A DNA stretch of 62,047 nucleotides, the filler included, from Choristocarpus tenellus KU-1152 (taxonomy: Eukaryota > Protista > Phaeophyceae), in the NCBI GenBank assembly GCA_964200185.2. It is 11 parts of 11 records of this genome, joined end to end, with 100 filler letters (N's around TTAATTAATTAA, not from the genome) between each part and the next. Parts side by side here need not be neighbours in the genome. Positions count along the whole stretch, not along the records: positions 1 to 5,923 come from CAXNAD020009403.1; 10 more parts are not named here. One strand, 5' to 3'. Positions 1-62,047 of this stretch are shown here, in pieces. The notes beneath the pieces were generated by a model that saw only the letters and a program-made list of their open reading frames with translations, searched no databases and had not been told where the DNA came from. Numbering within the stretch: position 1 is the stretch's first letter; each line of letters starts with the position of its first letter. A program made the position numbers and the translations under genes.

Positions 1-1616
1 GGGCGGCCCATTTATTGCAAACAGGAGAAGATATGGAGGGACCCAACCATCTGGCATTTTCTCTGGAGGGGGGAGAATAGGGGAAACCTGGGGCGGAGGT
101 CTCCCCCCTGATCCAGGAGAGGGACTTCCTGGCTGGACCTTTCTGGGATGGCGCTGGCAGGACTAGAGGTGGGCCCTCCTGATTCAGACTCCACCACTTT
201 AGTCTCAGTCGCCGTTGGACTTTCGACTTCGTCCTCCCCCTCCAACAACGTCGATGATGCTCAGCAATCCTCGATTTCTCCTGTTCCTCCCACAACCGGT
301 GGCACAGCTTCTGGAGACAGTCTGTCTCCTGCTCCCCAGACCACAACTTTCTTCCGGGAACAGGACTGGGAAGCAAGAAAAGTGTTGGATGGGTGCATGT
401 AAAGATGCTCCTCATTGAGCGTTGTGTTTATGGACTTCAGGTATGTAACCTACGAAAGTGAAGTGCAATACAGCATGAATTCAAGCAACATCTACCGTCC
501 TACTCACGTCAGCCAGAGGGAGATGTACACGTTGGTGACATTCTTCTGTGCCTTAGTCAGAAAATATTACGTACTTTACCCATCCATCACTCCTTCCTTC
601 GAATGTCAATCGAACATGAAGCTGGCCACGCCATCAGGAGAAATTAACACCATCAGGTTGTAACCTCCCGAACTCGTCCAGGGGTGATACTCAAATGTGC
701 TGCCAGTTCCTTCATATTCCGTCTTTATCCACGTTGTGTCCGTTTCCATCTTCCGTCTCTGAAAAGATCACAAATTGTTGTCAACAAACAGAGGAAATTG
801 GAGAGCCATATCTTACCACATTCTCACACTCACTCTTCATTTTACCATGATAAAAATATAGGAATGTTTCACCTTGGAAATATTGGTTAAGACAACGACC
901 TCTACAGGGAATCCACGTCATAGGAGCAAAAATATGTCAGAACTTGAAGCCCCTCACGTTTATGGATTTGTATCCTAATCTGAAATATCATTCTTGACAT
1001 CATATATTTGATCATTTCATGAATCTGAGAATAAAATATGATTCTACGTTGGTGTTTCAAATCTTAAGAGTTAGTAGGTTGTTCTTATTTCTTCAATTGT
1101 AACCTATCTCAAAAAGAGTCTGGAACGTTGAAGGAAAAAGACTTCGGTTTTGAATTCTCCTTCAGCTCTTACTCCTTCATTTGATCATTTGTATGACAGA
1201 GAGAGTCAGTCAGTTCAAACACCATTTATTTGTATTTGTAGTCTCTTGTTTGCGAAAAATTTCGTACCTTGAAACATGGGTGGTGGGGTGTATCAGAGAA
1301 ACTATTGTGCCAAGACAAGTTCGTTTTCCGTGTAGATGATGTTGTCCCACACCAATTGACCTAATTCTGGAGGCTAACCAAGTCGAATATTGGGACTGGA
1401 AGTCAATGATGGATGGAGTGGGTGAGTGATAAGCACACTAGTCTTTGAAGTCTTGTAAGTAACAAGAGAAAGTTTCCGGGATAGAGGTGGAAGAGCACTG
1501 GTAGTGGTACTACTCTATATGTTCGGAAAATAGGAATCTCCATATGGGGAATATTCAATCGCTTCTCCTATTTAACGACTTCCTTCTTCGAATGCCGTGA
1601 AGCAGTACCTTCGCAG

Positions 1617-1800
1617 ATGGAAGGACGTGATCTAGACGAGAATGTCTTGGATACCCTCTTCCGTTCCATGGGTGGAACGTCGTGGCGTCACAACCAAGGG
1701 TGGGACAGCACGACTGATGATCTAAGTGTACGACATGGCGTGAAGGTCAACTCGGAAGGACGTGTGGTTGAACTCGATCTTTCTTCTAACAACCTTAAGG
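1617..1800 (+). CDS. Orphan exon encoding an LRR N-terminal cap plus first LRR (brown-algal LRR-ROCO/LRR-protein type); possibly a pseudogene fragment
   Basis: CAG acceptor at 1614-1616, phase-1 donor G|GTAAG at 1800/1801. Translation (D..VL..LFRSMGG..W....GWD...DLS.RHGV.VN.EGRVVELDLSSNNLKG) matches the LRR N-cap typical of brown-algal LRR genes. The usually conserved W of WHGV is R, and no further LRR exons were seen in this block. Confidence 0.75.
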
Positions 1801-2887
1801 GTAAGTGCATGAGCTGACAACTTTTAAATATCGGAGTTACTGTAAGCTGTGCTTTGCAATTGGCTCTTCCAGGATGAAGAGTACACAACACATTTCTCCG
1901 CCACTCTCATCTTCCTTGTGCTAACATCTGAGAAAAAAGGGAGTAGACGTTCTCGATGGTCGTGTCTTTGTCTGGACCGGATCATACCTGCCATACAACT
2001 CCTTCTCATGGGATAGGAGTTACACCCGTTTTTTAATGTCGTCCTCTTGGTGATGATGATAGGTTTACGGGTTATGTATGAGATAGTGAACAAGTTGTGT
2101 GTGTGTTGAGTGGTCATGGCAAATGTGACACAAAATGTAGTACATGGTAGATTCTCTAGTGTGGGCCGACACGTCCATGGTGGTTAGGTGCCGATATTTC
2201 GTCCATCCTCGATCTTCTTTCCTCTCATTACTCTTTCCGCTAGTGTCTCAGTTTCTACTTTGTGGGTGGTCCGGAGCTCTTCTTAGCTGGCAAAGGTGTG
2301 GGTGGTAGATCCCAGGTTTTTTTATATGAGGCAGGATAATAATAAGGGTGTGCGCAAAAATCACTTGGTGTTTGTGCGGAAGGTCTGTTGTTATTCATGA
2401 AATATGTGCTATGAAGTGATATCATGTAGTATGCTTACTGATAGATGTATAGTGCATGCCGGTATGGTATGTTCTCAATATATTGTAAATGTTACACTGT
2501 GACTAGCTTTTGAAACCGCTTTTACTAGTATTTCCTCACTACCGAAGATTGACATGGTAACTGCGATCGATGCTATTGAAGACACTGACTGGTAGGTGTC
2601 AGTGCCCTCGACTTTCAATATACTTGTATGGTACTTTGTTTTGGGTAGTTTGTGCAGTTGGTGAAGCACGGTCCAACAACTTCCCTATTGTTTGCATCAA
2701 AATATCTTCTCGACACACGAATGTGTATGATAATGATAGGTTCTAAAACCTGCTCTAGCACAGTCTCGCTAACACGATACGGTCATTGCACATAGACATC
2801 TTTGTAGCATGTAATGATTTAACATTGTATGCCCTTCTGGTATTGCACTCTACCTTCCATAGTCTAATCAATCTATTGAACGAATAC

Positions 2888-3029
2888 TGTGCAAGATAGG
2901 CTAGGTAGTCTATGGGGTGTTACGTGTTTAGTGACCAGCACTAAACAACAGCCTATGCAATAGAGAGTTACTCTAATATAGTTTTTTGCTTTATGTGGTG
3001 TGGATATGTTTATTAGCGAAGTGAGCACA
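2888..3029 (+). repeat. LTR-like copy A (inverted relative to B and C)
   Basis: TGTGC...GCACA termini. The first 64 nt match the reverse complement of 5696-5759 at about 56/64 (hand alignment). Confidence 0.8.
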
Positions 3030-3220
3030 TCCCTCAAGATCGGGGGGTGCTCTGCGTTGTTATCTATTGCCTTGGTGCTTTATGTATTGCCCTCGGTGCT
3101 CTCTCTTAGTATCTATTGCGTACGTCAGTAAACATGTCAGAAATATGCTTGTACAGTTACACTGCGTCAGCCACTTACATTAAATAATGCCAGCAAGTTT
3201 GCTGCACGCTCATGGGGGAG

Positions 3221-3410
3221 TGTGCTTATATTAAGCAGAAATAAAACACAACCTATCGAAACTCGAAACCATCCAGACTTGAACCTGTTACTCTAAACAT
3301 ATGGAAACAAGTCCTTGACAATTACTCTACTCAGTCAAGACTTCTGTTGTTTAATTCTGGTCACTAAACACGTAACCTTGCACAGTATACTGCCTAGCCT
3401 ATATTGCACA
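3221..3410 (-). repeat. LTR copy B (3' LTR of the Copia pol)
   Basis: TGTGC...GCACA termini, preceded by a PPT on the minus strand, homologous to 5598-5759. Confidence 0.85.
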
Positions 3411-5597
3411 CTCCCCCATGATGGTGCAGCAAAGTTGCTGACAAAAGCTCACTCTCGATGCCAAAGCACAGAATGCACAAAATCAGAGATAATTTTTTTG
3501 CGTAAAGATTTGGATAACATGTTAGTCATTTGCTTGTGTGTTGAAATATATTCAATGTGAAGTATTCCTTGATGTACATACTCCCTTGTACACTATAACT
3601 TCATGTCCACATGCTTGGTCCTGCCATTGAATCCTGTGATGGTTTCCGCTTGAATGGTGCCATGGTTGTCACGAAACCGGAGAGTCTGGCCCTGTAGTAC
3701 ACCAATCTCCCCCAGCATGCCTCAGATGAAATTGCAGTGGCGCATGCCACATGTCATTGCCGTCCACTCTGCCTCTGAGCTGGAAGGGGTGACTGCGCCG
3801 TGAAGCCTAGAGTGCCAGGGGATCGGTGATCTGTTGAACAGGATTATGTACCCTGTAACACTTCCACGTGTTTGTTGGTCAGTGCCCCTGTCAGAATCTC
3901 TGTACCCTACCAGGAGTTCTTCATCCCTCTCGTTCATATCTTTGTCCCCTCGATCATAGTGGATGCAGACATCATGTCTCCGTACTACGTAGAGCAGAAA
4001 CGTGTTGCAGTCCGCGTCAGTGCCGCATGCATGGAGATGTCGCCCTGCGTCCCAGTTCACGAACGCTGTTAGCTAGATGCGGTTGAGTCATGCCTGCGAG
4101 AAACGTGGGTTGTGTTAGGATACTGGCATAGAGGTATATGGTAGGATTTAGTTCCTCTTCGTGGTTTTGTCTGGCAGAGAGGTCCATCCCAGGGTGTAGT
4201 GGTGTAGATGTCTCTCGTACTTCTGTGGAGCCCATCCCGGCCGTGACAATGCTTTTAGCATACATCTGTTGGCCCAGGGTGATGCCATCCTACCCCACAG
4301 TGATGCCCATCCCAATTAACTTGTCTGGCGTACCTAGGTCTCGCCCCTCGTATTTCTCCAGCAGGGATGCCCTTATCCTCTGGATCTCCTCTGTGAAATC
4401 CCCAGTGGTGACAGTGTCATCCACGTAGGTAATTACGATGGCAATGCGTCCATCTTCACTCTTCTTGAAGTAGAGATATTATCGTGTTGACTTCTTGTCC
4501 CTCCTTCTGAGAGAATTGTGCCCCTTAATTCATGAAACCATTCTATGGCTGACTGCTTGAGCCCATAGATTGCTTTCTCTCCCTTGACGACGCGGCCGTC
4601 TGGAAGCTTCAGCCAGATGTTCTCCTGCAGATCTGCGTTGATGTAGGCCTGTGTGAAATCTAGGGCGTGTATGCTTCAACCTTTGTACGCTGTGACCGAT
4701 ATGACGCATCTTAGTGTGTTGTATCCCACTACTGGGCTGAAGGTTTCAAAGAAATCAACTTCAGAATTTTGTTTAAACCCTTGTGCCACGAGTCTTGCCT
4801 TGTATTGTTACACTGCCCTGGCTGCCGAACGCTTGATCTTGAAGATAAATGGTGTTTTGATTGCATTCCGTCCTTGGGGTAAGGCTTTGTCACTAAACGG
4901 CCACTTCTGCCATAACCCTTCCATTTCCTTTTCCATGGCCTCCTGCCGCTGATCTGCATCTGGCCCACCCAAGGCCTCCTCTGTAGTAGTTGATTCTTCT
5001 GCACCTGTTCCCACTTCTCCAATGATAGCACGACAACAATGACGCATACTGCATATGGCTGTGTAAGGGTTGATATGGAGTGGTCCATGTCTGTTTCTGC
5101 ATCTTCTTCTTCCTGGTTACACAGAGAGGTGTAGGCTACCCGCTGGCATTGTTTCAGCGTGGTAGATTTCCACCGCTCAGAGTGTGGGGCCAAGTGCTTG
5201 CTTGCCATCTGTGCAACCCATCCATGCGCTGGCGTTATCCCATCCTGGGAATTTCTTGACTTTGGGGGAATTCTGTGCGCTTTACACCTTGAGCCCCACG
5301 CCCAATATTTAGGCTCTCACCCTCACTCATGTCTGCCTCACTCCCTTTTGTGGAAGCCTCTTCTTCATTATGTTTATCCATATCCATGTCTTCAACAAAC
5401 TATGACTCCCCAAGTATGTCCAGCTCTGGCTCCGCCACTATCTTCCGCAGTTTGTTTTCAGGCTGGAAAGTCACCTGTGCTGAGGTCACCAGCTTGTCTT
5501 CCTGCAGGATCCATACATGCCAGCATCGTAACATCCTGTCGTGTCCTAGAAGTATCCCCCTCTTTGCATGTACGTAGAACTTTGTGAAGGGGAATCG
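3411..5597 (-). pseudogene. pol: Decayed Copia pol (integrase C-terminal tail, reverse transcriptase, RNase H); gag, protease and integrase core are missing
   Basis: Fragmented motifs on the minus strand: GILLGHD..WHVW..LVTSAQVTF (IN C-terminal); YKTRLVAQGFKQ, LDFTQAYINADL, KAIYGLKQS, TYVDD (RT); GYRDSD..TRGSVTGY, SSSEAEW, TKHVDMK (RNase H). Many stops and frameshifts. PPT GGGGGAG abuts the LTR at 3410. Confidence 0.93.
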
Positions 5598-5759
5598 TGT
5601 GAGGCTCATAAGAAATTAATTTATCCAGACTCGTACCTGTTGCTCTAAAAATAGAGGAACAAGTCGTTGACAATTATTCTACTCAGTCAACCCTTCTGTT
5701 GTTTAGTGCTGGTCACTAAACAGATAATGTCCTATAAACTACCTAGCCTATATTGCACA
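5598..5759 (-). repeat. LTR copy C (5' LTR position of the Copia pol)
   Basis: Diverged direct repeat of 3221-3410. Starts TGTGCAATATAGGCTAGG on the minus strand; inner boundary approximate. Confidence 0.8.
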
Positions 5760-5923
5760 AATACTATGCCCTTGAAATATAGAAGGACCTTGTGTTTGTC
5801 CTTTAGGCATCCGTATGACAGTGGAAGTGTGTATAACCAAGTACCATACAGAGTGAGGTTGGGAGTATCAGCAACTGGGAAATAATCTGTGTTGATAAGA
5901 ATAATTTATCCAGTGTGTGTTTT

Positions 5924-6023
5924 NNNNNNNNNNNNNNNNNNNNNNNNNNNNNNNNNNNNNNNNNNNNTTAATTAATTAANNNNNNNNNNNNNNNNNNNNN
6001 NNNNNNNNNNNNNNNNNNNNNNN
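5924..6023. other. Artificial gap/contig linker (first of ten)
   Basis: N44-TTAATTAATTAA-N44 (stops in all six frames). Identical linkers at 8702-8801, 11617-11716, 14324-14423, 17719-17818, 20910-21009, 31690-31789, 34678-34777, 53222-53321 and 56720-56819. Confidence 0.99.
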
Positions 6024-6984
6024 GAAGTGGGGGGGGGGGAGTGGCCTATTCGCCACATCATAGTGGGTTGGTGCGGTAGGAGACTATTGTGCAGAATTAC
6101 ATTTTGTACATGCTCAGAGTGAAACCTCTCTAAAGAGGTTCAAGATCTTTTGAAGCTTGTGCAAGATACTCGGTGCCAATGTCTGAAATGCATTTAACCC
6201 CTGTTAAGATTTGCTAGAAAAGTAGTATTGAATACAATGTTAGCCGAAAGTGCCCTCTCCCATGCTCAAAATATACATGCCACGAGGCAAGCATAGGTGT
6301 CCTCACAACCCAGTGACACCCCCATATTAGATGATATTGCAGTCAGTTCCTCTCATAGGACTTTGAATAGGTTGATCCGGTGTTAGCTTGTACTCCTATA
6401 GATCAGTACAGTGCAAGCGCCTCCCGTAGATGAGTCAAATAAAAAAAACATGAAAGAGGATTGAACAATGCAGTATCGCAACATTTATGTTTTGTTAGTA
6501 CTCTAGTATGTACTCAGCATCTTGGTATCCTCCTTAACCTTTTATTAATTGTGCCTTATCTTGTCTATGCCATCCACATCATCGCCATCGCCATCCTACA
6601 AGAAGCACTTCTCTTCAAGGGTCAACATCTAGATCCCTCCCCTTGGCTCACTGACCCTAACCCTGACAAGGAAGGGGCTACCAGAGAAGTCTACTGTGGA
6701 CTGAGGGAGGGTAAAAACCTTGAAGAAAATTTCCTGGGTTTTTTTCCTCTTGGGGTAGAGAGATGTTCAGCATCAGTACCGACCTCCCCACTGCATGAAA
6801 AAGATTACCCACAATATATTTTGCATTATAGTCACTACTTCTGTAACAAACAATGTACATACCAACACCTATTTGGTACCCCTTTGATCTGATAGATAAA
6901 ATTGGGCATTATGTTATGGGGAGTCAGACTTGAACACCCCTACCTGGTAAGCAAGATGCACTCAGACGATAAAATTCAGAACCT

Positions 6985-7240
6985 GGGTCAAAACATTTAA
7001 GAGGGTAGGAGTATTGCTCTGTTTGTCGGTTCGGGGAATGGCTTCCCACAGGTTTTGTGCCCTTTTCGGTTTTCTGTGTGAACACAGTTACCTAAATTGT
7101 ATACGACTATGAAAGGTGTGTCTGGAGGAAGGATATTGAACACTTGCTAACAAACATGATAGCCAATATTCATCAAAATTGCAACATTAGATTTATGACC
7201 CCAAATGGAGGCAGCCCTGCCCTTTTAAATGCTTTGAGTT
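6985..7240 (+). mobile_element. MITE family 1, diverged copy
   Basis: Body homologous to the other ~258-bp copies. Degenerate TIRs. TSD ACCT at 6981-6984 and 7241-7244. Confidence 0.8.
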
Positions 7241-8104
7241 ACCTATCAACTACATCATTGGGGCCTCAGAATAGATGAGACTGGGTAGAGGATAGGTATT
7301 CTCCAGAGTACTGCAGAGTACTATGGCAACCTCCCCATAGGACTGGAGTCCAGGGGTCTTGAAAGGAGGGTCAATATCAGCAGGATGCGAAAGGCTTTGT
7401 TAGATCCCTATTGGAGATTGGGTCGGGACAACTTCCTTTTTGATGTTGGGGGGGTAGTACAGATATAGTGTGGAGATCACAGTGGCATAGGTGGAATACA
7501 ACCAGCATTAGCTTGAGAGTAGGCTCCCAATTTTGTGAAGGAAGGGACGGACAATGACCGACTCAACCCAAGGTTCCAGAAGAAAGGCATGTATGCACAG
7601 TGACGGTGCATGTGATTGTGGTGCAGCGAGTTAGAGCAGGTATGATGCCTCTGACCACGGCTCAGGCTACTCCAGGCTAAAGGGATTGGGGATGTTGAAC
7701 TTGACAGCACTTGGAACCGATTGGTCCTGAGAATGTGGAGGGTGCATGAAGACTTGACGGATGCGATCTGTCCATACCTTCGACTTGTCGGTCATGCATG
7801 AACGCCTCAGAATATTTGCGAACAAGTTTGTGATCATTCTAGCCCACCACGCTTGCGCATCTTCCCCCACAGGATGGAGTATAGGGTGTGCTGTGCACAC
7901 TGATCATGTCACCAGCACATGCAAAAAGCTAAATTCCAAACTCTCTGAAAATTAATATATATATATACCCCCCCTCCCCTCCTTCACCAACAGTCCACCC
8001 CTGTTATCCTTCTGATTTTTGAGTTCCTTACTACAGACCACTGACCACTTTCCCCCTGAGCAAACCTCGCCACCCCAGCTATTGTAGACACCACACCTCC
8101 TTAC

Positions 8105-8275
8105 CTGAGCCAATGTAGCACAAATTCCTTGCCCAGAGCAATCGTTGGGGCAATCTAGTCGCTGACAGGCAGATCCAGTGTACCCAGAGGGGCAATCACA
8201 AGTGCCCTTGTCTCGTTCACAGGTGCCAATGTTGGAGCATTCCATGCTTGCATGGGCAGAGTTTTCCTTGTACGC
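8105..8275 (-). CDS. Exon of a tubular mastigoneme-type (Sig1/Ocm-like) EGF-repeat protein
   Basis: 171-nt phase 0-0 exon with AG acceptor and CAG|GTAA donor. It encodes AYKENSAHASMECSNIGTCERDKGTCDCPSGYTGSACQRLDCPNDCSGQGICATLAQ, the H..ECSN.G.C.R..G.C.C..G..G.ACQR..CPNDCSG.G.C pattern of stramenopile mastigoneme proteins. Other exons were not found. Confidence 0.75.
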
Positions 8276-8668
8276 CTTGAGAGTATGCATTGTGTGTTTG
8301 TGTGTTCGTGTGTGTGTTGAGCATTTTATGACAGGGATATTTTCCTTTTAAATGTGAACAGAATACTCCTGGCAACAGTTCTATTGATGTCTTTGTCATG
8401 CAGGTTGTAATCCACGATTAACACAAGTGCATGCATACCACTGCGGTCTTATGACCACAGGAACATATCAAGGAATACCTACCAAAACATGATTCTGTGA
8501 GTGGCGCTTACATAGCAACTCTTCTATCAACCCTGACAGCTTTGTGGGAAGCACTTCAAGAACGGATTTTACTTTTGAAGATGTCGTTTTTCTAGGGCAT
8601 TAACTCAATATGGAAAAATGTCAAAAGTGCAGAAAAAAAGATGTAGCAATTGAATCATACGTAATGGT

Positions 8669-8701
8669 GCTCAAAAGTATCTGGGGGGGGGGGGGGGCGG
8701 C
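8669..8701. mobile_element. MITE family 2 terminus, truncated by gap
   Basis: CAAAAGTATCTGGGGG... TIR running into the linker. Confidence 0.65.
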
Positions 8702-8830
8702 NNNNNNNNNNNNNNNNNNNNNNNNNNNNNNNNNNNNNNNNNNNNTTAATTAATTAANNNNNNNNNNNNNNNNNNNNNNNNNNNNNNNNNNNNNNNNNNN
8801 NCGAAATCAGGAAAGGTGCATTGACATTAT

Positions 8831-9088
8831 GAGTGAAAGTATCTTAGAGGGTACGAGTTTTGCCCTGTTTGTCCATTTGAAGCTTGGCTTTCCATGGAGT
8901 TTTTGTTACATTTTCCTATTCCAAAGTGTTTAGGAGCAGATAAAATGTGTACGTTATGAAAAGGTGTGTCCGAAACATAGATCTTGACACTTCCTAACAA
9001 ACGCGATAGCCAAAATTACATCAAAATCGCATCATTGGATTTTGACCCCAAAATGGACGCGGCTCTACCCTCTAAGATACTTTGTCTC
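8831..9088 (+). mobile_element. MITE family 1
   Basis: TIRs GAGTGAAAGTATCTTAGAGGGTA / TACCCTCTAAGATACTTTGTCTC. TSD not preserved. Confidence 0.9.
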
Positions 9089-9961
9089 AGTAGAAGATAC
9101 GGTGTAAACTACCAGCATGTTGGACAGGAGTGTTGAGTCACAGATTGGTTAGGGGAATTGGAAGTACTGTTGGTGTCATGTACGAGGTACTTTGACTGGA
9201 GGTCCAGAAGTGTCTTGGGAGAAAGAAGAGGAGTATTTATTTTGTTGTCTGTGGCACGGTTGATAGCCAAGTACTGGAATGGTTAGCCTAGTACAAGTTA
9301 GAGAGGGAACAGTAAAAGAAGTACTTCAAATGGAAATTTCTTGCAGCCAAGTGCACTGTTGCATGTATGGCAGGGCGTACGCTCTCAAAGTCAATTGCGT
9401 ACATTCTAATTACCCTGGAGGCAACTGACGTGGTAGGAAACAAAAAAACACAGCTAAGGGTGTTGGGGTGTGATACAAGTTGGAAGGAAAGGGTTTGTTG
9501 TTGGGATAGATCAAGTAGTTTTCACATGAAGTGTTGATGGTGGCGTAATCTCTTGCTATATGTTATGTCCTTATAATCCATCGTTTGGCCTTGACCCCTT
9601 CCTTGTGCAGTGTGACAACGGGATCAGGACAGTGAGCAGGATATGGTGTGTGCAGCAGAAGCAACGGAAGTAGTGCAGTATTTGTATGTTGCTCTATTTT
9701 GGAGCTCCATACATGTATTGAACAGATGCTTCCTTACTAGTACCAAGTATTATAATGTATAAAATTGTCATCATCAGCGGGATGGGCGACAGAGCCCCTG
9801 ATTTGCTTGAAATTTTCTGCGTGGTGCGAATAGACTCCAAATGTGGTGAAGGGCCCGACTGGATGCAAAATATTTCAGACCATTTCACTGGGTGGGTGAA
9901 TGAAAATAGTGTCATCTGCGGGCTGGACCGGTCCCACGATTATTATATAAATTGTCCTGCT

Positions 9962-10252
9962 CCATGTCCACTAGGTACCGTACCAGTCCATGTCGGCTCG
10001 CCGGATCAGGTCTGGCATTGTCGGGCGTGTACGGACCATACTCACTAGGAATTGTACTGATCCGTGTCCACCAGCCGGACAGGGTATAAATTATCTATCA
10101 TATGCGGACCATGCCCTCTCGGTATTATACCGTTCCATGTCCGTAAGCGACAGGGTCTAAATTACCTAACATGTCCGATCAATGTCCACTAGGCATTGTA
10201 CTGGTTAATGTCCGACAAGCTGACAAGGTCTAGCATTCTCTAACACGTTCGG
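9962..10252. repeat. Degenerate tandem repeat, four units of ~71-74 bp
   Basis: Units start at about 9962, 10036, 10109 and 10180 (CCATGTCCACTAGG...GTAC...CCATGTC...CAGGGTCTA...). A MITE interrupts the array at 10253. Confidence 0.7.
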
Positions 10253-10477
10253 GGGTCAAAGTATCTTGGGGGAGGGGATGCCGGCGTCCGTTTTTGACCC
10301 TGGCTCAAAGTATCTGGGAGGGGTGGCGGCTGTCCATTCGGGGCCAATTATTTCATGTTGCGATTCTTGGGTGATTTGGTTCCATACGTTGGATGGATAA
10401 TGGAAGTGCACTTTTCCTGGTTTTGGTCCAAATGAACAATCTGGTGTAGACCCCCCCCCCTCCAGATACTTTGGGTC
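10253..10477. mobile_element. MITE family 2 with an extra outer TIR (composite)
   Basis: Outer end GGGTCAAAGTATCTT at 10253, inner TIR GGCTCAAAGTATCTGGGAGGGG at 10302, right TIR CCAGATACTTTGGGTC ending at 10477. TSD TCGG at 10249-10252 and 10478-10481. Confidence 0.85.
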
Positions 10478-11269
10478 TCGGACCACGTCGGATTGATGGT
10501 CCAACAGTTTCTGACATGTTGGGCCATGTCCAATACGTGTTATATTGGTCCAGTCCAAGGGCCAGACACAGACGCAGATTCTGGGAAAACTCTGAAGCAT
10601 CCACATTTCAACAGGCAGTCTGAAGCCACACACAGTGAAATGTTTAGTGAGTTGCGGGTATTGACACCCTCTGACGAAAATGTAGTTCTTCCATGGCCTT
10701 GGGAATGGAGTTTTCGAGGACTTCGCGGTCGGAATCATAGATCAGTGTAGGTTGTCCCATTTTGTTTGAGATTTTGGTGGGCAACCTTTTTAGTGTCTGC
10801 ACAACACATCCAAATGATGAATATGTCAAAACAAACCTTGCTTCTTCATCGGGGCTTCAAAATATATGATACATTTAATTCCAAATGGAGGAAGTGCTGT
10901 GTTGTATAGCGGTCGAAGGTGTTCTTGTATCACTAACTGTCCTCTTACCTTGAAAAGCTTGATAGTACCGTTATGCTGTACAGGTATGAGATGAATAGTG
11001 ATGACAACCAAACCATTGTTGTTTTACACACCATACATTTTTCTACGCTAATGTAGCGGAGAAGTTTATGCCGAAAAGGTTGTCGACACTCTATCGTGTT
11101 GTAATCTTGTTTGTCATTTTTTCGTGCCCAAGACATCAGCATATACCTCATTTGATAACACTTTAATCCTATAGTCCCGATGAGTGTTGGACATGTCTAA
11201 GGCGTAGACTGATGAACACTCATTACGTCAAACGACCAAGTGGGAGTTGACACGAGGTAACATATTACC

Positions 11270-11557
11270 CACTCGTTGTAAGACTATAGAAGGATGATGG
11301 TTCACTCGGAGCCACAGATGCCATCACACCCACAGAGACGACGAGGCCAAGCAGAAGGAAGTCCCGCGGACGACGAAGGTGATCCAGAACCATCAAGGAG
11401 ACCACCAGACCAGATGAAAAAAAAAACACATCCAGGCTATCGTAGGGAGCTACCAAGAATCCTAAGTGTTAAGGTGAATACTGAGTAGTCTCTCCAGTTT
11501 GAAGAGTCTCGGTAGGACCTCCATGTTACAGCGCGCCCCAGAAAGCTTACCTCCACA
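11270..11557 (+). repeat. Unclassified dispersed repeat, copy 1
   Basis: Homologous to the reverse complement of ~37819-38375, e.g. ATCCAGGCTATCGT-GGGAGCTACCAAGAATCCTAAGTG and CTCTCCAGTTTGAAGAG. Confidence 0.8.
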
Positions 11558-11716
11558 GGATGTATAGCTCCAATGTACGGGCCTATAGATGATACTGATG
11601 TACGTATAGGACTCCTNNNNNNNNNNNNNNNNNNNNNNNNNNNNNNNNNNNNNNNNNNNNTTAATTAATTAANNNNNNNNNNNNNNNNNNNNNNNNNNNN
11701 NNNNNNNNNNNNNNNN

Positions 11717-14256
11717 CCTGCAAACATAGTCAATACCAAACACTCTCACACTATTTCTGCAACATCTCTATCCGGGCCTGAACGAACGCGTCTTGATAAT
11801 GCGTTGAAACCTGCTTTTACTAACACTACTTTCTCTTCATCTCAAATACACGAAACATTGAATCTTTGTGCCAAATTCCGTCAGTATTTTCCCTCGATAC
11901 CCCTGAATTGGGAACTTGCACCATTGCGGAAGCCGATTTTCCTCTCGAACCAGGCACCAGACCTATTAGTCGAGCACCATATCGCACTAATCCACAAGTG
12001 AGAGGTATTACTGATAAATGTGTTGAAGATTTACAAAACCAAGGATTGATTGAACCTCGGTCTAGCCCATGGGGTTCCTCTGTTACTATTGTTGCTAAAG
12101 CAGATGGGACCCCAAGATTTTGCATTGATTATCGGCGGACCATAAATAAACACCTAATTAAACGTTCTTGGCCCATGCCTTTAACTGAAGAACATCTTAA
12201 TTCCATTGGTGCAGCAAAATTTCTTTCTGTTGCAGATGTTCAATCAGCATATCATCAGATTCCTGTGGCGGAAGCAGGCATTGACAAGACTGCTTTTGTC
12301 ACCCACAAAGGCAAGTTTGTATGGAAACGACTTCCTTTTGGTTTGAGCAATGCTCGATATATTTTTCAGCGCATGATGGCTCGAGCTCTATCTGATTTTG
12401 GCACGGGATCAGGTCTGTTATGTTACATGGATGATCTCATTCTTTGTTCTGCCACTTGGCACCACCATATAACTTTGCTTAAGAAGCTTTTTGTGGCCCT
12501 TCAAAATGCTGGTCCAGCAGAATTTGAATACCTTGGTCATATTGTTTCTAGTGCAGGGGTACGTCTTGGAAAAGCTCGAATTCAAGCTACTGTTGACATA
12601 CCCACTCTTCGAACAATAAAGGACATTCGTTCTATCCTTGGTATGTGCAATTTTTGTCGAAAATTCATCCCACATTATACAGACCTGACAGAAACCCTTC
12701 TAAAATTCACACGCAAAGAGTTTGTCTCACGTCCTTCTGTTGAAATTAGAAATGCATGGACATCAATTCACGATACCGCGTTAGAAAAAAGTAAAATGGC
12801 ATTAACATTGGCTCCCCTTTTTTTACACTATCCAGACTTCTCAAAATCTTTTGTGGTACATGTGGATGCTTCCAACCTGGGTAGTGGTGGTTTTCTTGCT
12901 CAAAAGGTTTCAGATGATCCGACAAACACCTCACTGAATATTGTGGCTTACTTCAGCAAGAAATTGATGGAGCACAACGAAATTATTCAGCTACATATAA
13001 AGAATGTTTAGCAGTAGTCCATGCCTTTAGCCACTGCCGTCCATATCTTTGGGGCCGACATTTTGATTTATTCACGGATCATGCGGCACTCAAATATCTG
13101 TATTACGTGCAAGACACAGAAAATATGTTGACACGTTGGGCTCTTGCTCTCCAATGTTTTGACTTTACAGTCCATCACAAACGTGGCAGAGGCAATGTTG
13201 TACCTGATGCCCTTTCTCATCTTTTTGATATTGAGATTGATCGTATGCCAAAAGTACTTTCTCCTATTTGCAGTCCTGAATATTCCGGAAAACACTACTC
13301 CAAATGCGGTAACCCCACATCAAGCATACGAAATATATCCAGACCGCCTTCATGAATTAGATATAATTCAGAGTGACTGCGAACATTTTAGTAGTTCTGT
13401 GAACATCTTTCCAACTCTAGACCACACCAAAATTCGTGAAGCACAAATAAAACAATTTTCTTTTTACTTTGCGTATTTACAAGCCCCTGATTCAGTGTCT
13501 TTACCTCCCCGTGAATCGAGGTATAGCATGTAATATTTTTATGTTGATGCTGGCACTAACTTACTTTGCCGATCATATTTTCCAGGGTGTATACAAAAAC
13601 ACCGTGCTTTTCGTGGTCAATTAGTGGTTCCAAAATAATTACAATCTTTGGTCTTGCATGCTTGCCATGACCATCCCCCTTCGGGAGGTCATTTCGGTCT
13701 TTCTCATATTCTTGACAAGGTACGAGATCGGTATTGGTGGCCTATGTTTCAAAAAGATGTTAGAGAATGGTGTGATAGATGTCAACTTTGCCAAAGACGG
13801 AAAACCTCTCACAGACGTCCTACATTACCTCAAGGACAAATTCCTGCCACTCGACCATTTGGACGGATTGCTGTTGATCTTGTACAATATAAAACCATTT
13901 CCCGTGGTTGCCGTTATGTTCTTTCGGCTATTTGTCAGTTGACATGCTTTGCTTTTGTCATTCCCATTCCAGACAAACAAGAAGTGACCATTGCCAAAGT
14001 TTTGTTTGAAAGGATATTTTGAATATTTGGGGCACCCGAAATCCTTCACTCTGACCAAGGTTCGGAATTTGAAAATAAATTTGTTCTGGAATTGCAGACA
14101 GTGTTTGGGTACCATAAAACTCTAACCACACCCTACAGACCACAGAGTAACTCTGTCTTAGAGCGTGTTCATTCTACTCTGCATCAAATGTTATCTATGT
14201 ACGATAACATTGCAGAGAATAATTTGGGCACCACCTGTTGTTCCATTCCTTCAATT
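11717..14256 (+). mobile_element. pol: Decayed Ty3/Gypsy LTR retrotransposon pol (RT-RNase H-integrase)
   Basis: SPWGS..RFCIDYR, KTAFVT..LPFGL, YMDD (RT); HVDAS..G..L.Q, VAYFSK, FTDH.AL (RNase H); H..GGH..C..CQ zinc finger, IAVDL, HSDQGSEF, YRPQSN..ER (IN). Domain order is Gypsy-type. Stops and frameshifts present; no LTRs in this block. Confidence 0.95.
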
Positions 14257-14323
14257 AACAGCCGATTTCAAAAATTGAGGATGGAGCTTTTTATTGAGGA
14301 TGGGCTTGACCCAAAATTGACTG
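14257..14323 (+). mobile_element. Terminus of a third repeat family inserted in the Gypsy integrase
   Basis: AACAGCCGATTTCAAAAATTGAGGATGGAGC..., almost identical to the reverse complement of 53322-53387. Contains ATTGAGGATGG twice. Confidence 0.7.
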
Positions 14324-15506
14324 NNNNNNNNNNNNNNNNNNNNNNNNNNNNNNNNNNNNNNNNNNNNTTAATTAATTAANNNNNNNNNNNNNNNNNNNNN
14401 NNNNNNNNNNNNNNNNNNNNNNNATTTGATCATCAGTTGATGTATCATGTATGGCACGTATGATAAGTAGATATGATTATTTTCTGATTATCCATGTGGA
14501 CGTTACAAATCCCGCATGGTAGGCTGCACTGGTCTTACCCACCTTCTCGGTCATCGGAGTAGAGACCACAAAGGCCCTAGCAACGTTAACATTGTTAATC
14601 TATACCAAGCTGTTCTTTGTCCTTCATTAAAGCACCATCTAAAAGTCGCGGGTCCAGTGTGGGATAGTTCAACACAGATAGCCATACTTGACTAGTTCGT
14701 TGGGCAGTTGACATAGTGGATATTGTCGAGGTAGGTGTGGGGGTCATGCTTCCTATGGCTACAGTGTCCAAGTTCCTTGGAGCTGAAGACAGCCAGGGCG
14801 CACTCTCAGGGTAACTCAGGTACTTCAGAATCGGTCGGGCTGCTTGCAAATAGTGGCGGAAACTCCAAGTCCTGCATCGTGGCAAGGTGGTGCAAATGGG
14901 AATCTGTCAAGGCTACCATTGTACGAGACTCATTCGCTGGGGTAGTATTTTGCTTCTCTTGGGAAAGATGCGCAAAGTAACCCTTAGGTACTACGGAGTC
15001 GTCGTGAGTACACCTGCACCTGCGGCCGATAGATTTGAAGCAGTCATGACCGAAAGCATGATGGAAACAAACTCGATGTGCCTTGAGCCACTCGATAATC
15101 TCATCTTGGGAGGCAGATGGTGAAGGTAAATCCTTCCCTGAATGGTGTCGACCTGCATCGCTTGCTCTGTCTGTGGTTAAAGAGGACGTGGATCGGGGCA
15201 CAGACTGGGTGGCGGGTGTTGCTGGTCGAACAGGTGCGGATACATTGCTCGTAGAAATGAAGGTGGTCCCGTGTTTCCCAGGAGCAGAAGCAGGTTGGTT
15301 TGTCAACGCAGCACAGACAATGGGCAGGGGTTTGGGGGACAAAACAGGTTGGAGCATCGGTGCGAGGGCCGCCAGCACACTGTTGACCACCTCTTGGTAT
15401 GGTGGTGGATTCTGGCTTGGCACCTCCTGCGGCAAGGATGTCCTGCTATGTTGGGGTAATTCCGGTTCCTGTCTGCCTATCGGGGTTTCAACTGGGGCAG
15501 ACAAAG

Positions 15507-15762
15507 GAGTGGAAGTATCTTCGAGGGTACGAGTTTTGCTCTGTTTGTCCATTTGGGACTTGGTTTCCCATGTTTTTAATATGACATTTTCCTACTCCAA
15601 AATTTAGGGGTAGGTAAAATGTATACGTTATGAAAAGGTATGTCTGAAGCGTGGATATTGACACTTCCTAAAAATCATGATAGCCAAAAATTACATCAAA
15701 TTGCAACATTGGATTTCGGTCCTCAAACGGACACAGCTCTACCCTCTAAGATACTTTGGCTT
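15507..15762 (+). mobile_element. MITE family 1
   Basis: Both TIRs present. TSD AAAG at 15503-15506 and 15763-15766. Confidence 0.9.
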
Positions 15763-15815
15763 AAAGGGTCGGACATCCTTGCAAAAATAGCACGAGAGTT
15801 AGCCATGCTACCTAA

Positions 15816-16074
15816 GACTCAAAGTATCTTAGAGGGTAGGACCGCGTCCATTTGGGGACAATAATCCAATGTTGCGATTTTGATTTAATTTTGGCTACCA
15901 TGTTTGTTAGGAAGTGTCAGTATCCTTGTTCCGGACATACCTTTTCATAACGTATACGTTTGACCTACTCCAAAACATTTTGGAGTGGAAAAATGTCATT
16001 AAGAAACCCATGGGAAGCCAAGTCCTAAATGGACAAACATGGCAAAACTCGTACCCTATAAGATACTTCAACTC
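15816..16074 (-). mobile_element. MITE family 1
   Basis: Both TIRs present, opposite orientation to the copy 53 bp upstream. TSD imperfect. Confidence 0.9.
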
Positions 16075-17515
16075 TAAAGCAGTAGGTGTCGTGATGCAGG
16101 TCTTGTAGCATTTTGATTGGTTGGGACAAATGCGTACTGGTTGCTACGATTGGACAATTATTCGATAAGATTGTGAAAGATCCGTTCAGCTATAATTCCC
16201 CGCTGTACTATTTCATCTCCTAAAGGATTATTCTGGGAAATTGCCAGTGGGCGAATTTGGTTTCGAATCTCCTTTCGAAATGAAAATGCCATCGACTGTA
16301 ATCCAATGTGATCATTGGGAAGAAGAAATGGAAGAGCTTGTTCGCATAGATCAATGAGTTGGTCTTCAGCTATCTACCCCCAAAAGAAAGTTGTCTCACA
16401 AACATGAGGCATCTGCGAATGTACGGTGTATGCTTGATAATATAAGACAAGCCGGCTGGCTGCCGCTTTCCACGATTCCCCACTCTTGGTCCTTAAAGAA
16501 CTCATTGCGTTTTTTATGGTATTCTTCGACTGACTCTACGAAAGAGTGCATTCTCTCACCAGGATACAAACCCACTCAAGTCATTGTCATGTCTTCCCGA
16601 GGAACCCGAAGGAGTTGTCCGGTGACACTCTGGACTTCCACTGTAGATGAGTTGAGTCGCTTAGGAGATTACTGTGGGTGCTAAGAGAGTCAGAGACAGT
16701 AGTTGCTCAAGAAGCTCGATGCGGAAAGGAGTAAGGGCATCACTACGTGGACGTGATGTATTACGATAGTGGACATGATCTTTGGGTAAGGCCAATGATC
16801 CTCCTTGAACCCTCCCTAAAGCCTTGGTAAGAGCGTCAGCGAAAAAAACGAGATTATTTAACATGGTTGGGGCGGAGTTATCTGCAGGTACTCCAAGAAA
16901 GACGGAGCCGTTGGCAGGGTCTCCGAGTTTCTTTTGAATGTGTTCCATGGTTTTAACTCAATCGGTCTCGCTACTGCCTATCGGATTGTGACTCATTTGA
17001 CTCAGCTCATGTACGCAACTCATGAATTTCTCTTCGTAACTATGCCTCAACCTCTCTGGACCGACGTACCGTACTCAGGCTATTCCTTCGAGATGGTCTG
17101 GGTGATACAGACCTGTGTGAAGAATAATAATAACTGGTCCGACGGTGACGACGTGGTGAACGGGTGCGGCCTCTGCGTTCTTCTCTGGTCCTCCGTCTGT
17201 GTCAATGAGAGCGCCTGTCCCGGGATCTCGACCTGGAGCGGGGGATCTGCTACGAGTGGAAGACCGAAAACGAACGCCCTCTCTGCGCCTGCCTCGACGT
17301 TCAGCAGCGTGGACACGGCTGCGACCAGAATTGCCTTGAGTTGTGGTACTGGGCTGGAGTCTCTCGGAACCATCGATTCCTTGGAGGATCTGTAGGTCGG
17401 AGGTGACCTTGACTTCTCGCGAATACTGTGAGCCAGACATGTGTGTGAACCTGGGGGATAAAGGGCAAGATGGCCACCAAAAGAGAACAGAAATGTATGA
17501 GTAAAGGAACGCAGA

Positions 17516-17699
17516 GGGTCAATGTATCTGGCGGGGGGTGACGGCTGTCCATTTGTGGCCAAATTTTTCATGTCGCGATTTTTTGGTGATTTGGTTGTGT
17601 ACTTCGGATGGATGATGTAAGTGCACTTTTCCTGGCTATGGTCGAAATGGACACACTGGTATAGACCCCCCCCCTCCCCCCCCCCAGATACTTTGGGTC
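17516..17699. mobile_element. MITE family 2
   Basis: GGGTCAATGTATCTGG... / ...CCAGATACTTTGGGTC. Body homologous to 10302-10477. Possible TSD CAGA with a 1-nt boundary ambiguity. Confidence 0.85.
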
Positions 17700-20600
17700 A
17701 GAACAATTGACTATCTAGNNNNNNNNNNNNNNNNNNNNNNNNNNNNNNNNNNNNNNNNNNNNTTAATTAATTAANNNNNNNNNNNNNNNNNNNNNNNNNN
17801 NNNNNNNNNNNNNNNNNNTATGTTGTTTAAATTCATGGGGGGGTTGCGGGAAATCTCATTCACCAACATAAAAAGATCATCACAGCCTTCCAGTTCATAC
17901 TACATACTCTTCTAGTGGATTTCCCTTTGCAGTTCACGCCTTGGGGAATGCACAAGTTTATCTGAGTGCCCAAGTCTTGTGCTCAGTTTCATTCTTAGCT
18001 GGAGCTCACAATTGGTCCCAGAGTGCAAGGCGTATGCCTGTGTGCGTATGTTTGCGTCATAGAATCACAAATCTGGATAAAGGATCTGCACATTGGTGCA
18101 AGCATGCGGTGTTTTGCCTCTTTTTAGCAAAGCGGGTTGAACATTAATTGTAGGGGATTAAAAAGTGGTCAACCAAATACACAATATCCTCTAGAGGGCT
18201 GGGGGATACGTGTGCGCTCACTGCATGAGCAAAATGTTTTGTGTATTGCATCATAGTTCAGCTGGGCCTTGCCCTTACATTTGGTTGTGTCCTTCAACTT
18301 ATTCTTGCAGTCCTTATCCCTACACTAGACTTCCTAGAAGAAAGCAAGGGCCTACTTTCCTCCCATAAGAAAATTCCAAGGGCATCCACTATGGCATGAG
18401 CACAAACACAAGATGCCACACAAAATGAGAACCAATAACCTCCCACATCCACACGCCCTCTCTTGATATGCGAATAGGCACAAGACACACAAAAATAAAG
18501 GTTATCATCCCTGACCTTTCTGTGCAGACCACCACCTTCAAGGGCTTCAAGAGATGAAACACCAAACCAAGTCTCCTCATGCTGCTTGAGAACCTCTCCA
18601 GAAGGCAATTCCGAGGCATCCACAAACACGACCTTGCGAGGGATGTCTCTATGCATCTGCCCTCCTCCTCGCTCCTGCACTTGACTTTGACATTCCACGC
18701 CCTGGTCTATGCTCCCCGTTTCAGGGCATCCTCTTGCCTCAGACTTACCATCCCCGCCCACTACCTGTCCAACTTGAGAGAGGATGGCGCAGCCATGCAT
18801 CCCACCCCCGACAACAGCAGAGTGCACCTCTGCAAAGGAATGTAAATTCCCTCCAGGATCTATGTGAGCTTGCAGCGCTACACGTTGAGATGCCAGATGG
18901 GTGTTGCTGCTGTGAAATGAGGGCTCAGAGTGGGGGGAAACAAGTGTGGCCAGATGGTTGGCAGCTCACCTAGGTTTAAGGACACAAATCACGTGTGGAT
19001 GCAAGGACGTGGATCTTGCTGCGCTGGCACTACCAATGATGAATTGGTCCATCAACTCACCATTCATGCGTCATATGTTTTGTCAACACAGTCGAAAACT
19101 CTTGCGCGGTTGTAGAGGTCTTAGGAAGGTGCAACCAGGCTACGTCGCTTTTCTCTTCCTGCCCACTGCCTCGGGCAACGAAGCATGCTGGATCCCTGTT
19201 GCCATACTCGGGGCAGGAAAACTGCGCCCAGGGCCTGGAGGCTTCAGCATTAACTATAAAGGCCCAACTGACATCTGGCCACAGTGTGTCCATCACATGG
19301 GACAGGGTTTCAACACAAGCCAGATGCTGCCATGAAGAGTCCACTGAGTGAGTCATCCTCGGCCAGAACCCTGTGACCTCTGTCGGAACATCTCTGAAGC
19401 ACATGCCAGTCCGTGATTGTGGTACTGACTCTGCTTCATCCGAATATGCATCCGATGAGAAACAATGTTCTGGTTTACGGGTGAGGCACATCACATGGAC
19501 ACCTGGGACAAGCCCTGTGGAATGCTGGAAGCGACCGCTTGCCAGGGCTGCTGTTAAAAGAAGCGAATCTGAATGGAAGTTATTAACCGTGGAGTTTTCC
19601 AAAGGCAATTCCTCTTTGAGGTTGTCGGGAATTCGCTCCTCACCAGGCACAACAAATACTGATATAGTATCCACCATGCCACTCTCGGCTACGTTTGCCT
19701 GCTGGCCATGCAAGACATAAGAGAAGGGTCCCGCGAATGGGAAATGAGGGGACGGGAGTGACCTCACTTCGGGATTCAATAGGCCATACAGGGATCAAGA
19801 TGATCGTGGGTATCTCCCATCACCTAAAATAGACAGCCCCACACACTACCCTGTAATCGATCTTGCCTTGTACTCTTGGCTCCATGCCCAATCCTGGCTA
19901 AGGGTGGCAGAACCATCCACATCGAACCAAAGCGTTTTTCCTTCCTCCCGTGGTGCATGTCGTAGACTTCCTGAATAGCGAACAACGGTATTGCTCTCTC
20001 TCATTGTCTGTACCTCGCAAGTACTCATTTCAAAGTTGCAAGTTCTTTTCAAAACCCACACCCCCTCAAAAAAATAAAAATGAAATAATGGAGTACTTGT
20101 TTATGGAGCATAGTTCTGTGTGATGGGGGTTACCCAAGGTGTCGTTCAGGAAGGAAGTGAGAAATGGGGTTGAGACATGCTCAGTATCAAGTTGATCAAT
20201 CTTCACTATGATTGACTGCAATCAGTCAGAGCAGAAAACACAATCGACGTATTTGCTGCTTTTAATCCACTGCTTATGTTGGGATACTGCAAGCCAGTTA
20301 TGCATCTGACCCATACTCTATCACCTTAACCGTTTCGATGGCAAAAGTTGACCCGCACAAATGCGTATGACTGTACTGTGGGCATTATCCACGTCAGTAA
20401 GTATATCAGCGAACACAGAGTGAGGACTTCCCCTGACATACTTTTATAATAATGGTAATATGGTAGCCTCACAACACCCAAGGCCCTCAGGATGGTCAAG
20501 ACTGTACGTACATGTCCACATTGATCAAAAGAAAGAGGATTCTCCAAAAAGGAGAAAGCACCATCTCTCTCCAATGCAATGCACACCACCAACTACTACA

Positions 20601-20879
20601 GTCCATAGATACTATTCTGGTAACACTAGAGACATAACTGGTGGAGTAGGTAATAGGTTCGAGAGGAAGTGGTATATAGATCTACCTACCAACATACTAT
20701 TCTGTTGTCAGGAGATCTGTTTGTTTATCTATGGCGCACAATGTACTAGATATCTACATTAATTGATGTCCACCGACTAGTTCTAGATGTGCTCATAGTG
20801 CTGAACACAAGTGCATAGGTTATTCGTAGGTACTAGTTAGTGTGGACGATTGCAAACCCCACTCTACTGAAGCCTTTGC

Positions 20880-21116
20880 CAGAGTATCTGGGGGGGGGAG
20901 GGTCTACACNNNNNNNNNNNNNNNNNNNNNNNNNNNNNNNNNNNNNNNNNNNNTTAATTAATTAANNNNNNNNNNNNNNNNNNNNNNNNNNNNNNNNNNN
21001 NNNNNNNNNCAACCAAATCACCCAAAAATCGTGACACGAAAAAATTGACCCCAAGTGGACAGCCGCTACCCCCTCCCAGATACTTTGAGACTCTACCCTC
21101 TAAGATACTTTGGCTC
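20880..21116. mobile_element. MITE family 2 ends on both sides of a gap, followed by a family-1 TIR
   Basis: AGAGTATCTGGGGG..GTCTACAC before the gap. CAACCAAATCACC...CCCAGATACTTTGAGAC after it, then TCTACCCTCTAAGATACTTTGGCTC. Confidence 0.75.
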
Positions 21117-24100
21117 TTGCATTTTGTTGAAGAACATGGATAGACGATCTCTTGCTTAAACCTCCCTCCTCTCCCCTCCTCCCTGATAAAATAGGTTGAT
21201 AAGACTTGAGGTGTTAGTGCACTTCGGCAAAGTGCATAGTGTTGGCCCTCCTATACTTCATCTAACATTTTTTTCTTGCTCTATGGTAGGCAATCCTTTC
21301 CTACTTCAAGTACTTAAAGCATGTAAGTACGAAATAATTCTCTCCACTTCGTGGCAAGCATTTGAGTCAACTCATCTGGGAGGTATACACGGTTACATTT
21401 TAAGGATCATGAGAAGATACAAAAAAAAATACAATTTGCACAATTACGGAAAGAGACGTTGCTGGATTGTGGTGTGACTTTGATCGTGTAAAGGGGGAGT
21501 ATGAATTTTGCGTACACTGAGTTTAAGCAAACGAGAGGTACGCGCAGTTACATTTAAAGGTGGTGACAAAAATGTGTTAAATACGTCTTTTTTTTTTACA
21601 AATGTAGGTAAGATATTTTCGAAGTACTGTCGAAAAGTTAAAGGTAATAAGAAATCAACCCTCTCAACACAAACTTAGCACTTGATCCATAGAAATATGG
21701 GTGAATCGAAAAAGATTGAAAAACTGATCTATAATACAAAACGGGAAAACCTGGGTACCTCTCGCTTAGTTTGGGTCACTATTGTACATACAAAGCTACG
21801 AGATAAGGTGTATCGCACAGGGTAACAAAGGTGGCGTAGAATGCAAGAGGGCCCAAACCTGCCTACCTCTCAATTGGTTCCACTCGCTTAGGAAATGCTG
21901 CAACAAATTATAGCATGCACACAATACCACCCTTTGCATAAACTCCACGGTTGGTCTAAAACATACACACAAAACAGAAAAACGTTCAATTTATAAGCGT
22001 CACACTTTACACTGTTCTCCCTCACAGTCCTCATACTGTGAGCCAAATCAATGGAGAGGTAGGCAGGTTTGGACCCTTTTGCATTCTAAGTCATCCTTCC
22101 TGACCTGTGCAATACACTCTATTTCATTGCTTAATGTACTTAATAGTTTACGCAAAATTGATGTTCCCCTTTCCACAAATACTACAGATAAGCAAAAGCT
22201 CTTTTTTGTAATCGTACAAAATGGTGTGTTTGTGCCCTTCCTCGGGATCCTTAGAAAATGCAACCCTGCTTAACTCTCGATTGGTTGACTCTGTCCTCGG
22301 GAGTATTACCTTCGTGCTTTGCATGATGGGTTCAGGAACATGTTGGTCTTCTAAACACGTTGTTGTGGGTATTGCACACTCTCACACACTCACACATTAT
22401 GTTTTTAGTGACCCTCTACATTCGATACCGGCCTAAGGAATCAAAAACCAATTTTGTTCATTGTCTTGGTCTGTTTGTTGGCATTTCACAGCCTATTCTC
22501 TCCTTTCTTTTTCCCCTTTTATCCCGTTCTCCCTCGCCTGAAGGGGTAATCCTCAACACATAACTTGATAATGACATCCTTGATAAAAGTTCACTCAGCG
22601 ATATTGCGGATATTCCCACTGAAATCCAACCTTGCATTCAGAGGGCATGATGGCCCTCCAAGAAGTACAGCAAAGAGCCACCTGACAGAGAAGTAGGTGT
22701 ATCACCTGAGTTAAAGATTCCATTTACTAAAATCCAAAGCACTAGAGACCTTGCTGTATGACTACATGACGGGGACACTCAAGAAGGTCCACTACCACAC
22801 CCAGCTCCGTGCACAACATTGCAAATTCCTTAGGTGTTGTATTAGGTTCCGCAATGGAAACATACGGACCATTACATGTCTTTCAGCGAAGCTCTTAAAG
22901 AGAACCGGATGTGAGAGCATTAAGGTTAGTATTCACAAACGGAGGCTACTATGCTTAGGTCAAGAACAAGAACTTAAGGGTCAGAGAACTCGTTGAGAAA
23001 CCTAAAGGATAAAGGGGTGGTCCATCTAAAGAAGAAATATGGTGGTGCCTTCAAGTATGGCCTATTAAGCTTTCGGCATTGCAGTTGATCAGTGTGTTTC
23101 ACTCGCAAAAGACTCAAAATAGATGGCATAGATGAGTGGAGGGTGGAGCAAAATACTTCACGGATGCCTGGCATGCTGCTAAGGTCGAAATTGCCGCAGC
23201 CCCTCACACGAAAGTAGTATTTGCTATCAACCGTGTCGACTAATGCCTGCTGGGCTTCTCTTTTTCCTTCTTCAGAGGGGAAGGGGACTAGTTTCTTTGC
23301 TTATCCAGGTATTCTTGGTGTTGACGGTAGTAGGCTGTATGTAGCAGGTGGAATAACTTGGCGTATAAATGATTGGTATGAGTGCGTATGGATTATATGT
23401 CCTCCTTTTTGAGGGAATTATAGTGCTTGATGGTGGAGATCCTTAAATTTCGCTTTTCGATTATTTTATTCTCTGTTTGGAGTTGACTGATGTATCTACG
23501 TTGTTGGAAGTACGTCCTATCTATTTTCCACTCTTTTACAATACAATCCTAAGTCGAGAATGATCCATATTAGCTCCTTCTCGTCCATATCACATGCATA
23601 TTGTTCTTTTGATTATCGCTCCAGCACATTTCGAACTACTAGTTGTGTGATAAGCAATCAATCAATCAATCAATCAAAGTACTCCAGAGTATTCACAACA
23701 AGATAGGGAGAGTGGCACATATAGATATCACAGGTGCTACATCAATTTCAACATACACTCTCAACCATTCTCAATTTGTGTGGGATTGAACGCATATAGT
23801 ACCGATGGACTTACCGATACTAAGGAACAGATGTAGGACCTAATATCATACGTAACCTCTTTTCTACCCCCACCCTCTCTCTACTGCCTTCTCTCCTGTG
23901 GAATATGGAATTTCTTACGATATCATGTCCATGACGTTATGGAACATGGAACCTGTTCAATTGGTTTCTTGGGTATCATTGAGAACGGACAAATCAATAC
24001 GATAAAATTGCGCCTCCTTTCTTTCAACACGATAAAACGTTGATGTTAGCTGTCGTTACTCAGAAAAGTCAGAGTTTGAACTAAAAACCCGACAAACCGC

Positions 24101-24339
24101 TCGCCCAGAGCTGTCAATGATGGGCTCCAAGCAAAACATTTTTTTCTAAATTCCTTTTTTCGCGGCTCGCTCAACATAAACATTCTAGAACATTCTCTCC
24201 AATCCACTACCCATTGTCCTGTGAACCACACCTGACGGGAAAAAAAACACGCGGGTTGTTGGTGGAAGGATCACACGAAGGAGAGGCCGTGACCTCTGGG
24301 CTCAGTACCTAACAGTCTCACACAAGGAACACAAGCAGG

Positions 24340-27300
24340 ATGGCATCTCTTGCGTCCCTTTCGAGACTGAGTGCACGGCGGATGGCCACGGTGGCCACCC
24401 GTTCTGCGCCTTTGGCGGCGTCTGTGCAGGTGCGAATCTCATGGGAGGGGCTTGTAGGGTAAGAACGGTTTGCATGCAATAAGCCTTTCTAAGGGTACGG
24501 AGCTATGATTGTATTGCAAAGGTTATGTGAATAATATGCATTCGTTAATGGGTGAATAGACCCATCTCTTCCTCAGAAGTTTATGCCCGCTGTTCCTGAG
24601 GGCGTGCGTTGCAGATCACCTACCACCTTTAAGCTTGGTCAGACTAGGCAAAGGTAATTTCAATGAGTGCTATGTCTTGGTAAGTATTCCTGTATATGGT
24701 CATGGTTAAGTTGCATACCATGCACCCATCCTCTAATGCAACCCTTCCACCGTCACTAACGTTTTACAAGGAATATGTTTTTGAGATGCACTTAATCCCT
24801 TTGTGGTATGTTCACTTCTTATATGCTCCACAGTCCGGATACGTTGTTGGAGGTTGAGAATGTACCGAACGGCCTAAGATTCTTTGGTAGTCCCGCAGAC
24901 GGGCTATCCAACTTTGAACAGACGGTTGATCGATGCCGAACATTTTTTCCAATATGAACTTACTTGGATGTCGTCTTGCCTTTACCACCTAATCTTTTCA
25001 CGGATTGCTGTACGACAACGCATGAGTGGCAAGAACACTTAAACATAGAACAATCAAACTTCCCCATTCTTTCCAGTCTGCACCCCTCTCTCTCAATTTC
25101 TCTCACCATGGATGTGACAAGACATCCTGTCTGAAGTGACCTTTACACGCTCGCAGAATGACATAATTCGAGGAATAGAATTAGCTTTGCGTTGTATCTG
25201 ATATAATTTCACCACGATTCAATACGACTAAAAGTTTACTTTGCTCTCGTGCCTGCAACCTTCCCCATCTCTCCTCCTGTTCACAGACTGCCGCTAAGGT
25301 GCAGGGTGCACGTAGCTTCTCCGTGGCAAGCCAGGTACGTGTTCTATCATGAACGAAAGCATGTCTTTTAATACCGTGGCAGGAGGTTTTTCTTGTCAAC
25401 CAAAGGACCGGAGCTATTTTAACAAAGACTGAAGGGAGCTAAAAATGTGGCTCGTTACTGTTCGTTGTGTCAAGGGCATTTCTTATTCTGAAGGCCCCTG
25501 AGAAATAGACAATACACATTAGTGTTACCTTTCCCTATTCCGAAGTTTGTGTATCCTTCCCTAAGTAATATATTAGCCTCATATCCCCTTTCTGGGAAAG
25601 GGGGAAAACGACTATATAATATAATGAAGATATCTTCTAAGGACCTCTGTTTTTTTAGGCATGCTTGAGGAAATAATTTCTTGTTCTGTGTACACGAACT
25701 CAACAAGGATGTTTTCTTGTTAAAAACAAAACATAGCATTGTTTTGTAAGTATGGTTATCAACATATTTACTAACCATTTATTGGTTTTTGAGTATATAA
25801 ACATTTTCAAATACATGCTACAACCTGCTGGCCACGAATGTCTGCTATGGCACCCAAAGTCTGACTTCTATTTTCTTGCGCCTCTTTTTTGCCTACGTTT
25901 TAATTTATATTTATATATTTAACCTTTCAAATTGTGTTTTTATATTTCACTTTTTGATCGAATTGGTCAAGTGTTTTTTGTGCACCCTTAAGGTTTGAGT
26001 TTATATTACGCTAATGCCTTCTTGGCCACGAACTATACACTGCATTTCTTGTATGATGAGTTTATATTTTTTAAGGGGTGTAGCTCTTGTTCAAAACAGT
26101 CAAAGACTGTTACGTTGACGGGGTATACCTGATAATATCACATTATTCCTCAGACTGAAATGATGTAACATGATATCAATGGTGTTAATATTGCCTCTAG
26201 TCTTCATTAAATGAATGGTTAGATTTTAGTGGGGAGTAGGTAGGGTACCGTACATGGGTTCTGCCTCTTAACACTCATCTCAATGGAATATTTAATATTA
26301 TTTCTTTAGGTCTATGTAAGTTGTGTAACTCAAGTGCAGATACCCTACCTGCGTCCTTTTCAAGCTCCTTTGAAGAGTGCCGATTTCATTTGTCCTAACA
26401 CGTTTAGCTACAAGTGAAGGCTGAGTGAAATGTTCAGATTGAAATGAAAGTCACTATGTGGGTTGCCTCTCTTACTCGCCTCTCTCTGATGGTCTGAGCC
26501 TCGAGACTGCGATCCTCTCCCCTGCTGCGACTCACAAGTATTGCGTACACAACAAACGCCTGATCAGGTGATTGAGCTGTCGAGCTACCTTGAGAAGCGT
26601 ATCGCAAGCTCTGCTTCAGCGGCAGACAAGGCTGTTGCAGAGTACAATGAAGTGGGGAAGGTGGTCACTGTTGGGGACGGTATCGCTCGTGTGTACGGTC
26701 TTAACAATGTGCAAGCTGGAGAGGTGTGTGAGCGTGCGAAGACCTACCTGACTTGATTTTTCATGCAATTAAATCAACCACAGTCTACTTCCTGGCACCA
26801 GCCGGTAGCACAGAAGATATTTGTACTCACGTTGTTCCATGTTGGTATTTTTTTTTTGTAGGATGTGTTATTTTTTTGCTTTTGTGATACATAAAGAGCT
26901 GGCTCTTTAGTGCCGTATGTTGAGGTCAAGGTAAGAAGGTTTGTTCCTTTGATGCAGGTGAAGAGCGTTTGAATGGAGATGCAGAGATGTAAATGTGTAA
27001 TGTTAAAGGTGGGGTTAGTAGATTGTACCCTTGTTCAGCTCAGAGTGTTCTGTGATACAGGGAAGGTGAAATATTCCTGTGAAGCGGGGTGTTTATTTCC
27101 TCTTAACTGAGAATGTAGTAAATTTGCTTTGGATAGGGGCTGAGGGTAGAGGTTGTGGATGCATTCATTGTGTCTTGTTATTGTAGCATAAAGATTGTGT
27201 TGTTCCTGTAGTGGAGGCAGTGGCTGTGCTGTATGATTCTACGTGGTAAAAGGGTAGGTGATGCTGTGAAAGGTGTTGAAAGGGTTGTGTGATGACTTGG

Positions 27301-30300
27301 ATTCTCACTTTGTTTCATATTTTTGTCCTTGTCTTTGTTAAATTTGTTCTTTCCTGTGTATACACTTTCCTCTCAGAATATATATATTTTTATAGTTTTG
27401 AAGAGTACGTTACATATTCTAGAGCTCATATGAAGGGTATCATTTCCCCTCTCTTCATTTTTCGCTTTAAATATTTGATTGCACCAATTGATGGTTGTGC
27501 AAAATGGTGCCCAAGTCTTGGGCTATACAGGAGATAGTAGAACATGATGTTGCCTTCAGTGCGTGTGAGAGGGAATATATTTTTTTGTTACACTTCTTGC
27601 TGTTGTATGAAACAGTTTTGCTGAACTGTTAAACTTTTGATAGCATGATGTTACATTTTGGCTATGGAGTTTTGTGTGGTGTACCTTTAAAGTACAGTAA
27701 CAGTGAATGTTGTGGGGTATTTATTATATATTGCAAGTAATACCCATGGATGATGGTATTGTGTGTGGACTCTTGACCCTAAGCCTAAACTACATGGTAT
27801 GCACATGTTTTGGTTTCTATCGAGGATGAGGTGGTGTTTGATATCAATGAATTGATTTTTTAATCTTGTCTGAAGCAAATTTTTCTGTGCCCTCCTGAAA
27901 TTGTTCTTGGTTCTCATGGCAGTGATGACGACACTCTTCCCCTTCAAACCACTCCAGAGATAGATGGTCTTGAGCCCTTCCCCTTTCTCCACCTCTCACA
28001 CTAGTGAAACGATTTGACCCTTGGCAGATGGTTGTGTTTGAGTGTGGCCTGAGGGGCATGGCACTCAACTTGGAGGAGAGCAATGTGGGTGTTGTTATCT
28101 TCGGAGATGACAGGTAACACGTGCTAGCACTGCCTTCAATGTAATGTTTGTAGCATTGACTCTAGAAAGGTATCTGTAACCCTCAACTTAGTGCAACATG
28201 CTTCATGACTTTCTTCCATGGTAGTATTCAAAATGGTGTTGGTAGTGTCATGAGATGGCGATGTTTTCTATTTTTCTTTTTCTTGTCACTGTTTGGAGAG
28301 GGTGGCTGAGGTTTCTGTTAGAAGAAGGAAAATTGAGAGCGGCTTGGGTTGTCATTAACGGTTGCGGTATCATTGCCCCTCGAGTGTGTGCTAAGTTGAG
28401 TGAGATGAAGGTTTTTGTTTGTAACAGCGATGAAGTTGCTCTCATCTTTTTTTTTGCAGCGTTAGAAAAAAACTCCATCGGTGTATTATGTGTAGATACT
28501 GTACATTTATTATGTAATGCATGAATAGGTAAGTTTAACTGCTCGGTCATTTTTTAAAAAAAAAGAGTTTAGTCTGAACAATATTGTAGTCATGTTTGCT
28601 TGTTTACCTGATACGTATCTGATTTTGGCGTTGGTGAGCGCAGGGAGATCCTTGAGGGTGGAACTGTAAAGCGTACTGGCGCTATTGTGGATGTGCCGGT
28701 AGGGCCTGAGTGCTTGGGCAGGGTTCTTGATGGGCTCGGAGAGCCTATCGATGGTCAGGGTCCTCTCAAGACCGAGGTTAGTTATCATCGTCCTGAAGTG
28801 ACATCGATCAGATCCTCGCATTGAGTAGTTCCAATGTATACCCTGTTCTTGAATGGTTCACGATAGAAGTATGTGTCAATAGTATCGCCTAAACAACATT
28901 GTCAATGAAGAGATCAAAAATAATAATTTTAGTTATTTTTTTTGCACATTTTATGCTACACTACACGCCTTCCAGTTCTTGATGAAAATATACTGAATGC
29001 TTACATGAATCATTGAAGGACTTGGATAAATGTAGGGATTCCTTTCCTTTACCCAGACGAACCTTTTGTTTTGATGTTGGAAAATCGATCTCTTACTTTG
29101 CCGTGAATTGCTCTTGTGCGTGTGGGGGTGCTTGTTCTGTGGGGGGGATCAGACTCGCTCTCGGGCTGAGGTGAAGGCCCCAGGTATCATCCCCCGTAAG
29201 TCTGTGCACGAGCCGGTCCAGGTGAGAAGAGACGGTGTTATGATTTTGATTTGTGTTGTTTCTTGGATTCGGTGTAGTGTGAGTGTGAGTAGAATGATAT
29301 TTTGTCAAGATTTTGTAGGAAGTAAAGTAGTGGTGGTGTAGTGTAAATCAGTTGTATTGGTGAGAAAGAACGGTAAGTTGATGTATTGTTCTGATTGTTA
29401 GTTTGCTGGATAGTGCTGTATCTCCTGACATTATTTTGATGTATTCTCAGAACGTAGTAATTTCTTTACCGGTTGGTGGTAGATGTGTGCTGTATTTCGA
29501 AGAATCGTTTTATTCTTTTTTGGTCTGTATTACACTGGCTTTATGCATTTTTTCTATTAGCTTGGTGTTGAGTGTTGTGTTAGTGGGGGTGGGTTGGAAA
29601 GTGTGGTATTTTATGTGATTTTTTTACTTTTTTGTGCTCCTAGTAACAGAGGTCATCGTGTTGAACAAATAATGCGTAACGTTATTAGTAAGGATTTTTA
29701 GGTGTATGAAAAATGCGTAAGAAAATATCAACAGTTGTATTGTATTTTGTGTACAGTTCAATGACTTTTGTTCTTTATAATTTTCTCTTTTGTTCCCAGA
29801 CTGGCCTCAAGGCTGTGGATGCCCTGATTCCTATTGGACGTGGGCAGCGTGAGTTGGTTATCGGTGACCGTCAGACTGGTAAGACTGCTATCTGCATTGA
29901 CACCATCATCAACCAGAAGACAAAGGGAGACGACCTTCTCTACTGCGTGTGAGCATCTTTTTTGACCCTGTCTGTTTTTTCGAGCGGCATTAGTAGATAT
30001 TTCGATGTTCAAAGAATATTGGATGCAGTAGAACCATAATAAATTGGAACAGATTTATTATTTTAACAGTTCAGTATGAACTGATGGCGTGCCTCTTGAA
30101 TAGCATAGTTGATGTGCCGGCTCTACCCATAAAGGCCTTTTTGTGGGATGATGGATTTCTCGTGTCAGGTGTTTTTTCTTGATATGTGAGGGGTATGCTG
30201 TAAAGGGAAGGGTTTGATGCGTCACAACGTTTTTTCTTCTATGAAAGGAGACCTTGGGCATCCAGTGTAGGCCTGCTTCCCTTGAATTATTGGTTTCAAA

Positions 30301-31158
30301 AATTGGTTTTCTAATTCTAAAAGCATTTGTAGTGCTGAAAAACTTGCCTATACTATGTGTTGATGCATGCCTCCTGTAACATTGTACAGAGTGTGTTTAT
30401 TGTTGTTCCTGGGTAGAGCCGGTGTGACTACCGATGAACTTACGTTCAACTTGTGCATTTTTTTTGTTTTTTTTGGATCAGTTACGTGGGTGTGGGTCAG
30501 AAGAGGTCAACAATTGCTCAGCTTGTGGGTCTCCTACAGGAGCAGAATGCTATGGGTCACTGTGTGGTGGTGGCCGCCACGGCGTCGGACTCTGCCCCCC
30601 TCCAGGTTTGTGAAGTTTGGATGGTGTAAGAGTGGATGATGTCGATATTTTCTGGTTTGATTTGGGGTGTGTCATTTGGTAATGAAATATGTATGGTGAG
30701 TTTTGTTTCTAGTATAGGGTTAGGGTTAGGTTTAGTAGGTTTTGTTTTGACTAAAAGATTGAAGTACTTGAGGAAAAAATGATTCTTGTATTTCACGTTG
30801 CACAGTAAATGTTCTGATTCTCCAACTTTTTTTTTCTGAAGCTTTTGCTCTTTTTTGTTCTATTGTGTCCATTATTTTTTTCTGTTTGTTTTGTGTGATT
30901 TTTATTTTGCCGTTTGAGTCGGCTTTCGATTTATGAATTGATTGTCTAGTTGTGTTTGGATCTATGTGCTAGGACGTGCTGTGTATTTTTTGAGATTGTT
31001 TCACCCTTGGTTCACCTATCCCTGTTCTTCAATGTTTGGTGTTGCAGTTCCTTGCGCCCTACACTGGTGCCGCTGTGGGTGAGTACTTCAGGGACAATGG
31101 GAAGCATGCTGTTATCTTCTATGATGATCTGTCTAAGCAGGCTGTGGCCTACCGTCAG
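24340..31158 (+). CDS. ATP1: Nuclear-encoded mitochondrial F1 ATP synthase subunit alpha, 5' part (3' exons not in the window)
   Basis: Phase-consistent GT-AG exons: 24340-24429, 25287-25334, 26568-26723, 28028-28113, 28644-28776, 29153-29221, 29800-29948, 30482-30605, 31048-31158. Motifs [36 protein letters not shown] (Walker A) and [13 protein letters not shown]. Exons 1-2 encode an Arg/Ser/Ala-rich presequence ending ..ARSFS. Confidence 0.97.
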
Positions 31159-32571
31159 GTGTGTAAATATAGTACAATTGGTTTGTTGTTTGCAGTTGTA
31201 CAGGACAGGTTTTGTGCGTTGTTTGCAGGGATATATATCCTGTAGAGATGTTCTATTTTTGGGGACTTGAAGGAGTTGTACTTATACATGTGTATTGTTG
31301 GAGATGAATGGCAGAGGCCTTCTTTGTGTAGTGGGCACCTAAAGTATTATTAGATTGTGCAGTTGGATTGTATGGTTGGTATGGCATTCATTCTTACGTA
31401 GGATATAATTGTGTAGATACGTGACTCCTTTGTTCTTGGATTGGATGTTTTAAATTGAAATCTTGTAATTATATTTTTGATTAAATAAGTTTACTTTGAA
31501 TTGCTCCAGGGGTTTGTTGGTATGTGACTATCACCCCACAGTCATTTGTGTTACTACCTACACACTCACATTTTTTACGTATCTTATCAGGACATTTGTT
31601 AGGTTTAAACCCCCCCCCACCCCCCCCCCCGCCCCCCCAAATGGAGTATTTATATAAGGATGCCTTTTTCCAGACTGAGTTGGAGCAACNNNNNNNNNNN
31701 NNNNNNNNNNNNNNNNNNNNNNNNNNNNNNNNNTTAATTAATTAANNNNNNNNNNNNNNNNNNNNNNNNNNNNNNNNNNNNNNNNNNNNCCCCCCCCCCC
31801 CCAGTTGCGTCAAAGTGAGAAGTGGATTTGGTGCACGTGATCAAGAAGGGGAAGGGTTATGTAAAAATTGTAACGGTTTCTGGAACCACGTTTGGGATAC
31901 GAGGATTGCCAATGCAGTCGATGAGGAGTAAGGTACCCTCCTGTCTTCTTGGGGCGAATCTGTGGTGTCTAGATCCCTGATGGAGTTTTGAGTATGTCAT
32001 CAAGATCGTTGTGTGCCCTGGCTGTGTGGAGTGATGATGTCTATGTGTATAATACAAAGTTCCATTTTGGTCTACATTGGAGGTTTTGTTTTTTTTTCTT
32101 TTATTTGGGCTGTGAGATGTTTGATGTTTGTGAAGGAAAAAAAAAAGTTTTTGCTTTCAGTAGTAGCTTTTGTCTAAATGGACATTGGGTGCGTGCTTGA
32201 GGGGCCCACTTGTACTCCCAGAAAAATATCGTAGAAATATCATAAAAACCAAGACTCTTCTTTTGTTCAGAAGCTATTTTAGTGACAACAAATGTCAAGA
32301 GGATGATGCAACACTCAGAAATCTCCTTCCACAACAATAACTGCATCAAATGCGAGGCTTTGATCTTCAGTTGGTTTACCCGAGTCAGACCATGATGAGA
32401 GAGTTTTGTTTGTGTAGGTGAACATTTCTGCTGTTACGGTATCATTACGATACCAACATGAGACCTCTTCGTTTTGCATATAACAGGAGATTTAAGAAGG
32501 TGCATACACGAATATATATATATATATGTATGTATGTATTCATACCAACACAAGTGCATACATAAGGGAGG

Positions 32572-32716
32572 TAAGTATTTTGTGTGAATCTAATTAGTAT
32601 ATTGTCTGAATCTAATAAGTATTTTGTTGAATCTAATAAGTATTTGTGTGAATCTAATAAGTATATTGTGTGAATCTAATAAGTATTTTGTCTGAATCTA
32701 ATAAGTATATTTTGTG
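32572..32716. repeat. Minisatellite, ~22-bp unit, about 6.5 copies
   Basis: Tandem TAAGTATTTTGTGTGAATCTAA variants. Confidence 0.9.
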
Positions 32717-34152
32717 TTTGTGTGTCACACGAGTGGTGTGATGGAATGAGTGTGCATGGTGAGAGACAGTCTACCAATTCATGGATCAAATGTAGCATCT
32801 ACGGCCATACAGAGTGGAACTGTTGAGGTCATACATTGTGTTGGTTGGTATGCAGGGGATATGGGTACTCAAACACCAACGAGAAATTACTGGTGGATGG
32901 GGGATAGCAATCATCACGGTGTTCGTATTAGTGGATTGTTTTTAACATATATTTCAATATTTTTAACATATATTTCAACTGAAATGTAGTCATTTCTTGT
33001 CTTTAATAAATTATTGGTACTACTCACAAGTGAAGGTAACATGGTATCTTAGTACCATCTTCGACTTTTTTTTGTGTATTTGTTTTAATTCCTATTTTTT
33101 TTATATTAATTTTAGAACTCACAGATCACGATTTACGAAGTGGAACCTTTTGCCTATCAAAAGAGTCAAATGGAGTACCCAAGTTCTTTAATACAGTGTC
33201 ATGCTTCAGTAAGTACTATAGTAGACTGTTTTAACAAATATCATGCAGTTGCCTAAAATATAGAATGTTTCATTCAAGAAATATCATGGTCTACGTCAAA
33301 TTCCGCCAAGAAATAGCCTGCCAAGACCCCTCTTCTTGGCACATTTAACAAGTTCTGACTCTGACTGGAACCATGTGTGGAGGAGGCACAGGTCTAGGCA
33401 GCAGGTGATCGCAGGATGTACACAAGTACAGTTCTAGGCAAGGTCGTCACTGCACAAGTGAGCAGCAACGTGAAGCTAGCTAGACCTATAGCCTATAGAT
33501 ACGAAGTCTTTGTTTTTTTTGTTGAGCTAAAGCCCATAGAGGACTGGATAACTCCCAACACCCCACATTGAGAATGAGACACATACATCAAGTGTGAACA
33601 AGAAAAATGTCCAAGGAGGCAGAAATGTAGGCGCAGGATGGGCGAGAGGGCAGGTGGTTCCAATGGGGGATACTAGATACTAGGTAGAACCACGGAGGGA
33701 TCCTTGTTGTGTTGCAAGTTCAGCAGAGTGACCCACCGAGGGCTATGAAAACACAGACGCTACAATATAAGCCTGGCTTCATTAAGGATAGATTCACAAA
33801 CTTGGTCTTTGTTCTGTGGTACCTAGGGTTAGGGTTAGGGTTAGAAGGAGGTCAACGGCACCGATTCAATGTAGCATGTGTTATCTGCACACATGAGAAG
33901 TGGGCATTATTGCTCTGTACTGCATAGTTCATACATCCACTATAGACTGTAGATAACACATGTATGGCTGATCTCGATGTAGTATTCTTCACTCAGAAAA
34001 GCAACCAGGGCACCCCCGGCAGGCAAGAGCATTATCGACACAAGAGGGGTAGTAGCCAGCTGAGAACAAGAAGCAAGGTACGACCAAAGGCGAGGCTGAA
34101 AGACGCCTACAGCAACTACTAAAATAGTTGAGACTTAAAACAAAAAATCCCA

Positions 34153-34184
<32 letters not shown>

Positions 34185-34571
34185 ACACGGAACATAAGGC
34201 ATTAACTAATACTACAGGAGTAAAACCACCACTGTACACACACATCAACACACACACACACGATTACCAACAAAACCCCAACACTGCTCTGCTTGATTCC
34301 TTCGCGGTGAACATGGATGAACATTGTGAAAGTGCAAGCAACGGAGTTAAGCCCATCCATTAGAGTAAGAGTAACCTGGTCCTGGTCAAATGCGCAGATG
34401 AAAAGCAATCAAGAATCAACTAACTCCCAGGACACGTCACAAGGTGAGAAACAATCGTCTCTGAACTCAACCTCCACAGCACTCAAGCCCCATCAAGGAA
34501 ATATCCTTCCATGCAAAGGCCTTCAAAAGGCACCACTCATACCTACTGCTATAGACAACTCTGTTCTTTGT

Positions 34572-34636
<65 letters not shown>

Positions 34637-35381
34637 ACCACCCCGCCACCCACACGCACCGCCCCCACGCCCCCCCCNNNNNNNNNNNNNNNNNNNNNNN
34701 NNNNNNNNNNNNNNNNNNNNNTTAATTAATTAANNNNNNNNNNNNNNNNNNNNNNNNNNNNNNNNNNNNNNNNNNNNGTGCTTTGCAGCACAATCACACC
34801 TATCCATAACATAGACTACGCATATTACTCATCGGTGCTTTGCAACACCCACCATGATTCCTCATCGCTAGTAGTCTACGCATTTTGCTTACATGTACGA
34901 TGCATTCGCTTCAGGTTTCAACAGTTTTCACTTCAGCGAACAGGAACCATGTCCCCATCAAATAATGGCAAAAACGTGGGGAAACATCTCGAACACAATT
35001 TTGAAGGTCACGACTTCATAATGGACAAAAATGAAGTGGTTGACTAAACTCCTAGCAAAAACATTATGTGGGTTGCATCACTGCCCAAGTTTGGCGTGTG
35101 TGGCGATACCGAAAAAAAAGAAGAATTGCGGACATCTTTTTTGCGCCATTTGCAGAATTTCGGTGAGCAGCATACACACGTGACCCACACAGCAACATGA
35201 ACGACGACGGTGAGACAAGGAGAGCCGCCGAGGCCACTCTGCCCCCTGGATCTACCCTCAGCACCTTCTCTGTCGAGAGGTGACAGAAAAGCAAGTACCA
35301 TGTGACATTCAGTGCGATGTTAGGTAACGAAAAAGTGCGAGTAGCATGGCGCAGCAGCATGACACTGATGCTGAGAGAAGA

Positions 35382-35622
35382 GAGTAAAATATCTTAGAGG
35401 TATGAATTTTTCTCTGTTTATCCATTTTGACCTTGGCTTCCCACGGATTTTTTTTATGACATTTTACCTACTCCAAAATGTTTCAGAGTGAGTAGGTAAA
35501 ATGTATATGTTATGAAAAAGTGCTTGGATGACAAACACGATAGCCAAAATTACATCCAAATTGTAACATTGGATTTTGGATCTCAAATGGATGCGGCTCT
35601 ACCCTCTAAGATACTTTGACTG
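35382..35622 (+). mobile_element. MITE family 1 (internal deletion)
   Basis: Both TIRs recognisable. TSD not preserved. Confidence 0.85.
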
Positions 35623-35835
35623 AGTTGCATGGAAAGCATTACCACACAAGCGTGGTTGGATCTTCGACCATGTCGGAACACTGCTCTGAAATCTCTGCTG
35701 CCTTGGGAAAGCTGGAAGAGAGTGGCAAGTCCATCACAAGGTGGTACAGTGACGAAGTCTGCGGGGAAGCCTGGTCACGGTGGGCGAAGGGAGAACAGGG
35801 GTGGCCGCCCGAAGGGAAGATTGGGGAAGAGAGCA

Positions 35836-36096
35836 GAGACAAAGTATCTTAGAGGGTAGAGCCGCATACATTTGGGGGCCAAAATCCAATGCTGCAATTT
35901 TGATGTAATTTTGACTATGTAATGTTTGTTAAGAGATGTCAATAACCTTGTTCCAGACACACCTTTTCATAACGTATACATTTTACCTACTCTGGAACAT
36001 TTTGGAGTTGGTAAAATGTCATTAAAAACCAGTGGGAAGCCAAGCCCCAAATGGAAAAATAGGGCAAAACTCGTACCCTCTAAGATACTTTCACTC
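35836..36096 (-). mobile_element. MITE family 1
   Basis: GAGACAAAGTATCTTAGAGGGTA / TACCCTCTAAGATACTTTCACTC. TSD AGCA at 35832-35835 and 36097-36100. Confidence 0.93.
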
Positions 36097-36213
36097 AGCA
36101 GTGCGACTACGTGTCATTGTGCTCAGGAAACGCCCAAGCGAAAACCCGGGTGTAGAATATCTTAGTAGTCAACAGTTGCAGCAGGCCCTGGCTGTGTGGA
36201 AGGTATGCGAGCC

Positions 36214-36472
36214 GATTCACAGTGTTTTAGAGGGCAGGTCCGCGGTCCATTTGGGGGCCAAAATCCAATGTTGCCATTTTGATAAAATTTTGGCTATTGT
36301 GTTTGTTAGGAAGTGCCAATATCCTTGTTCCGGACACACATTTTCATGACATACATATTTTACCTACTCTGAAACAGTTCGCAGTAGGAAAATGTCATGA
36401 AAAAAACATGGGAAGCCAAGCCCCAAATGGATAAATGGGCCAAAACTCGTACCCTCTAGGTTACTTTCACTC
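36214..36472 (-). mobile_element. MITE family 1
   Basis: Degenerate TIRs. TSD AGCC at 36210-36213 and 36473-36476. Confidence 0.9.
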
Positions 36473-37818
36473 AGCCAGAGTGGCTTAAGTAAAAGAGAAA
36501 GAAGGCGTTCGGGTTGGGTGACAAGGGCTCTGAAGCCCAAAAGAAGGTCGAAAGGGCTCGCAAGGAAGAGGAGAAAGTAATCGTAACTAAGGCAGCTGTG
36601 GAGAATTTTCGATACCACCAAACCCTTTACTTAGAAGAGGTCGCGAAGCAGGTGGAGGTAACCATCGATGAGGATGCTAGCAAGAAGAGGAGGTGAGGTT
36701 GAGACTATTTTATTTGCACACCAATGGTTTGGTGTCTCCCACTTCTTGCAAGATGCTGCACATTTACTTTTTTGTTCCTGGACTTAGGGCTGGACGTACA
36801 AAGTTGATTAAGGATTTCTCCTTGCCTGCATTCATTCGAGAAATTAACATAATTCTTGATCAACTCAAGCCTGTCCTCCCTCGCCCTTGCACCTTGGTGA
36901 TAAAATATCACCCGTCCAGGAAACACGGACGACGCCCATTTCCGGTGCTCAAGGAGGAAATGTGATAGTAAAGGCTCTAACACTGCGAATTCTGTACCTG
37001 CGTATGAATGATGATCAAGACCGCCAAACGGCGCTTGAGATGGCAGCAGGATATGCGATGGTCAGGTCGGAAACTGTGAGTAAATGGCAGAGAGAGACTT
37101 CCTAACTAAGGGCCACATCAAGGTGTCGGAGCAAGGGCACTACAAGAGGCGTTTCATTCTGGGCCTTAACGAGGACATCCTTGCCAAGGTCAAAGAGTGG
37201 GTACATGAATACACAGGAAGAAAGGGTGGGGAGGCTTCCCCCCATGCTAAACAAGTATGCTTTTATCAAGTAATAGTGCATCTGTTGCCACTCTTGGTGA
37301 CCTATAATCCAGGGTTCAAACCCCAATGTGAGCGCTCTTTGTTAAAATAAAATTGTGAAAAAAACGAAAGCCTGTATGTTACAGGTGAATAGCGCGAGCA
37401 TTTCTTCTCTTGTTCTAATAAGCGCGAGCAGTATACGAGATTAGTAGCACATAGGTAGCCTTACTGATTCCTTAGAAGATGCAGAGTAAGATTCGTACTG
37501 CATACTTAACCTTACGGAAGAAATGGCAAAGTTCCTAGAAGTTGCAAAATAAAGGGTTATGATTGGAGTATATATACAGCAGTTTGCAGATGTCTTTTAC
37601 CATAGAAGTCTACAGAAAATGGGTGGATGATGTCTTTTACCATCATCCATTACCCCTTTTAAAACAGTCTTTTATCTTTAACAAAACATTGAGTTGAGCT
37701 TTGAGCTACACACTGAGTGGAGTATCGAGAGAAGACTGTCTGACACCCAACAAACTGTTATCAAAGGCAACACCCCCATAGTGTCGTTTTAAGATCGTTG
37801 GATTTGACTTGTACATTC

Positions 37819-38375
37819 AGTGGAGGTGAGTTCTGAAGCGTGCTGTAACATGGAGTTCCTACCGAGACTCTCTTCAAACTGGAGAGAGTACTCAGTATTC
37901 ACTTAGGATTCTTGGTAGCTCCCACGATAGCCTGGATTTTTTTTTCACTTGGTTCGGTGGTCTCCTACGGGGCTTCCTTCTGCTTGGCCTCGTCTTCTCC
38001 ATGGGTAGTCTTCAAACGTTGGCCCCATCTCCTAACTTGGAGGAAGGGCCTAGTGCGATGGCATCTGAGTGAAAGTATATTAGAGGGTAAGAGTTTTGCC
38101 CTGTTTGTCCATTTGGGGCTTGGCTTCCGACGGGTTTTTTATGACATTTTCTTACTCAAAAATGTTTCAGAGTAGGTAAAATGCGTACATTATGAAAAGG
38201 TGTATCCGCAGCAAGGATACTGACACTTCCTAACAAAGACGATAGCCAAAATGACATAAAAATGGCAACTTTGGATTATGGACCCCAAATGGACGGGGCC
38301 CTACCTTTTAAGATACTTTGGCTCATCTGTGCCTCCAAGGGAAACATCATACACCTATAGTCGTAAATGAGTGGT
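37819..38375 (-). repeat. Unclassified dispersed repeat, copy 2 (contains a MITE)
   Basis: Reverse-complement match to 11270-11557 on both sides of the MITE at 38067-38324. Confidence 0.8.
38067..38324 (+). mobile_element. MITE family 1
   Basis: Both TIRs present. TSD ATCT at 38063-38066 and 38325-38328. Paralogous empty site at 11316-11319. Confidence 0.95.
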
Positions 38376-41300
38376 TTCTGACCGCCATGATCACCTAGGT
38401 AGTTATTCCCCGCCATTTGTACACTCACACTCCCAATCTGTTTTTCGTGTATCACGCTTCTTTTATTTTACAGGTTCCGCTGGGAATGAGCAATTCGGAG
38501 AGGTTCCTGCCCAGGGCCAGACTTAGTGAGAACTCCTGCAGCAGTTGTGACGGCTCAAAGTGTTTATACATTACATCCACGCATCAATAACTTTACCCTT
38601 TCCACATCGAGCTCCTCGAAACCTCTTGTCTGACTTTCTTAGGACACACAGCGGTCCTTTCAGGTGCTTCATTTGCAATCGATGTCCCATGCATCACAGG
38701 GCAGCTCTTAATGGTTGGTCCCTTGAGACAACGCTACGCCAACCGAGTGGGTCCATATTCTAGTGAGAGAATGCACCCTTTTGGATGGCCAGCCGAAAAT
38801 CGCGGTGAAGGTTGCAATTAGATATTTTTTTAAAGAGAGAGAAAGGTGTGACGTGGTAGGCTGCAGCAATAGCCTAGTTTTGCACTATCGAGCGTATACG
38901 GTAGACTTGCGGATGCCTCATATATATGAAGCTCTTTTTTGGGGGGGATACATAGGTGAAGATCAACTCATTGGTCAGTCATCAGATGTGGGGAGTGACT
39001 GGAAATTAGTGGCGAAGGAGGTTCGCAATGGTTGGTCATCAGAGGTGGGAGGTGGCTGGAATCAATGGTAAAAGGGATTCACATTTGTTGGTCATCACAA
39101 AGGGGAATTCGTCTAATTTGTAGTATTAGCCCATCTCCTATGCGCAAATTTTCACCCCCATTTTGCTTTTTCCCTTTTTGGGGCATTTCGAAACGGAAAA
39201 TCGTGACAAGTGGGAATTCTATGGTAATTTTGAGGCATTTCTGAACGGAGGGTGGATGAGACCATTCTTGACCAATCTTCAAGGCAAATCTGAACTGAAT
39301 TCTTGGTGTTTCGATTTGCCCTTCGTGGTTGGTTTCTTGCTGAATTTGAATTTCTTTGTGTTTGTTTCGATTTCTTTTTCCAGAGAGTTCAGTAGCTGGT
39401 TGTTTTCTTGTCATACAGGATTGACCTGAGGAGTCTTCCTAGGATCCATAGAGTTATTTGAGCTAGGGAGGGTGTTCAATTAGACTCTTCCAACTCTATC
39501 AAATAGTTATGGTAAACTGTATATGGCGTGAGAGAACAATCATTAGTGATTAGCTGTATGAGAACATTTCTCATATAAAAGGAAATATTTCTGGTTTTAT
39601 GGGGTGCTGCATGCCCCACTTAGCATTAATCAATCACTCTACAGACATCGAGCAGTCTCCCTGGGTTTATCACCTCTATTTTTTTGGATGATTTGGGCAG
39701 TACTTTAACAACACCTTCTCCATCTAGAGGGTATATACTATTGTGAGGTGCTTGGCACCTGGACAGGCACCACTCCAAGAGTTCATACTTTGCTGCTGCA
39801 ATTGGGAAAATACAAGCAGGGAAATTTTGTGCTCTGAAGAATTTGACAACATTTCAGGTTGTCTGCAAAGGAGCACAAACAAACACTTCATTACATCAAG
39901 CAGCAAGATCATCAGCTCCAGGGCTGATGAAAGAATAGTGGCACCCTCAACAACTTAGAGGGCTAAGAGTCTACACAATGGGAAAGAACGGCTGAGGCAA
40001 ACATGGCAAAGGAGAGCATTTATTCCTCTCATCCATAGGTCTCATGATATGTTGCATTGGCTCTGTGCAGGAAGGCAATAGAGGGTTTGGGGTTCTGATA
40101 CAAATCTTGACTAGGGGAGCAGCAATTTAAACATCACTACAGAAAATACTTGGCACAAACTCTTGGAATGATACAAATAACTGCACATCACCTATGAATA
40201 AAAAATATTGCCCAGCAATACATCAGAATACCTATAGCAACTCGCTATATCTCTCTTCTGGAATACTTGCTGAAATAGGTCATCAACCTCCTCATTCCCT
40301 GCTTCTCAGGAGTTTTTACCAGGATAATTGCCACTTGGAACGTAGGCTCGCCATTTCACTGAGATGATGGCAATGCAACGAAAACCAGTGATATTTTCTC
40401 ATGCAGAGTTTGATGTGCTTTACAAGCTTGATCTCAACACAATTAGTCCATGAGAAGTACTCAAACACCTTCCATCTCGAACACCCCAGAGTATATGCTC
40501 AATGACCTAATCTAGTACATGCCTTGGCTTCAGAGAGGCTAGGACCTTCAAAGATTGGTGGGAAGGGGACTTTCACAAAATGATTCATATGCTGGAAAAC
40601 TTCCTGATTCAGAGTGCTTCTCGTGTTGTACAATCGGTCACATGCTCTGAGGAGTCTAAAATCGTCTTGGTACCTCACCGCTACAGCAACTAAGCAAAAG
40701 CAAATACAGCATGAACCAAGGAAAGAGTACAAGGCAAACGTCTTGGGGAAGCGCAAACACGACAAGTTACTTTCATTCCTCAGCAAGGAGAACGTTGGCA
40801 AAAGCTAACCAGCATAGGGGGTGCAAGAGCTCCTTGAGGAAGGATCGGCAACAACAAGGACCATCCAATGTGGCAAATGCCCGTAAGAAACGCACCGATT
40901 GAGCCTGGCATCCACTCTGCTCTCGAAACCCGGAAGCTCATCAGGGCAACATAGCCCCCATTGAGTTTGGGGACGGAGAGATCACTGCTCGGTCAACCAG
41001 GAGGCTTGCGCAATGTAAGAGATTCCTATCCCCTTCATCCCTCACGCCTTGCCCTCGTCTTGTGCCAGTGCAGTTGATGCCACTGAAGGCGCAGAAGTTC
41101 CTGCAACTGCAGCTGTTGGTGGCGCCACTATCCCTGCTTTTGTAGGCAACGCAGGCCCCACTCCGATTATGTTGTCCACTGTGCTATTGTACCACCTTTG
41201 TAACTAAAAACAGGGCAGGGGATAGGTGATTGGGTAGAGCACAAGGGAAGGTTAGCCCGATACGGACCCAAACATCGACACCAGCTTGAGTGAAGAAAAT

Positions 41301-43216
41301 TATAAACCGAAGCAGGTTGGAGCTAGTTACAAGGAGTAACTGCGTGGAAACCCGCATCTCCTTGTCTACAATGGGCACTGTTTCCCAACACTACTGATTG
41401 TCATCTTACCCCCGAAAAGACGTGCTCGTTCGGTCCGTAGTCCACGCGGAAGACGCAGTGGAAGGCTGTCGTCGCCGTCATTATCTGGGTAAAGACTTTC
41501 CAGTTACGGAGAGTTTGGGGTTTGAGCACCATCTTTCCCTTCTTTGTGGTTCGTTCCTTACTCAATTTATTGTAAATGAATTGTTGAGATCGTGCGTTTG
41601 GTCATACTGCGAGCACTACACTAAAAAAGACTATACTAACAATGAACTCACTAGAAGTTGTGAGGCATACACTAGCAATATGGAATATCTATTGTCACCA
41701 TTTCTATGTGTTCCTTATCAGGCAGTCCGTCTGAACCAATTGTGGACTAGGTACAACTGGAAGAGATAGATATCTTTGATGAGATGCGCCGTACTGAAAA
41801 CTTGTTTGGGTGACATGGACACACTGCAAGTGTAGGGAGGAATAGTGCTAAACCCAAACTTAGCCAAAGTTGGACTTAACCTACCAATACTCGACTTTTC
41901 CCAGCCTCACAAGCTCTGCATGCCACTTTACTGATGAGCAACATATGCCACGGACTTTGATGGAAGGTCTTGCATTGCACGTTTCTACTCCTGAAGTCTG
42001 AAGTACTCATTTCCATCCCACAAAAGCTTTCCGCATCTTTAGCATGTGGCGTCCCTTCAGCTCACATACCGCAATGCAGAATTGCATGTCAATTGAATTG
42101 AGGGGATGAGACATACTAGATATGCCAACGTTACAAATTTGAAGATGGTGGTTGTTACCTTTGACTGACACGTGCAATGTTGCATTCCCTTATTTTTTTC
42201 TGACCTCTCCTCAACTAATTGTGTCCTACTCCCCACCTCAGACTTGATGTGAAATTCGGCACCAGATAGTTATACTTCCTCAGCCTTACAGTTATTTCGG
42301 GCACATGAATTCAAGTATCTATTGCCTAGCTCTTAATTTTTGTAGGATATGGGGGAACTATATTTGAACTATACACTTTGATACACTGATCAATGTACCA
42401 CCCCAGCTTTGTATGAGGCCTACCATAAAAGGGTGTGATGTTGATGTCTCACCGGGATCATCAGACTAGCAACAGGAATTGTCGGGCATGTGGGGACATT
42501 TCTCATAGCATTTTTTCATGACTTCTTCACCCTTCTGCATCCTTCCCTTATTCACAGGAATGACGATACATAATATTTCTTATGATTCCAAGAACTCTGT
42601 CACCTCCCCAGTCTTTGTAAATGTTAGACTGACACACTTACCACTTGTTCTGTGCATGATATGAAAATAATATATACTAGTGGTTCGACAAGAGCTTCCT
42701 CTTTGTGAACACTTGAGATGCCAGACACTCGTGACTTAGTCTCCAGAAATCATGCATTCAAAGATGAGATGCTAAAACTATACCATCGAAATCGATCCAT
42801 ATCACAATGGTGAAATAATCCTCAACACTCAACTGAGTGCACAAAAAATGGAGGCATCAGGCAAACTTTACTGTTGATAGTGCTTGGTGGGCAACAACAA
42901 TCACTCTATCCCACCACAACAAAACCAAAACACCCAAAACTAGCTCCTTGTGCATTCACATCAAGATTCAATCTTTAAGAACCAGTACTTGGGTAAAATG
43001 TGTAGGGAGACGTATGGTCATGCTCTACGATATTGATGCACAAATATTATACGTAAGTATAAACTTCGTACCTGGGAGTGTGTCAGTACCTGTAAACCAT
43101 ACCCCAAGAATCCATTTGCGTGTGTTCCTTGAGCACCAAATAGCTCTGAGCAATTCCATTAATCAGCAGAATATATGTATACCTTTTGTCCTCTCCTCCG
43201 TTCACTTGCACTATTT

Positions 43217-46065
43217 TCAATCCGCTTTCACAAAACCCAAGCCCTCAGAGGTGCTTCCCTTGGCAACCACTCTTAGGACTTCAACCTTATCCCCTACTCG
43301 CAACACCCCCTGCCCTTCATGGAGGACATTCTGCCCAAAGAAGATCCCCTTGGCCCAGGACTCTTTCCACAGACTCAGGTGTGCACCAGTGCTGGCAAAG
43401 GTTTGAGTTAGGAAAGGTTGGTGATTTGTGTTAACTGCACAACTTTCCAAACTCTACCCTGTATTTTTGAGTTTAGCAAGGGCATTATCATCAAGTTTGC
43501 AAACCTGAATGGTAATCAGGATAGAAATTTGCAGCTCAAAGTGCCCTACTGCCACTTGATGATGCATGGATCAGTGAAAGGATAGGAGTAATTGAAGAAA
43601 AGCAGCATCCAACAAGTACAGTGTCATTTTTCTCACCCAGGTTTGCAGGAGATGAGAAAAATTTAAGAGAAGTCTAGGTCCCATCTAGTTCAGCGGTAGT
43701 TGCTGACTTGTCAAGTCAGGACATGACAAATTGATAAACAATGAATCACTGATTTCGAGGTTTTGCAATAGTGGGTGCCAATGATGCACATGCAGAGGCT
43801 CACCGGAATTTGTTCAGTGTAGCTCTTGGCTCCATTCTTTTTTCCAAAGTCTTCTGGTTGATGGTTGGGACCTGGCATCGCTCACATGGCTTCACCACAC
43901 GCATAACCACTTCTCCCACACGGATTCTTGACCAACTGTCCTCTCCAAATGCACCCCAACCTTGGACCACTAGGCTGTTCAACAGTGCAGGCAATATGTA
44001 TTGTGTGAGGTATCAGGAAAACAAAACCAACTACATAGGCGGGCTAATTGAAATACATATAGAACATTAATCTCTGTTTAATGTGTACACAAAATAGAGT
44101 ACATGGGATCCTACCACTATCCTACTCACTTTGGGCGAAAGCGGTCCATCCCCACAGCCTCAGCCTTGTCCATCCTGGAGTTCACCTCCTCAAGAGACTC
44201 TTCTGAAGTTAGAAGGATAGGGAAGCCATCGGCAAAGCCAGTCTGGAAGCCAACACCGTATTTAGGGTCTGTGAGTCGCATAAATCCATCCTGCATACGC
44301 ACCAGTTTTAGTCCATCCTGATTCACAACACATACAAACGTATTATTCATGAATAAACGTCAGTCTATCAATCAAGAAATGTACATCACAACAATCATGC
44401 AAATGATAATCAGGTTGTGTAACTACCAAAAAGAAAATGTCCTCTGATATGCTTTGTTGTGGACAATTAACCTTAAAAAAAAAAACTCTCCAACATTGAT
44501 ACAATAATGAGCACAATCAAGCATGCTAATAAATCCTAGTCCTTGCTTACACACAGTTTCTGAATCTGTCTTATAGGCTTGGGTTTGGTGCATGAAAGAT
44601 CGTCATCCTTAACATGTATCAACACGATTTGTAGGGAAAAAAAAAGAGGCTTAGCATCACTTTATCTCTGATTGGCGAAGTACCTGTATCTACGACAAGC
44701 AATTTCTTGTCAAGGCTATTTGTGCTGTGCTGTGAGGTTATAGGTGAGGAGTCATTGGTCTACTGAGCTGCCTTGCCAGTGTCCCTCGGTCTGACTACAA
44801 CATGATGAATGCATAGTTACGTTTTGTTTTTTTTGCTAGCAAATAATGTAACCACATACTGCAGGGTATTAGAATGAACCTTAGAGCAAAATACGGTTCA
44901 ATCATCGAGTGATGGTGAGAGACATTTGCCTGTTCACCATCTCAAGGAACTGGCAAAGCCATGCAGCAGCGGATGCACCTTGATCCACAGCAAGGCAGGT
45001 GTCCTTCCATACCTCCACCTCAACAACCTGCCCCATTCCTCTCCCTTCCCTTATACCCGCTTGCAGTACTGGGACGCTCAGTGTGGGTAGGCCTGGGGCA
45101 GAGAGTAGTAGTGGCTGCTCCAGAGGGTGGGAGAGGATAGAGAGGGAAAGTGCCAATAGAAGGATTGTGATCAAGTATTAATGGGTCTATAAGTTAACAG
45201 GTAAGGGGAGATAGACACAATGTCACAAGGGAATGCAGGTTAGAACCACCAATTTCTTGTCTCAATTCTCATATAGCACAGAATCCTCATGCACGTGGTT
45301 GCAATGTGACTGCTGCAATGAACAACAAGCAGAACTAGGTTTGATGGGTAGGGATAGGCATGTTTCGGCAAGAACACTTTGCAACACCATTAAAAACTTG
45401 CCTCGTTCATGGTCTTGGGCAAAGACGGGGAGATCAGTGCCATCTTGGGGCAACGTCGCTGTGTCATAAATCTACCATTTGAGTCTAACACCATCCAAAG
45501 TCGGTCAAACTCGAGACCCCTGTCTCTGAGGTTGGTCTGCTTGACCTCGCACCCCGCACATGACTTAACCGGGTAGATGTGAAGGGATGAAATCTTTGCT
45601 GTCTTAGTCCCTGGTGTTTCAAGAGCGGCGATAAGAGCAGATATTCATCCCTGGATAATATTAAACGTAATCTCGTGTCAGTATATCCACAATCAACACC
45701 TACTGAGTCAAGGAGTCGTACAGTGGTTCATACGGGCTATTGCACTTGTGCTTCGTTCGACCTAACTGCCAGAAAACAACCCCTAGTTGAATATTGAATT
45801 CGATACTATGGGTAGTAGTGTTTACATAATGCCAAAGTCTACACCATAGTGGATACCTGTGCCAACCACAAACTTCTCTTCTTTAGAGCTTGCCTCTGTA
45901 AGACTCAGATGGTCGACATTCTGTACCCTGTTCGACTCGTCCTGCACTGCGTAAACACGGTAGGCATGAAGCCAATAGGATGGAGGCCCCAACGACTGCA
46001 GAGAACAGAATCAGGAAAGGGGAAGGAGAATCACCAACAAAGAGGACGATCCCTTCCCACGACAT
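43217..46065 (-). CDS. MOSC-domain protein (mARC/YcbX-like amidoxime-reducing component), complete, ~352 aa
   Basis: Exons 46065-45927, 45610-45402, 45114-44938, 44317-44130, 43974-43804 and 43391-43217 join in frame (intron 2 needs a GC donor). N-terminal hydrophobic anchor; motifs LHIYPVKSC, DRLWMV, FADGFPILL.SE.SL, RFRPNLVV, KPCERC..PT, FFGQN, LRVGD.V. Confidence 0.93.
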
Positions 46066-46196
46066 GTTGATGGGTAGAAAAAGAAGATTAGTTGTAAGGG
46101 TATTGGTTTTAGGTGTAGGTCTATAGTTTGCAATACTGCTACCAGCCATAACACTATGTAGTATTAATTTGTGTATAATAGGACAACCATCTACAA
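46066..46196. promoter_or_regulatory. Putative bidirectional promoter between the MOSC and NAT9 genes
   Basis: Only 131 bp, AT-rich, between divergent ATGs at 46065 (-) and 46197 (+). Confidence 0.6.
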
Positions 46197-49183
<2,987 letters not shown>

Positions 49184-50526
49184 TCTGACACCTTCACCAC
49201 TGGCACCACTTGCTCCAGTGTATAGTAAGATAGGCCACAAGCACCATGTTGAGAGGAAGAGTTTTGATTGTTCTATGCAGTAGATGAAGAAAGTTGGACC
49301 TTGCCACTTGACCTATGAACAGTTGTAGAGGGAAGTTTCACAGTGTTGCAATTCTCTCCACGTACATCGACCCTACTTCTTGTCTTGCTTGGTCTGATGA
49401 TGTGAACGTACGCTGAGGCTTCATCTTCGCATGATACATGGAATTGCAAACAATGAAAAAGTGAGAAGTGAGCTGCACATGGCACCAAGGTAATGACCAA
49501 AACCTTTTGTTGGTATCCTTCTAGTATCACCAGTGAGGGATTGACCTCTAATTGACCTATACGTACAAAGCACTGTGGATTGTTTTCCTCCGTCAACAAT
49601 TTCAGCCTCCTTCTCAGGAAGATTGGAGGAAACGTGTTGTTCTGAGCAATACTGTGTCATTGTGATGATGCAAAACGATTAGAGACCTCATTGAGGTTAG
49701 CGTTGTATGTGTCAGTGTTCACCTCACACTGGTAGTGGTTGGCCTTATCTGTTTAAGTAGTGATGAGGTGTATGGATATTTATGTATCTACTACTATTAC
49801 ATGCTGTGGTAGATATACAGTGCCGTTTTTGTGAAAGCGTTGAATTAATCTATTGCATGATTTCATGTAGTTTTCTACCACAGTCTGTTTTGTCAGATAT
49901 TTCTTGTCCAGAACACGATGTGACCAAATTTTGAGTAAGAGACAAGCACTTTGCGTTCCTGTACTCAGATAAACAATGCCACTATAAAATTATTGGGCAG
50001 TGGAGTACCATTACAACCACAGTTGGTTGTATGGAGCCTTGCTTCATTACGGGACTAAACTTAAAAGATAGAATGGGTACCTCAAAGCAAGCACAGGAAT
50101 TGTTCCTTTAGATTCAAGCATTGTGCACATCAAGGCAATGACAGATAGGCACGCATGGATTCGAGTTTATGTGTGTGTGGTCAATGAGATTTGAGGGGGT
50201 AGAAAGTATTATGGAACAGCTGCATTCCGTATGCTAGATGCAACATAGAGGTCATCCAATGATTGACCTAGGTATGTTTCTTTTTGTTGGTGTCCTCTAT
50301 AACAGTATCCCTCAATCATTTAGTAGACCCATTTTCAGACAGCCTACTACCCCCTACATCATTTCTAGAGGTCAACCTCAGGCTCCAGGATAAATGTTTA
50401 CTTGGGCAGTAGATATACTTTTTCTTATGTCCTTACAGTGGAACTGTAATTGAAACATTATCTACAGGTGCTGTCTGCAGATCTACTGATTCCACAAAAT
50501 GGACTTTGTCAGAAGACTCGTTCTTA

Positions 50527-50699
50527 GGCTCAACGTATCTGGGGGGAGGTCTGTACCAGGGTGTCCATTCGAGCCCTGACAAGGAGAAATGCACTTGCAT
50601 TATCTATCCGACGCCTACAGCCAAATCACCCAAAAACAGCAACATGGAATAATGGACTCCAAATGGACAGCCGTCACCCCCTCCCAGATACTTCGAGCC
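50527..50699. mobile_element. MITE family 2
   Basis: GGCTCAACGTATCTGGG / CCCAGATACTTCGAGCC. TSD CTTA at 50523-50526 and 50700-50703. Confidence 0.92.
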
Positions 50700-50798
50700 C
50701 TTATTAAAACGGTGAGAGGAGAAGGCACACCAAATCATTCGTACACGGGCCGTTAGGGATCCCAAAGCTCAAGGGGCTACTAGAAATAAGCAAGTAGA

Positions 50799-51674
50799 TC
50801 ACTTGGGAACAAAAGGCGTAGCTCGGAAAGTATCCTTCGGCCGCTTGAATTCTGGGTGGTAATTAAACTCTGTCATCAGCACTTTGATCCCTGCACGATG
50901 CTTGGTCTTGGCACTGCTGTAGAGTGCCTGTATCTCTTCTGTTTTGTTTTGATACATCTGCTCGAAAGGTCCAAAATCTGTGGCAAAGCTTGTAGCCCAT
51001 TGTGTGTTGGTCACCATCCGTGCTTCAATCTCCTGTTTTCGCTGCTCAAGCTGTGTGGGGCCCAGTGAGTCGTGTTGCAGAATACGGATGATTGGTCAAG
51101 GTCTTGAGGCTTTACTGACAAGGGCGCGATGCGTTCAATGAGTGACGCACTTGGCATCTGCCATGTGCGTCATGTTGGGAATGGAGTTACAGCAGGTTGT
51201 GTATTACCTTGGCTAGCTCCCGTTCGAACTCCATCTTGCCAGCCTCATCTGCTTTTATTTCTGCCTCCAGGACCTTCAACTGGTTTTCTAGTGTCTCCAG
51301 AACACCCTTCACACGACATCGAATGGGTTGGATGGAGATAGCCAAAAACGTGGAGAGATAGCTTTCCTAGAAGCCCACAATCGTTTTCTTCGTGGTCATT
51401 GCAAGTCAGCAGCAATGAGGAAGCTGCAGAAGACACGTAAATGAACACACAATACAAACGTCGAAGAAGAGACGTTTTCCCAACTAAATATACTGATCGA
51501 TTCTGTCTTGAGATATGGCATAGGACACACACTCACACTGGAGAAAGGCTAAAAAATACTCGCAAAGGGAAATAGATTGATCACCTTGATACCACTCGCA
51601 GCTCGGTTCATACCCCTGAATTCCTTCTGTGAAATTGGTGCACCCAACTTATTTTTCGCGGATCCAGAAGCCAT
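50799..51674 (-). CDS. Uncharacterised coiled-coil protein, 146 aa
   Basis: Three phase-0 exons 51674-51585, 51306-51208 and 51050-50799 with GT-AG introns give an uninterrupted ORF MASGSAKNKLG...EFNYHPEFKRPKDTFRATPFVPK with a central heptad-rich helix. Confidence 0.8.
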
Positions 51675-52028
51675 ATCTATTTCGAGCCTAGTCAAGCAAC
51701 CGCGCGGAGCTTCGGTGACAACCCTCAATTGCGCACGTAAACTCTCTCCTGGCTAGAGCAAAATGTTTGTTTTCAAGGCGAGGATGAACACTCCAACACT
51801 ATTACAACATTTAACCTAAAATGTATCTCTATATATTGAAACACAAAAAATACGTGAGTACTATCCTCGAGTAATATATGTGACGAAAAAAAAAAGTGAA
51901 ACGACTAACCACACATTTTTGTCTCTTTACTCCTTCACACACAAAGCCCAACAATCGCAACAGAATCAACAAGAGAGACATAAAGACTATATTGGAATAC
52001 GAAAATCTCGAAGTTTTGACGAGACATC

Positions 52029-52378
52029 ATGGGTGCGAAAAAGAAAGGTGGAAAGGGAAAGAAGGGGAAGGGCAAGAAGGGCAAGAAGGAGGAGGTGAAG
52101 CAAGAGGAGACAGGTGAGCAGAGAGTCCCCCATACGGTACTCCTCCTACATCGCGTGGGATGGATTTCACACAGGTGCCAGTCCTGCTCATCTCGGTCAT
52201 AGACCCAGTGGCGAATTCGTACGTTACCATTTATTCCCTATCTTGATTCTCTTTTTTCGATTACTATGATCCAGAGTATGACAATATGGACCTTGAGATG
52301 CTCCAGGAGGTGGTTCCCATGCTGAAGCACCAACTAGAAAAGTCGATGTTGGACCGCAACTACGTCCAGCTCGAAAGA
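52029..52378 (+). CDS. GAS8: Dynein regulatory complex subunit 4 (GAS8/trypanin), first two exons
   Basis: Exons 52029-52113 and 52275-52378. Lys/Gly-rich N-terminus MGAKKKGGKGKKGK followed by ..LEKSMLDRNYVQLER, matching the RNY.QLERD signature of DRC4. Later exons not found. Confidence 0.8.
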
Positions 52379-53153
52379 GTGAGTGCCAACTTATGGTTCT
52401 AAGGGTCTATGGGCTAGTGGGATTGTGATACTGGATTGATTACGGAGATTTGGACTATGTGTTTGATAAAGGATATGGAGAGGTTGTCGATCACTTCGCG
52501 AATGGTTCGTCTTTCCTCAACCCTCACTCGCCTGTATGCCCTGAGACTGCTATTCCTGGGCAATCACGCCTGCAGCTTTTTTACTCCTTTTCCTGTAAAT
52601 TATCCCCCGTGATAATGCCTCCCATGAGTTAAGAAAAAGAGGTTGGACTCTCAATCTTCAAGGCTATCTCAACTGTTTCAAGCATAATTTTGTGTCGTTG
52701 TCCCAATGACCCATCCTGTTCAATTGTGTCGTCACTGCTGCATAAGTTGTGTGACCCTTCTTATCCTCCTGTTTGTCTCATCCTGCGGTCTTGTTGTGCG
52801 CATGACCGAAAATGATCTGATTGTATTTTTGTCGACTCCTTTTGTATTGCATGTCTGAACAATGAGTAAATCCCCCTCCCTGGAATTTTTCACGCTTGAA
52901 ATATATATTCCTATGATAAGCTTGTGTTTTTCGTGTAGTTCTGAGGGGTTCCAACCTGGTGGTCAAAACCAGCGAGAGGCTAAGCAAAAACACCATGCTT
53001 GAATACATCCAGAAAAAGAAACGAAAGTGTAGAAAAGGAAAAGAGAAAACTCAAAACGCAGTTGAAGAGAGGTAACCAAGGCCATACATCATTCACAAGC
53101 ATGCATTAATTACAATAGAACATTATCGACAGTGAAAGCATAGTCAGGGCCCT

Positions 53154-53221
53154 GACCCAAAGTATCTGAGGGGGTGGGGGGGGGGGTTTACACCAGGGTG
53201 TCAATTTGGGGCAAAACCAGG
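53154..53221. mobile_element. MITE family 2, truncated by gap
   Basis: GACCCAAAGTATCTGAGGGGG...TACACCAGGGTGTC running into the linker. Confidence 0.8.
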
Positions 53222-53321
53222 NNNNNNNNNNNNNNNNNNNNNNNNNNNNNNNNNNNNNNNNNNNNTTAATTAATTAANNNNNNNNNNNNNNNNNNNNNNN
53301 NNNNNNNNNNNNNNNNNNNNN

Positions 53322-53387
53322 AGTCAATTTTGGGTCAAGTCCATCCTCAATGAAAAGCTCCATCCTCAATTTTTGAAATCGGCTGTT
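53322..53387 (-). mobile_element. Terminus of the third repeat family
   Basis: Reverse complement of 14257-14322 with few mismatches. Confidence 0.7.
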
Positions 53388-54771
53388 CAAGAAAGATGAG
53401 GCTCACCAGGCAAGTAAGTGTACCAACCAATCAGTTCCAGTTTGCAGCGGTACCAGTACCAAAGGTCCAATAAGACCAAAAGATCAACAAAAGTGGTGTA
53501 GAGCTAGTTAGAGCCAGCACAAGATGAAGATAACGGAGAGCATAGGCGTAGAGAGTCGATTCACTTGTCATATGACAACCAAACAAACAACACAGATGAG
53601 AGCACCTGACTGTGATCACCTACTGCCAGTCCAATCATTGGGATACTGGTCTCTATTAAAGAAATTTCTTGGAGTCACTGGTGCGAGCATATCAATGAGG
53701 AAGAGAGTCGGCATTAGATATCAATCAAAACACAGATGGATGGACAGGTACGTATCACTCGGGTTTACATGCTACTTACGTAAGAAGCCTCAAATATCCT
53801 GGTAAGCACAGCTTCCAGATAAGTATTATCATCCAGGATTGCACACAAATGTGTACCTCCTCTTGCTGTTGTTGCTGTTGTTGTTGTGAACCCAAGTAAA
53901 AACGAATGTTACCCAGGTTTTGACAGTTTTCTTCTTTTAGCCACTTTTTTCATCTTCCTCCAATATACCTTGATTCCTTTGGATAAATCGCTGAGATTGA
54001 CTTGTGAGCATCGATTTCTCTTTCATTTGAAAAACTTGGGACAGAATGGAGAAAAATATAAAAATTCCTATACAAATTCGTATTAAAAAAAAGCACGATT
54101 TTGCACACTTACTTGTCAACATCCTTAAAATGCACCCCCTGAGTACCTCTCATTAACTTTGACTCTGTGTGACGTATCATTAGTGCTGTCAACCGCAACA
54201 GATATAATCGACTTCAGTTTAACTACTTGAGAACAGTCAAGATCAAAACCAAAAAAGCTCGGTCATTTGGTTCTTTGTTTCCTCTCAAGACGAACAAACG
54301 CATCACACAACCCAATACCTCTATGTCTGCTAGACGAAACCACTGACACCTTACAACAGATTGCATTTTCTCGTATCTTATGGATGCACCTTCTCTACTC
54401 CAGTAGAGGTGACATCTCAAGTATGCTATGAACAGCACACAATACAGTATTGCAAGAGGAGCACTAAATAAAATGCTCGTGATGAATCCATCCTCGCTCT
54501 TCGCGGTTACACAAACATCTCAAGTCATTTACACCCTTCACCCTTCCAGAAGACACGAATGACCCAATGTCATAGTCCACCTTAGATACTAGTACAGCAG
54601 ATTATGCCTCTGTCAATGGAGAAAGACCCCAAAAAAGAACCCTAGGAGTTAGTACAAAAAACCGCATCTTGAGAAGGTTTACCTCCCATTCCAGCCAAGG
54701 GACCTTGTTCTGCCTTGTGGCACCCAGGCACCACTCAGTGACACGCACCACTCAGCGAGCAGCACACATTT

Positions 54772-54802
<31 letters not shown>

Positions 54803-57519
54803 GTATCCCTCATGCATCGAAGGTTGAATTGACTTAATCAAAGTTTTCTAGTCAAATTTAATTTTAACTGAAATTTATTTTTTCAGTTCGCTCAATGCGT
54901 TACATGTGAATTCCTACTGTACTCATTTCTTCAAATACCCAATTAGTTCTTAGTAGTCAATTGGAGAGTTCTACCAGTACCGTTAATCACTACACCCATA
55001 AATATAAAACTAAGGTTAGGGCTAGCTTGTAAAAAAAAGAAACGTTGAGGCAGCAGGATCAGTAGTAAGCAAACCATCTTTGCATGCAAACAAGCTCGCC
55101 TAGAGGAGAATGAGTCACAAAAAAAGTTCATTAACAGGTTTACTTCAGAATGGTGTCAACAAATCAACACCAAATACATCCACATCTGTACCTAATTAGC
55201 TATTAACAGCACCATCAAGTCCACTAAATTGCAGCTTTGGCGTAAGCCTCTGACATAAGAAGGGCATGGTATATGTGCATGTTCCTGTCATGATCACAAA
55301 ATACCTCCAACCCTCACTACTTAGTATTGATAGAAGGCTAGTGAGTGCACCTACCAAGCAGAGTAACCAAAATGTAGTAATCGTTGATACTCACAGGAGG
55401 AAGACAACAAGCATCTTAGATAGATGTACGTGGAGTAACAACAAAGCAACAGATCAGAATGAGTGTAACGGCCACTCTCAAAATGCCATAAAAATAAATA
55501 GCAAAGCCGAATTAATCCAACCCACACTCGACACTCCCGCACTCCCAAAAGACTCATCCTCAAGACAATGATACTAAACAGGTTCACAACACAATGAACT
55601 CAATCTTTCCTAACACCAATGCAATTCTGGACCTATTCAAGGAAGTAAAACAAAGAAGAAGAAACAATTGTGTTATCAGTGCGGTAGGACTGCAAGCAAA
55701 CAAGTAGACAAGAGGGTATGACCATGGATTAAGCTTCAACCATCAACGGTATATCCATTACACCACCAGTACAACACACACCATCACACCCCGTATCCAG
55801 TGGGAATCTTCGGCAAGTCCTAAAAATCGGCAGGGCGGCAACTAATTCTGTGTATTTTATTTATTTCCCGGGATGCGTAAAAAAAGAAAAGACTGCAAAC
55901 AAGCGAGGCAGGTGATGATGCGGCAAATGAGTAACTATCGTGTTGTGCAGTGCTAAAAAAAAAGAACAAGGCTAGTAGGACAGCATGCAAACATACTCGA
56001 AACACTCCACCTATGCCTCACTTTTCACCCACAAAGTCATACCACTACCCCTGCAACGTCACTCAAATATCCAAGCACATTTCTATCACTCAAAAGGACC
56101 AGCAGCACACTTCCGACAGCCCCTACAAGGTTCTGTGATCCAATCCAAATTACACTCCACACCCCCGGAGCTCAGTCCCTACCAACCCTAATCTCAATGG
56201 CTGACTATCTCCACACCGTGTCCTCTTACTTCATCTGCCTCCGTTTTCTATCCCTTGTCATCCCATCTATTAGGTATCACTTTGCCTTCTTTGATGCTTG
56301 CTTCACAAGGTCCTCACACAGCTTCCAGACCTCCTTGCAAGAAACATCCACACTAAATGCCCACCCATCGGAATACGTCAAACGGAGCACGAAAAAAGAG
56401 GACCGAAAGGGCATGGCAGGAGGAAAATAAAAAATTTAAAAAAACAGTCCGAAAGGGTATGGCAGGAAGTACCACAGTTACAAACTCTGTGGTCTGTTGG
56501 GTTGGGCAACCAATCACGGAGCAAAAGCACTTTGTGTGTCTCTGACATACCTACAGTCTGCAAGGGAACCAACCTCGTGTCACCTCAAGTTGAAAGCCAT
56601 CAAGTAGTGAGTAACTATTCCCCATCACCCACCTTGCTTGCTGTGAGTTCCCCCCCCCCCCCCCCCCCCCCCTCCGCCCCAACCATCACCCCCCCCCCCT
56701 TTTTTTTAAAAAAAAGGTTNNNNNNNNNNNNNNNNNNNNNNNNNNNNNNNNNNNNNNNNNNNNTTAATTAATTAANNNNNNNNNNNNNNNNNNNNNNNNN
56801 NNNNNNNNNNNNNNNNNNNTTTGTTTTTTGTGGTGGGTGGTGTTGGTGTGGGTGGAGAATGGGGTGGTGGGGGGGGGGGGGGGGGGGGTGGGGGTAGAGA
56901 TGTGGTGTATTTGGTCGTGCTATCACACTGATTTTTCTGTGTTTGATGTGAGAAATAAATAGGAAGGCATTGTCCATATGAAGAGTCCTGTGAAAGGTAC
57001 TATATATATTGCGCAGTATATATATATATATATTTATTTATTTATTTATTTTTTCTCAGTTGAAAGTAAAATTGTGCTTCTTCTTCTTTCTTTTTTTTTC
57101 AGCATTTCAAGGTTTGTGCTGTTGTTGAGAGTTGAGGTTACGGATATGGTTCGACATTGCTTACTCTTTGGTCTTTTCCTTGGGTCCTGAATTGGTGAAG
57201 TTTTTTTTTTGTTCCTCAAACCTAATCTTACGCCATTGTCGCCCACTCCTTCTTAACCCCTTCCCATCAACCTCTCCTCTACAAGCACCGCCCCCCCTAG
57301 TGGCACAACCCTCTCCTCCATAGTGTGATCGAACATAGCGTGATTGAACACGCCCTGAGCCCTAACCCTAAGTAGAACAAAGCGATCTGCAAATGCATCA
57401 TTACAAAGCCACCTAGAAAGAAAAAAAAAAGAAACGAACTAAATGAATAATGATATGAGAGCGTTAAGAATCCGTCCCTGTAAACTTGTCAACCGCCCGA
57501 CGCCCCCCTTTGGCATAGA

Positions 57520-60500
57520 ACAGGACCACAGGTGCTCAATACCACCACGTAAGCCCACCACAGCAGGAGAGGCAGCCCTCCTCTACAGGGCCTGGGAATC
57601 GAGACTGCCCCGCCTAAGACGGACCGGGGTTTTGCGGATGCTGGAGGCGGTGTACTCCGTAAGAGACTTTCACTCCCCCCCCCGACGCGTTTCTCAGGTG
57701 TCGTGCAACACCACCTGTTCTTCACCAATGGAAACCCTGCTATCGTCGGAGATCGTAATGATGCCGGGGACGTGGCAAGGTCCGTGAAGGTGGATGGGAA
57801 CAATGTCACGGAGGGGGTGAAGGGAAGGGGCGGCGACTGCGGGGTTGGTGGCAGTTGTGGTGGCCGAGGCATTGCCCCAGAGCTCAAGCGAGAGCTGGGA
57901 CTGTGTCGGGAGGCATCGCCGGTACTGCTGGATAGCCGGGGGGGGTGTGCAGTCATTGGTGGGGGGAGGGGAAAGGGCTGTGGCCATCGGGAGATGCGTA
58001 GTGGTCAGGGAGGTAGCAGTGAAGATGCAGGGGACGTGGGGGGCAGTCCAACCCTGGGACTTCCCCCTGAGCTTGCACCGTATGAGAGCGTGTTTTGTGG
58101 ATTGTACCATCACCTTGCTCAGGCGTCTCGGTTGCCGACGAATATGAATACTCGAAGGTCACAGGTTGAAGAGGAAGGTGAGAAAAGAGGGGATGGGAAG
58201 GAGAGTTTCGTGTGAGTTGATGATTGGGACTTCTTTTTTTTTTCTTTTTTTCTTTTTTTTTGGGGGGGGGGGGGGGAGGTTGAACACCGGTGAAGCGGCA
58301 TTGACCATCATTTCGGGTTGAGGGTTATTGCGGAGGCAGCATGGTCTTGATTCCACAGTGTGAAGCTGTAAGTGTGGTTGAAGGAGTTTTGTTTCGAAAG
58401 TGGGGTTGCATGTTGGCTAAAGTGTGAAAGTTGTCCTCAATATAGCCTGTAAAGCCTCGAGCCTAGATGGATCTATGTATCTGTAACTATGGTCAGGTCG
58501 GTGTGTTTCATGGATTCAAGGGTTAGGGTTAGAGGGTTCGATGTCGACGGAGAACTGAATAACACAAGGAGGGCGCAAGCTACACCTTAACTACGCCTGA
58601 AGAGGCGTTCTTGACTGGTGCAGTTCTCCATTCGATAGTGTTGAGAAGGTACAAGGGTCAAAATGGTTATGATACTACAAGTCTAAAACCAACACATAGG
58701 AACATACTATGAGCATGATTGTACTTCTGTTGTCTAAACCATAACCCTAGCTCTAGGCGCGTTTTGTTACTCTTGATTTGGAGGGGACATCACGCTTTCA
58801 AGACATGGACTATGCTGAGTTGTATTCAATTCCCCCTGAACGACATCGCCATGGTCTTGCACTCATGCTGTCAAGTATTGTCACAGACTAGGCGTGGGGT
58901 TGGGGTCAGGGATGGGGCTAGAAAGCCCCTAACCCTAACCTTAAGAGATAAACACAAGGAGACTACTGGGATGGGGTGGAAAAAGTGCTGAAGAAGGGCG
59001 CCTGACCGAGGAAGTATACTTCTGGTTGTTCCTTTTTATTTATATATATATATATACATTATGAGGGAGCTCTACGCAACACACTTTGTCAGAATATTCA
59101 ATTTCGATTTTAATTGAGGTATAAAAGTGAAGTATCAACCAACAAAACTAGTGAATGACTCGAGCTGTACTGTAATCCCACACGAGCCCTAACCCTAACC
59201 CTAACCCTAACCCCGGCTTGAAGTGATGGCGGAGATGGAAATGTCTCTGCTCAAAGGCATACGGCAGAGAACTCTGGACCTAAGCTTCAGGCCGGATCGA
59301 CTGTCATCTTGGCGGGGCCTGGCGGAGGCAAGTGATGGACCCTGGAGGAAGTATAATATTTTCAAAGGCTGGATGTGACGAGTGAATTGCTTGAGGCGTG
59401 GGGGTGTGTGTGTTGTGTTTTCCTGAGGCTGGTAAGGCGTGCATCCTTTTTGTGGGGTGTTTTTTTGTCGGCATAGCATTGTTTGCATGCCTTGAAGTAT
59501 ATACATGTACATGTATATGTACATATATATATATATTCTTTGTACCTACAGGATTTTACTTTGAGTTTTATGGGAGGGGGGGGGGTTAATGAGAAAACAG
59601 ATCTTTTGTATCGCCTGTTTCAGTAGGAAACCCCTTCAATGTCACCGCAGAGATGTACAGCAGCTGCTGCTTCTTCACACTTTACCCCCCTAACCCTAAC
59701 CCTAACCCTAACCCTATATTGATCTCGGTTGTCACCCAATCAATCGATCACCCCAGTGTGTCCAAACGTTTCAGCTAGGCTGTCCACTTGCTTTCCACAG
59801 TCTAACCCTAGCCCCATCCCTAATCCTAACCCTAACCCTAACCCTGGGTCATACACCTCCTCCCTAACCCTTGCTTCACTTTTGTGCTTGTCTCATGCTG
59901 CAACTGCCTCCTTCCTGAACCTGTCCAACCTTTGAACCACAGTGTGCCAGCCGTCTCTTGGCCATCTACCTTGATGCTACACCTCCCTCATGCCACAGAC
60001 TAGGACTGCCACGTGATGTCCTTGGCCCTACCTCTCCCTCCCCAGCTCCCTTCTCCACTCCTGCCTCCATGGAGCACCTCCTTCAACACAAGGGCAGGGG
60101 AATGTCAATGCAAAGAACATCCGAATCCCCAGAGCCAGGACTGGTCCTGGCTCCAGAGCCCCCAGGTCTGGCTCTGGGTGCTGCCCCAGCCCATGTTGAT
60201 GTGACTGGTGAGCCTGCTATCTTTGGCTTGGCGCCCCTTGGTTCGGATCTCTCGTGCTTTTTCCAAGGAACGGCGCTGGACTGTTCTGCTCCGCCGCCGT
60301 CGCCTTCTGGGGCAGGGGCAAGGGCTGGGGCCGGTAGAGGCGTCGCGATTGCCGAGGGTCTTGCCTGTCTGGCTCGTGGCCTAGAATGTTCTGGGAATGG
60401 TGCCGCCGACGAGGCAGCCTCGATGGGGGCAGATGGAGGGGGAGGGGAGTCAGCGAGTGCAAGGGCAAGGGCAAGGGCAACTTCGATGATTCGGGGACTG

Positions 60501-62047
60501 TCTGCTCGAATTTCAGGAGGGAAGGCCAGTCAAGAGGTTCGGATGTGACGTGAATGGACAGTTTTGGACCGATCTCAGGGTTAGGGTTGGGGTTGGGGTT
60601 AGGGTTAGGGTTGGGGTTGGGGTTAGGGTTAGGGTTGAGATCAGGCCTTTTTATGGGGGGGGGGGGGTGTAAGACTGTTATGGAATGTTGGAGAATTCAA
60701 AGCAGTATCTACCACTCTCTCATTTTGATGCCCTACCTCCTACCCTTTCCCCAATTCCTAAGTTGTGGTGGGTTGTTGTGACCCCCCTGCACATCCTTCC
60801 CATGCCTAACCATTAATACCCCCCTTCACACACACACAACACACACACACACACAAACAACACACACACACACACACACACACACGCTGCTGCTATCAGG
60901 AGTGGTCTGCTTGTATTGGACATGCCTCAGTGGCAGCAGCTCTGTGGCTGGCTGAGCAGTCCTACGCCGTCTGGGCAGCCCTAGCAGAGGCCATGCTCAG
61001 AAAGGCTGAAGAGTCTGAGGTTGCTACTGCAACTGCCCCTGCGGCTACTGTAGCCGCTACCGCCACAGATGGAGGGAGGGCAGGCCGGGGGAGGGGGCGT
61101 ATTGTTGAGGCATTGAGGGAGATAGCTCGGTGTTGTGAGGTCTGTGCCATGCTCGAGTATGCTTCACGAGATGGTTGTGCTCAAAACAATCGTTTATTTT
61201 GTTTATTTGTTTGTTTTTTATTTGTGGTTGGTACTACCGTTATTTTTTTATTTATTTTTATTCTTTATTCTTTATTCTTTATTGCGGTCATGACTCGCGT
61301 CTACTACTGCGAATCTCAAAGGTCTGCTTTTTCATCTTTTTTTTAATTTTCAGAAAAGAAAAGAAAAAATTCCGTACTATTTGATACCAAATTTGGTTCT
61401 CATTTGCAGGAGGAGGCGTACATGAGGTACATGGTGGCCAGGGACGTCTGGTGTGAGGATTATGGGTACGATACGAACGACTCAACTGCCTCCTCTTTAC
61501 CACAGGAGAATGACTCCTGCCCTTTTTCGAAACGAGGTTTTGACTCTTCTTCAGCCTTGCCGCCCTCGGAGCTGCCCCCTCCCCTGCCACAGAGCCATGC
61601 CATTGCATTCCGTAGCGCCACCACCGGATGCAGTGAAGGCAGAGGTAGTGTTGAAGGGGTCAGAACTGGCCGAGAGGCCTTCTTGAGGAGTTCGCTGGGC
61701 TTGATGCTAAAGGCCAAGCGATTGAGTGAGATGGCAGCGGTTCAAGGGGTTAGGCCTTCGTCGAAACCCCCAAGGGTCAGACAGTTTAAACCTGGAAGAC
61801 AAGCGGTCTCCTCCTCTTCCACCCCCTCCGACAGTGTCTCAGGAATCACTCCGACTTTGATGGAGAGTGTTGGGGAGGAGGCAGGGGAGGAGGCAGCGAT
61901 GATGGTGGTATCGCCTCCGTTAGGAACAGAGGTGTGTGATGGGGCCTTGGAGGGGCGGGGGGGGGAGGGGGAGGGGGAGGGGGAGGGGGGGAGAGATGTA
62001 GATGAAGATGGAGGCGAGGGGGCGGAGGCGGGGGTCTGCTTTCCCCG
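57520..62047 (+). CDS. CABIN1: Internal exons of a large CABIN1/Hir3-like protein (partial)
   Basis: Exons ~57520-~58160 (boundaries uncertain), 59224-59327, 59943-60536, 60900-61139 and 61410-end, with Gly/Ala/Pro-rich insertions. PYESVFCGLYHHLAQ and LDLSFRPDRLSSWRGLAE resemble, from recall, the PY..VY..LYY.LAQ and DL...P.RF.SW..LA motifs of CABIN1. Confidence 0.55.
59187..59212. repeat. Interstitial telomere-type (CCCTAA)n
   Basis: Four CCCTAA units. Further runs at ~57352-57371, 58519-58537, 58927-58941, 59688-59716, 59802-59870, 30715-30731 and 33825-33844. Confidence 0.9.
60577..60637. repeat. Interstitial telomere-type (TTAGGG/TTGGGG)n in an intron
   Basis: About ten mixed TTAGGG/TTGGGG units starting 40 bp after the donor at 60537. 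Confidence 0.9.

Follow-up and report, generated by a model that had tools for sequence, protein, structure and literature searches.

How could a Ty1/copia retrotransposon come to lie in the genome with the same end of its LTR at both outer tips? The question is raised by a locus at positions 2883-5764 of the window, by which we mean the whole 62,047-nucleotide stretch of DNA that was analysed. The locus is an old, broken Ty1/copia fossil, and each of its outer tips is the same U3 LTR end. Its layout reads as two element arms, tail to tail, with a single 3' LTR (LTR-B) common to both. On the minus strand the order is LTR-C (the 5' LTR), a truncated pol, the PPT and LTR-B (the 3' LTR), followed by a second arm in reverse complement. 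This short arm, in minus-strand reading, consists of a PPT copy, 236 nt of filler (X) and the first 64 nt of U3. We favour, with a probability of about one half, a single product of aberrant reverse transcription or cDNA joining that had two U3 ends and was integrated one time.

Results

The minus-strand element is a deleted Ty1/copia copy

The long arm retains a degenerate Ty1/copia pol (3452..5615, minus strand), recognised by Pfam matches and reading frames and riddled with stops and frameshifts, in agreement with the deleted pol that had been proposed on this strand. The Copia-type reverse transcriptase, RVT_2, is present as three pieces in different frames at 4293-4807 on the minus strand (PF07727 at E 1e-9, 3e-8 and 3e-4), which are colinear along the profile (positions 33-73, 78-139 and 152-208) with frameshifts between them. 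The same degenerate pol includes an RNase H-like region (3725-4072, minus strand) and a truncated integrase SH3-like domain (5403-5615, minus strand), which matches PF25597 over profile positions 27-70 of 73 at E 8e-6; at 26.1 bits, this match is slightly under the Pfam 27-bit cut-off. The integrase remnant is 5' of the reverse transcriptase on the minus strand, and its catalytic core is absent. RVT_2 and the retroviral integrase SH3-like domain are the only Pfam matches in the element, with neither a tyrosine recombinase nor a transposase among them. The frames and Pfam searches found no gag, protease or integrase core, and no sequence separates LTR-C from the integrase C-terminus. In a protein search the nearest proteins were 65-79% identical and named Choristocarpus tenellus. 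An exact look-up of 10 window ORFs in a protein collection found none of them, and a protein word search with the integrase piece returned no candidates.

The two LTRs of this arm are direct repeats, as the original prediction had stated, with TG...CA ends (TGTGCAAT...CACA) around the internal region. LTR-B, the 3' LTR (3221..3410, minus strand, TGTGCAAT...AAGCACA), and LTR-C, the 5' LTR (5598..5759, minus strand), are 85% identical over aligned positions, with 34 gap columns in addition. The homology of LTR-C to LTR-B is secure at 5623-5759; its inner (U5) edge is uncertain, and the predicted edge near 5598 is only a possible one. Directly upstream of the U3 start of LTR-B is the native PPT region (3411..3443, minus strand), in which the purine run GGGGGAG is still readable and adjoins the LTR. 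Truncated integrase coding sequence comes immediately behind LTR-C; as the integrase domain is cut at this inner edge and starts at profile position 27, no PBS is readable there, and it has probably been lost. A PBS-like motif common to the sequences downstream of the three U5 ends (A, B and C) was considered and was not significant, the flank of C being integrase coding sequence. The element is a deleted, non-autonomous copy. It resembles Ty1/copia elements (Pseudoviridae) in its RVT_2, in having integrase upstream of reverse transcriptase, in a PPT that abuts the 3' LTR, in its 5-bp target duplication and in TG...CA LTRs with short terminal inverted repeats. It departs from them in that both outer ends are U3 and inverted, that there are three U3 copies, that one LTR lies between inverted PPT copies, and that gag, protease and integrase core are missing and no PBS is readable.

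The target-site duplication brackets the whole unit

Where the limits of the insertion lie is indicated by its flanks. The pentamer AATAC is found in direct reading at 2883..2887 and again at 5760..5764, around the entire A-to-C unit as claimed, and is the sole 5/5 flank match when all candidate units are compared; each sub-unit gives 0-3/5. At the local composition, a 5/5 match is expected by chance with a probability of 0.0013 (about 1 in 770). The two direct LTRs do not have a 5-bp duplication of their own, the flanks of B..C being GGGAG and AATAC (1/5), which bears out the claim that the conventional unit has none. The ends of the A-to-C unit form a terminal inverted repeat of 64 nt (2888-2951 versus 5696-5759; 56/64, 88%), also as predicted, and each outer tip coincides exactly with a U3 terminus (TGTGCAA...). 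This unit combines terminal inverted repeats with a target-site duplication, its ends being LTR U3 termini and not transposase-type repeats. An extended target duplication, suggested by TATGCCCTT at 2828 and 5765, scored no better than shuffled sequence. Repeat and flank comparisons detected neither a fourth LTR remnant nor a second target-site duplication at the locus.

The left block of 333 bp might be an unrelated older fragment, left by a related element, beside a normal minus-strand insertion that lost its left duplication, with AATAC matching by chance. Nests of transposable elements are common, a probability of 0.0013 is not vanishing across very many windows, and this case was picked for its odd look. 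Nevertheless, the outer edge of A is an exact LTR terminus set against the matching pentamer, the outer flank of B (GGGAG) is unlike that of C, a PPT copy is joined base-exactly to B, and levels of divergence are uniform. We consider such a coincidence improbable.

Copy A is short and is followed by unrelated filler

The left copy of the LTR had been drawn at 2888-3029 on the plus strand. Only its first 64 nt (2888..2951, plus strand, U3 start TGTGCAAG..., inward-pointing) are homologous to the other copies, with 56/64 matches to C and 57/63 to B. The remainder, 2952-3029, is no more similar to B and C than shuffled sequence (p 0.6-0.8). The homology is followed by X (2952..3187), a non-coding filler of 236 nt that resembles neither LTR-B nor LTR-C nor anything else in the window, has a GC content of 41% and takes in a 20-nt tandem at 3060-3100. 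No ORF was found in X, and searches of Rfam and for tRNAs gave no match; the possibility that X is diverged LTR sequence was rejected, its similarity not rising above shuffles. The predicted 190-bp non-coding spacer is not anonymous, as its last 33 nt (3188-3220, plus strand) are an inverted copy of the PPT region. Interpretation of the left arm (2888-3220, 333 nt, or 2888-3410 with LTR-B) as a TRIM or LARD also fails, since its LTR copies, A and B, do not make a direct pair but lie in opposite orientations, with only 64 nt in common.

These boundaries bear on whether the structure is a family design, with a PPT complement native beside U5 or with inverted ends (DIRS-like or self-priming), so that the composite was itself mobile with inverted U3 termini. 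The 64-bp terminal inverted repeats with their target-site duplication would suit such a design, as would 3030-3043, directly after the putative end of A, which weakly resembles the PPT reverse complement (10/14 when anchored). As a free alignment, however, this resemblance is not significant (p 0.2), and an end of A at 3029 is unsupported. The element also has no readable PBS, lacks gag, protease, integrase core, tyrosine recombinase and transposase, and is a single decayed copy. We regard a family design as very improbable, and there is no support for a TIR-like mobile family. When two conserved U3 motifs were used as search patterns, they gave 0 and 0 matches in metagenome contigs and 0 and 0 in viral contigs; in prokaryotic genomes there was one match, in a Dehalococcoidia MAG, which corresponds to the expected chance rate and had no similarity beyond the pattern.

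An inverted PPT copy is joined exactly to LTR-B

The key to the structure is the inverted PPT copy beside the U5 end of LTR-B. This second copy (3188..3220, plus strand, ending ...CATGGGGGAG) matches the native PPT region at 29/33 positions and borders, to the base, on the U5 end of LTR-B, so that LTR-B has inverted PPT copies on both sides. With the common TGTGC counted in, the inverted repeat is 38 nt long and 89% identical. The joint falls on a 5-nt microhomology because of the terminal inverted repeat of the LTR: U3 starts with TGTGC, which is also the U5 end in reverse complement.

An inverted arrangement of this kind could also be produced by an assembly that merged reads from different family copies. 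The contig is short and lies in a repeat, and related proteins are found on contigs of only 4-11 kb. Against this, the odd joint has only 5 nt (TGTGC) in common, too few for an overlap- or k-mer-based misjoin; a perfect target-site duplication is not expected from a chimera; and the probable source species, the brown alga Choristocarpus tenellus, has been sequenced with long reads (10.1101/2024.02.19.579948). We see little chance that the arrangement is artefactual.

The three U3 copies are equally diverged

If the arms had different histories, this might be visible in their divergence. In three-way comparisons of the U3 copies, A has 1 singleton, B 4 and C 5, and pairwise mismatch is 9-16%; the values for the PPT pair (4/33) and for the B-C core (11/73) lie within the same range. 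Copy A does not fall outside the B-C pair, being as near to each as they are to one another. This uniformity fits one old event and an origin of all copies from a single source at a single time.

A rearrangement after integration would start from an older plus-strand element (A, internal region, PPT and 3' LTR) with AATAC on either side, which was later invaded in or beside its 3' LTR by a relative in opposite orientation. As part of this scenario, the inverted LTR pairs would have been lost by deletions at TGTGC/GCACA microhomologies, leaving the joints PPT(+)/B(-) and C(-)/AATAC. Both abnormal joints do fall on the 5-nt LTR terminal repeats, which are usable as microhomology, and inverted repeats that lie close together are known for their instability. 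The insertion is also old and indel-rich, as the 34 gap columns between B and C attest, so later deletions have certainly occurred. This scenario nevertheless needs a well-placed insertion and two independent deletions, both base-exact; it does not lead us to expect that A is no more diverged from B and C than B is from C; and neither the fourth LTR remnant nor the second target-site duplication that it might have left was found. We consider it unlikely.

Discussion

Our results suggest that a DNA bearing U3 at either end entered the genome as a single unit. This part of the original prediction remains the best reading, although the anatomy on which it was built was partly wrong, because the target-site duplication brackets only the whole unit, the tips are exact U3 termini and the U3 copies are equally diverged. 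Among the three origins that had been offered, a one-off aberrant reverse-transcription product is favoured, since the joint lies at two replication landmarks, the 3' border of the PPT and the U5 end, and on a 5-nt microhomology, and since the copy has no readable PBS and is heavily decayed. The locus is thus most likely a curiosity rather than a new kind of mobile element.

In this reading, the joint would have arisen during or shortly after reverse transcription. As the LTR starts with TGTGC and ends with GCACA, a plus strand started at the PPT (PPT + TGTGC-3') is complementary to another plus-sense 3' end (...GCACA-3'). Mis-annealing at TGTGC/GCACA, followed by extension by reverse transcriptase, would yield exactly a PPT joined to an inverted LTR. 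Alternatively, the U5 end of one cDNA may have been end-joined to a cDNA with a break where the plus strand is discontinuous, between PPT and U3, with an identical product. The 64-nt U3 piece and X would then stem from additional template switching in the short arm or from deletions that it suffered later. Finally, integrase may have used the two U3 ends, which have the same TG...CA-type termini, and generated its customary 5-bp duplication. Without a readable PBS or intact genes, this product would have been dead on arrival; decay would have followed insertion, and the LTRs are now about 85% identical.

Several considerations weigh against this model. It rests on a single assembled copy, and either 2-3 template switches or later deletions are needed to explain the 333-nt arm and the stop of A at nt 64. 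The same microhomology at the LTR ends might equally steer deletions in the genome, a flank match of 1 in 770 can occur by chance if many windows are screened for oddities, and efficient pairing of two U3 ends by Copia integrase is assumed.

There is some precedent for individual features of this locus. Integrated HIV-1 proviruses with deletions, inversions and unequal, asymmetric LTRs have been documented and attributed to template switching in reverse transcription (PMC9278108). Like our locus, these defective proviruses are integrated dead-end products with normal host junctions; they retain one U3 and one U5 terminus, however, whereas two U3 termini are present here. In a limited literature search, we found no described case of two U3 termini with a single common 3' LTR. 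In its treatment of autointegration, PMC7197481, citing Garfinkel et al. 2006, describes Copia virus-like particles as making inverted products, in which a U5 end is inverted onto internal element DNA, and gives the PPT-associated flap as the preferred target of Ty1 autointegration; the joint described here is likewise at the PPT border. The products described there are circles off the chromosome whose joints have a short element duplication, whereas this copy is linear and lies in a chromosome, and B..C lacks a duplicated element pentamer despite its inverted U5-end/PPT-border joint. On paper, neither simple autointegration (as an inversion or deletion circle) nor a recombinational inversion between inverted LTRs can yield PPT(+)/LTR(-)/PPT(-) with a target-site duplication around two U3 ends.

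Two further kinds of element can be compared. DIRS-like retroelements, which resemble the locus in outline only, also have inverted repeats at their termini, to which an internal region is complementary. They rely on a tyrosine recombinase and integrate with no target-site duplication; our locus, with its Copia-type pol, integrase remnant and 5-bp duplication, does not belong with them. Three-LTR tandem ('complex') elements likewise have three LTR copies within one pair of flanking duplications, but theirs are all direct and derive from unequal recombination, whereas the third copy here is inverted and 64 nt long.

For PBS-less Copia derivatives in this lineage, there is a slim chance that the joint was a recurrent escape route and not an accident. 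A nascent PPT-primed plus strand, annealed to the LTR terminal inverted repeat (TGTGC/GCACA), would then prime the minus strand, giving tail-to-tail cDNAs with two U3 ends that integrase could insert. If so, more PPT(+)/LTR(-) joints or further composite copies would be expected in the genome.

A single unverified locus is too little for a general claim. Should the single-event reading be correct, the locus documents in nature that Copia integrase is able to pair two U3 ends and insert them with an ordinary 5-bp duplication, and that, through the short inverted repeats at the tips of LTRs, replication intermediates can pair wrongly and become tail-to-tail cDNAs. This would be of concern to students of reverse-transcription errors and defective proviruses. 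It also carries a warning for pipelines that annotate LTRs on the assumption that the copies inside a target-site duplication are direct repeats. For the host there is no evident consequence, the copy being dead and old.

The point at which copy A stops has one further feature. Copy A contains a hairpin with a 9-bp stem at 2925-2947 (folding energy -7.5 kcal/mol, z -4.3), corresponding to nt 38-60 of U3, and the breakpoint between U3 and X lies 4 nt beyond this stable structure.

Results

The element lies within 2883-5764 of a piece of eukaryotic DNA (1-5923 of the window). On the minus strand it reads 5' LTR (LTR-C), truncated integrase, RT, RNase H, polypurine tract (PPT) and 3' LTR (LTR-B), followed by an inverted short arm in which a PPT copy, a 236-nt stretch (X) and U3 nt 1-64 all stand as reverse complements. 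Equivalently, two arms lie tail to tail with one 3' LTR common to both and a U3 terminus outward on each; the left arm measures only 333 nt. This confirms the original prediction in part and corrects its anatomy. LTR-B (3221-3410, minus strand) and LTR-C (minus strand, secure at 5623-5759 and perhaps extending to ~5598) are indeed direct repeats, with 85% identity over aligned positions and 34 gap columns, and the proposed terminal inverted repeats of about 64 bp are real (2888-2951 and 5696-5759; 56/64 identical). A complete LTR-A at 2888-3029 is not upheld: copy A, the U3-start copy on the plus strand, shares homology with LTR-B and LTR-C only in LTR nt 1-64, and the sequence from 2952 onward, comprising the rest of the supposed LTR-A and the remainder of the spacer, resembled neither LTR above the level of shuffled sequence (p 0.6-0.98). 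Nucleotides 38-60 of U3 form a perfect palindrome with a 9-bp stem and a 5-nt loop (TGTTTAGTG ACCAG CACTAAACA; 2925-2947 and 5700-5722), which may serve in regulation or make reverse transcriptase pause. Both A and C retain this stable hairpin (z about -4.3); in B it has decayed. The homology of copy A ends at nt 64, 4 nt beyond it.

The spacer between copy A and LTR-B, originally described as non-coding, is so throughout X, but its last 33 nt (3188-3220, plus strand) repeat in inverted orientation, with 29/33 identical, the PPT and its upstream neighbours, which precede the U3 start of LTR-B on the minus strand (3411-3443). The plus-strand PPT copy meets the U5 end of LTR-B exactly, to the base. 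LTR-B thus has inverted PPT copies on both sides, one at a natural PPT/U3 junction and the other in unnatural contact with the reverse-complemented U5 end. The LTR starts with TGTGC and ends with GCACA; therefore the five bases at the joint, a 5-nt microhomology, fit either the U3 start after the PPT copy or the reverse-complemented U5 end of LTR-B.

Copia integrases make 5-bp target-site duplications (TSDs) at TG...CA ends. The pentamer AATAC stands directly outside both ends of the 64-nt inverted repeat (2883-2887 and 5760-5764), and when 5-nt flanks were tabulated for every candidate unit, that from the outer tip of copy A to the outer tip of LTR-C matched at 5/5. Flanks of the other units agreed at 0-3/5 (B to C, 1/5; A alone, 0-2/5; A to PPT copy, 2/5; A to B, 1/5; B alone, 0/5; C alone, 3/5). 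The claims that the duplication encloses the whole unit, and that the conventional B-to-C element has none of its own, therefore stand. A 5/5 match has a probability of 0.0013 at local base composition; for the rival reading, in which the pentamers coincide by chance next to an unrelated fragment, this value has to be set against the many windows screened. An assembly chimera is improbable, as only 5 nt are common at the joint and a misjoin would not be expected to produce a TSD. The 9-mer TATGCCCTT lies at 2828-2836, 47 nt to the left of the left-hand AATAC, and recurs at 5765-5773, directly right of the right-hand one; this flank-to-flank match is no better than in shuffles, although its placement beside the TSD is odd.

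Private differences in the common 64 nt number 1 in A, 4 in B and 5 in C, so that A is no outgroup, a position expected of a copy derived from an older or another family. Mismatch rates are similar for every pair (A-B, 6/63; A-C, 8/64; B-C, 10/64; PPT pair, 4/33; B-C core, 11/73), which fits copies that were once alike and have since decayed together. Judging from an LTR divergence of ~15%, the event is old. A nested insertion followed by two deletions steered by the TGTGC/GCACA microhomology is possible in so old and indel-rich a locus; however, it requires three precise coincidences and predicts a greater divergence of A, which is not observed.

Pfam matches and translation identify a decayed Ty1/copia pol at 3452-5615 (minus strand), with numerous stops and frameshifts. 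RVT_2 is represented by three colinear matches in differing frames (profile positions 33-73, 78-139 and 152-208; E 1e-9 to 3e-4), and upstream of these lies a retroviral-type integrase SH3-like domain that begins only at profile position 27/73. LTR-C leads directly into the truncated integrase coding sequence, so that the right arm is without a PBS. At 5590-5615 (minus strand) the inner edge of LTR-C adjoins integrase coding sequence starting at SH3-like position 27; therefore the deletion that removed PBS, gag, protease and the integrase core starts at, or no more than ~15 nt from, the U5 end. The element thus has a second abnormal joint beside an LTR. About 1 kb upstream of the retroelement, a leucine-rich-repeat segment (1617-1800, plus strand; weak Pfam LRR_10 match, E 1e-3) is encoded by a probable host exon, which terminates near 1800 at a GTAAGT-like splice donor.

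A protein search with the RNase H-side piece found five proteins (65-79% identity), all named by NCBI as Choristocarpus tenellus, a species covered by long-read sequencing in the Phaeoexplorer project (10.1101/2024.02.19.579948). From these matches, this brown alga or a near relation of it is the probable source of the window. Exact look-up of the window's ORFs gave no match, and pattern scans of metagenome, viral and prokaryotic collections gave nothing beyond one chance match. That lone prokaryotic match, to a 22-nt U3 pattern, lies in a Dehalococcoidia MAG (OY730475.1, 2817-2838); it has no similarity beyond the pattern, and a collection this large should yield about one such match by chance.

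Discussion

The original proposal that a DNA with two U3 ends was integrated remains the best-supported reading, in the form of a one-off aberrant reverse-transcription or cDNA-joining product that is now dead and old; we put its probability at about one half. RNase H cuts at the 3' border of the PPT, and plus-strand synthesis begins there; minus-strand DNA has its 5' end at the last base of U5, which is also the 3' terminus of a completed plus strand. The joint thus coincides with two landmarks of retroelement replication. A newly begun plus strand (PPT plus TGTGC-3') could anneal to the 3'-terminal ...GCACA-3' of a second plus-sense strand, and extension from the mispaired end by reverse transcriptase would give PPT, inverted LTR and PPT with a single common LTR, exactly as observed. 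End joining between a cDNA U5 end and a cDNA broken at the PPT/U3 plus-strand discontinuity would yield the same product. The right arm lacks a PBS, and ordinary tRNA priming would therefore have been impossible if the deletion came before the event, making an aberrant primer plausible. Reverse transcriptase may plausibly have paused and switched template at the U3 hairpin, near the end of copy A's homology. Once completed, the duplex would bear a U3 terminus at either end, and its insertion by integrase would have produced the 5-bp duplication usual for the family.

There are precedents. Template switching has been held responsible for inversions, large deletions and unequal LTRs in integrated HIV-1 proviruses (PMC9278108). 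In virus-like particles (VLPs) of an Arabidopsis Copia element, inversion and deletion circles arising by autointegration accumulate, and the PPT-associated flap is an autointegration target in Ty1 (PMC7197481). Searches of open-access text found no description of an element in a chromosome that combines inverted outer LTR ends with a TSD. We consider the interest of the locus moderate to low unless further copies with the same joint appear.

An alternative to such a one-off product would be a design shared by the family, or a mobile unit of TIR-like kind. The sole hint of either is the sequence at 3030-3043 (TCCCTCAAGATCG), which resembles the reverse-complemented PPT (TCCCCCATGAGCG) at 10/14 positions if the comparison is anchored one base away from a putative GAGCACA end at 3029. 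However, this likeness does not reach significance when aligned freely and presupposes the unsupported end of LTR-A, and the copy lacks everything needed for autonomy, so that we regard this alternative as unlikely. If the likeness were real, a joint between a U5 end and a reverse-complemented PPT would be present twice in the locus. X itself (2952-3187; 41% GC) matched neither Rfam families nor tRNA; it carries a 20-nt unit (TTATCTATTGCCCTCGGTGCT) repeated twice in tandem at 3060-3100, and TATTGC recurs in it several times.
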